Source: Escherichia phage phiWec177
Direction: 5' to 3' (one strand)
DNA: 64,000 nucleotides
Sequence record: LC739532.1
A program made the position numbers and the translations under genes. This document shows, piece after piece, positions 1-64,000 of the stretch. Each line of letters opens with the position of its first letter. Position 1 is the stretch's first letter. The notes under the pieces were generated by a model. The model saw nothing but the letters and a program-made list of their open reading frames with translations, was not told the DNA's origin and did no database searches.

Positions 1-2
1 AT

Positions 3-281
3 GGTGGTGGTGCATGGAGAACATCAAGGACATCTAGTGACGGTGCACACTCACACAGTTTTAGCGTTACATCTGGTGCATCTGGTAACCACAGCCACGT
101 AGTTGGCATTGGTGCTCACAGCCACACAGTCGGTATTGGTTCACATACACATAGTGGCTCTGTGGCAATTTCTTCTTCTGAGCATACACATAGTGGCAAT
201 ACGAATAGTGTTGGTGGAGGTCAGGCGGTTAATATTGAGCAGCCATCCTTCGTCCTGTATGTATGGCAGAGAACAGCTTAA
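3..281 (+). CDS. tail fibre protein, C-terminal fragment (5' end outside window)
   Basis: Frame-3 translation ends ...GAHSHSFSVTSGASGNHSHVVGIGAHSHTVGIGSHTHSG...QPSFVLYVWQRTA with stop at 279-281; same His-x-His repeats and C-terminal tail as the ORF at 328-2862. Track ORF 103-300 is in another frame. Confidence 0.6.
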   Translation, partial: GGGAWRTSRTSSDGAHSHSFSVTSGASGNHSHVVGIGAHSHTVGIGSHTHSGSVAISSSEHTHSGNTNSVGGGQAVNIEQPSFVLYVWQRTA

Positions 282-290
282 TTTCTTTAC

Positions 291-313
291 AGGGGTTTGA
301 AAGCCCCTTTTTA
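291..313 (+). terminator. rho-independent terminator-like hairpin
   Basis: AGGGG-loop-CCCCT hairpin followed by TTTTT between the two tail-fibre genes. Confidence 0.5.
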
Positions 314-327
314 GAGGAAAATTTATA

Positions 328-2862
328 ATGGCAGATTACAAGTTGAGTGAATTAAACTCAATCGATACAATCCGTTCAGATGACCTTCTTCATGTCAGAA
401 TTAAAAAGAGACCTGAAATGCTGGGTGATGAAGACCGTCGAATGACCTATCAAGACTTCTTAGCATCTTTTAAACTAGAAAGATTTGTTCAGATTGCTGG
501 TAGCAATATGACGGGTGACTTAGGGATTGTTAAGTTACTTTATGGTGGTAAGGCTGTATTCGACCCTACAGGCTCTTCTGAGATTACTGTTGGGGATGTT
601 TTAAAGACTTTTAAAATCAACGCAAATGGTCTTAAACTAACTATTGCAGATGCTTCAAGGTCAGCAACTGTTTATCATACTTTGAATAAACCAAGTCCTA
701 ATGAACTTGGCATGAGAACTAATGAAGAGAATGATGCAAGATATGCAAAGCTTGGTGCTAGAAACACATTTAACTCTCAGCAGACTATTGTAGTAAACGG
801 AGAGCAGCTAACGCTAATAAACCCTACCAGTGGGAGTGGTGCATTCTCTGCTATCGTAGGTAGAGATTCAAGCAACGAAAAAGTTTGGGCTATGGGAAAT
901 CTAATTAGTGGTAGCCGTGATTTCCTAATCGAGAGTAAACAAGGTTCAACCATCACTCTAGGCACAAGTGTCGAGATTAGTAAAACCCTTGCTGTCAATG
1001 GTCAAGTTCAACCTTCTGACTTCTCTAACTTAGATGCTAGATACTTTACTCAGACAGTTGCTAATCAGAGATTTGCACAGTTAGCTGCGGATAATACTTT
1101 CAGTGGTTTAAACACCTTCAGCAACTATGTTAGTGTTAGCTCTAATGCTGCTGCTATCATGCTAAAAAATAAAGCTGTTAATGAATCTTTGTTCATCCTA
1201 GCAAAAGACGTTGAAAACAATAAACTGTGGTATATTGGTAAAGGTGATGCAAATGATAATATCACATTTTATGATTACAAGGGTGGCACTTCTATTGTCT
1301 TAAACTCGTCTGGCGTAGCATTAAATAAGAATGTAAGAATCACTGGTCAAGTTCAACCTTCTGATTGGACTAACATTGACTCTAGATACATTCCGGCAGG
1401 GACTTTGAGTAATCTTGCTAAGATTGACACCAAAAATACCTTCACACAAGGTCAGGTTATTATGGTTGATGGTGAAGGTCTTAAATTACAAGGGGTGACT
1501 GATAGTGGTGGACTATTCTTACAAGGTTATGACTCATCAAATAACAAAAAATGGTTTATGGGACATAACGGATTTGGAAACTTCACTATCCGTGAAATGG
1601 CATTAGGAACCGAACTCTCCCTAAGAGCAAATAATATTCAGTTTAACAAAAGCATCACAATTACTGGTCAAGTTCAACCTTCTGATTGGACTAACATTGA
1701 TGACCGATACTATAACAAATCATCTGCTGATAATAGGTATCTGAGAGTCAGAAGTACTGACTTTAACAAGAATGCTGGTGGTAAATGGGCTAAGATTGCT
1801 ACTGTCAGCATGCCGCAGGGTACAGCAACAGCAGTGATTGAACTGTTTGGGGGGTCTGGTTTTAACTTTGGCTTAATTGACCAAGCCTGTAAAACAGAAA
1901 TTGTTCTTAGAACAGGGAGTGGTAATCCAAAAGGATTAAATGTTGTTGCATGGAAAAACTCACCAAATGGTGTTGTAGACCAAGTTGGTTATGTCAATAC
2001 ATCTGGTGATAATTATGACATTTATTGCAATGTTGGTGGTTATCAAAACGCTACGACAGCTAGGGTTCAGTCATCAGATAATGCAACAATCCAGTTGTTT
2101 GCGACACCAGAGACTTCTGATAGTTCTCCATCTGGCTATGTTGCTGGGACAATTGCTCACTATTATACTAGCATTTTGAAGCCAAGCCCTTCAGATATCG
2201 GTGCATACACTAAAGGTGAAACTGACCAGAAGATTGCACAGGCAATTAGTGACTCTACAGACCTTAACAAAATCTATCCAGTAGGTATTGTGACGTGGTT
2301 TAACAGTAATGTTAACCCTAATACAGCACTGCCTGGTCTAACTTGGACGTACCTTAACAATGGTGTTGGTAGGACTATTAGAATTGCAGCAGCAAATGGT
2401 TCAGATGTTGCTACAACAGGTGGTTCAGATTCTGTGGCGTTAGATGTTGGTAATTTACCTTCACACACTCATAGTTTCTCTGCTACCACTTCATCTTTTG
2501 ATTATGGTACGAAGGGAACTAACATTACGGGTGGTCACGCTCACTATGGTAGTGGTTCTACTAGCACAAATGGTGAGCATACTCACTACGTTGAGGCATG
2601 GAACGGTACTGGTACTGGTGGTAATAGGACTTCATCATATGCTGTATCATATAGGAATGGTGGGCATGAAACTTATGCGTCAGGGAACCACAGTCATACT
2701 TTCTCTTTTTGGACTAGCGGTGCTGGCGACCATTCCCACTCTGTAGGTATTGGTGCTCACAACCACACAGTCAGTGGTGACACTGGTGGTACAGGTTCTG
2801 GTTCAGCATTTAGTGTTACTAACCAGTTCTACAAGTTAATGGCTTGGGTAAGAACTGCTTAA
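328..2862 (+). CDS. tail fibre protein with internal repeats and His-rich C-terminal domain
   Basis: 844 aa; repeated ...ITGQVQPSD(W/F)(T/S)N(I/L)D.RY... units about 110 aa apart; C-terminal HTHSF / GGHAHYG / GEHTHYV / GNHSHTF / GDHSHSV / GAHNHTV run typical of metal-binding fibre tips; ATG at 328 preceded by a GAGG-type RBS. Confidence 0.75.
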
Positions 2863-2941
2863 TCCATTGTTGACTGATTGTTAAGATGGTGTTAATATTC
2901 TTTATGGGTATTCTCACCATCTTGGCTGATGAGGTGATTAA

Positions 2942-3136
2942 ATGCCTACAATCCTAGCAATTCTTCTAAAAAATCTAGGTAGCTTCTTCTGGAAACTCAT
3001 TTTATCCCTTCTAAGTGAATACATGATTGAGAAAGTGTTCTTTAAGCTTGCAAGATACCTTGCGAGTAAAACAGACACACCTATTGATGATGAGTTCGTA
3101 GATAACTTAGAAAAAGCTTTTAAGGGGGAGAAATAA
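2942..3136 (+). CDS. hypothetical small protein
   Basis: Track ORF co-oriented downstream of tail fibre; hydrophobic N-terminus. Confidence 0.3.
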   Translation: MPTILAILLKNLGSFFWKLILSLLSEYMIEKVFFKLARYLASKTDTPIDDEFVDNLEKAFKGEK

Positions 3137-3502
3137 ATGAAGTGGCTAGAGGAAGCTTTTAAAAATAATATTGGTGCAATTGTAGTTGGTATTTTTAGTG
3201 TTATTGGGATGTATACCACGATGCAAGTTTCAAGTGGTAAGCAAGAAGTGTCTGTCACAACAAAGTTACAGCAGCTAGATAATTATTCCAAAAGTAACTA
3301 TTCAGCTATTCGTGATTTACAGTCTGACATGAGACTGATTCAGCTAGGGATGGAGAACCAGAAAGTTCAGTTAGAGAATGTTAAGGGTGAAAACGCAAAA
3401 CTTACCAAAACTCTTGACAAATTCTCTGACAGTGTGAACAATCTGGCTCAATCAGTATCAGCCCTCCAAGCTATTACTGAGAAGAACACAAAAGAACACT
3501 GA
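3137..3502 (+). CDS. hypothetical membrane-anchored coiled-coil protein
   Basis: N-terminal hydrophobic segment IGAIVVGIFSVIGMY then heptad-rich sequence; RBS GGGGGAG upstream. Confidence 0.4.
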   Translation: MKWLEEAFKNNIGAIVVGIFSVIGMYTTMQVSSGKQEVSVTTKLQQLDNYSKSNYSAIRDLQSDMRLIQLGMENQKVQLENVKGENAKLTKTLDKFSDSVNNLAQSVSALQAITEKNTKEH

Positions 3503-3514
3503 AAATAAAATTTT

Positions 3515-3542
3515 AAGGCTCCTTTTTACGGGAGCCTTTTTT
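3515..3542. terminator. bidirectional terminator hairpin
   Basis: AAGGCTCC-loop-GGAGCCTT with T-run, between convergent genes (3137-3502 plus, thyA minus). Confidence 0.55.
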
Positions 3543-3546
3543 GTTT

Positions 3547-4446
3547 CTACTTACCTACTGACAAAGGTGCTTCAATCTTTCCTGCATGTTGGTAGTTGTT
3601 AATGCCACCAATAAAATCACTTGCAGTAAGGTGTTTTAGGTCACTTAGTGTGTTAAGCTGCACACCAATCTCAAAAGTAGGTGCATGGAACTCTTTATTG
3701 TTCATCAGTTCATAAACCTGCTTCATATGGTTCTGATAAATCTGAGTATCCCCAAAGACACCTATCAAGTATCGTGGAGTGTATCCAGTCATCTTGCAAA
3801 GAACTTCCAGAATAAAACCATAAGATGCAATGTTAAACGGAAGTCCTAAAAAGGTGTCTACAGAACGTTGATACCATTGTAAGTCAACTTCACCCTCGTT
3901 AGTGATATAAATCTGAAACAGAACATGACAAGGTGCTAAAGCCATTGAGTTTGCTGCAATATCTGCTGCATTCCAAGCATTAACAAGCATGTAACGGTCT
4001 GTGATATCACCCTTCATCTTCGTTACTAAGGTCTCTAACTGGTCTACAACACAACCATTATGACCTTCAAAGTTTCTCCACTGAACACCGTAGATTCTCC
4101 CGCCTGCATCTTCTAACCAATCTTGTTCAGAAGAATAATTAGAGCTTAACCAGCGTTTAAAATCATCTGACCAGATAGTCCAGCGTTCTCCATCATTTTC
4201 ACCCCAAGTACGGTAACGGAGTTCGCCAAGTTTATTCTCACCATTCAGGAACCATAAAGCTTCCCCAATAACTTGCCGTGTAAACACCTGTTTAGATGTT
4301 AAGAGTGGAAAACCAGTACGCATATCAAAGCGAAACTGTGGTGGAGCAAATGCAGAGATAACATCTCCAGTTCGTGTAGTACGCAGTTCACCAACGGATA
4401 AAACATGGTTCAGGATATTTTTGTAACTTGAATCTGCTTGTGACAT
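3547..4446 (-). CDS. thyA: thymidylate synthase
   Basis: 299 aa with ThyA-like sequence including PCH(V)LFQ(I)Y and GLPFN(I)ASY; reads uninterrupted. Confidence 0.9.
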   Translation of the reverse strand: MSQADSSYKNILNHVLSVGELRTTRTGDVISAFAPPQFRFDMRTGFPLLTSKQVFTRQVIGEALWFLNGENKLGELRYRTWGENDGERWTIWSDDFKRWLSSNYSSEQDWLEDAGGRIYGVQWRNFEGHNGCVVDQLETLVTKMKGDITDRYMLVNAWNAADIAANSMALAPCHVLFQIYITNEGEVDLQWYQRSVDTFLGLPFNIASYGFILEVLCKMTGYTPRYLIGVFGDTQIYQNHMKQVYELMNNKEFHAPTFEIGVQLNTLSDLKHLTASDFIGGINNYQHAGKIEAPLSVGK

Positions 4447-4447
4447 A

Positions 4448-4993
4448 TCAAAAGTGTCCTTTTACTTGTGGAACATAAATTTCAAAAGTTGCTTTACCAT
4501 CCTCTGATGGTTTTGACTGTACCTTTGTAAATACACGGTTATCATACAGCTTCTCAAAGAAGTTTTCAAAAGGTAAATGCACAGTGGCCTCTTCAGTAAC
4601 TTTATGGAAAACTGTATGGAAAACTACACCAGCATACGGTAAAGCATTGACAAGGACACCTGCACCACCAATTACAAAGACATCTTCATCAATAGAGCTA
4701 TCAAGATACTTCAAAAATGCTCCAAAGGATTCTTTGCTGGCCTTAGCATACATTACCTCATCTTTGCCAAAGTCTATGCCTAAGTATGGTACAGAGTTTG
4801 TTAAGATGAGGTTTGCACGTTCTGGTAAAGGTTTACTACCCAGAGTCTTGAAAGTCTCATTCCCCATCACTACTAAGTTGTTTTTAGTGAGTCTCTTAAA
4901 CTCTTGCATGTCCTGTTTATGTCGAGGCCACGGCATACCAGTTGGAGTACCAAATTCACCGTTTTCACCACTTGCAAATATTAGCTTAATCAT
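4448..4993 (-). CDS. frd: dihydrofolate reductase
   Basis: 181 aa; MIKLIFA...G.PW...D...F...T....VVMG..TF motif pattern of DHFR; immediately downstream of thyA. Confidence 0.85.
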   Translation of the reverse strand: MIKLIFASGENGEFGTPTGMPWPRHKQDMQEFKRLTKNNLVVMGNETFKTLGSKPLPERANLILTNSVPYLGIDFGKDEVMYAKASKESFGAFLKYLDSSIDEDVFVIGGAGVLVNALPYAGVVFHTVFHKVTEEATVHLPFENFFEKLYDNRVFTKVQSKPSEDGKATFEIYVPQVKGHF

Positions 4994-5250
4994 TTTGTAA
5001 ACCCTTTCTTAATGAACCAGTTGATGACACTCTTCACAACTTTACTACGATGGTAGATAAAATGTGGAGAGGGTTGGTATGAACCATAAGCCCAGAAAGC
5101 GATAATTTCATTACACCCTGTGCATCGGGTACTTTCTTCAGCAATATGACCGTTGACTATTTCACTTACCTCACCTTGTAAGTCTGTACACCCACAATGT
5201 GGACATCGGATAGGTGTTCCATCAGACTCATAGCAGTGTTCAATTTTCAT
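4990..5250 (-). CDS. hypothetical Cys-rich (zinc-ribbon-like) protein
   Basis: CPHCGC...CTGC pairs. Confidence 0.4.
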   Translation of the reverse strand: MKIEHCYESDGTPIRCPHCGCTDLQGEVSEIVNGHIAEESTRCTGCNEIIAFWAYGSYQPSPHFIYHRSKVVKSVINWFIKKGFTK

Positions 5251-5766
5251 CTATTTAACCTCAAAAACTGGCTCAAGAACCAATATAAAGTCTACACAGT
5301 CATCTTCTTCATCCAGAATACCATCAAAGTTCTTAGGAACGAAGTCGAAGAGGCTCATAACAAAACAGTCAGAAGTGACCCTGATAGTTCCTCCAATGTT
5401 CTCTACAGTTAACACTGTACGACTTTCTTTTACCTCCCTCAGAAGATTACCCACAAAGTCATCTAAGAAGTACTTCATCAATGACTTAAAACCTTTAGGG
5501 TAATCTGTACCAGAGTATGTTTCAATCTGAGGAACAAGCTTAACATTTATACTAGTCTTTGTTAAGAATGTATTAGAGAACATACTATCAGGTAACTTAC
5601 AAACAGTCTTTCCAGTACCTTCATGTTCAATCTCAACAAAACCAGCTTCGTCGCCACATGTAACTATTTTAAAAGATGCTTCATTCTCATACTGTGAAGC
5701 CATAAACTTTTTAAGCATCTCTTTAAGGAAATCTGCATGAGCATCTTGTAAGTAGATATCAATCAT
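5251..5766 (-). CDS. hypothetical protein
   Basis: Track ORF in co-directional operon; no motif recognised. Confidence 0.4.
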   Translation of the reverse strand: MIDIYLQDAHADFLKEMLKKFMASQYENEASFKIVTCGDEAGFVEIEHEGTGKTVCKLPDSMFSNTFLTKTSINVKLVPQIETYSGTDYPKGFKSLMKYFLDDFVGNLLREVKESRTVLTVENIGGTIRVTSDCFVMSLFDFVPKNFDGILDEEDDCVDFILVLEPVFEVK

Positions 5767-5779
5767 CGTTAATCACCTA

Positions 5780-6139
5780 TTATGGGAACAGACACTTAAT
5801 GTCATCGTTTTTGAAAACGAAACTTGTGTAGTTGTGACCATCAACATCTAGCCAAACAGCCTGAGCATCTACACCATCAAGATTTTGGTAAAGCTCTTTG
5901 ATGAAGTGGTCTTTTACAATCTGACTGCTAGTTGTTTCCAACTTAATGTTCGAGATTGCTGAACCTACAGCCATATAACCCATGACACGTTTCTTCTCAG
6001 TGTGCTTAATCTTACCATCTTTGTAAGCCATAATGAGATTGGAAAGAATCTTCACACCATAATACTTTTCAAGGTGAGTGGGTACGCCATAAAAGCCTAA
6101 TGCGAAGTTTTCAGAATGGATAATGTTTTCACGTTTCAT
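5780..6139 (-). CDS. hypothetical protein
   Basis: Track ORF in co-directional operon. Confidence 0.4.
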   Translation of the reverse strand: MKRENIIHSENFALGFYGVPTHLEKYYGVKILSNLIMAYKDGKIKHTEKKRVMGYMAVGSAISNIKLETTSSQIVKDHFIKELYQNLDGVDAQAVWLDVDGHNYTSFVFKNDDIKCLFP

Positions 6140-6140
6140 A

Positions 6141-6470
6141 TTAATCTGCCAACCTTAAATTAAAATTAACACCAAATTTTTCACATACTCCCAACATATA
6201 CTCAAGAGAGACATTCCCAGTGAGGTGGATTATGTTGGATACACGAGCCTGAGAGATACCACAAATTTTAGCGACTTGCTCTTGAGAAAGACCTCTGGAT
6301 TTAATCTCTCTCTTAAAACGATGTGCAACGAAGTCCCTCATTTCGTCTACATCCATTGGACAAATATAACTCTCCATTTCAGCCTCTCTGTCAGCCTCCC
6401 AATCATCTTGTGGGGCATAAGGGTCAAAAGCTTCATTCATCTTTCTTCTTCCGTTTGCGTGAAGTGTCAA
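6141..6470 (-). CDS. helix-turn-helix DNA-binding protein
   Basis: GLSQEQVAKICGISQARVSNIIH resembles an XRE/sigma-type HTH. Confidence 0.5.
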   Translation of the reverse strand: MTLHANGRRKMNEAFDPYAPQDDWEADREAEMESYICPMDVDEMRDFVAHRFKREIKSRGLSQEQVAKICGISQARVSNIIHLTGNVSLEYMLGVCEKFGVNFNLRLAD

Positions 6471-6645
6471 TCAATGAATCTATGTTTGTAGCCCTAACCT
6501 TTTCACGTTCATCATTAAGATAATCATCAAGAACCTTTTCAATCTGTGAATCATCTTGACAGATAACTGTAAAGACTGTAAAGCCGTCTGTATCGTCAAT
6601 TATCTTACCATAACCGCTTCTGGGATGTAACTTTTTAAGAGCCAT
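6433..6645 (-). CDS. hypothetical protein
   Basis: Track ORF; overlaps neighbour ends. Confidence 0.3.
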   Translation of the reverse strand: MALKKLHPRSGYGKIIDDTDGFTVFTVICQDDSQIEKVLDDYLNDEREKVRATNIDSLIDTSRKRKKKDE

Positions 6646-6646
6646 A

Positions 6647-7030
6647 TCAAATACCTGTGCAGCTTCTGTTTTCTAAGAAATACTCAACACCATACATAGC
6701 TTTTTGCATCAAATCTTCTTTAAACTGGATACGATGATTGAGCATAACCTGTACATCAATATCATCATGGTGTTTCTCTTTAATATTTGCAGATTGCAGG
6801 AAATACTCTGCAAGAACGCGATACTGGTAGTCAGTCACCTTATCAGTCATCTCTGTCAAAGATTCTTCAGAGATTGGTTTAAGTAACTCACCTTTAGATA
6901 GAGCAACACCTTTTACAATCTGGCAAGTATCTTCTGGAACACCTGACAAGTCCACATTTGGAAGTTCTGTTGCATTGACTGGTAAATTCATTGCCATAAC
7001 CATTGCAGCAGCTAATAAAATCTTTTTCAT
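6647..7030 (-). CDS. hypothetical secreted protein
   Basis: N-terminal signal-peptide-like MKKILLAAAMVMAMNLPVNA. Confidence 0.45.
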   Translation of the reverse strand: MKKILLAAAMVMAMNLPVNATELPNVDLSGVPEDTCQIVKGVALSKGELLKPISEESLTEMTDKVTDYQYRVLAEYFLQSANIKEKHHDDIDVQVMLNHRIQFKEDLMQKAMYGVEYFLENRSCTGI

Positions 7031-7312
7031 AATGACCTCAAAGTTATATTAAATTTTGTATTACATTGAGTATAAAAATAAGCTATAACACCTGACTTGT
7101 CAACAGACTTTATAGCTTATTTGGCAGATTTTTTATAAGGCTACTGCCATCCTTCCATACCAGACTACACCATGCCAGACCAGACTTCACATCACCTTAC
7201 CGTGCAATACATTACTTAAAACCCTCTTAGAAGACTCTTAAGTGATGCTGGTGAGTACCCGTTGGTTTATGCTGCTCAGCATACTCACCAAATTTTCTAT
7301 GTCAACAACTTT

Positions 7313-8413
7313 TTATTCGTAATCCCTAATAACTAGGCCAACAGGGAACTGTAAAGAACCCTTACGAGTCATCTTCTGGAACTGAACCGTTAAAGGCTTC
7401 CCGATAAACTCTTCAGGATGCTCAGCAAGATACTGTTTCTTCTCATGAGTAGTCTTCCATGAGACATCTACAAAGACGTTAGGAAGAGTCTCTACAACGA
7501 ACTTACCATGACCACGCTTATCGGTCTTTACACCAGTCACTTTAAACTCTTCAGTGTGCATCTTCTTGTGCTTAATCAAGAAGTATGAACGGTGACAACA
7601 CTCATAGAAGGAGTCTTCAGAGATTGAACGGTACATTGCACCTTCAAACTTAGCTTCAACCCACTTATCATGAGCTTCATCAAACTCTTCCCAAGAATTT
7701 ACACGGATAGTCTGTACAGGAACCACTCTACAGGTATCCCCAAGCTGAACGAGAGGTGAACTATCAATAACTTCACGACGCTCAGGCCAAGATTTTGAAT
7801 TGTCACAGATATCATACCAGTAGAATTTAAGAAGGTGACGGTCTGGATTGTCAGCATTCTTAATCATAGACACAATATCTTCTAAGTCCCAACCATGAGC
7901 ATAAATCTCTCCATCAAAGTCTTCAACTTGCGGATGTAATTTAAGCAACAAAAGTAAGTCTGGGATTAGTTCTGCTGGAACGTTGTAAACAGTATTCTCA
8001 CGAGAATAAGCTGTGAAACTAACTGAATCAGTATCTCTTGAAATTCTACAACGGACACCATCAAGTTTTGGTTGAGCATCAGCAGGGAACTTCAGATACT
8101 TTGCATGACTAACCTTTGCAGCATCATGAGCAAGCTGTACACCTACCTTCTCAGTATTCTGTGCAGATTCTTTTGTGTAAGCATAACCTTTACGGTCAAC
8201 TTGCTTTTTATACTTAGCAGCAACTTCAAAGAGAGCTTGCTGTTCAGCATTACGCTCATTCTTTTTACCGATGTTCTTCGGTTCTGCTGTATACTCTTCA
8301 AACATCATCTTGCCATTTTCTTTACCGTAGGTTGTAATAACTTTGTCACCTACAGCAACACATGACCAAACGTTGAAGGAACCATCTTTATTTTGTTTGT
8401 ACAGTGTTGTCAT
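7313..8413 (-). CDS. ATP-dependent DNA ligase
   Basis: 366 aa; KxDG adenylation motif (PKLDGVR) and size as in T7-type ligases. Confidence 0.85.
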   Translation of the reverse strand: MTTLYKQNKDGSFNVWSCVAVGDKVITTYGKENGKMMFEEYTAEPKNIGKKNERNAEQQALFEVAAKYKKQVDRKGYAYTKESAQNTEKVGVQLAHDAAKVSHAKYLKFPADAQPKLDGVRCRISRDTDSVSFTAYSRENTVYNVPAELIPDLLLLLKLHPQVEDFDGEIYAHGWDLEDIVSMIKNADNPDRHLLKFYWYDICDNSKSWPERREVIDSSPLVQLGDTCRVVPVQTIRVNSWEEFDEAHDKWVEAKFEGAMYRSISEDSFYECCHRSYFLIKHKKMHTEEFKVTGVKTDKRGHGKFVVETLPNVFVDVSWKTTHEKKQYLAEHPEEFIGKPLTVQFQKMTRKGSLQFPVGLVIRDYE

Positions 8414-8616
8414 TTTCTCTTACCACCAATCTCTACGTCGATAACTTGAACATCGCCAGCAACATCAAACTTATGAATGATGCTTTCCACAGTGTAAGTA
8501 CAACCATCAATGCGAACAAACTCACCTTCTCGTGGGACGATTGGGTTACGTTGAGCTACGGTTGTAGTGGAGTGAACAACATCATAACGATAGATATAGT
8601 TTACTAGGACTTCCAT
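8410..8616 (-). CDS. hypothetical protein
   Basis: Track ORF, overlapping stop/start with ligase. Confidence 0.35.
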   Translation of the reverse strand: MEVLVNYIYRYDVVHSTTTVAQRNPIVPREGEFVRIDGCTYTVESIIHKFDVAGDVQVIDVEIGGKRK

Positions 8617-8625
8617 CGTTTCCCC

Positions 8626-8859
8626 TTAAAAGGATAAGTCAATATTAATACGTTCACCCTTAAGGACTCCAGTACGGTCTTTTGCAATCTTCCCTTCAAC
8701 AATAAGAATGTGTGCAGACCTTAAAGTGTCACTGTTAAAGGCTTTTACGAACTTGCTAGGCATCACTACAATACACATCTCCTGAATCAACTCTGGAGTA
8801 TAGCAATTGTCGTGAAGTTGCTGAATAACGTCTGCAAGTGTCATTTTTGATGTCTCCAA
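8626..8859 (-). CDS. hypothetical protein
   Basis: Track ORF. Confidence 0.35.
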   Translation of the reverse strand: METSKMTLADVIQQLHDNCYTPELIQEMCIVVMPSKFVKAFNSDTLRSAHILIVEGKIAKDRTGVLKGERINIDLSF

Positions 8860-9050
8860 TACTCAATGTCAATAAGTTCTTGTGCAATGCTTTTCAGATT
8901 ACCTTTCAAGAAAACCTTCTCAGAACCAGAAAGAGATGAATTGTCAATTAACCTGTTCATTCTCTCAAACAACTTCTGCTTACGGTTCTTGATAGTTTCC
9001 TTTGAAGCACCTTTCATCATTGCTGCATGGGTTCTTCCACGATGGCTCAT
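8841..9050 (-). CDS. hypothetical basic protein
   Basis: Track ORF. Confidence 0.3.
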   Translation of the reverse strand: MSHRGRTHAAMMKGASKETIKNRKQKLFERMNRLIDNSSLSGSEKVFLKGNLKSIAQELIDIEYWRHQK

Positions 9051-9101
9051 AAGCCCTCCTATATAAGATACAGTATAAGGTACTCTTCCCTGAGCACCTT
9101 G

Positions 9102-9617
9102 TCAACTTAGTTTTGCAAACTCTCCGTGGAGTTTAATAGCAGCTTCACAGTAAGCTTTATGGGCTTCTTCTTCTGTTGTGTATGTCCCTATATGTATAGT
9201 CTTGCCATTATGGTTAATCTGGGCTTTCCACTTACCAGACTTACTTCTACTTGTACCTTTTAAGTTTTTTGATGTTCTAGGTTGTCTCCTATTAGACATG
9301 TTCTGTTCTTTTGTGGCCTCTCTTAGATTGTCCCAAGCGTTATTCAAACCATCTCCATCTTTGTGGTCAATTTGCTTATCAGGCCACTTGCCTGTCATCC
9401 AGAACCAAGCAATTCGGTGATTGCCTGTCCTGTATCCTAAAATCTGTGTGTGCATATACACACCAGACCTTGTGCGCTTAATTGCTCCGGCTTGGCTTCC
9501 AATAACCACCCTACTACTGTGTGGAGGTCTACCAATCCATGTTAAGACCCCTGTTTCGGGGTCATAATCTAACCAAGATTTTAACTGTTCATGTGTGAAT
9601 CCACAATCTCTCATCAA
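9102..9617 (-). CDS. HNH homing endonuclease (HNH plus AP2-like DNA-binding region)
   Basis: 171 aa; H..QIDHKDGDGLNNAWDNLREATKEQN HNH core; C-terminal GKWKAQI...GTYTTEEEAHKAY AP2-like; paralog of 32513-33004; overlaps polymerase stop by 4 nt. Confidence 0.75.
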   Translation of the reverse strand: MMRDCGFTHEQLKSWLDYDPETGVLTWIGRPPHSSRVVIGSQAGAIKRTRSGVYMHTQILGYRTGNHRIAWFWMTGKWPDKQIDHKDGDGLNNAWDNLREATKEQNMSNRRQPRTSKNLKGTSRSKSGKWKAQINHNGKTIHIGTYTTEEEAHKAYCEAAIKLHGEFAKLS

Positions 9618-10170
9618 TGTACCTCATACCACGACTTACCAACCTTTGCTGTACCAGTTACAAGTGTTTCTTTCCTCAAACCTAAGTTTTTTGAAGCTTG
9701 TCCATACATCCAGTCAGCAATTGCTTTCATATCCTGTGTCATACCCTCTGGACATTCCCAACTATTTTCATCGTGATATGCCAGAAGCAACCTTGCTCCG
9801 ATAGCTGGTTTTCGAGCATTCAGTTTTGTCAGGCCATCTTCACAGGCTTTTCTTGCTGCAAGGTTGATGGCCTCATTCTGAATCTGTGCTTCCGAACTCA
9901 TCAGGAGGTAGTTCAGTAGTTTATGTGGAGATTTGCACCATATCCATGCTCCAGCGACCCTGATATAACCACCTTTAGCAATTGAAGAATTCTTCCCAAA
10001 AACCTCTTCCAGAGCCTTTTTAGACGCCTTAAAATCGGCTTCTAAGCTATCAAGTAACTTCTTAATCTTTGGCAGACGCATATAGTAAGTTTGTTTAGTC
10101 AATGCACCTTCTTCCGTAGATGATGCCTTGATAGTTTTTGCAAACTTCTCGTCTCCAGCCCCGAACAATA
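9614..10170 (-). CDS. DNA polymerase (family A), exon 2
   Basis: Begins inside motif B (LFGAGDEK...) and contains motif C (LLLAYHDE); joins exon 1 to give ...KNGIYALLFGAGDEK. Confidence 0.8.
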
Positions 10171-10438
10171 CATCTGGTCAATACACTCGCAAGGTGTACC
10201 AGTTCTCTTATGAACTTCTCCGCATTTCTACGGAGTGTCGGACTATATCACGTAGTAGTAATACTACCGTTGCACTTGGGGATGGTCATTAGCTTACCAC
10301 CCTACTCTACTCAGTTCATACGTTAAGTATGCTTTTCGATAGTCTCTGAACGTTCCTCTTAAGAGGCTTCGCTGCTGATTACCATATCTTTACAGACTTA
10401 GGCTTCCAGCAATTCACAACGTTTTACATGCGCCACTG
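10171..10438 (-). mobile_element. group I self-splicing intron (ORF-less) in DNA polymerase
   Basis: Sense strand shows the P/Q/R/S core elements (AATTGCTGGAAG, AATCAGCAGCG, GTTCAGAGACTATC, TGATATAGTCC), an internal guide GCGCAT pairing with exon end ATGCGT with U:G at the splice site, and a 3' terminal G. Confidence 0.8.
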
Positions 10439-12581
10439 ACGCATAAATGCCATTTTTGCTCTTCTTACGACCTTTTGTAATCTCATGAAGAAGTTCCTCA
10501 TCCTGTGTCTCCCTACAACGAACAATATCTTCTTCCTTGTTCAGACCAAAGTAAATACTGTTAAGTGTATGCGCATCAGTACCTGTGTAGACTTCATACA
10601 AATCATTATCAGCATCGTAACGACAATATTTATCAGCCTCTGGATTTAGGTACTTATCAAGATGCTTGCAGTAGTATCGTCCATCATCCTGTTTAGTGAA
10701 CTCTACAAACTCTTTACCTTCAGTTACCGCTTTGGTGAAGTCTTTATCACCCATAAAGTTACACAGTAAAACAAGCTGTGCAGAGTTCTGGTCAACTGAA
10801 ACGATATTAGTCCCTTCCTCACAAATCCACACCTCCCTCATAGGCGCTCCATAGACAGCAGCACCAGATGGTACGTTTACAATACCATATTGTGTCATAC
10901 GTCCAGTTGAAGTGCCAAACACCATTGCACCAGCACTAAGGCGACCATCAGGACGAATCTGGTTCAACCAACCTTTTTCATCATCCTTTGAGTTCTCAAT
11001 AGTTCTGCGTCGGTGCATCAAAGTATAGTACTTAGCAATCTTCTGTCCAAGCTCACCTTCAATCGTATCATAAGATGACTCAGTAAGTTTTGGTGAAGTA
11101 CGGATTAAGCAAGGCTCAAGCAAATCTGTGTATTTCTTCACAGACCAGTTATGCTCAATGTACTGTACACCTTCATGCTCAACATAGCTCAAACCACACC
11201 GCTCAACCATTTCCTGCCACTTAGGATGCTTTGTAATCATCTTTTTATTGTCTTTGAAACGACAAACTTTGACAGGGCGACCGTCTGAGTCTTTCTTGTA
11301 GTTCCAGTCATCTGGAATCCAACCAACTGATTTCAAGTAGTCTTTAACAACTGCTACCTGAGTCATGCGAGAAACTTCGAACTCAATTGGTGTATATGGT
11401 GCATCAATCAAACCTGTGTAGCGACTTGACTCAAGTTCAAAGTGGTTAACAACGTGGCTGTTATAGTACTTCACAGTTTTGACTGTTTTTACTGGCTTCC
11501 AGTCTTTGCACTTCTTACCAATCTTTGCATTCAACTCATTGCAAATTGCACGAGCATCCTTCATTGCTACAAAACCTTCCTTGTACTCTTCACCAGTTAC
11601 AGAGTTGGTTGGTGTATAGCAATTTCTTTTTTCAATGTTAAAAATCTTTGTAGTTGGCTTACCAAATGGCTTGATTTCGTATGTCTGCATCTCACCGTTA
11701 CGCACCTGCTGACGATACTTTGTTTTAGGGTACTTGGTAATTCTTTTCAGTCCATCTGCATGACCAAATGTTTCAACATACTCATTCCAAGCTTTTGCAA
11801 ACTCTTCTCCAGTCACTTTACCTTTGGTCTTAATAGTTGGAGGTAGATGTGGTTCAACCTCTGAAGCAAGCTCATTAGTCAACTTGTCAAGTTCCTTTAC
11901 ATGGAACTCCATAAGCTCTTTATCAGCTTTCCAACCATTGATAGCTTGTTGACTCATCCAGAAAGATGTTTCTTTAGCTCGCATGTAAGTTTCATAAGTG
12001 TCTATACCACACTTCTTAAGCTTGAGATACTCGTTATCAAGTGCCCGTTTAGTTTTGGCGTTAATACGGATATCTTCTACAACACGAGTGAAGATTTCTG
12101 CATTCCACACACCCCAATGTTCAATCTCTGGCTTACGAACACCAACACGAGCACCCCATGCAGCCAAACCATGAGCACCTTTATAACCCTTTGGAGTTGG
12201 TCTATCCATCCACTGAACACGAGACTGGATAAGAGAATCCTGAAAGAAATTACTCCACGGCTTACATTTTGGATTATCAAAGTTCCATAAATCAGGTGCA
12301 ATGTGATTGAAGACCCACCAGTCATAACCGAGACCGTTATGGATGCAAAGACGTTTTGCCTTTAACGCAAATTCAACACCTTCACGTAAACCACCCTTAA
12401 TGTACTTGGTATACTTGTGACCGAGGATAGGCTCATCTGTAAAGACCCATACAGGTGGCTCTTCATCGTCAGATTTATAGTCTGCGAAAGCCATTACGTG
12501 CACTTTAGTGAACTCAAGGAGTAAACCATCAGTTTCTGTATCACCAACCAAATGTAAGTTCTTAAAATCTACGTTTTCCAT
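10439..12581 (-). CDS. DNA polymerase (family A), exon 1 (3'-5' exonuclease plus polymerase N-part)
   Basis: VGDTETDGL Exo I motif; motif A VSVDQNSAQLVLL; ends within motif B (...RKKSKNGIYA); track ORF reads through into intron to a stop at 10398. Confidence 0.85.
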
Positions 12582-12839
12582 TTTTTACTCCCTCTAAAAC
12601 CGTTAACTTCATACATTACTGCAAAAAATTATAAAAAGCAAGTTGACAATGTACTTGACAAGGTGTTAATCTTTGCGAAGTGGGTTTTTACTTAAAAGGT
12701 TACTTAACAGTTTAACTATACAGATACTTTAAAACTCTTAAAAGATTATTTAATAGCTTTTAAAAAGCTTTAAAGTATAACGTATAGAATACGTTAAGAT
12801 AAAAGATTAAAACTTAATAGCTACTTAAAAGAGGCTTAC

Positions 12840-13262
12840 ATGCAGAAAATGTTTGTTCACCCAGACATAGCTGACTTTGTTAGAGCTTTGCAGAAGTTGG
12901 AAGAACTTGACATTGCTGCTCAACGGGAATATGCTCACCATCACAGGAGAATGGTTGATATACAACATGAAATAGAGTTGTCTGAAGACTATGAAGATGA
13001 CTTAAAATGCTCTGTATTTGAGCATATGAAAGATGTTGCTACAGCGAGACGTAAAGCTAAAGACACAGTTGCTTTACTAGATTCTCTTAAAAAGAGGTTG
13101 CAAAGTGGTACAGACCTGTGTAATCTAGCATCACTGATTAACGATGTTGAAACTTCTTGGGATAGGCACTATTATCCACGTTCTGAAAAGACACTTGACT
13201 TTTCTTCATCCGAAAACTTAAAATGTTCTAGAAAGAAACTTAACCAACTGAGAGAGAAATAA
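12840..13262 (+). CDS. hypothetical protein
   Basis: Track ORF, first gene of plus-strand block. Confidence 0.4.
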   Translation: MQKMFVHPDIADFVRALQKLEELDIAAQREYAHHHRRMVDIQHEIELSEDYEDDLKCSVFEHMKDVATARRKAKDTVALLDSLKKRLQSGTDLCNLASLINDVETSWDRHYYPRSEKTLDFSSSENLKCSRKKLNQLREK

Positions 13263-13263
13263 T

Positions 13264-14064
13264 ATGAATATCGATGTAGAAAAGATGCTTGAAGAGAAAG
13301 GTGTTGATGAAGCATTCTTAATCAATGCCGTAGAAAGCATGGCTATGATTCTTCGTGGCAACAACTACACAGAACAGTTTATGCCTGCAAGCTATAACTT
13401 GCCTGAAGACAAGTCTGATAACGGTGCTTTTGCAGAACAGGTTAATATGATGTTGACAGACACTACACTTGCTCTGGCATCTATTGCGGTTGGTGTTGAT
13501 GCACTTGCTGAGTTCATTTTTTATGAAATGCAAAAGAATGACTATATCAGGATGTCAGACGAAGATAAGGAACTGTTGCTGACTAAGGACACTGATTTCA
13601 TTATTGATACACTTATCTCATCAACGAGTGCTGTTATGGCTGTTCTTGAGAAGCGTATGGAAGAGAAACTTTCACGATATGAAAAACTTGATTGGGGCGT
13701 AGAAGAATTAAACCCACGAATCAAAGAGATTATCCAGCAAACTAAAGAGTCTTTGGAAGAAGCTGTTGAAAATGACTCTGTAGCTGACATTGAACCACTT
13801 CAGGTGAAAGTTGCACTGATGATTCCAGCTATATCTACGATGATGAATATCGTTGCACTAATCCAACTGTCACAGATGATGGGTGTGAGTATTGAGTTCA
13901 TTGAGGAAATGACTGGTGGCGTTAGTATGCAAGCAATCAATGATGTTTTGGTGAACATTGGTGCTTCAATCATTGAAGAGAAACTACGCATTAACTTCGG
14001 TGATGATTTTGTGAAGCAAATCTCAGCTATGGCTGAAAAAGAGTCTGCTGAGCAACTGCACTAA
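13264..14064 (+). CDS. hypothetical protein
   Basis: Track ORF; RBS AGAGAGA upstream. Confidence 0.4.
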   Translation: MNIDVEKMLEEKGVDEAFLINAVESMAMILRGNNYTEQFMPASYNLPEDKSDNGAFAEQVNMMLTDTTLALASIAVGVDALAEFIFYEMQKNDYIRMSDEDKELLLTKDTDFIIDTLISSTSAVMAVLEKRMEEKLSRYEKLDWGVEELNPRIKEIIQQTKESLEEAVENDSVADIEPLQVKVALMIPAISTMMNIVALIQLSQMMGVSIEFIEEMTGGVSMQAINDVLVNIGASIIEEKLRINFGDDFVKQISAMAEKESAEQLH

Positions 14065-14125
14065 GTCTTTATAAATCTTACAAGCCTCCTTAGTTGGGGG
14101 CTTTTTAGTAATTAAGGGAGATAAA

Positions 14126-14869
14126 ATGAGTAATATTATCGCATTTACTGGAAAGGCACGTTCTGGAAAAGACACCTCATGTTCTATTGTGAAGAACATC
14201 TTAGAGGATGAGTATGGCTACAATGTTGCTGTAATGGCCTTTGCAGACAACCTTAAACTATCTGCATCAAAGATATTTGACTTGACTTGGAATGACCTGT
14301 ACGGTGAAACTAAAGAGACTCCACAGGTTTTTGACTTATCATACTCTGAACTGATGTTTAAAGTTACGGAAGCTATGGAGTTCACCTTCAGAGATGAACG
14401 TTACCATATGGACTTCAAGCTTATGTCAGAGTTAACCGGACGATTAATCATGGAGCTTAAGAAGGTTGCTAAACCGACTCTATTGACACGTCTGGGGTTT
14501 AGTAAAAAGTATAAATTCTCATCAAGACAAATTCAACAGGTTTGGGGTACTGAAGTTGTCCGTAAAGTAATGGGCGACAAGTTCTGGTCTAAAGACCTTG
14601 AAAAAAGAATGGTTAGATTCCATGAAATGTGCTCACTTAGAAACCAATATGGTTTTGTCTTAATCAGTGATTTAAGATTTGACTCTGAAGCTGAATGGCT
14701 GAGTAGATTTGCACACCAAACTATTGAAGTAAAAAGAGACAATGTGGACAAAGTTTCATCACATGTTTCAGAAAATGGGATTTCTACAAAATATGAGCGT
14801 GACATTATTCATAATAATGGTACTCTTGCAGACCTTGAGAACAAGCTAAGAGCCATCATTAAAGTTTAA
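14126..14869 (+). CDS. deoxynucleoside monophosphate kinase (P-loop)
   Basis: N-terminal IIAFTGKARSGKDT P-loop typical of phage dNMP kinases; RBS AAGGGAG. Confidence 0.6.
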   Translation: MSNIIAFTGKARSGKDTSCSIVKNILEDEYGYNVAVMAFADNLKLSASKIFDLTWNDLYGETKETPQVFDLSYSELMFKVTEAMEFTFRDERYHMDFKLMSELTGRLIMELKKVAKPTLLTRLGFSKKYKFSSRQIQQVWGTEVVRKVMGDKFWSKDLEKRMVRFHEMCSLRNQYGFVLISDLRFDSEAEWLSRFAHQTIEVKRDNVDKVSSHVSENGISTKYERDIIHNNGTLADLENKLRAIIKV

Positions 14870-14877
14870 AAGAGAGA

Positions 14878-15078
14878 ATGAAGATGAGAGTAAAAGACAA
14901 TTTTAAAGTTATTGACCACCGTTTAGTGGAACTCTCATCTCTTTCCAATGAGGTAATGATTGAACGTCTTAAGAGAGTTGAATCACGAAGGAAAGAGATT
15001 GCAGATGAAATTCATGAACTGGACAAGATTGAAAACGGATTGAAGGCAGAACTACAACGAAGAGGTGCTAATGTCTAA
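14878..15078 (+). CDS. hypothetical coiled-coil protein
   Basis: Track ORF. Confidence 0.3.
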   Translation: MKMRVKDNFKVIDHRLVELSSLSNEVMIERLKRVESRRKEIADEIHELDKIENGLKAELQRRGANV

Positions 15079-17056
15079 AGGTCGTAAATTGAAAGAGGCT
15101 GGTCAGTTTATTGGTCATTGTGCATGTCCACGTTGTGGTTCATCAGATGCTGGTTCAATCTATCATCATGACGATGATTCTTATTCGATGACTTGCTTTA
15201 GTTGTAACAAAGGTTTCCCAGAGTGGGATTTTGATAAAGGACAAATCGTGAGCACTTATTCTACTGGTTCAGACAATAAAAACCGTACTTTCCGTGGAAT
15301 GGATTTAGACGATGTGAAAGAAAACCTAGAAGCAATGGACTTGAAAGATAGGAAGATTCCTGCAAAAGTCCTTGAACGCTTAGGTATCAAGGTTGACATT
15401 GACAGTGATGGTGAAATTGACGCACATTTCTATCCAACTTACAAACGTAATGAAGATGGTAAGCTAGAACATGTTGGTTACCGTGTTCGTCACCGTTACC
15501 CAGAAGACCATCCAAAAGAGCACCTACGTGGTAAGCTAAAAGACTTTTCTGGTGGTGTTGGAGACATTAAAGGTGAACTGGCAATGTTCGGTTCATGGAT
15601 TGCTCCAGAAGGTGGTAACCGTCTATTCATCTGGGAAGGTGAGATGGAATGTGCGACAGCAATCTACATGACTTCTTTGGCGATTAAAGATAAGTCTCGT
15701 CGTAAGAATTACTGTCACGTATCTGTTCCGTCAGGTGCAAACATTAAGTCTATCAAAGACAACTATCAGTACATCACATCATTTGATGAGATTTACTTGT
15801 GCTTTGATAACGATGAAGCAGGTGCTAAAGCTACTAAAGAGGCTGCTGGTATCCTACCTATTGAGAAGGTTCGTTTATTCCAGTATCCAGAGGGTGTAAA
15901 AGACCTTAACGAATGGTGGACAAAGTTCTATAAAGAGAAAGATACAGTTCTGGAAGGATTTAAGCAGCGTATCTACAATGCACCTCGTTACTGTCCTGCT
16001 GGTATCAAGAACTTCGCAGATGGTTTTGAGGCAATGAAGAATCGTGGTCAGATTCCATTGATTCCTTTCCCAGAATCTTTCGGAGATTTGAACAGGCTGA
16101 CTTATGGCGGTTATGGTTTAGGTGAGATTACAACTCTGGCAGCACCATCTTCAGTGGGTAAATCTGCATACACTCGTGAAATGATTTACACTGCTTGGAA
16201 AGATACTGATTACAATATTGGTGTAATTCCTGTCGAAGATACATATGAAGAGTTGATGGAGATGCTCTGTGCAATCCACCTGAGCAAGCAGATTTCTGAG
16301 ATTCCTTATGACGAACGTGATTGGGATGAATTGAAGGAAGCACATGCAGAACTGTCTAAATGTCGTCGTATCCACATCGTTGACCATCAAGGTGCAATTG
16401 ACCAAGATAACCTGCTGGAATTTGTTGACTATCTTGTTAACAGTTTAGACTGTAAGATTATTATTCTTGACCCTATTACGTTGGCTCTGTCACGTTCAGA
16501 TACGGATGAAGAGGAAGTTTTGTCTGAGCTATTGCGCCGTTGCAAACGCTACCAGTATGCACAGGTGAACGTCTGTCACGTTCGTAAGAGTGCAGGTGGT
16601 CAGAAGGCTAACTCTGAAGGTGGAGATATCTCTGAAGAGGATATTAAAGGCTCTGGTGCGTATTTCCAGATTTCTATGAACAACATTCTGTTAATGCGTA
16701 ACAAGGTTGACCCAGACCCTGTTAAGAAAAACTTGACAAAAATCAAGTTAACTAAGTGTCGTCGTCATGGTAAGTCAACGGGTATTGCTGGTCATACTTG
16801 GTACAATCCAGATACAGGACGCCTCATCAAAGCATCTGGTTGTGGAGTTGACATTGATGGCGCAGCAGAAAATATTCGCCAACAGTTTGGTATTGGTGAA
16901 GCTGAAGACCATTACGATGACTCTTTGCCACATTATGAGGATGAAGTGTTTGACCGTGAGACTGGTGAAGTCTATACTGAAGAACAGCGTCAAAGCTCAA
17001 CGATTCCACCTGTATTAAGTGAGGATGCAGATGACTGCCCATTCGAAACTGAGTGA
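15065..17056 (+). CDS. bifunctional DNA primase-helicase (T7 gp4-like)
   Basis: N-terminal Cys4 zinc ribbon CPRCGSSD...CFSCNKGF, central TOPRIM-like region, C-terminal Walker A GLGEITTLAAPSSVGKS. Confidence 0.85.
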   Translation: MLMSKGRKLKEAGQFIGHCACPRCGSSDAGSIYHHDDDSYSMTCFSCNKGFPEWDFDKGQIVSTYSTGSDNKNRTFRGMDLDDVKENLEAMDLKDRKIPAKVLERLGIKVDIDSDGEIDAHFYPTYKRNEDGKLEHVGYRVRHRYPEDHPKEHLRGKLKDFSGGVGDIKGELAMFGSWIAPEGGNRLFIWEGEMECATAIYMTSLAIKDKSRRKNYCHVSVPSGANIKSIKDNYQYITSFDEIYLCFDNDEAGAKATKEAAGILPIEKVRLFQYPEGVKDLNEWWTKFYKEKDTVLEGFKQRIYNAPRYCPAGIKNFADGFEAMKNRGQIPLIPFPESFGDLNRLTYGGYGLGEITTLAAPSSVGKSAYTREMIYTAWKDTDYNIGVIPVEDTYEELMEMLCAIHLSKQISEIPYDERDWDELKEAHAELSKCRRIHIVDHQGAIDQDNLLEFVDYLVNSLDCKIIILDPITLALSRSDTDEEEVLSELLRRCKRYQYAQVNVCHVRKSAGGQKANSEGGDISEEDIKGSGAYFQISMNNILLMRNKVDPDPVKKNLTKIKLTKCRRHGKSTGIAGHTWYNPDTGRLIKASGCGVDIDGAAENIRQQFGIGEAEDHYDDSLPHYEDEVFDRETGEVYTEEQRQSSTIPPVLSEDADDCPFETE

Positions 17057-17308
17057 TAGTTATAAAAGAGAGGGGTTCACACCCTTCTTTGAAGAAAAAA
17101 GTTTAAATAAATTTCAGGAAGAGTGTTTGACAAAGATTGATAGGTTCTATAGAATGCTCCTTATGAAATGCGATGGAGAAGTTGAGATAAAAGAAGATTT
17201 CCACCAAAGCATGATTACAGTCATCGTTGCGCTGCCTCAGCATAATATTAGTTGGCTGTTTATAATTAAAGAAAATGTGTTTGAATATCAAGTATATCGG
17301 AGAATATC

Positions 17309-17458
17309 ATGAAACACTCTAAAGCATTTGAAAAAGTTTTTGGGGATTCCTTAAAAGCCACTGCTGGAAAACCAGCAAAATACTATGAAGAAAAACGTGT
17401 AAGAACTGGAAAAACTGCACGTAAAGCAGCTTCTAAAGATAAGCACAACTTCCAGTAA
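17309..17458 (+). CDS. hypothetical small basic protein
   Basis: 49-codon ORF MKHSKAFEKVF... below track cutoff; weak. Confidence 0.25.
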   Translation: MKHSKAFEKVFGDSLKATAGKPAKYYEEKRVRTGKTARKAASKDKHNFQ

Positions 17459-17465
17459 TTAGTAT

Positions 17466-17494
17466 TTGACAATAGAGTATCAACAAATTAGAAT
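17466..17494 (+). promoter_or_regulatory. sigma70-like promoter
   Basis: TTGACA-17 bp-TAGAAT upstream of 17531. Confidence 0.45.
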
Positions 17495-17530
17495 TGGTAC
17501 TCTTCATAAATTGAGATAGAGGTTTAAATA

Positions 17531-18397
17531 ATGTCTAAAGTTGTTAAAATGAAAGCTCCGGTAGAGAAATACAATGGTACTGAACGTCAAACTCTGCGTT
17601 ACCTGCTGAAAGATGTCTGGTTTTATTACCTGAACACTTCACCACGTCCGGGTAAAGGTAAATCTATTGACAAGAAATTCCCAGGAAAAGACTGCAACTA
17701 CAGTGTTTCAATTCTGGCAGAAGATGGTAACAAGCTCTTTAAAGAGTTTACTAAGTCTAAGAAGAACCCAGAAGGTTGGGATAAAGTTACTACTGAAGCA
17801 GTTGATGCAGATGACTTCGAAGAGAAGTTTGGCTGCAAACCACCATTTGAAGCAGACACTTACTACATCTTGAAAGTAAGTCGTGCAGCAGCTTATAAAG
17901 ATGGTGCTGTATGGACAGCTAAACAGTCATTCCCTGTTATGCTTATTGAAGAAGTAAATGGTAAGCGTGTAGCTGTTAAACAACCGATGAAGAAAATCAA
18001 AGCTCAAGCATCTGATAAACATGAAGATGATAAGAACTATGATGTAATTCATCCAGATATCGCAGTTGGTAACGGTTCTTTTGGTAGTGTGATTCTTTCT
18101 ACTCACTTCTACACTTTTGAGAACAATGTTCTGACAAAACCTATTCAGGAACAGTTTATCATTGATACTCTTGTACCTTACACTGGTGGTAACGGTGCTA
18201 ATGGTGAACCTGAACTGGATGAAGATGAACTGGCTATGCTTGGTCTTGATGGTGTTGAAGATAACGGTGAAATCACTGAAGAAGACGCAACAGACCACAA
18301 ACCTTCGAATGATTCTGATGATTCTGATGACGGTGATGATGAAGATTTGCCAGACCCAGATGACGAAGAAGATGAAGACTTCGATACAGAAGACTAA
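17531..18397 (+). CDS. single-stranded DNA-binding protein-like (acidic C-terminal tail)
   Basis: 288 aa; extremely acidic C-terminus DSDDSDDGDDEDLPDPDDEEDEDFDTED as in T7 gp2.5-type SSBs; sits between primase-helicase and flap endonuclease. Confidence 0.5.
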   Translation: MSKVVKMKAPVEKYNGTERQTLRYLLKDVWFYYLNTSPRPGKGKSIDKKFPGKDCNYSVSILAEDGNKLFKEFTKSKKNPEGWDKVTTEAVDADDFEEKFGCKPPFEADTYYILKVSRAAAYKDGAVWTAKQSFPVMLIEEVNGKRVAVKQPMKKIKAQASDKHEDDKNYDVIHPDIAVGNGSFGSVILSTHFYTFENNVLTKPIQEQFIIDTLVPYTGGNGANGEPELDEDELAMLGLDGVEDNGEITEEDATDHKPSNDSDDSDDGDDEDLPDPDDEEDEDFDTED

Positions 18398-18414
18398 TCT
18401 CTAAAAGTTACTTT

Positions 18415-18445
18415 AAAGCCCTGTACTCAGTATGGGGCTTTTTCA
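18415..18445 (+). terminator. terminator-like hairpin
   Basis: AAGCCC-loop-GGGGCTT then TTTT. Confidence 0.5.
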
Positions 18446-18459
18446 TATGGAGAGCCATA

Positions 18460-19500
18460 ATGGAGAAGTACACATTAACAAAACTTCCCGATTCAGTTAC
18501 ACATGTTTTTATTGACTCTGACAGTATTGCCTACAAAGGTGCTTGTGTAGTTGAGAAAGCAAAATATAAATATGTCAATAAACTCACAGCAGAAGAATCT
18601 GAGCCATTTGATAATGCGAAAGATGCTGCAAGATGGTTAGCAGACCAGAGAATCCTTGTGGAAGAACTTGGCCTGACATTTGATGAAGATGAATGGGAAA
18701 GACAGACTTGGAAAGAAGCTAAGAGTGAAAAAGAAGCTATCATGGCTACTCAACAGGTGCTTCAGGAATGGCTTAAGGTTGTTGGTAAAGAGAGAACTTG
18801 GGTAGGTTATTTAACAGAGAAAGGTGTGCATAAACACAAAGACATTAAAGGTCTTGAGCACCAATATCAAGGTAACCGTAAAGATGCTGTCACACCAACA
18901 CACTTAGTTGCTTGTCGTGAATATCTTCTGTCAAGACCAGAGTTCAAATTGATTCTTGATGGATTTGAAGCTGACTCTATCGTTATTGCTAAAGCTGAAA
19001 AGATGGGAAAAAAGGCTGCCTTAATGAGTATTGATAAAGACCTTCGCCAAGCTGAAGGGACTTACTGTATTGATATGACCTATGAAAAGTCACCTTTGAT
19101 TTTCATTGCTGATAACAACGTTGGTGAAATTTGGGATTGTCCAATAAAATCGACACCAAAAGCTAAGAAGACAGTTGGGGTAGGTTTTAAATTCCTTTGT
19201 TACCAAGCTGTGGCTGGTGATAATGCGGATAATTATTTTGGTTTAAAGGGTGTTGGTAAGGCTACTATAATGAAAGCCCTTGAAGGTAAAACCACTTACA
19301 AAGAGTGTCTTGATGCTATCTATGAACTTTATGCTAAGAAAGAGTCATACACTTATGTCTCGTGGGATGGTCAAACAATTACCAGAACACCTTTAGAGTT
19401 AATGCAGCAACACTTTTTCTTAGCTTATCAGGAAAGAAACAAGAAAGACGATTTTACTTTTAAGAAATATAATTGGGAGCCTTGTATGAATGAAGATTAA
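18460..19500 (+). CDS. 5'-3' exonuclease / flap endonuclease (FEN family)
   Basis: H3TH-like GDNADNYFGLKGVGKATIMKAL and N-terminal acidic nuclease residues (FIDSDS). Confidence 0.7.
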   Translation: MEKYTLTKLPDSVTHVFIDSDSIAYKGACVVEKAKYKYVNKLTAEESEPFDNAKDAARWLADQRILVEELGLTFDEDEWERQTWKEAKSEKEAIMATQQVLQEWLKVVGKERTWVGYLTEKGVHKHKDIKGLEHQYQGNRKDAVTPTHLVACREYLLSRPEFKLILDGFEADSIVIAKAEKMGKKAALMSIDKDLRQAEGTYCIDMTYEKSPLIFIADNNVGEIWDCPIKSTPKAKKTVGVGFKFLCYQAVAGDNADNYFGLKGVGKATIMKALEGKTTYKECLDAIYELYAKKESYTYVSWDGQTITRTPLELMQQHFFLAYQERNKKDDFTFKKYNWEPCMNED

Positions 19501-19987
19501 AGGATTTGGTAATTACCCTACCTATGGTCATTGGGTATCTTTATGTGGGGAAGTTGACCCCACTAAACATTTTGGCTTTATCTATTTAGTACACTGTAAG
19601 AAGACTGGACAATATTATATCGGAAGGAAACAGTTTAATAGCGTGACCAAAAGAAAAGTTGCTGGTAAGACTCGGAAGAAAATAGTCACTAAGGAAAGTG
19701 ATTGGATGACTTACGAGACTTCTTCTGAGTATATTAAAAAAGATATTGAGAGTTTTGGAAAAGAATTTTTTGACTTTTACATTATCCAAACCTACTACAC
19801 AAAAGGTGGCCTAGTTTATGGTGAAGCAAACCTTCAACATAAGTTCGATGTAATGACAAAAAGGATTGACTCGAAGCTCAGACTCTTCTACAATGCCAAT
19901 ATTGCAGCAATTAAGTTTATTACTAAAGAAACTTATGAAGATGCTGAAAAAAGAATCCATAAGGTAATGAAAGCAAATTGTGCTTGA
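19490..19987 (+). CDS. GIY-YIG nuclease domain protein
   Basis: FIYLVHCKKTGQYYIGRK matches GIY-(10 aa)-YIG spacing. Confidence 0.45.
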   Translation: MKIKGFGNYPTYGHWVSLCGEVDPTKHFGFIYLVHCKKTGQYYIGRKQFNSVTKRKVAGKTRKKIVTKESDWMTYETSSEYIKKDIESFGKEFFDFYIIQTYYTKGGLVYGEANLQHKFDVMTKRIDSKLRLFYNANIAAIKFITKETYEDAEKRIHKVMKANCA

Positions 19988-19993
19988 TAACTA

Positions 19994-20257
19994 TTGAGAG
20001 AGAATAAAATGTTTAACAAAAGTAAAGCTGTAAGTCATGTAGCAAAAGTTGACAGCAAGATTGAAGAACTTGAGCGCATTCTTGCAAATGCTAAAGAGTC
20101 AATAATTAAAGAAGTTGAAGCTGTTGAATCTCAAATGCAGCACCTAATGCTTAAACGTCAAGAGCTACGTGAACATCTAGAATATATTGAAACACGAGAG
20201 CTAAAGGTTAACAAATATTTTAAGGAGTCCGAATGTTTAACTCAAGAGAATCAGTAA
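19994..20257 (+). CDS. hypothetical coiled-coil protein
   Basis: Track ORF. Confidence 0.3.
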   Translation: MRENKMFNKSKAVSHVAKVDSKIEELERILANAKESIIKEVEAVESQMQHLMLKRQELREHLEYIETRELKVNKYFKESECLTQENQ

Positions 20258-20988
20258 AAAACTGGAACCTTCGTTGTGGAAACACTCAAAAGCAACCTTA
20301 CAGTGATGAGTATTGGGAATCTTTAAAATCTCAATCTCTGTGTATGCTTGAAGAAGCAAAAGAGCTTGTAAAAGCAATTGAAGAGAAAGACCCCATTGAG
20401 ACACTGGATGCTCAGGCAGATTTACAATATGTTCTTGACGGCTTGATTTACCTGTCACAACATGACCATAACGGTGCTATGAAAGCTGTTTGCCATAATA
20501 ATGACCTGAAGTACACAGATGACTATGAAGAAGCTTTAAAGCGTCTTGCAGACATTGAAAAGCGTACTGGTCAAGAGTGTATTATCAGAATGTCAGTAGT
20601 TGATGGTAAAGAGTGGTATGCAATTGTTCGTGCAGCAGATGGGAAGATTATGAAGCAATCGAATCTCCCTAAAGTACAGCTTGGTGAATACATTGTAGAA
20701 CTTGAAAGCCAAGAACTTTTTGTGGTAGTATCTGAGACATGCGTTATCTGCAAAGGTCTTGTAGGTAGCTTAAAGGATTTGGGTGTAGATGGTTTTGTAG
20801 AAGTTAATCCAATTACCTCTAAAGCAGATAAAGACTTCTGTAAAGAGAATGGACTATGGATTGCAGATATTGTCTACTATGATGGTGAGCAGTTCCATGT
20901 AACCTCATACCCGAAACTGAATTATGATGCTAATAACCTGAAGTGCTGGTTAAAAGGGGTTGGTTATAATGGATTCACAGAACATTAA
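20233..20988 (+). CDS. hypothetical protein with MazG-like N-terminal motif
   Basis: EEAKELVKAIEEKD...DAQADLQYVLDGL resembles the all-alpha NTP pyrophosphohydrolase E..E..E..D signature; weak. Confidence 0.35.
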   Translation: MFNSRESVKNWNLRCGNTQKQPYSDEYWESLKSQSLCMLEEAKELVKAIEEKDPIETLDAQADLQYVLDGLIYLSQHDHNGAMKAVCHNNDLKYTDDYEEALKRLADIEKRTGQECIIRMSVVDGKEWYAIVRAADGKIMKQSNLPKVQLGEYIVELESQELFVVVSETCVICKGLVGSLKDLGVDGFVEVNPITSKADKDFCKENGLWIADIVYYDGEQFHVTSYPKLNYDANNLKCWLKGVGYNGFTEH

Positions 20989-21292
20989 TAAAGAGGGTGT
21001 GGCTCAGAAGAGCCACTTCTCAAACTACAATATTTCTATGACGGTGTTTATGAATGACCCGTTACTTGAAAAGTATGGTGAGACTCCAGATACACTTCTG
21101 GACAATGAACAAGTTTTAAAAGCAGTCCTGTACAAATACGGGATTGATATTGAGAAAGAGTATTCCTTTGAAATCTGCCAACACAGAAATACTTTTGGGA
21201 AAGTTGTGATGGCCCCCCTCTTTATGGGTGTAGAAAGAACTGACGATGGTTGGTTGTATCTAAAAAGAAACTTGGAGAAATACCGTGTCTAA
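20960..21292 (+). CDS. hypothetical protein
   Basis: Track ORF. Confidence 0.3.
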   Translation: MVIMDSQNINKEGVAQKSHFSNYNISMTVFMNDPLLEKYGETPDTLLDNEQVLKAVLYKYGIDIEKEYSFEICQHRNTFGKVVMAPLFMGVERTDDGWLYLKRNLEKYRV

Positions 21293-21623
21293 AGCAAAAA
21301 AGCTATCTTATGATGACATTATCTCAGGTGCTAAATTAGGTGTTGACAGTATCGGACAAGATGTTAAGCACGGAGACACAGTTATGTACTGTGATGACCA
21401 AAGAGGCAGAAGTGCAATCTTGTTTGGAAGAATTGTTTGCAAGATGCGAGGCAATTACGTTGTTGCAGACATGGATGTGAATGTTACACAAAAACTTGAA
21501 ACACTTATGGATGATAATACATCATCATGGTTCTCCCTGAATTGTATGCACACTTCTTCAGTCACAAAAGTAAGTGATAAGTTTTACGATATGTGGCAGA
21601 ATGAGCAAATTTTCAAGATTTAA
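21285..21623 (+). CDS. hypothetical protein
   Basis: Track ORF. Confidence 0.35.
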   Translation: MSKAKKLSYDDIISGAKLGVDSIGQDVKHGDTVMYCDDQRGRSAILFGRIVCKMRGNYVVADMDVNVTQKLETLMDDNTSSWFSLNCMHTSSVTKVSDKFYDMWQNEQIFKI

Positions 21624-21627
21624 ACTA

Positions 21628-21651
21628 GGGAGCCTCTTCGGAGGCTCTTTT
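21628..21651 (+). terminator. rho-independent terminator
   Basis: GAGCCTC-TTCG-GAGGCTC then TTTTC. Confidence 0.6.
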
Positions 21652-21669
21652 CATCTGTAGGATTCAAAA

Positions 21670-23904
21670 ATGATTAAGACAATTAAAAAATCAAATGGTA
21701 CAGTAGTAAACTTTGACCCAGAAAGACTGAATAAGTGGGCATCATGGGCAGATAAGCGTGGAATTATCTGGTCAGAAGTCACTATGGAAGCTATGAAACG
21801 TGTCTATGAGGGTTGCACTACAAAAGAGATGCACCAAGCCATGATTGATGTTTGTGTTGATAAACAAACTCAAGAGTACTCAGATATGGCTGGACGGCTA
21901 CTTCTGGGGATTATCTACAAAGAAGCCTTTGGAGGCTTTACTAAGGTTCCTACGCTGATTACCTTCGTTAAAAATATGGAGAGAGCAGGACTTTGGGAGA
22001 AGATGGATTACTCACAGGAAGAGCTTGAATACCTGCAAGGTTACATCGTGCACTCAAAAGATATCTCTTACGGTTATGCAGTCTTGAAACAGTTCAGAGA
22101 CAAGTATGGTATCCGTGATATTAAAACGGGAAGACTTTTTGAGTCACCACAATTTATGTTTATGGGTATGGCTATGAAAGCCTTTGAGAAGCAACCAAAG
22201 CACCGTAGACTGCAAGATGTTATCAAGCTGTACACTTACCTATCTGACCTGAAGATTAACGCTCCTACACCTTATTTAAATGGTTTAAGAGCTACTAAAT
22301 CAGGTTATGCGTCATGCTGTTTGATTAAGGCAAATGATACTGCTGAATCACTTGGTATTGCTGCAAAGGTTGCTTATGATATGACTACAAAGCAAGCTGG
22401 TATTGGTATGCTGATGGAGACTCGCACTATTGGTGATGGTATCCGTCAAAATACTATTGAGCACATGGGTAAGCTACCTTATTACAAGCTTGTACGTTCA
22501 TCTGTAGAGGCAAATAAACAGAAGAGTCGTGGTGGTTCAGCTAATAACTTCTACACTGCTCTAGACCCGCAGATTGAAGATTTACTGCGTTTGAAGCACC
22601 CTACAACGGTTCCTTCTAAACGCATTAACGAGATGGACTACTCATTCGGCACAAACGATTATTTCTGGCAGTGTGTTCAGTATGATACAGATTGGTTGCT
22701 ATTCTCTTACAAAGATGCACCAAAACTCTATGACATGTTCTACACAGCATCTGCTGATGAGTTTGCTATGGCAGTTGGTCATGCAGTACATTCAGGTGTT
22801 AAACATAGACGAGTCAAGGCTCGTGAAATTGCTAAGCTGTTTATTCAACAGCGTTATGCTACAGGTCGTGTGTATCCATTCTTCACTAACAATGCGAACA
22901 CACATACACCATTTAAAGAACCATTGAAGATGTCAAATCTTTGTATGGAAGTTGTGTTGCCAGTGTATGGTTTTGAGAAAGAGACAGACCTTTACAGAGA
23001 TGATGCTGTGAAAGAGGATGGTGAGGTGGCTCTTTGCTTCCTAGCTAGTTTGGTTGCAGGGAGAATTTCAGAAGATGAATACGCTGACGTTGCTTATTAT
23101 GCTCTTGCAATGGTTGACTCCGTTATTGACCTTATGGATTATCCGTATCCGTCGATGCGTAACCATGTTCAGAAGCGTCGTTCTGTTGGGATTGGCCTTA
23201 CAAATGTGGCTCATTACCTTGCGAAGAACTACGTGAACTACTCTTCACGAGCAGGTAAAACGAAACTTCATGAACTTGCAGAGATGCACTCTTACTATCT
23301 GCATGAAGCCTCTCTGAGACTTGCTAAAGAGCGTGGTGTTCCAGAGTACATGAAGTTCACTAAGTACCCTGAAGGCTGGGTTCCTCCAAAGACAGCTAAC
23401 AAGAAGATTGATGAAAAGCATGATGCAAAACTACGATATGATTGGGATGACTTAGCACAACGTATCAAAGAAAATGGTGGAATCCGAAACTCTGTATTAG
23501 AAGCTTACATGCCTAATGAGAGTTCTTCACTAGCAACTAATACGACAAATGGCTTGTACCCAATTCGTGACTTTATTTTAACTAAAAAATCTGCAACTGG
23601 TAACGTACTGTTTATTGTTCCAGATTATGAAGAGTTGAAGTATGTCTATGAGATTGCTTGGGGTATTGACACCTTTGACCTGATTGATTGTTATGCAATT
23701 GTTCAAAAGTTCACTGGTCAAGCTATCTCTTCAGATTTCTATGTTGACTACGCAAAAGCTAAGAAGGTATCATTGGCTCAAGCTTTGAAGTACATGATTT
23801 ATGCCAACTCGGTAGGTATGAAAACCATGTACTACCTTAACAGCCGCATTGGTGTAGGTAAATCCGCACTGCAAGATGCTTATTGCGAGGGTTGTGGTGT
23901 TTAG
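21670..23904 (+). CDS. nrdA: ribonucleotide reductase class I large subunit
   Basis: 744 aa; N-terminal ATP-cone-like start; C-terminal ...CEGCGV as in NrdA. Confidence 0.9.
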   Translation: MIKTIKKSNGTVVNFDPERLNKWASWADKRGIIWSEVTMEAMKRVYEGCTTKEMHQAMIDVCVDKQTQEYSDMAGRLLLGIIYKEAFGGFTKVPTLITFVKNMERAGLWEKMDYSQEELEYLQGYIVHSKDISYGYAVLKQFRDKYGIRDIKTGRLFESPQFMFMGMAMKAFEKQPKHRRLQDVIKLYTYLSDLKINAPTPYLNGLRATKSGYASCCLIKANDTAESLGIAAKVAYDMTTKQAGIGMLMETRTIGDGIRQNTIEHMGKLPYYKLVRSSVEANKQKSRGGSANNFYTALDPQIEDLLRLKHPTTVPSKRINEMDYSFGTNDYFWQCVQYDTDWLLFSYKDAPKLYDMFYTASADEFAMAVGHAVHSGVKHRRVKAREIAKLFIQQRYATGRVYPFFTNNANTHTPFKEPLKMSNLCMEVVLPVYGFEKETDLYRDDAVKEDGEVALCFLASLVAGRISEDEYADVAYYALAMVDSVIDLMDYPYPSMRNHVQKRRSVGIGLTNVAHYLAKNYVNYSSRAGKTKLHELAEMHSYYLHEASLRLAKERGVPEYMKFTKYPEGWVPPKTANKKIDEKHDAKLRYDWDDLAQRIKENGGIRNSVLEAYMPNESSSLATNTTNGLYPIRDFILTKKSATGNVLFIVPDYEELKYVYEIAWGIDTFDLIDCYAIVQKFTGQAISSDFYVDYAKAKKVSLAQALKYMIYANSVGMKTMYYLNSRIGVGKSALQDAYCEGCGV

Positions 23905-24217
23905 TTTTAACAACTATGAGGGTCGTAAAAGACCCTCTAAAAATAACTTTGGAGAGACCATGAAAGATTTAATAGAAAAACATAAGCGACCTATATACTT
24001 GCTCCACAAGCCTCGGAAAACGATGTACTATGTGAGTAGCACAGACATGATGATAAAACAAAATGATGACTCATGGGTTGCTGGTATCTCTTACATCTCT
24101 ACAGCAGATTGTAAAATCTACGCAAGACCTTATGAGATGTTTAACAAAGAAAATTGGGAAGTTTTAGACAGAAAACAAGCCTTAGAAATGATAAAGAAAG
24201 GAGAAATCACATTATGA
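23876..24217 (+). CDS. hypothetical protein
   Basis: Track ORF between nrdA and nrdB; true start probably an internal Met near 23960. Confidence 0.3.
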   Translation: MLIARVVVFSFNNYEGRKRPSKNNFGETMKDLIEKHKRPIYLLHKPRKTMYYVSSTDMMIKQNDDSWVAGISYISTADCKIYARPYEMFNKENWEVLDRKQALEMIKKGEITL

Positions 24218-25287
24218 TTAACCAGCACCCAATCTTTTTAGGTGGTGAGAGAAAAACTTTTGACTCACTTAATAAACACTACCCAAAAATCTTTGAACTA
24301 TATAAGCAACAAAAAGCACAAGATTGGTCAGAAGATGAGTTCCCTTTTGAACAATCACGTCTTGATTTTGAGAGTGTTCCAGCATCTATGTCAGGTGTAA
24401 TGCTTGAGATTCTCAAGTGGCAATGGGAAGCAGATACTCAAGTTGCTAAGAGCTTGGCATTTGCCTTTGCACCCTTTATCTCTGATGACATCTATGCAAC
24501 TGCAATTATGAAGCAGTCTGAGATTGAAAACCTACATGCCCTTACTTACTCAGAGATTGTAAGGCAATGTATTAAAAACCCTGAAACAATCTTAGATGAG
24601 ATTAACCAGAATGTTGCTGTGCAAGACCGATTAAAAACTGTGAATCGTGTTCTTGAAGAATTACTGGATGAAGGGATAAATTACCGACTGAGTTATGTCC
24701 GTGATTCACTTCTGGACAAAGACCCTTTACACTTCCATAAAGTGATTCTAAAAGGTCTATTTGCAGTGACTGCACTTGAAGGTATATCTTTTATGGCATC
24801 CTTTGCATGTACTTTTGCACTTGATGCTCAAGATAAATTTCAGGGTATTGCTCAAGCTGTCCAGAAAATTATGCTTGACGAAATCCTTCACACTAAAATT
24901 GATATTGAAGTTTTAAAAGAAACTTTAAGAGATGATGAGTGGCAGAAAGCTTTTCAACAAATTCTTCCAGAGATTAAAGTAATCTTAGATGAAGTGGTTG
25001 AAAGTGAAGAGAAATGGTCGTATTATATCTTCTCCGAAGGACGTGCTGTAGTTGGGTTAAATACAAAGCTTCTTCATGAGTGGGTTTACTATAATGCTGC
25101 CCCACTGTATGACATGTTTGGCATTCCCAGAGATTTTGTAGCTCCTAAAGAACCACCTTTGAAGTATATGATTAAGAAGATGGAAATTGATAAAGAGCAG
25201 AATGCTAATCAGGAGCAACAGAACGGTGCGTATTTATTGAATACTGTTGTAGATGATTTGAATAGTGGATTTTTAGAGGTTCCTTAA
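24214..25287 (+). CDS. nrdB: ribonucleotide reductase class I small subunit
   Basis: Start moved to ATG 24214 (RBS AAAGGAGAAA); NrdB-like length and sequence; track ORF begins at 24154. Confidence 0.85.
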   Translation: MINQHPIFLGGERKTFDSLNKHYPKIFELYKQQKAQDWSEDEFPFEQSRLDFESVPASMSGVMLEILKWQWEADTQVAKSLAFAFAPFISDDIYATAIMKQSEIENLHALTYSEIVRQCIKNPETILDEINQNVAVQDRLKTVNRVLEELLDEGINYRLSYVRDSLLDKDPLHFHKVILKGLFAVTALEGISFMASFACTFALDAQDKFQGIAQAVQKIMLDEILHTKIDIEVLKETLRDDEWQKAFQQILPEIKVILDEVVESEEKWSYYIFSEGRAVVGLNTKLLHEWVYYNAAPLYDMFGIPRDFVAPKEPPLKYMIKKMEIDKEQNANQEQQNGAYLLNTVVDDLNSGFLEVP

Positions 25288-25529
25288 TGACTTATGTAAT
25301 TTACTCCAAAACTGGATGCCCTCAGTGTGAGACTGCAAAGAATTTTGCGAAAGCTCGTGGTATTGACCATGTTGTGAGAATGTTAGGGCAGGATTATGAA
25401 CTGCCAGACCTGATGGATATTGCACAGATGCCAGTTCGTCAGATGCCATTCATCATGAAAACTGACGGTCAAAACCTAAAACCTGTTGGAACGCTACAGA
25501 ATTTTATGACAGAGGTGAATAATGCTTAA
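25287..25529 (+). CDS. glutaredoxin-like protein (NrdH-type)
   Basis: 80 aa with CPQC redox motif. Confidence 0.7.
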   Translation: MTYVIYSKTGCPQCETAKNFAKARGIDHVVRMLGQDYELPDLMDIAQMPVRQMPFIMKTDGQNLKPVGTLQNFMTEVNNA

Positions 25530-25728
25530 ACGCCTTTGGGAAGGTTTGGTTGTTGATGCACCAGCTATTGTGATTGGTATGCTTGTTGTTAACCTATTTA
25601 CTGATTTTGAACAAGGTTCATTGTTTGGAGCCATGTTACTATGGGTTATCTTTGAAATATTAGAGATACAGCTAGGCATCACTGAAAAACTAAGAAAACT
25701 CGTTTCAAAGTTTTCTAAAAAGATTTAA
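25522..25728 (+). CDS. hypothetical small membrane protein
   Basis: Two hydrophobic segments. Confidence 0.35.
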   Translation: MLKRLWEGLVVDAPAIVIGMLVVNLFTDFEQGSLFGAMLLWVIFEILEIQLGITEKLRKLVSKFSKKI

Positions 25729-25735
25729 AATGAAA

Positions 25736-25759
25736 GGGTCTCTTCGGAGACCTTTTTAG
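25736..25759 (+). terminator. rho-independent terminator
   Basis: GGGTCTC-TTCG-GAGACC then TTTTT. Confidence 0.6.
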
Positions 25760-25776
25760 CATGTAAAGGGGCAATA

Positions 25777-26973
25777 ATGAACAAAGTACAGATTATTAAA
25801 AAGAATGGCTCACTTGAAGAACCTGATATCAAAAAAGTTTTAGCAGCAGTAACTAAGTCAGCTAACAGGGTTGGATATAAAGAACTCCCACCAGATGTTA
25901 CCCAAGCTCTTGAGTCAGCATTTATGAGGATTCTGGTAAAGTCCACTAAGCAGAATAATTTGCTGATTTCTGTAAATGATATTCACAGTATTGTTGAGGG
26001 TGCTTTGGCAGAAGTCAATCACGAGATTTATGAGTCTTACTCAACATATAGAAATTACCGTAAAGAAGTTGCTCAAAATTGGGATGAACTCTACCAGAAG
26101 ACCAAAGATACACTCTTCTTAGGCGACAGAGAGAATGCTAACTTTGACAGCAGTTTAATTTCTACAAAAGGTTCAATTATTCGTGGTTATCTGACTAAAG
26201 AAATCTTTAAGCAGTACCACTTAACACCAGAGGAACTTGAAGCCATTGAAAAAGGGTTTATCTACATCCATGACTTAAGAGACCTAATTTTTGGTGGTAT
26301 CAACTGTTGTCTGTTTGACATCGGTAAAGTACTGAAAGGTGGCTTTGAAATGTCTGGCATTGAATACTGTGAACCAAAGTCTGTGCTGTCGGCCTTACAG
26401 GTTATTGGTGACATAGTTCTTTCAGCAACTGCACAGCAATTTGGTGGTTTTACTTTAGCAGAGATTGATAAGGTACTTGTACCGTATGCTAAGAAGTCTC
26501 TACGCTATCATGCTGAGAAAGCAGCATCTTATGGTATTCCTAAAGAGCATTACCACAATTATGTCATGGAGCAGCTACAGATTGAACTGACTCAAGGTTT
26601 CCAGTCACTTGAAATGAAACTAAACACTGTACCTTGTAGTCGTGGGGATTTTGCATTTACAACTTTGACATTCGGGTTACTTGATTCAGATATGTCCAAT
26701 GAAGATAACCGACTGCAATATATGATTGCAAGTACTCTCCTAGATGTTCGTATGAATGGACAAGGTAAGAGCAAGAAACCTGTTGTATTCCCTAAACTGG
26801 TTTATATTTATGACCAGAAGAGACATAATGAGAATATCTGTCAATGCCACCTGTACAGTAAAGCTATTGAGTGTTGCTCTAAAGCAATGTATCCAGATTT
26901 CTTAAGTGTGTCTGGTCATGGGGCTGTAGCAGAGGCTTTTGAGCGTTCTGGCAAGGTTATTTCGCCGATGGGT
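25777..26973 (+). CDS. nrdD: anaerobic ribonucleotide reductase, exon 1
   Basis: ATP-cone start MNKVQIIKKNGSLE; exon ends ...KVISPMG immediately before in-frame TAA. Confidence 0.85.
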
Positions 26974-27715
26974 TAACAGGCTCTATAGCTCATCTAAAAC
27001 GTGCCTAAACAGGGAAACTCTACATATGTAGACAATCCTGTGCTAAATGATGTACGATGTAAGAAACTATACAACATAGGAGTCTTACATGCCAAACTAT
27101 CACGTCACTGAAGATGGAAAAGTCTTTAGGGAAAATGGTGTAGAGCTTACGCAGTGGAAATCCAACACTGGGTATATGAAAGTGAGGTTTTACGGTAAGA
27201 AGAATCGTGACATGTATGTCCACAGGTTAGTTGCTGAGAAGTATGTACCTAACCCAAATAATCTTCCAATTGTAAAACATAAGGACGATAACAAACTAAA
27301 TAACCACGCATCTAACTTAGAATGGGGTACTCATTCTGAGAATGCTAAAGAAGGTTATGAGAACGGATGCTACAAGTTCCAAAAGCGTTCATATGCCGTG
27401 AAAGCCACACACAAAGTGACAAAGGAAGTTATTGTTGCTAAGTCAATACGAGAGTTATCCAATATACTTGGACACAATCGCAAGACCATCTCTTCAATAT
27501 TGAAGGGTGTGAAAGAGCATAATAACTTTGAGTATGAGTTTGAATACATCTAAATGCCGAACGACTAACCGTGATGAATGTAGCGGTGTAGGGTCAAGCG
27601 ACTCGAAATGGTACGCTACTTAGAAATAAGTAGAAGATATAGTCTGGACTTACTGGCGACAGTAAGCAGCTTGAATAAAGCGGGGTAAGCTTAGCGAACT
27701 TACCTGAACAACAAG
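26974..27715 (+). mobile_element. group I intron in nrdD carrying an HNH homing endonuclease gene
   Basis: Exon 1 ends with U; internal guide GCTCATC near intron 5' end pairs with exon end GATGGGT; S-like element AGAAGATATAGTCTGG; intron ends with G before TGT of exon 2. Confidence 0.75.
27089..27553 (+). CDS. intron-encoded HNH homing endonuclease
   Basis: 154 aa; HKDDNKLNNHASNLEWGTHSEN HNH core. Confidence 0.75.
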   Translation: MPNYHVTEDGKVFRENGVELTQWKSNTGYMKVRFYGKKNRDMYVHRLVAEKYVPNPNNLPIVKHKDDNKLNNHASNLEWGTHSENAKEGYENGCYKFQKRSYAVKATHKVTKEVIVAKSIRELSNILGHNRKTISSILKGVKEHNNFEYEFEYI

Positions 27716-28663
27716 TGTAGAGCATTTTTATCACCATACTATAACGAATATGGTGAAGAGTTTTATGTAGGTCGTGCAAACATTGGTGCTGTATCTTTGA
27801 ACTTACCGATGATTTACCAGTATTCTAAAGAGAATGGTTTAGATTTCTGGAAAGAGCTTGATAAGTACCTAGAAATAATTCGCAGCTTCCACAAGAAACG
27901 CTACGAAATGATTGCTAATATGCCAGCAAGTTCTAACCCTCTTGCATTTACACAAGGTGGTCTGTATAAAGGAACTAAGAATCCTACTGACAGGGTTGGT
28001 TGGGATATTGTGAAGTCCTTCACAGCTTCTTTTGGGGTTACTGCGCTTGATGAGCTATCTGTTCTTGCTGAAGGTAAACGGCTTCATGAAGTTGGAAGCT
28101 GTAGTTTTACATACGATGTTCTGGCATACATTAACATGAAAACTGAAGAGTTTAAAAATGAAGACGGCTTCTTATATGCCGTCTATGGTACTCCAGCAGA
28201 ATCACTTTGCGGAACTCAGCTAAAACAGTTCAGAGATATGTTTGGCGTTATCAAAGGTGTTTCTGATAAGGAATACTTTACAAACAGTTTCCATATGAAT
28301 GTTGCAGCAGACATATCACCATTTGAGAAGCAGGACTTAGAAGAGCCATTCTTCCATATCTGTAGAGGTGGGAGAATCCAGTATGTCAGGGTAGCTAACC
28401 CAGAAAACTTAACAGCACTTAAAAGTTGTATTACCAGAGGGATGTTGAAAGGTTTTTATCAGGGGCTTAACTTTGACTTAGCAATCTGTGAACATTGTGG
28501 TAACAGACCAAAGGCTGATGTTGAAGAATGTGAGGTTTGCCATTCACATGATATCTCTGTGATTAACAGGGTGTGTGGGTATCTTGGATGGACTAAGATT
28601 AAAGGTGAATCCCGAATGAACGATGCAAAAATCGCTGAGATTCGTGATAGAGTCTCTATGTAA
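27716..28663 (+). CDS. nrdD: anaerobic ribonucleotide reductase, exon 2
   Basis: Continues CRAFLSPYYNEYGEE...; C-terminal glycyl-radical site RVCGYLG; track ORF starts at 27797. Confidence 0.85.
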   Translation, partial: CRAFLSPYYNEYGEEFYVGRANIGAVSLNLPMIYQYSKENGLDFWKELDKYLEIIRSFHKKRYEMIANMPASSNPLAFTQGGLYKGTKNPTDRVGWDIVKSFTASFGVTALDELSVLAEGKRLHEVGSCSFTYDVLAYINMKTEEFKNEDGFLYAVYGTPAESLCGTQLKQFRDMFGVIKGVSDKEYFTNSFHMNVAADISPFEKQDLEEPFFHICRGGRIQYVRVANPENLTALKSCITRGMLKGFYQGLNFDLAICEHCGNRPKADVEECEVCHSHDISVINRVCGYLGWTKIKGESRMNDAKIAEIRDRVSM

Positions 28664-28816
28664 AACTTGACAAGGTGATGTGGGTCTTGATAGGCTTACA
28701 TCACCTTTTTATTGGATGTTAGATATGACAGATAGTATTATTGGGTTGTTCATAGGTTCTGTCTTACTGGGGTTCTTTTTAGGACTCTCTTATTGTGAAT
28801 TGAGAGATAAGTTAAA

Positions 28817-29017
28817 ATGTTTAAGATATCAAAAGCGTTGATATACATACTCCACATTCTAATCTTCTTCTTTGGTGTTAGCGTTATGGTATGGGGTTTT
28901 TCAGACCCACAATGGAGTTTCTCATATCATGGTCAGATGGATTTATGGTCATGCTTCAAACCATTTTTAGGATTAGCTATAGCATTCAGTGCATTACCAA
29001 CTAAGGTGAAATTATGA
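28817..29017 (+). CDS. hypothetical small membrane protein
   Basis: Track ORF, hydrophobic. Confidence 0.3.
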   Translation: MFKISKALIYILHILIFFFGVSVMVWGFSDPQWSFSYHGQMDLWSCFKPFLGLAIAFSALPTKVKL

Positions 29018-29409
29018 TTAAGTTGAACCAAAAACAGTTAGAGTGGATTAAAGATTACGCCTCAGAGTGTGGCTCTTGTGAAAAGAACCACGTAAGATAC
29101 TCAACATTCCATACGACCTTCACATTGTATATCGGTGACAATGTTCTAAGTGATTCTGTAGAAGATGGTGTAGCATTGCCTAATGAATTGCTTGACAAAT
29201 TAGCTGTAGTCACTGGAACTTGGTCTGAAGAAGATGGGCATGAACTATCTAACGCTGTTGTCTTCTACACCCTTGAAAACATCATGAACCCAGAGTACAT
29301 TATGCTAATGACTTGCGCACAAGATTGTGTACCATTACAAAACTTCATTAAAGAACACTGTGAAGAATTTATTACTAAACAGGTTCCTTGTCAGGTAGTG
29401 TTTGAATGA
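29014..29409 (+). CDS. hypothetical protein
   Basis: Track ORF. Confidence 0.35.
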   Translation: MIKLNQKQLEWIKDYASECGSCEKNHVRYSTFHTTFTLYIGDNVLSDSVEDGVALPNELLDKLAVVTGTWSEEDGHELSNAVVFYTLENIMNPEYIMLMTCAQDCVPLQNFIKEHCEEFITKQVPCQVVFE

Positions 29410-29444
29410 GTAAAACAATTAAATAGTCTTGGTGAGGTAACTAG

Positions 29445-29930
29445 ATGAATTACATGGAGATTCGACCATTTGACACAGCTAATGGTGAAGGGGTTCGGGT
29501 AAGCCTCTTCGTAGCTGGCTGTAAACATCACTGTGAAGGCTGCTTTAACAGGGAGTCTTGGAAGTTTAATGCTGGTAAAGAGTTTACTTATGCAAACCTC
29601 TACGGCATCATTAAGTTAATGGATGATAAGGCCATTAGTGGGTTGTCAATACTTGGTGGAGAGCCTCTGGATGACAGAAACATTCAAGAGGTCACCAACA
29701 TATGCAAACGTATTAAAACTGTTTACCCAGAAAAATCTATATGGCTTTGGACAGGTTTTCAGTTACACGAAAAAATCCACCTAGATGTGATGAAATATGT
29801 TGACGTGGTGATTGATGGTAAGTATGATTCATCTAAACCAACAGTTAAACCGTATCGTGGTTCTGATAACCAAAACCTCTGGAGAAAAGAGTATGGGTGG
29901 CAAGGCGATTGTCAATGGCGAGCAGAATGA
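29445..29930 (+). CDS. nrdG: anaerobic ribonucleotide reductase activating protein (radical SAM)
   Basis: 161 aa with CKHHCEGC cluster (CxxxCxxC). Confidence 0.75.
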   Translation: MNYMEIRPFDTANGEGVRVSLFVAGCKHHCEGCFNRESWKFNAGKEFTYANLYGIIKLMDDKAISGLSILGGEPLDDRNIQEVTNICKRIKTVYPEKSIWLWTGFQLHEKIHLDVMKYVDVVIDGKYDSSKPTVKPYRGSDNQNLWRKEYGWQGDCQWRAE

Positions 29931-30168
29931 TTATTCTGGCAAGTGGACTTATGACATCAACAAGTTAGATGCCTGGATTATTTATACAAGAGAAAAATTT
30001 GGTGCACATTCATTATGTGCTCTTGCAACGATTGTAAAGAATGTCACCTTTGTCATACACGAGTCAGATAAATTTGGAGACTTCTACAGGATTCAAAACA
30101 TGAGAGAGGGTATCACTCCAATAGGAATCACTGAAGAAGAACTTCATAAGTTCTGTATTAAACTTTAA
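29893..30168 (+). CDS. hypothetical protein
   Basis: Internal Met of track ORF 29812-30168; overlaps nrdG end in another frame. Confidence 0.25.
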   Translation: MGGKAIVNGEQNDYSGKWTYDINKLDAWIIYTREKFGAHSLCALATIVKNVTFVIHESDKFGDFYRIQNMREGITPIGITEEELHKFCIKL

Positions 30169-30183
30169 TGAGAGAGACTAAAA

Positions 30184-30450
30184 ATGGGAATTTTAGGTAA
30201 TATGAAAGCTGGTTTCTTAGCTGCACTGGCAAAAGCAGCAGCAATTGTTTCTATGACTGGAAAGCAGGTCGGTGTAGATGCTTCAGCGGTTGCACAGGTT
30301 CTTACAAGCCAAATTGAACAGCAGCCTTACATCTATGTAGGCCGTGGCAAAGGTGGTAAGAAACAAGCCCACCGTCCGTCTGGTGCAGCAGCTATTAAAC
30401 GAGCAGCTAAGAAAGCTCGTAACCGTAAACGTAATAAGAAGGCTAAATAA
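30184..30450 (+). CDS. hypothetical protein with basic C-terminus
   Basis: Track ORF; C-terminal KRAAKKARNRKRNKKAK. Confidence 0.35.
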   Translation: MGILGNMKAGFLAALAKAAAIVSMTGKQVGVDASAVAQVLTSQIEQQPYIYVGRGKGGKKQAHRPSGAAAIKRAAKKARNRKRNKKAK

Positions 30451-30452
30451 TC

Positions 30453-30773
30453 ATGAGCAAAGTTTATAACACTCGTAAATTACAGATTTTCTTACTGTGC
30501 CAGTTTATGGCTAGAGAGCATAACTCCTACTATTGTGGTACAGGATTCATTAGTGATAATGATGGCTCATATCTCCCATTCAAAGAGGCTGTAAAACTCT
30601 TCAATGAAGAGAAAAGCTCTGAGAAAGATATTGAAAAGGTTAAATTAACCTATAGTAAGAAAGATAAGAAGATTATCTGCCTAGACAACTTTGTGAAAGT
30701 TACCAAAGAAACTAAAGAGTTAATGGAAGAAAGTGAAATTCCATTCACAAGAATCTTGAAAGTAGCTCAGTAA
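30453..30773 (+). CDS. hypothetical protein
   Basis: Track ORF. Confidence 0.35.
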   Translation: MSKVYNTRKLQIFLLCQFMAREHNSYYCGTGFISDNDGSYLPFKEAVKLFNEEKSSEKDIEKVKLTYSKKDKKIICLDNFVKVTKETKELMEESEIPFTRILKVAQ

Positions 30774-30785
30774 GCAGATACTATA

Positions 30786-30815
30786 AGGGAACTGTAAAGG
30801 TTCCCTTTTTATTTT
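30786..30815 (+). terminator. rho-independent terminator
   Basis: AGGGAAC-loop-GTTCCCT then TTTTT. Confidence 0.6.
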
Positions 30816-30824
30816 GGAGATAAT

Positions 30825-31340
30825 ATGTATCTGTCAAATCTGAAACGTTCTGCTGCAATGTCAGTGTTAAGACTCAGTTTTGAGGAACGTCAAGAGTTCA
30901 TTGACTCTCACCAATACGACCCTTCCAACTCCAATCACATGATTCTCTGGAATCGTGAGAGTACTCGTGAAAGAGCATTATTTCGATATTACCCACACTA
31001 TACCATAGACAACCTATATGAATGCTTTGTTGTGAAGAACACCATTACAGTACTCAATAAACTTTGCAGATACACAGGCAGTCAATCCTTCACATTAGGT
31101 CACCACAAACCTGTTACAAAAGGTGGTGAACATCACTGTGCAAACTGGTTTATCCAGACTAAACTTGATAACCAGAAGCAAGGGGATAGTCTTTTAAGTA
31201 CCCCTAAGATGACCTACGAAGAGCAAGAGAAATATATCAAAAATAATATGCCAGATGTGCTTGACAACCACTATACAGATTTGGCAATATCTCTCCTGTT
31301 GAAGTTCGAGACAGTTTATAGGGCAACTTACAATGGCTAA
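30825..31340 (+). CDS. HNH-like nuclease domain protein
   Basis: GHHKPVTKGGEHHCANW...N spacing resembles the HNH core. Confidence 0.45.
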   Translation: MYLSNLKRSAAMSVLRLSFEERQEFIDSHQYDPSNSNHMILWNRESTRERALFRYYPHYTIDNLYECFVVKNTITVLNKLCRYTGSQSFTLGHHKPVTKGGEHHCANWFIQTKLDNQKQGDSLLSTPKMTYEEQEKYIKNNMPDVLDNHYTDLAISLLLKFETVYRATYNG

Positions 31341-31611
31341 AGAAAAGTGGGAGATTTTACCATTAGTCAGTGAAGGAGGTAATGGTTGTGAAATGTACAT
31401 GATACGTGGTCATGTTCCAGAGCCAATTGCACTTGAGATGGTAAACAACTTTACAGATGGTTCTTACAAAGACTTAGGAGAGCCAACTATAAAGCAGCAA
31501 TGGGTAAAGCCTGTACCAGACAGCACAGGTAACTGTAGTGTACTTTATCACGTTGTAGACCCTGCAAAATGCAAATCTGCAATGGCAGTAACAAACGTAA
31601 CTTTTGATTGA
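31333..31611 (+). CDS. hypothetical protein
   Basis: Track ORF. Confidence 0.3.
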   Translation: MAKEKWEILPLVSEGGNGCEMYMIRGHVPEPIALEMVNNFTDGSYKDLGEPTIKQQWVKPVPDSTGNCSVLYHVVDPAKCKSAMAVTNVTFD

Positions 31612-32504
31612 GAGAGAAAACTATGAAAACATCTATCCGTGTTACAGTTCATTCACCAACTAAAGGGACTCATGAAGAAGAGTTTAACATCGTCCAATTC
31701 CCTTCTGGTGAGATTGGTGGACACTTTTCACCGGAGTTTGTTGATTTCACTGCTTATGCAGCATCATCTATCAACAATGTGATTATGATTGTAAAAGGTT
31801 ATGATAAGGACACATTGTTTGCTGTGGCACTTGCTAAAGAAGCAATTGATGATTTAATTCCTCATGATTATGCTTTAAAGACTGTCATCTTTTACTACTT
31901 ACCAAATGCACGATATGACCGTCACATGTTTAAAGGCGACGCAGCAGCTTTAAAGGTTTTTGCTAAACAGGTAAATGCAATGGGGTTTGGTGCAGTCTGT
32001 GCAGTTGACCCTCACAGTTACGTTCCAGATAACCTGTTTAACTGCTTCCAGAGTATTCCTCAAAAGGAGATTGCAGTCCACTACGCAAATGACCCACTGA
32101 TTGATTACTTAGTAGCCCCAGATGCAGGTGCTGCTAAGAAGATTGCAGAGACTGCTAAAGAGGTGGATAAACCATACATCACAATGTCTAAAGTGCGTAA
32201 CCTTAAGACTGGTGAAATTACTGGTATGCGAATCCTTGATGATGTTGATTTGACAGATAAAACCGTCATGATTCTGGATGATATCTGTGATGGTGGTCGA
32301 ACCTTCATAGAAGCAGCGAAACATCTTCGTGAAGCAGGTGCAAAACGTGTGGAACTATATGTAACACATGGTATCTTCTCTAAAGATGTTGAAAACCTTC
32401 TTGACAATGGTATCGACCATATTTACACTACAAACTCTTTAGGCGAAGCTAAAGACCGTGGCTTAACACATTACAGTCAAGTTACTGTAGCAAACCTTGA
32501 TTAG
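31608..32504 (+). CDS. prs: ribose-phosphate pyrophosphokinase-like enzyme (Prs/Adps-like)
   Basis: PRTase-type motif VMILDDICDGGRTF; likely true start ATG 31623 (MKTSIRV); ribose-phosphate versus ADP-ribose substrate cannot be told by eye. Confidence 0.75.
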   Translation: MREKTMKTSIRVTVHSPTKGTHEEEFNIVQFPSGEIGGHFSPEFVDFTAYAASSINNVIMIVKGYDKDTLFAVALAKEAIDDLIPHDYALKTVIFYYLPNARYDRHMFKGDAAALKVFAKQVNAMGFGAVCAVDPHSYVPDNLFNCFQSIPQKEIAVHYANDPLIDYLVAPDAGAAKKIAETAKEVDKPYITMSKVRNLKTGEITGMRILDDVDLTDKTVMILDDICDGGRTFIEAAKHLREAGAKRVELYVTHGIFSKDVENLLDNGIDHIYTTNSLGEAKDRGLTHYSQVTVANLD

Positions 32505-32512
32505 GTAACAGT

Positions 32513-33004
32513 ATGAATAAGGGTTATTTTGAAAAATACCTAATATATGAACCAGATACAGGTTTATTAATTTGGAGAGTAACCCTTTGCAGTACCGCTA
32601 TTGCTGGTAATGTGGCTGGCACAAGGTCTAAGAAGGGTTATATCCAAGTCCAGATAAATAAGAAGAGGTACTATGCACATAATATTGCATGGATTATGTC
32701 TGGAGGTGAGATACCAAGTGGATATGAGATAGACCACATAGACCTTGATAAAGCTAATAATAAGTTGGAGAATTTAAGACTTAGCACAAAGTCACAAAAT
32801 CAGAGGAATAGGGGTATACACAAGAATAATAAAACTGGTGTGAAGGGTGTAAGTTTTTGTAAACAAACAGGTCTTTACAAAGCAAGAGTCATGCTTTACC
32901 GTAAAGAATACTTTTGTGGAAGATTTAAAACGGTAGAAGAAGCAAAAGAAGCTGTAATTAAAAAGCGAATAGAACTTCATGGTGAGTTTGCAAGACATAA
33001 CTAA
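32513..33004 (+). CDS. HNH homing endonuclease (HNH plus AP2-like)
   Basis: 163 aa; EIDHIDLDKANNKLENLRLSTKSQN; C-terminal AP2-like; paralog of 9102-9617. Confidence 0.75.
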   Translation: MNKGYFEKYLIYEPDTGLLIWRVTLCSTAIAGNVAGTRSKKGYIQVQINKKRYYAHNIAWIMSGGEIPSGYEIDHIDLDKANNKLENLRLSTKSQNQRNRGIHKNNKTGVKGVSFCKQTGLYKARVMLYRKEYFCGRFKTVEEAKEAVIKKRIELHGEFARHN

Positions 33005-33019
33005 GAGAGAGATTAAAAG

Positions 33020-34801
33020 ATGACTAAATCACTTTATGCAGTACCAGCAGGTCTTAATGCAGATGCTTACAAGGCATCACATATATATCAGTATCCAGAT
33101 GCTACGCAATATCTTATGTTGAACCTGACACCACGTAGTGACAAATGGTTTAACAGCCCTTTAGCAATTGACGGTGTAGTGGCTTTTGGTATTCAACGTT
33201 TTGTTAAAGATTACTTGATAGACCACTGGAACGCCACTTTCTTTGAACGTGACAAAAAAGAAGCAATTGACGAAATCTTAGAAGTCATGAACGGTGTTCT
33301 AGGTAAAGATGCTATCGGTCGAGAGCATTGGGAAGCACTTCACGACTTAGGTTATCTACCAGTTGAAGTATACGCTGTAGAAGAAGGCACAGTTGTCCCT
33401 ATGCGTGCCCCAATGATTGTCTTCCAGAACACTATTTCAGGTTTCCATTGGGTAGCTGGGTATCTGGAAGATGCTTTCTCTGCTGAGATTTGGAAGGCTT
33501 GTACCATTGCAACTATTGCATTGCACTACAAACGTATCTGTAAGAAGTGGGCTGACCTTACTTGTGACAACGACTTGCATCTACCCTATCAGTGCCATGA
33601 CTTTGCTATGCGTGGTATGTCCGGCTTTACTGATGACGCATTTAACGCTGTAGGTCACTTAACCAGCTTTAAAGGAACTGATAGTTTCCCTGCTGTTTAT
33701 ACAGCTAAACGCATCTACGGTCAGTCCTACCCAATCTCTGATATTGGTAACTCTGTACCAGCCACTGAACACTCTGTAATGTGTGCAAACATTGCTTGGG
33801 AAGGTGGTAATGAGTTGATTGAAGAAGAAAGACGCTTTAAAGGTGAGTTACAAACCTTCCGTCGTTTCTTAACAGAAACTTACCCAACTGGTATTGCAAG
33901 TATTGTTTCAGATACTTACAACTTCTGGAGAACTGTGTCAGAAATCTTACCAGCACTCCGTAAAGAAATTATGGAACGTGATGGCAAACTGGTAATTCGC
34001 CCTGACTCTGGAGACCCTGTACATATTGTCACAGGTTATAAAGCAATTCACTTAGAGTGTGCTAAGAAGGCTTATTACGAGCACCTAAGCAAGCTAGAGG
34101 CAAGTGACACAATGCTGAACTCTGTCCTGAACATGAAGCTTGAAAACATCAATTATGGTATTGCTGGATGGCTACTGTCAGAAGGCTACGAAATGGTTGT
34201 TGACAGAGAAGACTTTGAAGTTGCTGATACAGTGCTGTTGAAAAATGCTTATATGGTTGGTTCTGCAAACGTTGTAACACGTCCTGTAGCGGAGATTGAT
34301 GGAGCTATCAAGACACTGTATAACATCTTTGGGGGAACTATTAACTCTAAAGGGTTTAAGGTACTGGATGAGCATATCGGCCTTATCTATGGTGACTCTA
34401 TCACGCTGGAACGTGCAAACGAAATCCTGAAGCGTCTGTATGAAATGGGTTTTGCAAGCTCTAACGTAGTGTTTGGCGTAGGCTCTTACACTTACCAGTA
34501 CATGACTCGTGACACCTTTGCATTTGCTGTTAAAGCAACTCTTGCAAGCATTGGTGGTAAAGAGATTATGCTTGCAAAAGACCCTAAAACAGATAGTGGT
34601 GTTAAGAAGTCTGCTTTTGGTGGTGTAGCACCTATGTGGGATGGTGATAAGTTGAAAGCTGTAGATGGCTATGGATTCCAGAGCTTTGCAGATGCACTTG
34701 ACCACCCAGCTTGTGCTTTACGTTTAGTCTTTAGTGACTCTGAGCAGTACGGTTACACATCTCTTGGTGATATTCGAAATAATATTGACAAGCAGCTTTA
34801 A
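33020..34801 (+). CDS. nadV: nicotinamide phosphoribosyltransferase family protein (NAMPT/NadV-like, possibly Namat)
   Basis: 593 aa with NAMPT-like stretches ADAYKASHIYQYP, HDFAMRGMSGF...SFKGTDS, IVSDTYNFW...IRPDSGDP. Confidence 0.85.
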   Translation: MTKSLYAVPAGLNADAYKASHIYQYPDATQYLMLNLTPRSDKWFNSPLAIDGVVAFGIQRFVKDYLIDHWNATFFERDKKEAIDEILEVMNGVLGKDAIGREHWEALHDLGYLPVEVYAVEEGTVVPMRAPMIVFQNTISGFHWVAGYLEDAFSAEIWKACTIATIALHYKRICKKWADLTCDNDLHLPYQCHDFAMRGMSGFTDDAFNAVGHLTSFKGTDSFPAVYTAKRIYGQSYPISDIGNSVPATEHSVMCANIAWEGGNELIEEERRFKGELQTFRRFLTETYPTGIASIVSDTYNFWRTVSEILPALRKEIMERDGKLVIRPDSGDPVHIVTGYKAIHLECAKKAYYEHLSKLEASDTMLNSVLNMKLENINYGIAGWLLSEGYEMVVDREDFEVADTVLLKNAYMVGSANVVTRPVAEIDGAIKTLYNIFGGTINSKGFKVLDEHIGLIYGDSITLERANEILKRLYEMGFASSNVVFGVGSYTYQYMTRDTFAFAVKATLASIGGKEIMLAKDPKTDSGVKKSAFGGVAPMWDGDKLKAVDGYGFQSFADALDHPACALRLVFSDSEQYGYTSLGDIRNNIDKQL

Positions 34802-34814
34802 AAGTATATGATAA

Positions 34815-34840
34815 GAGGCTCCTACGGGAGCCTTTTTAAT
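34815..34840 (+). terminator. rho-independent terminator
   Basis: GAGGCTCC-TACG-GGAGCCT then TTTTT. Confidence 0.6.
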
Positions 34841-34854
34841 TTCTGGAGAAAACT

Positions 34855-35190
34855 ATGAAAATCAAAGAGATGAATATCAACATTGTCTTAGAAGAACGTT
34901 GGGAGAACATTAAGAAACCTGAAAATGGTCATAAGTTCCTTAACAAAATTTTAGTAGCAGCTAAAGAAGAACTGACTGGCAAGATTGCAGCAGCAATCAC
35001 AATAAAAATATGTATAAAAGGTCTTCCACAACATCACCAATTTGCGCTTGACGAGTTTAAAGAAAGCTTCTACAATCCAAACAAACAGATGCTTGAAAGT
35101 AACTTTGCAGTATCTACAAGTATCGTCCATGACAGAAGCTTTATCCTTTACAAAAATATGAGAGGTGAGTCATGCAAGCATATTGGATAG
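34855..35190 (+). CDS. hypothetical protein
   Basis: Track ORF. Confidence 0.35.
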   Translation: MKIKEMNINIVLEERWENIKKPENGHKFLNKILVAAKEELTGKIAAAITIKICIKGLPQHHQFALDEFKESFYNPNKQMLESNFAVSTSIVHDRSFILYKNMRGESCKHIG

Positions 35191-35363
35191 AAATTTTACT
35201 GTCACTTAGTAGTGTAGCAGTTTTTGTTTACCTTCTTTGCAAGTACTATGCAGAGTACAAGAAGTGTGATTACTGCAATGGGAAGGGTATACAAGAGCAG
35301 GTTGTTGCCCTATGTGTGGTGGTTCTGGTAAAATGTTTAATAAGTAATTTAACAGTAAACTAA
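35172..35363 (+). CDS. hypothetical small membrane protein
   Basis: Hydrophobic segment plus CDYCNGKG. Confidence 0.3.
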   Translation: MQAYWIEILLSLSSVAVFVYLLCKYYAEYKKCDYCNGKGIQEQVVALCVVVLVKCLISNLTVN

Positions 35364-35375
35364 GAGGAAAGTATT

Positions 35376-37742
35376 ATGCGCATGGTAAATGACCACGCAG
35401 AAGTGATTAAGAGTTCAACTTCTTTGGAGACATCTCAAGCACAGATTACAATGACACCTGAAATGTTCAGCCTTTTGAGTTCTGGTGTATATACCTTTAA
35501 AGAAAGGGCAGTGATTCGTGAACTGTCATGTAACGCAGTAGATGCTCAGAAAGAAGCTGGAAAAGAGAATATCCCGTTCCATGTGCATTTACCTACTCGT
35601 TTTGAGCCTTACTTTGAAGTCCGTGATTTTGGAACTGGATTGACTCATGATAAAGTTATGAGTTTGTACCTAAACTACGGGGCTTCTACGAAGAATGACT
35701 CTAATGATTACATTGGTGCAATGGGTATCGGTTCAAAATCTCCATTTGCAATTGCTCAGTCATTCACAGTATCTAGCTATGTTGATGGTGTTGTTAATAA
35801 GTACTCTGTTTACCTTGAGAATGGTATCCCTCAAGTAACTAAGCTGACCACTAACCCAACAAAAGAACCTAATGGTTTAGCTGTACGTGTGGCAGTTGCT
35901 GACCACCGTATTTCAAAGTTCTTTGAAGAGGCTGGTCACGTATACTCATACTTTGCTGTAAAACCAGAAAGTAATATTGTATATGATGACGTGTTAGCAG
36001 ACATGAATGTCATTGCTCGTGAAGAAGGTGTTTATGACGCTATGATTCATAAGCAAAGCTGGCGTTCTAGTGGTAACAGGACAGAGTTTAATGTGGTGAT
36101 GGGTAATATTGCCTATCCAGTTAATATGGAAGCATTACTTGGTGATGATTTCTTCAAAGTCTTGCCAGAGTTTTTCCGTAGGAGCGTAGACCTTGTAAAC
36201 ATTTACATGCCTATTGGTTCAGTTGCTATTGCAGCTTCTCGTGAAGCATTGCAGATGAATGATACGACAAAAAATGTTATCATTGAGGCTACTAAAAAGA
36301 TAACTGAAGCCATTACAAAGGATGTTATCAAGAAAGTTAACAGCCAACCTACACTCATGGATGCTGCACAGGCTTATGCTGAGTTACGTTTGAACTCACG
36401 AGAGATGTTTAATGTTGTGTGTCCAAAGCTAGAGTGGGGAGGCGTTAAGCTTGATTCTCTGGAAGTAGAATTACTAAACATCCGTCGTGGGATTATCTAC
36501 GCAGAAGACGGCTCAGTCATTTATGAACGTGACGGTAAAGGTAATATCAAGGTTGATAGGAACGGGAACAATATCCCTAAAGTGGATTATCTTTATAATC
36601 CAGTTGCTTATGTCAAGTTCAACTCTTTAGAGAGTAAGATTCGTGCAACAGCACTTTCCTACACTCAAGAGGCAAGTATGTTCAATATCTTTGGTGCAAT
36701 GCGTAAAAGCCAAATTGAACAGTTTTTGTTCGTGATTAATGACCGTCGTAATAAAAATGGCACTGAGAAGACTGTAGGCCGCAATCAGATTCTGCGTGGT
36801 GCATGTCGAGATTACGCCAGTGAGTCAAGTCTGTTTCACAGATATAATGGTATTGTGTTTGTATTCTCGACTGAAAAAGAGCTAGATGACTTAATCAACC
36901 TACACAAACTTGATAAAAGCTTGTTAAAGATTGTGAAGATGTCTGATAAGGAACATCACTATCAGCGTAAAGAAGCTGTAAGAGGTGTTGTAAAACTCTG
37001 GAAAGCTGTTCCAGCAGAAGGTGTAGCCTCATACACAGAGGTGTCAGAAGACTTAGACACAATTGAAGAACCTCAGCTTTACATTAAGGCAGTTGGCGAC
37101 ACAGTTGATGGTGAATGTTTTTGCTCATCTCCAGAAGATGTAGCTAAGTCAGTTGCTAATGTTATAGGGAAGACAGTCTATGTTTTCCGAAAAGCAAATT
37201 GGAAAAAGATACCAGAAGACTGGATTGAAGTAGATGAGAAGCTCTTGAACGACAGCTTAACTGATGTTCATTGGATTAATCATAACAGGTATATGACACG
37301 CATCTGTATGCGTGGTGTCCTTAACCTTACAAGCTGTTGGATTATTACCAGAAACTTTACGTTCAATAACAGGAAGATTTCTGATGGTTATTGCTATTCA
37401 CGGGACACAAACAAAACTATCTTCCTAGAAGGTAATGAAGATGCTGTTGAGGCAATGTTCGGTAAAATCCAATACGTTGCTGCACAATTTGCATACACTT
37501 ACACTATTAGTGTGTTGCAAGATTTGAAAAGGTGTCTTGATAATGATACAAAGCTTTACAAGAAAATTAAGAAAGCTGGTGACCGTATGTTTATTAAGGT
37601 GACAAACTACTTCTCAAAAAGAAAACAAGAAAACTTCTTGCTTTCTCATTTAGATTGGAATAAAGTGTCACCCATCGAAGTGAGTAAGTTCTTGGGCTTT
37701 GATGTGAAGTGTGTTCCAGAAGGGACTACAATTTACGATTAA
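35376..37742 (+). CDS. rIIA: rIIA-like protein (N-terminal GHKL-type ATPase fold)
   Basis: 788 aa; AVIRELSCNAVDAQ, VRDFGTGL and GAMGIGSKSPF match GHKL ATPase N-box/G1/G2 as in T4 rIIA. Confidence 0.75.
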   Translation: MRMVNDHAEVIKSSTSLETSQAQITMTPEMFSLLSSGVYTFKERAVIRELSCNAVDAQKEAGKENIPFHVHLPTRFEPYFEVRDFGTGLTHDKVMSLYLNYGASTKNDSNDYIGAMGIGSKSPFAIAQSFTVSSYVDGVVNKYSVYLENGIPQVTKLTTNPTKEPNGLAVRVAVADHRISKFFEEAGHVYSYFAVKPESNIVYDDVLADMNVIAREEGVYDAMIHKQSWRSSGNRTEFNVVMGNIAYPVNMEALLGDDFFKVLPEFFRRSVDLVNIYMPIGSVAIAASREALQMNDTTKNVIIEATKKITEAITKDVIKKVNSQPTLMDAAQAYAELRLNSREMFNVVCPKLEWGGVKLDSLEVELLNIRRGIIYAEDGSVIYERDGKGNIKVDRNGNNIPKVDYLYNPVAYVKFNSLESKIRATALSYTQEASMFNIFGAMRKSQIEQFLFVINDRRNKNGTEKTVGRNQILRGACRDYASESSLFHRYNGIVFVFSTEKELDDLINLHKLDKSLLKIVKMSDKEHHYQRKEAVRGVVKLWKAVPAEGVASYTEVSEDLDTIEEPQLYIKAVGDTVDGECFCSSPEDVAKSVANVIGKTVYVFRKANWKKIPEDWIEVDEKLLNDSLTDVHWINHNRYMTRICMRGVLNLTSCWIITRNFTFNNRKISDGYCYSRDTNKTIFLEGNEDAVEAMFGKIQYVAAQFAYTYTISVLQDLKRCLDNDTKLYKKIKKAGDRMFIKVTNYFSKRKQENFLLSHLDWNKVSPIEVSKFLGFDVKCVPEGTTIYD

Positions 37743-37747
37743 AGTGT

Positions 37748-37777
37748 TTGACAAGGGGCTTCAAAGCCCCTTAGAAT
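37748..37777 (+). promoter_or_regulatory. sigma70-like promoter overlapping a hairpin
   Basis: TTGACA-18 bp-TAGAAT; spacer contains AGGGGCTT-CAAA-GCCCCTT hairpin. Confidence 0.4.
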
Positions 37778-37821
37778 ATCCTCACAAAATGATTTATTAA
37801 CTAACAAGAGAGAGTAATAAG

Positions 37822-38931
37822 ATGACTACTAAAACTAAATCACAGATTGACGCAGAAATTTACAAACTGGTTAAAGATGGCAAGCTGACTAAAACAGCTA
37901 TTGCACAGAGATTTAATACTTCAACCCGTTCAGTTGGTCGTGCTGTAGAGCGTCATGAAGCAACCTTAAAAGGAAATAAGAAGGTGACTTCTACACCAGC
38001 TACGAAGACTTTGAAGCAAGTTGCTAAGACCTTTAAAAAGAAAGCTGGCAAACCAGTTGAAAAGGTTGTTAAAGATGCTGTACAGAAAGCTCCGGTAAAT
38101 AAACTGCATGAAGCTATGCAGAAAGATGACAAGATTGAGTACATGATTACTGGTGACTCTGTAATTATGACTTACGGTTCAGAGTCTGAAATTGTTGAAT
38201 CTACTCATCCGAACTATCAAGAGATTGTAGTTCATGTTGTGAAAGGTGAGTTTAAGAAAGCCTTTGAACTGATGAACATTCGTAAGTCTATCGAAAACTT
38301 CACTCAGGGGGCTATCACAATCAAAGGTGACAAGCTATTCTACGGTGCTGTTGAGATGCGTTCTACTCTGGTTGACCGTATTCTTCACATGATGAAGACT
38401 GGTGATAAAGGTTTTGAACGACTTGTAATGTTCTTCGAAAAACTGATGGAAAACCCATCTAAAGATTCTGTAGAACAACTTTGGGGCTTCGTATCTCACC
38501 TTGATGTTGAAATTGATGAAGAAGGCTACATCATTGGTTGGAAGAAAGTATCCACTCGTGAAGGCAAGCTGGTTGACTCCCACACCTACAGAGTACCTAA
38601 TGATTTAGGTAATATTGTAGAAATGCCACGTTGGATGGTTGATAATAACCGTAACGTGACTTGCTCTCAGGGTCTTCATGTTGGTGCTTGGGATTATGTT
38701 CGTTGCTTCTCAGGTGATACAATTCTGAAGGTTCGTGTTCATCCACGAGATGTTGTATCTGTTCCAACTGATTACAACGATATGAAGATGCGCTCGTCTC
38801 GTTATGAAGTTGCAGCAATCGTTGATAATCAACGTAAAGTACTGAAAGCATGGGATGGCAAGACTGAAGCTTTTCATGTCATCGTTGGTACTGCTGGAGA
38901 ACTTATCTCTCAGCGTAAACGTGAAATCTAA
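37822..38931 (+). CDS. rIIB: rIIB-like protein
   Basis: Immediately downstream of rIIA-like gene; ...VHPRDVVSVPTDYNDMKMR... resembles rIIB as I recall it; not verified. Confidence 0.55.
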   Translation: MTTKTKSQIDAEIYKLVKDGKLTKTAIAQRFNTSTRSVGRAVERHEATLKGNKKVTSTPATKTLKQVAKTFKKKAGKPVEKVVKDAVQKAPVNKLHEAMQKDDKIEYMITGDSVIMTYGSESEIVESTHPNYQEIVVHVVKGEFKKAFELMNIRKSIENFTQGAITIKGDKLFYGAVEMRSTLVDRILHMMKTGDKGFERLVMFFEKLMENPSKDSVEQLWGFVSHLDVEIDEEGYIIGWKKVSTREGKLVDSHTYRVPNDLGNIVEMPRWMVDNNRNVTCSQGLHVGAWDYVRCFSGDTILKVRVHPRDVVSVPTDYNDMKMRSSRYEVAAIVDNQRKVLKAWDGKTEAFHVIVGTAGELISQRKREI

Positions 38932-38947
38932 TAAGTAATTTCTTAAA

Positions 38948-38973
38948 AGGCTGCTTCGGCGGCCTTTTTTATT
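38948..38973 (+). terminator. rho-independent terminator
   Basis: GGCTGC-TTCG-GCGGCC then TTTTTT. Confidence 0.55.
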
Positions 38974-39031
38974 TGTATTTTGTGCAGAGTGCTGTATAAT
39001 TGTTGTCACGATAAACTAAACAGGAGAACCA

Positions 39032-39580
39032 ATGAAGAAATTGATTCTAGGTTTGTGCTTAATGTTTACAGCACACTTATCTTATGCAGTTGACTGCCCA
39101 GAGCTATCAATTAGCCAAAAAGTAAACATGTTAAAAGCTTACCAGTATGGTGAGAATAACATGGGTAAAGGTTGGGGTATCACTCTAGCTGCTATAGCCT
39201 TACAAGAGTCAGAGTTAGGTCTGAAGGTAGAGAATAAAAAGACACATGATTATGGTATTTTCCAGAATCACTTGAAGACTGTTGTAAAGCGTAACAAAAT
39301 TAGTCCTAATGTGGCTAAAAAGAAACTCTTAAAAGACTTTGACTATGCTGCGAAGGAAACGCACAAAGAACTTGAGTTTTGGACAAAGGTGCATGGTCAG
39401 CCAAAGTCAAAGAAGATTTTACAAAAAGTTTTAGCATCATATAATGCTGGGTATTCGTACAGAATCCCTAAAGCTAAGAAATATTCTCAAGATGTCTATA
39501 ACAACATGAAAGTTATCGCTCAATGTGAATTTGCAACAAACATTTCTAAGGTAAATCATGAAAAAATTAAGAAAGTCTGA
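39032..39580 (+). CDS. secreted lytic transglycosylase-like protein
   Basis: Signal peptide MKKLILGLCLMFTAHLSYA; ...ALQESELG...GIFQ...SYNAGYS resembles the SLT-domain E-S / GLMQ / AYNxG pattern. Confidence 0.45.
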   Translation: MKKLILGLCLMFTAHLSYAVDCPELSISQKVNMLKAYQYGENNMGKGWGITLAAIALQESELGLKVENKKTHDYGIFQNHLKTVVKRNKISPNVAKKKLLKDFDYAAKETHKELEFWTKVHGQPKSKKILQKVLASYNAGYSYRIPKAKKYSQDVYNNMKVIAQCEFATNISKVNHEKIKKV

Positions 39581-40253
39581 TGAAGTACTGTGCCATGCTT
39601 ATGACTTGCATCCTCATGAGTTAGGTCTTGATTCTGACATATGGACTCCAGAACAGTGTAGGGATTTTGAAGACACCGCAAGAGAAGTTGTATGTTCACT
39701 CGAAGAGTTCCACACATCAGAGCCAATTGTGAATGTTGTAGATAAAGAGACTGGACAAACTATAGGTGTGAGTCGTGATAGCTTAGTCATAGTCAATAAA
39801 GACCTTGTAGAAAAAGGGAATCTCATCTTAGCAGATATTGATGGTGTTCTTACAAATTTTAATCACGAAGATTGCTCAACGGAATTGACCGACGGTTCAT
39901 TCTCGCAGTATACCAATCTTCTTGATTCTGTAAGAGCAAAGCCGACGTATGTTTTCAATATCATTGATGCAATTGCTAATCATGCTGCTGTTGGACTCTT
40001 GACAGCGAGAGGTGAATCTCAGAGAATACCTACTGAGATGTTTTTAAGGCATAACACAGAGCATGACTACATGCTTTTTATGCGTGGTTTTGGGACTAAC
40101 TCTATAAGTGCAGAAAGTTTGAAAGTGAGGATAATTCAGTCTTGCATTCTGCCTTACTTTAATATAGTATGTTTTATAGAAGACACAGAGAAGAATGTGC
40201 AGAAGGTGAACAGAATCCTTCCACACATTAAAACCATGTTAGTTAAACATTGA
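39558..40253 (+). CDS. HAD-family phosphatase-like protein (possible 5'-nucleotidase)
   Basis: LILADIDGVLTNF matches HAD motif I (DxDGxL). Confidence 0.45.
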   Translation: MKKLRKSDEVLCHAYDLHPHELGLDSDIWTPEQCRDFEDTAREVVCSLEEFHTSEPIVNVVDKETGQTIGVSRDSLVIVNKDLVEKGNLILADIDGVLTNFNHEDCSTELTDGSFSQYTNLLDSVRAKPTYVFNIIDAIANHAAVGLLTARGESQRIPTEMFLRHNTEHDYMLFMRGFGTNSISAESLKVRIIQSCILPYFNIVCFIEDTEKNVQKVNRILPHIKTMLVKH

Positions 40254-40263
40254 GAGAAAACTT

Positions 40264-40728
40264 ATGAACAATATCATTACGGTAGCACTGGACGTTACGG
40301 CAAACAAATCTGAAGTAGTTCGTAACATTATCAAGAGCAACTTTGAGGGTAAAATCTTCCGTGCTGTCAATGTAAAAGCAGACGGTAACATCCGAGAGTA
40401 TCGTGCTCTTTTGAATGTTAAGAAACACGTAAAAGGTTCTGGCTCAACGACAGCACATAAAGAAAATCTGATGACTATCTATGATATGGGTATGGCTTCA
40501 GAATTAGGTGCTGAAGGTATTGTTAAAGAAGGTGCTCCGTATCGCTCTTTCAATCTGGAAACTGCTCTTATGCTTTCCTTTACAAGTGGTTCTAAAACAA
40601 CTACTTATCTCTTTACTGATGCTGCAACGGTATCTGCTATTAAGGATAGCACTATCAAAGCTGGCGTAGTTGCTGCTGCAAAAGCTTCTTCGATGGCTGC
40701 GAATATCCTTGCTAAAGTCCTCGGTTAA
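40264..40728 (+). CDS. hypothetical protein
   Basis: Track ORF. Confidence 0.4.
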   Translation: MNNIITVALDVTANKSEVVRNIIKSNFEGKIFRAVNVKADGNIREYRALLNVKKHVKGSGSTTAHKENLMTIYDMGMASELGAEGIVKEGAPYRSFNLETALMLSFTSGSKTTTYLFTDAATVSAIKDSTIKAGVVAAAKASSMAANILAKVLG

Positions 40729-40738
40729 GGTTAAGATA

Positions 40739-40768
40739 CAGGCTCCTTCGGGAGCCTTTTTCATTTTA
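40739..40768 (+). terminator. rho-independent terminator
   Basis: CAGGCTCC-TTCG-GGAGCCT then TTTTT. Confidence 0.6.
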
Positions 40769-40780
40769 GGAGATTGTTAA

Positions 40781-41128
40781 ATGACATTTAAAGAGTTCTG
40801 TCAAGCTACTTTCATAATTGTTTTCTTAGTTGGTGCAGGTGTCTGGGGAGGATACTCTTACAGAGACTATCAAGTTGCTGAAACTGAGCTAAACAATCAA
40901 AAGCTCATAAGTGTTGCTAAAGATGCTTATCAGGAAGGATTAGTCACACTGAGCACCAATTACAAAAATGATTTGAAAGATGTGCTTGCTAAGAATAAGC
41001 ATACAAAAGAGGTACTAACATATGAAAAAACTAAGCCAGAGTTTTATAATGTTTGTGTTACTGATAACTATGTCAGGGTGTTCAACGAACAAAGTGAGCA
41101 GTACATTCAAAAACTCCCAAGTAAGTGA
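40781..41128 (+). CDS. hypothetical membrane-anchored protein
   Basis: N-terminal hydrophobic FIIVFLVGAGVWGG. Confidence 0.35.
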   Translation: MTFKEFCQATFIIVFLVGAGVWGGYSYRDYQVAETELNNQKLISVAKDAYQEGLVTLSTNYKNDLKDVLAKNKHTKEVLTYEKTKPEFYNVCVTDNYVRVFNEQSEQYIQKLPSK

Positions 41129-41291
41129 GAGTGATAAGTACACTCAAGAAGAATCACGGTATATCATCAAAGGTAACACAGGCAGTGATGTAGCAGCAGC
41201 CCTTGAGTCCTATCGTGACGGCTTTTACCAGTGCACAATCAAAGCTAACAACCTTATTGACATGATTTTATTAGGAAATAAACAGCAATGA
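41022..41291 (+). CDS. putative lipoprotein
   Basis: MKKLSQSFIMFVLLITMSGCSTN signal with lipobox-like MSGC; overlaps previous ORF in another frame. Confidence 0.45.
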   Translation: MKKLSQSFIMFVLLITMSGCSTNKVSSTFKNSQVSESDKYTQEESRYIIKGNTGSDVAAALESYRDGFYQCTIKANNLIDMILLGNKQQ

Positions 41292-41557
41292 CAGAGAATG
41301 AAGATACTTTTTACGTAGAAGGGTACTTACTGTTACCACGCCCAAAAGAAACTTATATGCGAATTGACTTCATACCAACCATTATGGATAATGTGATGTG
41401 TCATATCTTTATGCAGGGTGTCACAGCACAGCTTAAGCATGTTGGTAAAGACTGCAAAATAAAGGTTGACACTCATCCAGAAATCAAAGAGAATCACTAC
41501 ACATGGTTCTTACCAGATTCTAAAGAAATCTTAGCAGTTCTTAAAACGAGGAAGTAA
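41288..41557 (+). CDS. hypothetical protein
   Basis: Track ORF. Confidence 0.35.
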   Translation: MTENEDTFYVEGYLLLPRPKETYMRIDFIPTIMDNVMCHIFMQGVTAQLKHVGKDCKIKVDTHPEIKENHYTWFLPDSKEILAVLKTRK

Positions 41558-41559
41558 AT

Positions 41560-41889
41560 ATGCAGATTAATGGAAGAGACTTTGTAGCCGTTTACTACGA
41601 CGAGAAAGATAAAGAAGTTGGCGTAGCACAAGTATCTTATGGCAATGGTAAGTGGTTGTATGGGACAATCGCAGTAGTCGGAACAAGAAGTGATACAAAA
41701 ACTTTTAAAGACTGTGTTGACCTTCTTGAAGAATCCATCCATAATCATTGGTGTCTGATATGGATGACTGACAACGAAGTGATAGAACGCTTCAAAAAGA
41801 TTGGTATCAACATTGATAGCATTGAGCATGTTGACTTGTATGAGCTAACTGAGAAGGTAAACTATGAAAGTAATACTAGCCAGAGATAA
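41560..41889 (+). CDS. hypothetical protein
   Basis: Track ORF. Confidence 0.35.
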   Translation: MQINGRDFVAVYYDEKDKEVGVAQVSYGNGKWLYGTIAVVGTRSDTKTFKDCVDLLEESIHNHWCLIWMTDNEVIERFKKIGINIDSIEHVDLYELTEKVNYESNTSQR

Positions 41890-42097
41890 AAAGACCCGCA
41901 AGATTGTACGTTCAGCAGTATTCATAGGGAGAGATGAAGTCGTCCCGTTTGCAGGGGAAGATGTGCTAACTTATAAGAAGGGTTTAAAACGTAAATTCAG
42001 TGACCGTTTACGCGGCTTCATCTCTGAACCATTAGAAGATTTCAAAAGTCGCTGTGGCGAAGGCATCATCATCCAAGAGGCAATTATTCATGGCTGA
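41864..42097 (+). CDS. hypothetical protein
   Basis: Track ORF. Confidence 0.3.
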   Translation: MKVILARDKKTRKIVRSAVFIGRDEVVPFAGEDVLTYKKGLKRKFSDRLRGFISEPLEDFKSRCGEGIIIQEAIIHG

Positions 42098-42290
42098 CTT
42101 CTGCAAAGATTGTGCTATCGAAATGTTCGGACGTGATACAGGTGACTTAAAAGGTCTTATCACTGAAGATGACTTTAAAGCTGGCTATGCAATGCCAGTA
42201 ATCTGTGAAGGTTGTGGATGTATCTGGGTAGACCACGAAGGGCAACGTGTAAAGCCTTCAGAAGATAAAGAATCTTGGGAGAGATGTTAA
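42054..42290 (+). CDS. hypothetical Cys-rich protein
   Basis: CKDC ... CEGCGC pairs. Confidence 0.3.
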   Translation: MAKASSSKRQLFMADFCKDCAIEMFGRDTGDLKGLITEDDFKAGYAMPVICEGCGCIWVDHEGQRVKPSEDKESWERC

Positions 42291-43070
42291 ATGGGTATTG
42301 TAAAAGTTGTAAAAGGTAACTTACTAGCTGCCTTCAAAAACACAGACATTGAGTTAATTGCTCATGGTTGCAACTGTCGTAACCTCATGGGTGCTGGAAT
42401 CGCTCAAAAAATTGCTAAGATTTTCCCAAAAGCTGAAGAAGCTGACCGGAAGTTCCATAAAAAGTTTGGCTACAGTGCCCATGATATCGGATACCAGATG
42501 GCTGGTGAGGTGTCACATGCTCGAACGGAGTATGGTTACATTTTTAACCTATATACACAGTTGGATGTTGGGAAGTGTGCATCATACCGATACTTAGTGG
42601 AGTCACTAGAAAAACTCCGTAAATTTTGCTGGCTGCACAACATTCGTAAGATTGGTTTACCCATGATTGGGGCAGGTATAGGCGGTTTAGATGCACAAGC
42701 TGTGAAAAGCCTCATTAATAGTGTTATGTATAACGTTGATGTGTACCTATACGTCTATGATGAAGCAATGGCAAGTGTAGTTACCACTAAGTATGCTACC
42801 TCAGCACCACAATTCTATGATGGTGTCGTGCTAAGTGACGGGAAGACTAATCAAGTTACCCTCTATCAGCTTGTTGATGGCAAGGTTGAGGTTAGTTACC
42901 CTCTGGTTAGTGAGATGGGTATGTGTAACAGTGAAATGTTCCCAGTTGACCCGTTTGGAAGATATGAAGGTGTATTCTTTGATAACTACCCAGCAGCGTA
43001 CATCTACACAACAAATCAGGATGAAGTTCACTACTTGCTGTATTCTAAAAAGTTCAAATTCATAAGCTGA
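42291..43070 (+). CDS. macro domain protein (ADP-ribose binding/processing)
   Basis: VVKGNLLAAFKNTDIELIAHGCNCRNLMGAGIAQKI and later IGLPMIGAGIGGLD resemble macro-domain G-rich motifs. Confidence 0.6.
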   Translation: MGIVKVVKGNLLAAFKNTDIELIAHGCNCRNLMGAGIAQKIAKIFPKAEEADRKFHKKFGYSAHDIGYQMAGEVSHARTEYGYIFNLYTQLDVGKCASYRYLVESLEKLRKFCWLHNIRKIGLPMIGAGIGGLDAQAVKSLINSVMYNVDVYLYVYDEAMASVVTTKYATSAPQFYDGVVLSDGKTNQVTLYQLVDGKVEVSYPLVSEMGMCNSEMFPVDPFGRYEGVFFDNYPAAYIYTTNQDEVHYLLYSKKFKFIS

Positions 43071-43465
43071 TTAGTACTTCACAGTATCTACAAATCATCT
43101 AAGAAGGCTGCCTAACCCATTGAAAAATTTAAGGTAAGGCGGCCTTTTTCATTTTCAATTTGTGCAGGTATCTGGAGGGGTCTGTACAGATATCCCAAAA
43201 AATCTCATCGCCGGATAGAAAAATCATTTTCAAAACGTGCAGAGAAAAATCAGGTCGGGCAAGAAAAATCATTTTAGAATTGTGCAGGTAGGTGGGTGTA
43301 GGTGGGGATGTCGCCATTTCTCACAAGGCTACCACATCTAAAAAGAAAAGTCAACAGAAAAATTTGTAGCGGATTGAAAAATAATTCTTGATTGTAGTTC
43401 TGTTTTGTGGTAGTCGTGCGCGCCCGTTCCTCTCCCAAACTTACAAAAATATTTAATAAAAACTA

Positions 43466-43494
43466 TTGACACACAAAACAGGTTTACGTAATAT
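43466..43494 (+). promoter_or_regulatory. sigma70-like promoter
   Basis: TTGACA-17 bp-TAATAT upstream of the small-gene cassette. Confidence 0.5.
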
Positions 43495-43543
43495 TTGCAT
43501 CAGACGGGCAAGCAAGCCCACTCCCTAAACTGGAGATTCTAAA

Positions 43544-43750
43544 ATGTTATATCAACGCCAATTGATGATTGTAGACAATAACAAGACTAAAAAGCGCCGT
43601 TTCTTTATGCTTATTTGTGATGTATGGCAACGTATCTCAGAAAAGGATTTTGATAAATATGTTGATACATCAATCAGGTCAGATTGTTATTTGACAAATC
43701 ACACAAGACAGTTTACAAGACATACAGCAGTTTACTACTATGACGTTTAA
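43544..43750 (+). CDS. hypothetical small protein (cassette gene 1)
   Basis: Preceded by CCTAAACTGGAGATTCTAAAATG module. Confidence 0.45.
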   Translation: MLYQRQLMIVDNNKTKKRRFFMLICDVWQRISEKDFDKYVDTSIRSDCYLTNHTRQFTRHTAVYYYDV

Positions 43751-43761
43751 AAGGGCTTGAC

Positions 43762-43923
43762 AATGATTAAAGAAGGCAATGTAATAAGCTACAAAGATTT
43801 AGACGGATACCCAAAAATTGGGAAAGTTTTCTACCTTTACAAGTCAGTGATGGATAATGACTGCATAGCCCTAACAAATGGCGACAAGATAACCATGAAA
43901 GATTTTATAAAAATTATTTCATA
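43762..43923 (+). CDS. hypothetical small protein (cassette gene 2)
   Basis: 53-codon ORF MIKEGNVISYKDL... below track cutoff; fills gap before repeat A1. Confidence 0.3.
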
Positions 43924-44011
43924 AAGTGCTTTACATGGGGTTTAAAAAGGTAGTATCTTAAGCCCCAGATAAAGAGCTTTACCACTCAATCCTAAATTGG
44001 AGAACTTAAAA
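43922..44011 (+). repeat. intergenic module type A, copy 1
   Basis: Hairpin GGGGTTTAA...TTAAGCCCC then AGATAAAGAGCTTTACCACTCAATCCTAAATTGGAGAACTTAAAA before ATG. Confidence 0.7.
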
Positions 44012-44392
44012 ATGGCATACCGCGCACCGAAATTCATCAATAAAGAAAATTTTCGTAATGTATTAGAGAAGGCGCTTGATGAAAAATTTAACGGCAAAAT
44101 AATTGTTGTTCACTCGTTCAATTTTAAGTATGATATCAACGGGAATAAAATCAACCATTACACGGCAACCATGTTAGATGGTACTCTTTCAAGTGAAAAA
44201 ACAATTCTCCATGCACTTGCAGGACGTGGTAAAAACCTGATAAGATGCGATAAGAGACGTTATCAGGGTGGCGCATATGGTTATGATGATGCTGTTTATC
44301 ATCTTGAAAATATGGGCTATTCAGTGGAAAAAGCTGGAGTGTCTCAAATAATCGGCAGTGACGGCTATGTGACAATTTTCAAAATTAACTAA
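44012..44392 (+). CDS. hypothetical protein (cassette gene 3)
   Basis: ATG at 44012 after type A module; track ORF 43997 starts at upstream TTG. Confidence 0.45.
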   Translation: MAYRAPKFINKENFRNVLEKALDEKFNGKIIVVHSFNFKYDINGNKINHYTATMLDGTLSSEKTILHALAGRGKNLIRCDKRRYQGGAYGYDDAVYHLENMGYSVEKAGVSQIIGSDGYVTIFKIN

Positions 44393-44480
44393 TAAAGTAC
44401 TTTACAGGGGGCTTACAGTTCGATAAAGTAAGCCCCAGATAAAGAGCTTTACCACTCAATCCTAAACTGGAGTTTCAAAA
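44393..44480 (+). repeat. intergenic module type A, copy 2
   Basis: AAAGTACTTT palindrome, hairpin GGGGCTTAC...GTAAGCCCC, conserved AGATAAAGAGCTTTACCACTCAATCCTAAACTGGAG. Confidence 0.75.
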
Positions 44481-44777
44481 ATGAAACTATCAAATAAAGC
44501 CCGTGAAAATCTAAGCAAGTTACTTAACAAAATTGATTTTATTGAAACATCAAGGAATAGTCATGATGTTATGGAATGGTTACACGGCAAAATAAAAGGC
44601 CGTCGTGTAGTAATTTGCTTATGGAATAGTTGCAGGGAATATAAAAAACCTGTATTACAAGTCAATATCTACGATGATACTTTTAAAAGCCCTGTAAAGT
44701 CTAAAAGCGATTTATTAGAATCTTATGAGATAACTGTAAGTGGCAAAGTATCACGTAAAGAGGAAACACCGTGTTAA
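44481..44777 (+). CDS. hypothetical protein (cassette gene 4)
   Basis: Track ORF after module A2. Confidence 0.45.
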   Translation: MKLSNKARENLSKLLNKIDFIETSRNSHDVMEWLHGKIKGRRVVICLWNSCREYKKPVLQVNIYDDTFKSPVKSKSDLLESYEITVSGKVSRKEETPC

Positions 44778-45103
44778 TGACTGGTATCACTGCAATCATT
44801 GCCATTTTCGCGCTATATAAGGCATATAAAGCCTATAATCTAGCAAATAAGGCAATCACACAGCAGGTTAGCAATAACCTTGTAGAGAGCTTTCTAGGAC
44901 GCCTCAGTGATGAGCAAATAAAGCGGCTAGAGATGAGCTTCAGATATAAAGCGAAAACCTATCAGATAAGTGACATCTTCAAAGATGATTTTCAGTTAGT
45001 CGATGATTATAATTCACTGATAAATGCTTTGAATGTCAGTGACTTAAAAGATTATTACGTTGTAATTGTTCAAGAATTGAGCAAACGAAAAAATTCCTCT
45101 TGA
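44771..45103 (+). CDS. hypothetical membrane-anchored protein (cassette gene 5)
   Basis: N-terminal hydrophobic TGITAIIAIFALY. Confidence 0.4.
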   Translation: MLMTGITAIIAIFALYKAYKAYNLANKAITQQVSNNLVESFLGRLSDEQIKRLEMSFRYKAKTYQISDIFKDDFQLVDDYNSLINALNVSDLKDYYVVIVQELSKRKNSS

Positions 45104-45120
45104 TTTTGGTTTTTAAAACA

Positions 45121-45193
45121 AGTAAATTACTAATCAACGGTGAGGGAATGAACTTCCCCACTAAGTAAAGTCCTTAAACTAGGAGATTCAAAA
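45121..45193 (+). repeat. intergenic module type B, copy 1
   Basis: ATTACTAATCAACGG, hairpin GGGAATGAACTTCCC, then ACTAAGTAAAGTCCTTAAACTAGGAGATTCAAAAATG. Confidence 0.7.
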
Positions 45194-45466
45194 ATGTATA
45201 CTACTAACAACGGTCGCACTTTAAACGTAACCCTACGCCACTATGTGAACGGTGTAATGCACTTCGAGGATTTACAAGCCGAACAACACATTTTAGATTG
45301 GCAACTTGCAGGACTCCAAAAAACTGTTACAGGATACGGGAAAAAGATTCCAACTAGCTGGAAAGTATACTACGAAGGCCGTTTGCGCAGAATTTATCAA
45401 GATGTATACAGCAATAGCGCAACAAGTTACATCATGGTAAAAGGTAAAAAGCTGCATTTAGCATAA
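45194..45466 (+). CDS. hypothetical protein (cassette gene 6)
   Basis: Track ORF after module B1. Confidence 0.45.
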   Translation: MYTTNNGRTLNVTLRHYVNGVMHFEDLQAEQHILDWQLAGLQKTVTGYGKKIPTSWKVYYEGRLRRIYQDVYSNSATSYIMVKGKKLHLA

Positions 45467-45552
45467 AGTACTTTACAAGGGGCTTATAGTTCGATAAAGT
45501 AAGCCCCAGATAAAGAGCTTTACCACTCAATCCTAAACTGGAGAACTTAAAA
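45464..45552 (+). repeat. intergenic module type A, copy 3
   Basis: Near-identical to copy 2. Confidence 0.75.
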
Positions 45553-45957
45553 ATGGCTATTAATAACCGTGAATTATCAATTTTAAAAGCACGTTTGACC
45601 GTTAACCGGATTAATGTTATTACGTCATCAGCACCAGATGAAACATTGCACAGCATTATTGGGAAGATTCAAAGTATTATTTTAGACGTTGAAAACGTAA
45701 AAAGTTCATTGGCTGACGTTGCAGCAGGTATCACGCTAGACGGTGCGCAATATGAAATGATTGATATGCTAGGCAAATCTAAGGTAATGAATAGGGAGTT
45801 AGATTTGAAAATGTTTAGATTTGCTGTTAAAGTATGGCTATCCGTCGAGTATGACGCTAATTTTGCAATCGCTGATTTCTTTGCCACTTGGTTACAACGT
45901 AATTTGACAAATCACGATTTTCGTGATGTCTGTGATGCAATTTATGCAGAACTCTAA
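45553..45957 (+). CDS. hypothetical protein (cassette gene 7)
   Basis: Track ORF after module A3. Confidence 0.45.
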   Translation: MAINNRELSILKARLTVNRINVITSSAPDETLHSIIGKIQSIILDVENVKSSLADVAAGITLDGAQYEMIDMLGKSKVMNRELDLKMFRFAVKVWLSVEYDANFAIADFFATWLQRNLTNHDFRDVCDAIYAEL

Positions 45958-45966
45958 AAAATTTTG

Positions 45967-45995
45967 TTGACACTGATTTTTAGATAGGTTAAATT
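45967..45995 (+). promoter_or_regulatory. sigma70-like promoter
   Basis: TTGACA-17 bp-TAAATT just upstream of module B2. Confidence 0.45.
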
Positions 45996-46057
45996 ACACA
46001 TCAACGGGGAGGCGATAACCTCCCCACTAAATAAAGTCCTAAACTGGAGATTCTAAA
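45989..46057 (+). repeat. intergenic module type B, copy 2
   Basis: ATCAACGGGGAGGCGATAACCTCCCCACTAAATAAAGTCCTAAACTGGAGATTCTAAAATG. Confidence 0.75.
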
Positions 46058-46261
46058 ATGGCTATTATCAACGGCTTACACATTGAAACAACTCACATCA
46101 AAGATATTAAAGTTGGTGATATAGTTCTCTTTCACGGCGTAGAAAAAACTGTCACGGCGAAAGATATTACAGAAGAATCTTTCATGGGCCGGTCACTCTT
46201 CGGTGATTCTTATTGCTTAGGTTACCGTGCAGTTTTAAAAGTTGTCAAAAATAACAAATAA
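46058..46261 (+). CDS. hypothetical small protein (cassette gene 8)
   Basis: Track ORF after module B2. Confidence 0.45.
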   Translation: MAIINGLHIETTHIKDIKVGDIVLFHGVEKTVTAKDITEESFMGRSLFGDSYCLGYRAVLKVVKNNK

Positions 46262-46346
46262 AGTACTTTACAAGGGGCTTAAAAGTTGGTATCTTAAGCC
46301 CCAGATAAAGAGCTTTACCACTAAATCCTAAACTGGAGATTCAAAA
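46259..46346 (+). repeat. intergenic module type A, copy 4
   Basis: AAAGTACTTT, hairpin GGGGCTTAA...TTAAGCCCC, AGATAAAGAGCTTTACCACTAAATCCTAAACTGGAG. Confidence 0.75.
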
Positions 46347-46889
46347 ATGAAATGCTTTCATGGTACTACTCAAGAAAACTTTATCAACCTGATTAATAAC
46401 GGTGATAAACCATCGGGCGCATGGAATTGTTCGGATATGGACGGCAATTTTTACGTTTATCCAGAAAATAAAATCTATGGCGACGATGAGGAAGAGATAA
46501 CAGCCGAAGGTATCCAACAAGCTCTAGGCAATGCCACTATCACCGCAGCTTTTCAGATGAAGACTCAAAATATTGTTATCTTAGAACTCGATATTCCAGA
46601 GGATGAGCTAAACGATGATTATTCTTGTGATAATATGTCGAGTGTAGCAAGTTTTACAGAGTACTTTGATGTAAGTTGGATTAAAAAGGTTTACGTAACA
46701 GAATTTAATGCGATGTATTCGCCTTTTTGTCTTCCTTCACTGGATAACCCAAATATGAACTATCTTGATGAGTCTCTGGAGCTTCTCGCTAAAAGTGTTC
46801 AACAGTCGGACAGTATTCAGGTTTTTTGTGACATCATGGATACACTAACGGGAAACATCACAGAGAGAGACTTAAAGAGCTTTTTTTAA
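46347..46889 (+). CDS. hypothetical protein (cassette gene 9)
   Basis: 180 aa, acidic; no motif recognised. Confidence 0.45.
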   Translation: MKCFHGTTQENFINLINNGDKPSGAWNCSDMDGNFYVYPENKIYGDDEEEITAEGIQQALGNATITAAFQMKTQNIVILELDIPEDELNDDYSCDNMSSVASFTEYFDVSWIKKVYVTEFNAMYSPFCLPSLDNPNMNYLDESLELLAKSVQQSDSIQVFCDIMDTLTGNITERDLKSFF

Positions 46890-46919
46890 AACCTATACAA
46901 TCACCTTATAAACACTAAT

Positions 46920-46942
46920 CAGCCCCTTACAGGGGCTTTTAG
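46920..46942 (+). terminator. rho-independent terminator
   Basis: AGCCCCT-TAC-AGGGGCT then TTT. Confidence 0.55.
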
Positions 46943-46954
46943 AGGGCTTAAATC

Positions 46955-47188
46955 ATGCTAACAACCGTTTATCTCATCCTCTCAATTTGTAATGGCCATT
47001 CATGCGATTTTAAAGGGCTTGAGGAGTTTACAGGGAGTAAAGAGAATGCTGTTCAAGTTTGCCAGATAGCAAGGCAAGACTATCCCGCAAGTGATGATAT
47101 ACAATGTTACTTTAAGACAGAAGATGACGAAGGAATCTATTTCGACAGTGTTGATGGACAATATGAGATTATCATTGAAAAAGACTAG
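46955..47188 (+). CDS. hypothetical small protein (cassette gene 10)
   Basis: Hydrophobic N-terminus with Cys; possible exported protein. Confidence 0.4.
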   Translation: MLTTVYLILSICNGHSCDFKGLEEFTGSKENAVQVCQIARQDYPASDDIQCYFKTEDDEGIYFDSVDGQYEIIIEKD

Positions 47189-47204
47189 ACAAGCCTGATA
47201 AAAA

Positions 47205-47279
47205 TCTGTAAATTGTCAATCAACGGGGGGGGGGAATGACCTTCCCCACTAAATAAAGTCCTAAACTGGAGATTCTAAA
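47205..47279 (+). repeat. intergenic module type B, copy 3
   Basis: AATCTGTAAATTGTCAATCAACGGGGGGGGGAATGACCTTCCCCACTAAATAAAGTCCTAAACTGGAGATTCTAAA. Confidence 0.75.
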
Positions 47280-47528
47280 ATGTATACTAAAACGCAACTT
47301 AAAAGCATGGTTAACAATGGTTTAATGGATGAAGTCTACAAAGAATGTAGACGCTATGGAAAAATCATGGATAAGTCTAGTTATGAGTATACTCACACAA
47401 TAGATTTCAAAACTAATGAAAAACAAACTGACTTTATCACTGTAATAGTTATTGAATATAAACACTTGCTGTGGACTTTTGAGCTAGTAAAAGGTGAGTG
47501 TATAGAAATCGAATACAAAGACGCTTAA
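47280..47528 (+). CDS. hypothetical small protein (cassette gene 11)
   Basis: Track ORF after module B3. Confidence 0.45.
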   Translation: MYTKTQLKSMVNNGLMDEVYKECRRYGKIMDKSSYEYTHTIDFKTNEKQTDFITVIVIEYKHLLWTFELVKGECIEIEYKDA

Positions 47529-47607
47529 AAGTACTTTACAGGGGGCTTAAAAGTTGATATCTTAAGCCCCCAGATAAAGAGCTTTCCTAAACTGGAGATT
47601 CAAAAAG
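47526..47607 (+). repeat. intergenic module type A, copy 5 (shortened)
   Basis: AAAGTACTTT, hairpin GGGGGCTTAA...TTAAGCCCCC, AGATAAAGAGCTTTCCTAAACTGGAG. Confidence 0.7.
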
Positions 47608-47754
47608 ATGACACATACTATTGAGACAGTTTTTAACAACCCTGTATTCTCAGAGATGATTTTCTCATTTGTCATGATGTTACTAGTAAAAACCATGAAA
47701 AAAGCAGAAAAACTGCATTTAAAGAAAAAATCTATTGTAAACCGTCTTAAGTAA
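47608..47754 (+). CDS. hypothetical small membrane protein (cassette gene 12)
   Basis: 48-codon ORF MTHTIETVFNNPVFSEMIFSFVMMLLVKTMKK... below track cutoff. Confidence 0.35.
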   Translation: MTHTIETVFNNPVFSEMIFSFVMMLLVKTMKKAEKLHLKKKSIVNRLK

Positions 47755-47800
47755 AGATAAAGTATCTAGCAATCTCACTTCCTAAACTGGAGAATCTAAA

Positions 47801-48142
47801 ATGGCTTATGTAACCGTAATTACCGATAAAGAGAATTCATCTTGGTCAACTCAGGTTAGTGACAAGATGTCACCTATGCAGTGCCTAAAATACTTTGAAC
47901 AGTGGAATAGAGGTGAGGATACAAGCCCCTTTCAAGTGATGCAGATTATCCATACAGATAACGAAGGGAATAAAACGACTTTAAATAGTGAGTACTACGC
48001 AAGCCGTTTTGAAACGAGAAGTAGAACAATGAAGCTTCTACGTGAATCCGGTTATGCTCATATTGCCGCTCTAATCTGGGATGACCTGCTAAAAAGTCAG
48101 CGTATCAGCTATGTAAAACCTGAAAAAATATTCATCAGTTAA
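47801..48142 (+). CDS. hypothetical protein (cassette gene 13)
   Basis: Preceded by short CCTAAACTGGAGAATCTAAAATG module. Confidence 0.45.
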   Translation: MAYVTVITDKENSSWSTQVSDKMSPMQCLKYFEQWNRGEDTSPFQVMQIIHTDNEGNKTTLNSEYYASRFETRSRTMKLLRESGYAHIAALIWDDLLKSQRISYVKPEKIFIS

Positions 48143-48291
48143 TCAATAACTTACAAAAAACTTTTAAAAAAGTGTTGACAATACCCCTTGACATTGGTAA
48201 CTTTGTTCGAGGGGGTTTATCTAAAAGGGATTCACTTAAAAGATTCTTTATAGATAAGCTTAAAAATTGCTTGCATTCAACTATCAAAACA

Positions 48292-48361
48292 AGTAAATTA
48301 CTAATCAACGGGGAGGCAATAACATCCCCACTAAATAAAGTCCTAAACTGGAGATTCTAAA
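48292..48361 (+). repeat. intergenic module type B, copy 4
   Basis: ATTACTAATCAACGGGGAGGCAATAACATCCCCACTAAATAAAGTCCTAAACTGGAGATTCTAAA. Confidence 0.75.
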
Positions 48362-48892
48362 ATGAACAAATTTCAAGCTATCAACCACATTCGTTCAAAT
48401 AGTGTCATGTCTAAGCCTGTTAAAGACACATATGAGTTCCGTTGTAATGGGGTACACTTTGCAACCATCACTAAATCAGAAAACGGGGCTTATTACGTTC
48501 ATCGTCGTAATGTTTATACCGTTGTAGTCTCTCACTTTATGCAAGCTGTAGCAGAGTTATTACCGTTATTCTTAGAGATTTACTTAGATGAGTGTAAAAA
48601 CGTTCACAACCACGTTAAAAACCTTTTAAACGGTTATAAAATGGCTTATGAGCGTTCTATCAAGTCCTTAAACAAGTTCTATAAAGCCCCTGCAAATACT
48701 GTTTCAATGGCTTACAGTGTAAGCGGTGAGTTGGTTAGTCTCTTCGAAGTGGAAGAAATCGAACTATATAACTCACGCCCTAGCGGTTACTCTAAGACAC
48801 TGGGAGAGGGCTTATCTTTCAATATCAAGAACTTAGAGAAAACTTTAAAAGATATTGAAAAAGATATTGACGAGACAATCAAAAATCTGTAA
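48362..48892 (+). CDS. hypothetical protein (cassette gene 14)
   Basis: 176 aa; its 3' end is part of repeat module B5. Confidence 0.45.
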   Translation: MNKFQAINHIRSNSVMSKPVKDTYEFRCNGVHFATITKSENGAYYVHRRNVYTVVVSHFMQAVAELLPLFLEIYLDECKNVHNHVKNLLNGYKMAYERSIKSLNKFYKAPANTVSMAYSVSGELVSLFEVEEIELYNSRPSGYSKTLGEGLSFNIKNLEKTLKDIEKDIDETIKNL

Positions 48893-48959
48893 ATTGTCAA
48901 TCAACGGGGAGGGAATGACCTTCCCCACTAAATAAAGTCCTAAACTGGAGATTCTAAAA
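48876..48959 (+). repeat. intergenic module type B, copy 5
   Basis: Near-identical to copy 3, including upstream AAAATCTGTAAATTGTCAATCAACGG. Confidence 0.75.
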
Positions 48960-49207
48960 TGGCAACTATCCGCGCCACTGTTAACGAATTTGGTTTTTAC
49001 TCTCTGGATGTTAAATTTGACCTTGTAGGCACTGACAACGCCTTTGAAATGGTGAAAGGTCTTATCAGTCAGACCATCAAGGACTATAACCCCTCTAATG
49101 AGTTCTGGAAAGAAACAAAACAGGAAGTTCTTAAAGATGGTTACACTTTTCACTATTGGGGTGAAAAAATCGTCTCCCTGTACTACGACAAAGAAGGCAC
49201 TAACTAA
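48960..49207 (+). CDS. hypothetical small protein (cassette gene 15)
   Basis: Track ORF after module B5; last plus-strand gene before the noncoding region. Confidence 0.45.
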
Positions 49208-49245
49208 ACACCGCAGCGGGGCTAAATAGCCCCAGATACCTGAAC

Positions 49246-49270
49246 AGCCCCTATTTAAAGGGGCTTTTTT
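49246..49270 (+). terminator. rho-independent terminator
   Basis: AGCCCCT-ATTTAA-AGGGGCT then TTTTTT; preceded by second hairpin CGGGGCTAAATAGCCCCAG. Confidence 0.6.
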
Positions 49271-49446
49271 ACGTCTATTGAATTCTTATACAATCCCTTT
49301 CCCTCACCTTCCTAGAATCTTATCAGACCTTAAAAGCAATAACTCTATAGTCTACTCTATAACCTCTTATCAAATCAACTAAGTGGCATTGTTACCAATC
49401 CCTTAAATATAAGCCCATAACCCGAAAGGGAAGGGCAATCCCTTAA

Positions 49447-49526
49447 ACGCTCTATAACGCTCTATAACGCTCTATAACGCTCTATAACGCTCTATAACGC
49501 TCTATAACGCTCTATAACGCTCTATA
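49447..49526. repeat. tandem repeat, 8 copies of 10-bp unit ACGCTCTATA
   Basis: Perfect head-to-tail copies read directly. Confidence 0.9.
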
Positions 49527-49715
49527 ACGCTCTATAACAGCCTTATCAACCTAACTTAAGCAATCATATTAACCCACTCTAAAAAGCCCTTTATAGAGCT
49601 TCTCAGAGCCTTAAAAGAATCTTATAAGGGTGTAAGCTTTATCGTCTCGTTAGTATTCTTGTGAATATCTAAAAAGGACTTGTTAGTGTCTTAAAAGTAT
49701 GTTATAGGGGCTATG

Positions 49716-49800
49716 AAGTTACGTAAAAGTAGCTTAAAAGTAGCTTAAAAGTTACGTAAATGCTAGCCCCCTTAACATTTTCTTAACAATTTCTTAACAA
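49716..49800. repeat. nested direct repeats (GTTACGTAAAA / GTAGCTTAAAA x2 / CTTAACAATTT x3)
   Basis: AGTTACGTAAAAGTAGCTTAAAAGTAGCTTAAAAGTTACGTAAA then CTTAACATTTTCTTAACAATTTCTTAACAA. Confidence 0.8.
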
Positions 49801-49826
49801 TCCCTACATAGTTATACTTTTAAGGC

Positions 49827-59735: not shown

Positions 59736-59812
59736 CTCTGTTTAGCTCAGCTTGGTAGAGCGTTCCGTTTGGGGCGGTAAGGCCGGAGGTTCAAGTCCTC
59801 CAACAGAGACCA
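59736..59812 (+). tRNA. tRNA-Pro (anticodon TGG), tentative
   Basis: Acceptor CTCTGTT/AACAGAG, D-arm GCTC..GAGC, loop TTTGGGG, T-arm GGAGG-TTCAAGT-CCTCC, CCA encoded. Confidence 0.7.
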
Positions 59813-59819
59813 AATTAAT

Positions 59820-59894
59820 GTCGTAGAAGGCAAATGGTTAGCCACCTGACCTTCAATCAGTTGCTCGCGGGTTCGAATCCCGTCTACGACTCCA
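59820..59894 (+). tRNA. tRNA (anticodon TTC, Glu?) tentative
   Basis: Acceptor GTCGTAG/CTACGAC, T-arm GCGGG-TTCGAAT-CCCGT, CCA; anticodon loop CCTTCAA. Confidence 0.6.
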
Positions 59895-59977
59895 AATTTG
59901 ACAGAAGACCAAGTACAGCAAACAACTTTACTTTTCGCGCATAGAAAACTTAAAATTTTGGTCTGGTCATAAAAGTT

Positions 59978-60054
59978 CGCGGGTATAGAGAAAGGGCGTC
60001 TCACATGTCTCATTAGCATGGTATCGGCAGGTTCGACTCCTGCACCCGCCTCCA
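59978..60054 (+). tRNA. tRNA (anticodon CAT; Met or Ile2)
   Basis: Anticodon arm CATGT-CTCATTA-GCATG, T-arm GCAGG-TTCGACT-CCTGC, CCA. Confidence 0.65.
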
Positions 60055-60138
60055 AATTTACAGAAGACCGTTTACAGCAACATTTATTAAATTTTTAGCG
60101 GAAAAAATTGAAAGATACGGTCTGGTAATACTAAACAT

Positions 60139-60214
60139 GGTTAGGAAGCACATAAGGTATGTGCGGTCGCCTGTTAAGCGAATGGCACAGGGTTCGAATC
60201 CCTGACTAACCGCA
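60139..60214 (+). tRNA. tRNA-Asn (anticodon GTT), tentative
   Basis: D-arm GCAC..GTGC, anticodon loop CTGTTAA, T-arm CAGGG-TTCGAAT-CCCTG; 3' end lacks full CCA. Confidence 0.6.
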
Positions 60215-60223
60215 AAATTAAAT

Positions 60224-60311
60224 GTGTCGTTATCCCGTAGATGGTAGCGGTGGGGACTGTAAATCCCTTGTCATTGAGACTCGGTAGGTTCGACTCCTAC
60301 ACGGCACACCA
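60224..60311 (+). tRNA. tRNA-Tyr (anticodon GTA), class II
   Basis: Acceptor GTGTCGT/ACGGCAC, anticodon arm GGGGA-CTGTAAA-TCCCT, long variable arm, T-arm GTAGG-TTCGACT-CCTAC, CCA. Confidence 0.7.
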
Positions 60312-60333
60312 ACACTTAGCGAGATACTTAGTT

Positions 60334-60762
60334 ATGAGAGATGAAGTATACAAATCACAACTTGGTATGAGTTTGGGAACTGCACAAAACAGACTAGTAA
60401 AAGATTTGCTATTCGATTTTATATGTAAGACAAATCAAAATAGATGTTTTCAGTGCGGAAAAGAAATGACTAGGGATGATTTCTCTATCGAGCATAAGAT
60501 TCCGTGGAGACATAGTGAGAATGCAAAAGAGCTTTTCTTTTCACTAGATAATATTTCTTATAGTCATCTTAAATGTAACATGAAAGCAGCAAGACCAGCA
60601 CAGATAAGTGAAAGAAAACATAAAACAATTAAACACGGAACTGCGTATAGCTATTTTAAAGGCTGTAGATGCGATGAGTGTAGGCTGGCTAAGAATGCTG
60701 AGAGTAGAAGAAACTATAGTCCAGAAAGACGTAGGAAGAAGTATCTAAGAAATGGTACATGA
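60334..60762 (+). CDS. HNH endonuclease inside the tRNA array
   Basis: Start at internal Met (MRDEVYK...) of track ORF 60241-60762, whose N-terminal part overlaps tRNA-Tyr; CFQCGKEM...SIEHKIPW...N...HLKCN HNH pattern. Confidence 0.7.
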   Translation: MRDEVYKSQLGMSLGTAQNRLVKDLLFDFICKTNQNRCFQCGKEMTRDDFSIEHKIPWRHSENAKELFFSLDNISYSHLKCNMKAARPAQISERKHKTIKHGTAYSYFKGCRCDECRLAKNAESRRNYSPERRRKKYLRNGT

Positions 60763-60766
60763 ATTT

Positions 60767-60842
60767 GGGGTATTAGTTTAGACGGGTAAAATACGGGATT
60801 GTCTCTCCTGAGCCGCGAGTTCGATTCTCGCATACCTCGCCA
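60767..60842 (+). tRNA. tRNA-Asp (anticodon GTC), tentative
   Basis: Acceptor GGGGTAT/ATACCTC, anticodon arm CGGGA-TTGTCTC-TCCTG, T-arm GCGAG-TTCGATT-CTCGC, CCA. Confidence 0.6.
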
Positions 60843-61270
60843 ATTTTGAGAGGGCTATTTAGCCCCTCCCTTAAAGAGTTCTTACGAGTATTCTTTAAAG
60901 GAGCAGAAGACCAAATTCAGCAAGTTACTTAAAATTTCAAGCCAATTTAATTTTGAAAAATTTAAAACTTGGTCTGGCTCAACAAATTTACAGAAGACCG
61001 TTTACAGCAAAACTTAAACAATCTATTTCTCGGTAAAGAAAAGGCGAAGGTTCGATTCCTTCACTCGGCAGATGTCGAGTTGGTGTAATGGTAGCACTTA
61101 AGATGATAAACAACGGTCTGGTAATTATCTTTGTAGATAAGTTATTAAGCTTACCTGTGAGTATGCGACCACAAAGGGTGAAAGGGTAAATTCTAGATTT
61201 AAACCCAAAAAGGCACATCGCTACAGACCTTAAGCAAGTCTGGGTAGCTTATCTACAAAGATAATTTAAT

Positions 61271-61346
61271 GGAAGTGTAGCAGAATGGTGATGCGGCAGA
61301 CTTTTAATCTGACAGGCGATGGGTTCGAATCCCTCCACTTCTACCA
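61271..61346 (+). tRNA. tRNA-Lys (anticodon TTT)
   Basis: Anticodon loop CTTTTAA, T-loop TTCGAAT, acceptor GGAAGTG/CACTTCT, CCA; T-stem only 3 clear pairs. Confidence 0.6.
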
Positions 61347-61351
61347 AAAAT

Positions 61352-61428
61352 GGTTCAGTCGCAGATAAGGTAATGCAAGGGTCTCATAAGCCCTATGAAT
61401 GTGGGTTCGATTCCCATCTGAACCTCCA
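61352..61428 (+). tRNA. tRNA (anticodon CAT; Met/fMet or Ile2)
   Basis: Acceptor GGTTCAG/CTGAACC, anticodon loop CTCATAA, T-arm GTGGG-TTCGATT-CCCAT, CCA. Confidence 0.7.
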
Positions 61429-61430
61429 AT

Positions 61431-61506
61431 GCTGTGAAAGCACATATGGATGTGCATTCGGCTGATAACCGAAAGGCAGAAGGTTCAAATCCTTCTCACA
61501 GTACCA
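61431..61506 (+). tRNA. tRNA-Ile (anticodon GAT)
   Basis: Acceptor GCTGTGA/TCACAGT, D-arm GCAC..GTGC, anticodon arm TTCGG-CTGATAA-CCGAA, T-arm GAAGG-TTCAAAT-CCTTC, CCA. Confidence 0.75.
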
Positions 61507-61521
61507 ATTTCAATAAAGTTG

Positions 61522-61550
61522 TTGACATTGAGATGTGACTACTTTATAGT
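61522..61550 (+). promoter_or_regulatory. sigma70-like promoter inside tRNA array
   Basis: TTGACA-17 bp-TATAGT. Confidence 0.5.
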
Positions 61551-61754
61551 AACCTTAGTTTTCGTTGCGTAGCGTCTATTTTGCAAATTTAAAATAAATG
61601 CAAACGACAATGTTTTTCTGGCAGTAGCTTGATAGGCTAAACACCAGTGAGGTCTTCCAATCCCTCATCAAAGAATTTGGCGTACTCGCCCACGGTATGA
61701 TTAATAAGGTGGGCATCTTTAAGGGCTTTCTAAGAGAGTCTTTAAAGATAATTA

Positions 61755-61836
61755 CGGGGCGTATCTCAGCTGTCTTCTAAACAGCCGTTAACCGAGTAAG
61801 TGGAGTATGCGGGTTCGAGTCCTGCCGCCTCGACCA
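61755..61836 (+). tRNA. non-canonical tRNA-like element (Arg TCT-like anticodon arm, no clear D-arm)
   Basis: Acceptor CGGGGCG/CGCCTCG, perfect arm GCTGT-CTTCTAA-ACAGC, T-arm GCGGG-TTCGAGT-CCTGC, CCA; only 7 nt between acceptor and anticodon arm, 23 nt before T-arm. Confidence 0.4.
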
Positions 61837-61979
61837 ATTTAGTTAGCAGATTACTTAGACGACCTAAGCGGGTCTTCCTGTAGGGAGGTGGTCTGTATCT
61901 CATGTTTTCAAGAACATGTAAATAATCTGAGAAGGGGCTTTACAGTGTTGAGATAATACGGTAAGCTTCGAATTATAGT

Positions 61980-62062
61980 ATGGGACGATGTTAAGACTCT
62001 AAGGCATGAGCAACGGCCTCCAAAACCGTTTCAAAGGGGTTCAACTCCTCCGTCCCATGCCA
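61980..62062 (+). tRNA. non-canonical tRNA-like element (anticodon undetermined)
   Basis: Acceptor ATGGGAC/GTCCCAT with CCA, T-loop TTCAACT; internal stem AACGG-CCTCCAAAA-CCGTT has a 9-nt loop. Confidence 0.4.
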
Positions 62063-62075
62063 AAGTCTTATTAGG

Positions 62076-62165
62076 GGTAGGTAGCGGCTAATGGTAGCCA
62101 AACTGTCTTGAAAACAGTTGCCACTGTAGAGATACGGTGAGGGTTCGACTCCTTTACTTACCGCC
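62076..62165 (+). tRNA. tRNA-Ser (anticodon TGA), class II
   Basis: 3-bp D-stem, anticodon arm ACTGT-CTTGAAA-ACAGT, about 20-nt variable arm, T-arm GAGGG-TTCGACT-CCTTT; CC only at 3' end. Confidence 0.65.
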
Positions 62166-62423
62166 TAATAAGATTTAATTCCCGCGCTCGTCTAACAAGC
62201 TCGGTTTTTACTCGTGTATTGGCGTACACGGCACGACTATAAAGCACCTAGTAGGTGTCGCGGAGAAGAGATAGTATCAAGCTCTCCAAAGGTTCTAGTC
62301 ACCGGATTAAACAAGACTATGCAAAGACCTTTTTAGGTCTTTTTAGAGGGCTTCTAAGGTTATTACAGCTTGTTGTGGAACCTTGTTGCTTAGGTTCTTA
62401 GAAGTTCTCTAAAAAGGTTTAAT

Positions 62424-62501
62424 GGGAGATTGACGGTAATTGGTAAACCTACCATCCTTAGAAGTTGGTGTTTGAGGGTTCGAATCCCTTGTCTCCCACC
62501 A
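62424..62501 (+). tRNA. tRNA (anticodon TAG?, Leu-like but short variable arm), tentative
   Basis: Acceptor GGGAGAT/GTCTCCC, T-arm GAGGG-TTCGAAT-CCCTT, CCA; anticodon arm has one mismatch. Confidence 0.5.
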
Positions 62502-62508
62502 AATTAAT

Positions 62509-62584
62509 GCAGGTGTAGCAAAATGGTTATGCGGCTGACTCTTAATCAGTAAGACGATGGGTTCAATTCCCTCCACCTGTACCA
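62509..62584 (+). tRNA. tRNA-Lys (anticodon CTT), paralog of 61271-61346
   Basis: Anticodon loop CTCTTAA, acceptor GCAGGTG/CACCTGT, CCA; same weak T-stem as the TTT copy. Confidence 0.6.
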
Positions 62585-62590
62585 AACAAT

Positions 62591-62666
62591 GGGGTCATAG
62601 TTTATATGGTTAAAATTCGAGTTTTGCAAACTTGGGAACTGAGTTCAATTCTCAGTGACTCCACCA
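62591..62666 (+). tRNA. tRNA-Ala (anticodon TGC)
   Basis: Acceptor GGGGTCA/TGACTCC, anticodon arm CGAGT-TTTGCAA-ACTTG, T-arm CTGAG-TTCAATT-CTCAG, CCA. Confidence 0.7.
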
Positions 62667-62672
62667 ATTAGT

Positions 62673-62747
62673 GCATCCATAGTTTAAACGGGAAAATTAC
62701 AGTCTTCCAAACTGAGGTTGAGGGTTCGATTCCCTCTGGATGCTCCA
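62673..62747 (+). tRNA. tRNA-Gly (anticodon TCC)
   Basis: Acceptor GCATCCA/TGGATGC perfect, anticodon loop CTTCCAA, T-arm GAGGG-TTCGATT-CCCTC, CCA. Confidence 0.75.
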
Positions 62748-62753
62748 AATAAT

Positions 62754-62830
62754 GCTGCTTTCGTATAATTGGCTATTACACATCCCTTGTAAGGATGGAG
62801 ATGCGGGTTCAAGTCCTGTGAGCAGCACCA
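62754..62830 (+). tRNA. tRNA-Thr (anticodon TGT)
   Basis: Anticodon arm CATCC-CTTGTAA-GGATG perfect, acceptor GCTGCTT/GAGCAGC, CCA. Confidence 0.75.
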
Positions 62831-62925
62831 ATTCAGAGGTCAAGTGAAAGACCGCTGGTGTCAACTGAAGACCGTAACAAATTCCACGGAGTTGAGTTAG
62901 CGGCACAACTTCAGACCTCTTTCAC

Positions 62926-63000
62926 ACTCGCTTAGTTTATATGGTAAAACATCACCCTTACAAGATGAAGAAAAAGGTTCAAGTCCTTTAGTGAGTACCA
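62926..63000 (+). tRNA. tRNA-Val (anticodon TAC), tentative
   Basis: T-arm AAAGG-TTCAAGT-CCTTT perfect, acceptor ACTCGCT/AGTGAGT, anticodon loop CTTACAA, CCA. Confidence 0.6.
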
Positions 63001-63001
63001 T

Positions 63002-63079
63002 GTTCCAGTATCCCAATTGGCAGAGGATGCAAGCTCAAACCTTGTATTAGTGACGGTTCGAATCCGTCTTGGAACACCA
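63002..63079 (+). tRNA. tRNA (anticodon CAA?), tentative
   Basis: T-arm GACGG-TTCGAAT-CCGTC perfect, acceptor GTTCCAG/TTGGAAC, anticodon arm GCAAG-CTCAAAC-CTTGT, CCA; short variable arm is unusual for Leu. Confidence 0.55.
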
Positions 63080-63084
63080 ATTTT

Positions 63085-63160
63085 GCAGGATTAGTTCAAA
63101 TGGATAGAGCAACAGTCTACGAAGCTGTTAATAGGGGTTCGAATCCCTTATCCTGCGCCA
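63085..63160 (+). tRNA. tRNA-Arg (anticodon ACG)
   Basis: Acceptor GCAGGAT/ATCCTGC perfect, anticodon arm ACAGT-CTACGAA-GCTGT, T-loop TTCGAAT, CCA. Confidence 0.75.
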
Positions 63161-63177
63161 GATAAAAAGGTGATACT

Positions 63178-63420
63178 ATGCAAACATTAACAGTAGTTGA
63201 ACATGAAAACCCCAATAGTATTGAGTTTGTAAGGGTTCCCACTATAGATACCCACATTTTCTTGAAAGTCGGATGGGAATGCGACCCAATAAAAGTAGGG
63301 AAATTTCTTGGTCATTACTTTGGTGGAAGACAATTTAAAAGTATCAATTTTGAGACAGTGTTACCAGAAAACTCAGAAACAGATAATAATACTTACCTCC
63401 TTACGAGGATTAGACAATGA
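63178..63420 (+). CDS. hypothetical protein
   Basis: Track ORF immediately after last tRNA; RBS AAAAAGG. Confidence 0.35.
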   Translation: MQTLTVVEHENPNSIEFVRVPTIDTHIFLKVGWECDPIKVGKFLGHYFGGRQFKSINFETVLPENSETDNNTYLLTRIRQ

Positions 63421-63974
63421 GATACTTAAAATATGCTTCATGGATTTTCCTAGCTTTACTAGAACCATTTGCAGCAGCCCTAGCAGTCATCTTAGCACCT
63501 TTCGTAGTTCCATTCTACAGTGAGAAGAAAGGACATCTACCTTTTGGATTCAGATGGATGGAGACCTATGACAACCCGATTGATGGTGATGAAGGTCACG
63601 TTAAAAGATGGGCTAAGATTAGAAAGATTGGTAAGCTGGGTGTCTACATGCAGAGAGTTGGATGGCTCTGGAGAAACAAAGCTTATAACTTCTCTTACCA
63701 TGTATTAGGAAGAGATGTAAAAGATGTTACTAAGTGGAAAGGTAATATCAACGTAAGTTCTAACCCTGAAGATAATCAGACTGGTTATCTCCTAATGTGG
63801 AACAGTAATGCTTGGGGATTATTCGCTTTTATCCCATCAATTAAAGTCTTTGGTAAACAGTTTTACTGGAGAATTTATATTGGATGGAAACTAAAAAGTG
63901 TTGTCCCAGAAGAAAGAGCATTCTCAAGGGAAAGAGTTATGTTGGCATTCTTTATTCATCCACTGAGAAAGTAA
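63417..63974 (+). CDS. hypothetical membrane protein
   Basis: N-terminal hydrophobic WIFLALLEPFAAALAVILAPFVVPF and second hydrophobic segment near C-terminus. Confidence 0.4.
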   Translation: MRYLKYASWIFLALLEPFAAALAVILAPFVVPFYSEKKGHLPFGFRWMETYDNPIDGDEGHVKRWAKIRKIGKLGVYMQRVGWLWRNKAYNFSYHVLGRDVKDVTKWKGNINVSSNPEDNQTGYLLMWNSNAWGLFAFIPSIKVFGKQFYWRIYIGWKLKSVVPEERAFSRERVMLAFFIHPLRK

Positions 63975-64000
63975 AGATTTAAAGGGGATTAGTTTACAAG

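Follow-up and report, generated by a model that had tools for sequence, protein, structure and literature searches.

The interval from 61,507 to 62,062 of the window (the whole stretch of 64,000 nucleotides from Escherichia phage phiWec177 that was analyzed, and which matches Escherichia phage phiWec172, a Felixounavirus, with 100% identity) is best explained as a single promoter-driven small-RNA gene unit within the Felixounavirus tRNA array, composed of a leader RNA, a first tRNA-like element (unit 1), a spacer, and a second tRNA-like element (unit 2). We give this explanation as a whole, including the mechanism proposed below for the leader, a probability of about 0.55. The original prediction had placed a sigma70-like promoter at 61522–61550, about 200 nt of hairpin-rich RNA after it, and two tRNA-like units at 61755–61836 and 61980–62062, and all of these positions were borne out by our analysis. 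Its interpretation of the units fared unevenly: they are indeed unusual tRNAs or derivatives of tRNAs, and its hint at a Ro60-like neighbor was well founded, but the idea that the units themselves resemble Y RNAs did not hold. What it overlooked, under the label of “hairpin-rich sequence”, is that the leader is, as judged by comparative analysis, a template for a tmRNA-type tag. The features of the interval and the grounds for them are the following.

61522–61550, plus strand: sigma-70 promoter, TTGACA-17-TATAGT (11/12 matches), with a predicted +1 at A61557
61557–61754, plus strand: leader RNA, about 198 nt, homologous to the messenger (tag-encoding) domain of tmRNA and without a tRNA-like domain (Rfam alignments below gathering, family covariation)
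61557–61565, plus strand: invariant 5′ end of the leader, AGUUUUCGU, the Watson–Crick complement of E. coli tmRNA nt 97–105
61594–61635, plus strand: AUAAAU upstream element, putative resume codon GCA (61600), tag frame, and stops UGA UAG (19 distinct frames compared)
61618–61647, plus strand: hairpin CUGG...CCAG, in whose loop the tag frame ends and the stop lies, like helix 5 of tmRNA (covariation)
61648–61680, plus strand: H-type pseudoknot, with S1 UGAGG/CCUCA (61648–52/61663–67) and S2 CCAA/UUGG (61657–60/61677–80) (covariation)
61688–61714, plus strand: terminal hairpin GCCCAC/GUGGGC, with a family-conserved loop containing UGAUUAAUAA (family alignment)
61715–61749, plus strand: variable hairpin between the conserved core of the leader and unit 1 (comparison and folding)
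61755–61836, plus strand: unit 1, a non-canonical tRNA(UCU) (family alignment, covariation, Rfam tRNA alignment)
61837–61979, plus strand: conserved spacer RNA, 143 nt (fold z = −2.5, conservation)
61881–61894, plus strand: UAGGGAGGUGGUCU, able to pair, with G·U allowed, to all 14 3′-terminal nt of 16S rRNA (complementarity scan)
61948–61976, plus strand: weak promoter-like site within the spacer (promoter scan)
61980–62062, plus strand: unit 2, an element probably derived from tRNA-Trp(CCA) (core shared with phage tRNA-Trp)

The promoter at 61522–61550 is the best one between 59.5 and 63.3 kb, and Erwinia phage Hena2 carries a promoter, TTGACA-17-TAATCT, at an equal distance from AGUUUUCG. 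Transcription from A61557 would yield the leader of about 198 nt, whose region is strongly folded (−58.8 kcal/mol, z = −4.3), none of 200 shuffled sequences folding as well. A tmRNA is defined by a tRNA-like half joined to a messenger half, and the features of the second are found in the leader: a frame with GCA as resume codon follows an A-rich element containing U-A and ends in a hydrophobic, Ala-rich C-terminus and a stop, this stop lies in a hairpin corresponding to helix 5, and a pseudoknot comes directly after. In the window, the frame reads GCA AAC GAC AAU GUU UUU CUG GCA GUA GCU and would specify the 10-codon tag ANDNVFLAVA. The tmRNA model of Rfam aligns the tag region of the leader at 16 bits, and an HK620-type copy independently matches tmRNA_permuted at 24.4 bits, as well as beta_tmRNA, both values being below the gathering score of 47. 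Throughout the family, the 19 distinct tag frames all consist of 10 codons plus a stop and follow the pattern A-N-[DE]-x-x-x-L-[AM]-[VA]-A. The stop keeps its position while varying in identity (UAA, UGA, UAG), codon 10 is GCU, GCC, or GCG and hence Ala in all members, codon 3 is GAU, GAC, or GAA, and the tag of Hena2 shows further synonymous changes for Asn (AAC>AAU) and Val (GUA>GUG). Part of the apparently synonymous variation, at codons 7–8, is by itself no proof of translation, since it is also compensated in the hairpin. The helices of the leader covary too: two pairs are changed on both sides in the CUGG...CCAG hairpin (helix 2, 94.8% paired) and three in each of the pseudoknot helices 3 and 4 (99.0% and 96.3% paired). 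The terminal hairpin (helix 5 of the leader) keeps its loop while the sequence of its stem varies among lineages, and the slot at 61715–61749 is occupied in Felix O1 by another stem and other cargo.

The other half of a tmRNA, that is, an acceptor stem with G3·U70, a T arm, and CCA, was found neither at the ends of the leader nor in a piece paired with it. ARAGORN, run among others on 30 leader loci, detected no tRNA-like domain for the leader in cis, and a dedicated script that looks for T-arm/acceptor partners within 2.5 kb of the leader returned no partner; as controls, this script recovered one true permuted tmRNA from a viral contig (L047) and missed another (L019). A tRNA-like domain in cis was rejected because both searches gave nothing but chance matches to ordinary tRNAs. 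According to published work (PMC4319497, PMC4392139), ARAGORN detects ssrA in Felix O1 and Moogle. We reproduced this call at relaxed thresholds only, as a permuted tmRNA whose start lies about 17 nt before tRNA-Lys and whose acceptor half is therefore evidently that of this ordinary tRNA.

Parts of the interval are matched by 742 phage records, and the HK620-type copy of the leader by 260. Hundreds of enterobacterial phages belonging to several unrelated groups, among which HK620-like, Felix O1-like, Vi1-like, and N4-like phages, carry homologs of the leader, as do 137 of 5,426 complete E. coli genomes, where they lie in prophages, flanked by the Q antiterminator and holin genes. They are found beside a canonical tRNA-Arg or without any tRNA, and are unannotated in all records inspected. 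The literature on tag peptides, tmRNA-like phage RNAs, and D-arm-less phage tRNAs yielded no description of the elements reported here.

The 5′ end of the leader forms a putative seed directed at the tmRNA of the host. This invariant end, AGUUUUCG(U), is antisense to tag codons 3–6 of host tmRNA (GAC GAA AAC UAC), and the perfect complementarity spans 9 nt in the window and 11 nt in lambdoid-type copies (E. coli tmRNA nt 96–106). GUUUUCG is present in all family members, the target GACGAAAACUAC is the predominant form among Enterobacterales tmRNAs, the seed is located at the predicted +1 in two Ounavirinae genera, and the phage tags diverge from the host tag in exactly the segment targeted by the seed. 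In Salmonella, the tag is ANDETYALAA, which would interrupt the seed duplex with a central mismatch. Whole-length RNAduplex predictions between the leader and E. coli tmRNA were uninformative, the unconstrained duplexes being no better than those of shuffled sequences, and the seed match was assessed by counting perfect runs instead. When all positions of both RNAs are allowed, its significance is modest, as an 11-nt run arose in 4 of 300 shuffles and a run of at least 9 nt in about 15% of them. A pairing of the leader terminal loop with tmRNA nt 236–242 (7 nt) was rejected as being at chance level.

From these elements, we propose that an RNase P cut at the 5′ end of unit 1 presumably sets the 3′ end of the leader and releases it as a messenger domain devoid of a tRNA-like domain, which would dock on host tmRNA through its 5′ seed, mask the host tag template, and present its own. 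Rescued ribosomes would then add a phage-specified tag, or the tagging by the host would merely be blocked. In the first of these outcomes, the leader would act in trans as a tag-swapping device: its seed would pair with host tag codons 3–6, the alanine-charged tRNA-like domain of the host and SmpB would carry the phage RNA to stalled ribosomes, and nascent chains would receive AN[DE]xxxL[AM][VA]A and not the ClpXP degron ANDENYALAA. We regard this as unlikely. To our knowledge, template exchange between two RNAs is without precedent. If true, tag swapping would amount to a hybrid, two-piece tmRNA shared between host and phage and widespread in enterobacterial phages. The leader could also be a pure inhibitor or decoy of host trans-translation, antisense to the tag template and/or a sponge for SmpB or S1, whose own frame is never translated, a possibility that we hold to be real if doubtful. 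The lack of a tRNA-like domain and the complementarity of the 5′ seed to host tmRNA would both suit an inhibitor, as would the compensation of codon 7–8 variation in the leader hairpin, and the partial tmRNA of mycobacteriophage DS6A, which consists of a tRNA-like domain only and has been proposed to inhibit tmRNA through titration of SmpB, provides a precedent (PMC4131195, PMC11915505). Such a role accounts poorly, however, for a frame fixed at 10 codons whose stop changes identity and never position, for an Ala at codon 10 maintained through three different codons, and for synonymous changes in Asn, Asp, and Val codons; besides, one would expect a decoy to reproduce the tag of the host, from which the phage tags differ. 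A translating ribosome is able to unwind 11 bp, so the blocking of the host tag by the seed may in any case be weak.

Unit 1 is, by its alignment and covariation, a member of a conserved phage tRNA(UCU) family with a non-canonical core. The acceptor stem, T arm, CCA, and Arg-UCU-like arm that the original prediction described are all present, with no room for a D arm. The 7-bp acceptor stem (61755–61/61826–32) is followed by only 7 nt (UAUCUCA), where a canonical tRNA would place a D hairpin before its anticodon stem. The anticodon arm (61769–85) has a 5-bp stem and the 7-nt loop CUUCUAA, with the anticodon UCU at 61776–78, U33, and a purine at position 37; it is enclosed by a 3-bp D-like stem (CUC 61765–67/GAG 61794–96). 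Then come 23 nt, a T arm (61809–25) with a 5-bp stem and a 7-nt loop, and the discriminator A73 with CCA, a conserved 13-nt strand containing GG joining the D-like stem to the T arm. The family comprises 26 distinct aligned sequences, 25 of them from other phages, in which 99.2% of the pairs are formed with 144 double-change cells, a result reached by none of 500 shuffles. In total, 14 pairs covary; covariation is seen in the acceptor, anticodon, and T stems, a swap from U12-A42 to A12-U42 occurs twice, and the anticodon loop is invariant. On the window, ARAGORN did not detect unit 1, and Rfam did not report it at gathering score. Applied to the region of unit 1 alone (576 nt), the tRNA model of Rfam gave 31.2 bits (>29), in an alignment that omits the D arm and contains an insert of 20 nt. 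The few annotated records label it tRNA-OTHER. SLAM_phiST56, like many other Felixounaviruses, has a canonical tRNA-Arg(UCU) in this slot.

We therefore consider unit 1 a rearranged and probably functional tRNA(UCU), which would most likely carry Arg to AGA, a codon over-used by these phages. Against Arg speaks the location of A20, the identity element of ArgRS, in the D loop, a part of unit 1 that is not canonical. In addition, G3·U70 and A73 constitute the alanine identity; as the window copy has both, the amino acid carried by unit 1 is uncertain. In the genome paper of Felix O1, AGA was noted as over-represented, and the tRNA expected to match it was not found (PMC3185647); unit 1 may account for this “missing” tRNA.

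Between unit 1 and unit 2, the spacer holds UAGGGAGGUGGUCU, the sole run of at least 11 nt complementary to the 16S tail on either strand of the 64-kb window. This motif is kept in Erwinia phage Hena2 and Klebsiella phage P5026. A mini-ORF after this Shine–Dalgarno-like 14-mer was rejected, its length not being conserved. Unit 2 has an acceptor stem, a T arm, A1-U72, G73-CCA, a 5-bp internal stem, and the anticodon CCA at 62020–22, the 9-nt internal loop described by the original prediction being obtained if C31·A39 is counted as unpaired. Its core, GAGC-A-ACGGn-CUCCAAA-ACCGU, is common to canonical phage tRNA-Trp(CCA), as are A1-U72 and G73, and Trp alone among the amino acids lacks a canonical tRNA in the array of the phage. 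The CUCCAAA loop is present, but the cloverleaf is broken by an insertion of about 7 extra nt between the acceptor and D stems (the D arm being CUC-UAAGGCAU-GAG, 61997–62010) and by three A·C mismatches (10·25, 31·39, 49·65), and the best Rfam score is 23 bits, for tRNA-Sec. Among Felix-like phages, the changes in unit 2 break pairs without compensation, hence it may be non-functional. Unit 2 is thus probably a degenerating derivative of tRNA-Trp(CCA). As a side observation, HNH endonuclease genes are repeated invaders of the tRNA arrays of Felix O1-like phages.

The state of unit 2 and the HNH invasions lend some credit to a broader alternative, in which the leader and both non-canonical units would be functionless, decaying remnants, namely a tRNA pseudogene and a captured tmRNA fragment. 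For the interval as a whole, we find this very unlikely: unit 1 is nearly fully paired and covarying across sequences from unrelated phages, and the leader is conserved across several phage groups that are unrelated to one another, its helices covarying and its reading frame fixed. Since both are conserved and covarying, decay is left standing for unit 2 only, for which a functionless remnant has about an even chance. It could also be imagined that the leader has its tRNA-like partner in unit 1, which would accept alanine without a D stem, and that the pair forms a new two-piece or tandem tmRNA. The window copy, directly 3′ of the leader, does have G2-C71, G3·U70, A73-CCA, and no D hairpin, and a G·U at 3:70 recurs in 6 of the 26 aligned family members. 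Yet position 3:70 is Watson–Crick in phi92 and most members, the discriminator is usually G, and the invariant CUUCUAA loop on a covarying anticodon stem argues for decoding. Moreover, unit 1 relatives outside Felixounavirus have no leader within the few kb of flank covered, leaders occur with a canonical tRNA-Arg or no tRNA, and no helix joining the two RNAs was found. An alanine-charged tmRNA-like domain, including one of the DS6A type, was rejected on the unconserved G3·U70 and the invariant anticodon loop, and the partnership as such appears most improbable. A kissing contact between the UGAUUAA loop of the leader and the UUAAYC loop of unit 1 was dropped because only Felix-like phages have the two RNAs side by side and because the match centers on the palindrome UUAA.

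The remaining alternative, proposed by the original prediction, takes the two units for Y RNA-like RNAs that would partner with the Ro60-like protein encoded nearby. The 471-aa neighbor (58155–59570) does have a Ro60/TROVE fold, its structure model (pLDDT 88) matching Ro60/Rsr over the full length with Foldseek E values of 1e-7 to 1e-8, although its family is DUF2828/DUF7788 and not the Pfam TROVE family; and the Y RNAs of bacteria are tRNA mimics to which CCA can be added (PMC4201824). However, the ends of the units form a 7-bp acceptor stem with CCA in tRNA order, and both units lack a long terminal stem as well as the T-AS-D order. At E ≤ 10, Rfam matched neither the units nor the spacer nor the copies in other phages to a Y RNA or another curated family, and relatives of unit 1 occur in many phages at loci where no Ro60-like gene was noted. 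The locus also offers a much better candidate, a YrlA-like RNA with full YrlA architecture at 60986–61137, about 620 nt upstream of the elements studied here, whose long terminal stem is accompanied by T, AS, and D in order (the GNCGAAN0-1G motif was not seen in this stem), and a short second copy at 60054–60135. We accordingly give almost no credence to Y RNA-like units.

Trans-translation is a universal bacterial quality-control pathway. A conserved messenger-only relative of tmRNA whose tag frame is intact and evolving and whose 5′ end runs antisense to the tag template of the host, shared by hundreds of E. coli, Salmonella, Klebsiella, and Erwinia phages and prophages, would mean that ribosome rescue, or what becomes of tagged proteins, is under phage manipulation. 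The role of the leader is directly testable in HK620, Felix O1, and other model phages. As a putative new tRNA architecture, missed by standard finders or labeled “undetermined”, unit 1 bears on the rules relating tRNA structure to function and on counts of phage tRNA repertoires. With the Ro60-fold protein and the YrlA-like RNAs, the locus could offer a compact phage system for Ro60–Y RNA biology.

Compared with known systems, the locus resembles YrlA with Ro60/Rsr (PMC4201824) in having a Ro60-fold gene beside the array and an RNA, 60986–61137, with a long stem and the V, T, AS, D order, and departs from it in that units 1 and 2 lack the YrlA architecture and that the protein belongs to DUF2828/DUF7788. 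Unit 1 shares with canonical tRNA-Arg(UCU) and E. coli argU the CUUCUAA loop, the 7-bp acceptor, the 5-bp T arm with a GTTCGAG-type loop, an A or G discriminator, CCA, and an equal genomic slot in sister phages, and differs in having, in place of a D hairpin, a 3-bp D-like stem around the anticodon arm and the 13-nt GG strand. Like the mitochondrial tRNAs that lack a D arm and the allo-tRNAs with their altered cloverleaves (PMC5389517), it deviates from the standard cloverleaf and still keeps acceptor, T, and anticodon arms. Its anticodon arm is nested in the D stem, whereas the others have lost the D arm or have an 8/4 or 9/3 acceptor/T arrangement, and unlike them it is found in virulent and jumbo phages of Enterobacteria and Vibrio. 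The leader is closest to the coding piece of permuted betaproteobacterial tmRNA (RF04321/RF01850), with which it has its best Rfam alignments and shares AUAAAU-GCA-AAC-GAU, a 10-codon tag of the AND..(L/M)AA type, and a stop in a hairpin directly followed by a pseudoknot; the tags of L019 and L047, ANDERFLMAA and ANDNAFLMAA, are akin to its own. In contrast to the permuted form, it has no acceptor 5′ strand and no nearby acceptor piece (T arm and CCA), scores below gathering, stands under its own promoter or in the late leader of prophages, and begins with a 5′ end antisense to host tmRNA. Finally, the tmRNA of DS6A is likewise a partial tmRNA encoded by a phage and proposed to disturb host trans-translation (PMC4131195, PMC11915505), and the two retain opposite halves of the molecule: DS6A has the tRNA-like domain without the tag frame, and the leader the tag frame without the tRNA-like domain.

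The window matches Escherichia phage phiWec172 (Felixounavirus) at 100% identity, and the elements considered here are set in a large tRNA array downstream of the gene for a 471-aa protein. ARAGORN called 17 tRNAs within 59.7-63.2 kb and none between tRNA-Ile (ending at 61506) and tRNA-Ser (starting at 62076), and Rfam at gathering score concurs. The original prediction had placed a promoter, some 200 nt of hairpin-rich sequence and two tRNA-like units in this interval, and we recovered each of them, the promoter at the very same position:

58155-59570, + strand: 471-aa "RNA-binding protein", Pfam DUF2828 and DUF7788, with a predicted Ro60/TROVE plus vWA fold
60986-61137: RNA of YrlA architecture, with a long terminal stem (AGACCGUU/AACGGUCU), V hairpin, T arm (61046-61062), 7-bp acceptor-like stem-loop (61063-61080) and D arm (61082-61098)
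61522-61550, + strand: sigma-70-like promoter, TTGACA-17-TATAGT, 11/12 matches, which sets +1 at A61557
61557-61754: leader RNA
61755-61836: tRNA-like unit 1
61881-61894: spacer motif UAGGGAGGUGGUCU, also written UA(G/A)GGAGGUGGUCU, able to pair along all 14 nt of the 16S rRNA 3' tail
61980-62062: tRNA-like unit 2

The 198 nt leading up to unit 1 out-fold their shuffles by far (z = -4.3), and the Rfam tmRNA model aligns to 61564-61753, with the tag region as the well-aligned core. Here the leader reads AAAAUAAAU GCA AAC GAC AAU GUU UUU CUG GCA GUA GCU UGA (ANDNVFLAVA*), the counterpart in Escherichia coli tmRNA being AAUAGUC GCA AAC GAC GAA AAC UAC GCU UUA GCA GCU UAA (ANDENYALAA*). All 19 distinct tag frames run for 10 codons before a stop whose identity varies (UAA, UGA, UAG) and whose position is constant, and follow the pattern A-N-[DE]-x-x-x-L-[AM]-[VA]-A; codon 10 encodes Ala through three codons, and the frame of Erwinia phage Hena2 has further synonymous changes in Asn and Val codons. 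In an alignment of 20 sequences, covariation is found in four elements, namely the stop-codon-bearing hairpin, both stems of an H-type pseudoknot and the terminal hairpin: 94.6% of cells are paired and 13 pairs changed on both sides (at most 5 in slid controls), which 0 of 500 shuffles matched. The sole Rfam matches of the HK620-type copy are tmRNA_permuted (24.4 bits) and beta_tmRNA. The identity of the leader as an orphan tmRNA messenger domain is well supported.

Could the tRNA-like domain simply lie elsewhere? Neither the window nor Felix O1 nor any of 24 other loci yielded an ARAGORN tmRNA call, and the same run did call permuted tmRNAs in control contigs. A script seeking, within 2.5 kb on each side, a T arm whose following strand pairs with sequence upstream of the tag returned, outside the control, nothing beyond chance matches, permissive of G·U, to ordinary tRNAs; of its two controls it recovered L047 and missed L019, which shows incomplete sensitivity. 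In Pollock, the copy runs into a terminator and has no T arm. With lowered thresholds, ARAGORN did report a "permuted tmRNA" with the correct tag at 61254-61723, and we rejected this candidate: it begins ~17 nt upstream of tRNA-Lys, itself upstream of the promoter, so that this ordinary tRNA evidently supplies the acceptor half. Such a call is the probable source of the one-line remarks in which Felix O1 and Moogle are credited with ssrA (PMC4319497, PMC4392139). In the curated 2014 census of tmRNAs, the only phages listed with ssrA are mycobacteriophages and Bacillus phage G (PMC4131195).

BLAST and pattern scans found leader homologues in unrelated phages, including the Kuttervirus Se-J, the N4-like Pollock, IME11 and St11Ph5, Klebsiella phage P5026 and its relatives, Salmonella phage SenALZ1 (122 kb), HK620 and Hena2, as well as in many IMG/VR contigs and in 137 of 5,426 complete E. 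coli genomes, where the copy inspected lies in a late leader, between the Q antiterminator and holin genes. The homologue lacks annotation in every record inspected, and the family, widespread in phages, is apparently undescribed.

In the late leaders of lambdoid prophages (L172 2925-3360; L037, L100, L077, L127), the tmRNA-like RNA sits within cassette arrays whose units are flanked by complementary strands that recur, (CACAAC)AGGUAAGAGCAUU ... AGUGCUCUUUCC(GUUGUG). Between the two strands of each pair lie small RNAs that vary, a T arm being present in some, and one such cargo (CCCUUAUGGGGCUUGGCUUAAAUGCA) is shared with a variable hairpin of Felix O1 (L008 ~5900-5930). Possible readings are stems for RNase III processing and recombination cassettes.

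Unit 1 folds as first described, with a 7-bp acceptor, 7 nt, a 5-bp stem with loop CUUCUAA, 23 nt, a T arm and A-CCA; searched alone, the region scores 31.2 bits against the Rfam tRNA model, in an alignment that lacks the D arm and carries a 20-nt insertion. By pattern scan and BLAST we collected about 30 distinct relatives, from phi92-like, Sugarland-like, jumbo and Vibrio phages, and aligned 26. Invariant among these are G7, UAUCUCA, the loop CUUCUAA and CGUUAAYCGAGUAAnnGGAGUAU, and the acceptor, anticodon and T stems covary (99.2% of cells paired, 14 pairs changed on both sides, 0 of 500 shuffles matching). CUC (11-13) pairs with GAG (41-43), a U-A having become A-U in two lineages, so that the anticodon arm is nested within a short D-like stem, which a conserved strand containing GG joins to the T arm. 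As for charging, the window's unit combines G3·U70 and A73, an alanine identity, with a UCU anticodon, although this G·U is not conserved across the family (6 of 26 members, against 0-2 at other acceptor positions). Between identical flanks, SLAM_phiST56 and many further Felixounaviruses have a canonical tRNA-Arg(UCU) in place of unit 1. The Felix O1 genome paper noted over-use of AGA and an expected tRNA that went undetected (PMC3185647), and the element is entered as tRNA-OTHER in a few records. From these sequence comparisons we conclude that unit 1 is a putatively functional tRNA reading AGA, and that its core topology is new; its membership of a new structural class of tRNA(UCU) is well supported.

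In unit 2, the acceptor, T arm and G-CCA are present as predicted, and the loop of the internal stem counts 9 nt if a C·A is taken as unpaired. It has in common with canonical phage tRNA-Trp(CCA) the segments GAGC-A-ACGGn-CUCCAAA-ACCGU, A1-U72 and G73, and the array provides a canonical tRNA for every amino acid except Trp. About 7 extra nt separate the acceptor from a 3-bp D stem, and A·C mismatches occur at 10·25, 31·39 and 49·65. Differences among Felix-like phages are few, pair-breaking and uncompensated, in contrast to a compensated change in the neighboring tRNA-Ser. Unit 2 is probably degenerating, and its identity as a decaying tRNA-Trp is well supported; a part in reading UGA as near-cognate, on the model of altered tRNA-Trp (PMC13092985), would be speculation.

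The reading of these units as unusual tRNAs stands; the alternative also raised, Y RNA-like transcripts, does not: neither fits the YrlA family, whose architecture is found instead at 60986-61137. The acceptor-like stem of that RNA has another sequence, still paired, in a divergent Felix-like contig (L163), and a short, YrlB-like copy at 60054-60135 keeps only its stem. The Ro60-like neighbor invoked for the Y RNA view is itself upheld by structure prediction: the 471-aa protein has no sequence match in the PDB, and its AlphaFold model (pLDDT 88) matches Ro60/TROVE structures over its full length, with Thermus phage phiLo Ro60, Xenopus Ro60 and Deinococcus Rsr on top (E 1e-7 to 1e-8) and Ro60/Rsr as all of the best 12 matches.

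The spacer motif is the window's only 16S-tail complement of 11 or more, and is kept across Ounavirinae genera, in Hena2 (L291 1030-1043) and P5026 (L005); no conserved ORF follows it. Elsewhere in the array, a tRNA at 59820-59891 (+; Rfam 53.7 bits), annotated as tRNA-Glu at the equivalent position in sister phages, was missed by ARAGORN and is absent from the phiWec172 record. An ORF between tRNA-Tyr and tRNA-Asp (60241-60762, +) weakly matches HNH endonucleases (Pfam E 3.5e-4, narrowly missing the cut-off), and the Felix O1 array has more HNH genes at other insertion points, one immediately after unit 1. The 258-nt non-coding gap from tRNA-Ser to tRNA-Leu (62166-62423, +) holds long hairpins, its microRNA-model matches being spurious, and is conserved in Felix O1. 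A group I intron lies at 10218-10501 (-; RF00028, 63.8 bits, above gathering). In Hena2, an unannotated stretch before the promoter (L291 ~489-662) ends in ...GGAGAGGTTCGAATCCTTAATCACTCGCCA, a T arm plus CCA end with its acceptor partner ~150 nt upstream, and may be another non-canonical or interrupted tRNA-like RNA.

With regard to how the leader might act, its most conserved part across the family is the 5' end, (A)UAGUUUUCG, and the promoter-set +1 is the A of AGUUUUCG in both the window and Hena2. This end is perfectly complementary to nt 96-106 of E. coli tmRNA (tag codons GAC GAA AAC UA). The match spans 11 nt in copies of the lambdoid type and 9 nt in that of Felix, and is statistically modest if any position may pair (4 of 300 shuffles contained an 11-nt run). 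Many regulatory RNAs likewise have their seed at the 5' end. As a testable hypothesis, the leader would dock on host tmRNA through this end, and either the missing tRNA-like domain would be supplied in trans (tag swapping) or the host template would be masked (inhibition); the fixed reading frame favors tag swapping, and the lack of precedent favors inhibition. tRNA-Arg(UCU) genes often lie near the leader, and AGA-rich phage genes may be at risk of stalling and ssrA tagging at rare codons, a thematic link we draw by inference. Among Enterobacterales tmRNAs, GACGAAAACUAC is the predominant form, and the phage tags depart from the host tag in exactly the segment complementary to the seed, so that the leader would not target itself.
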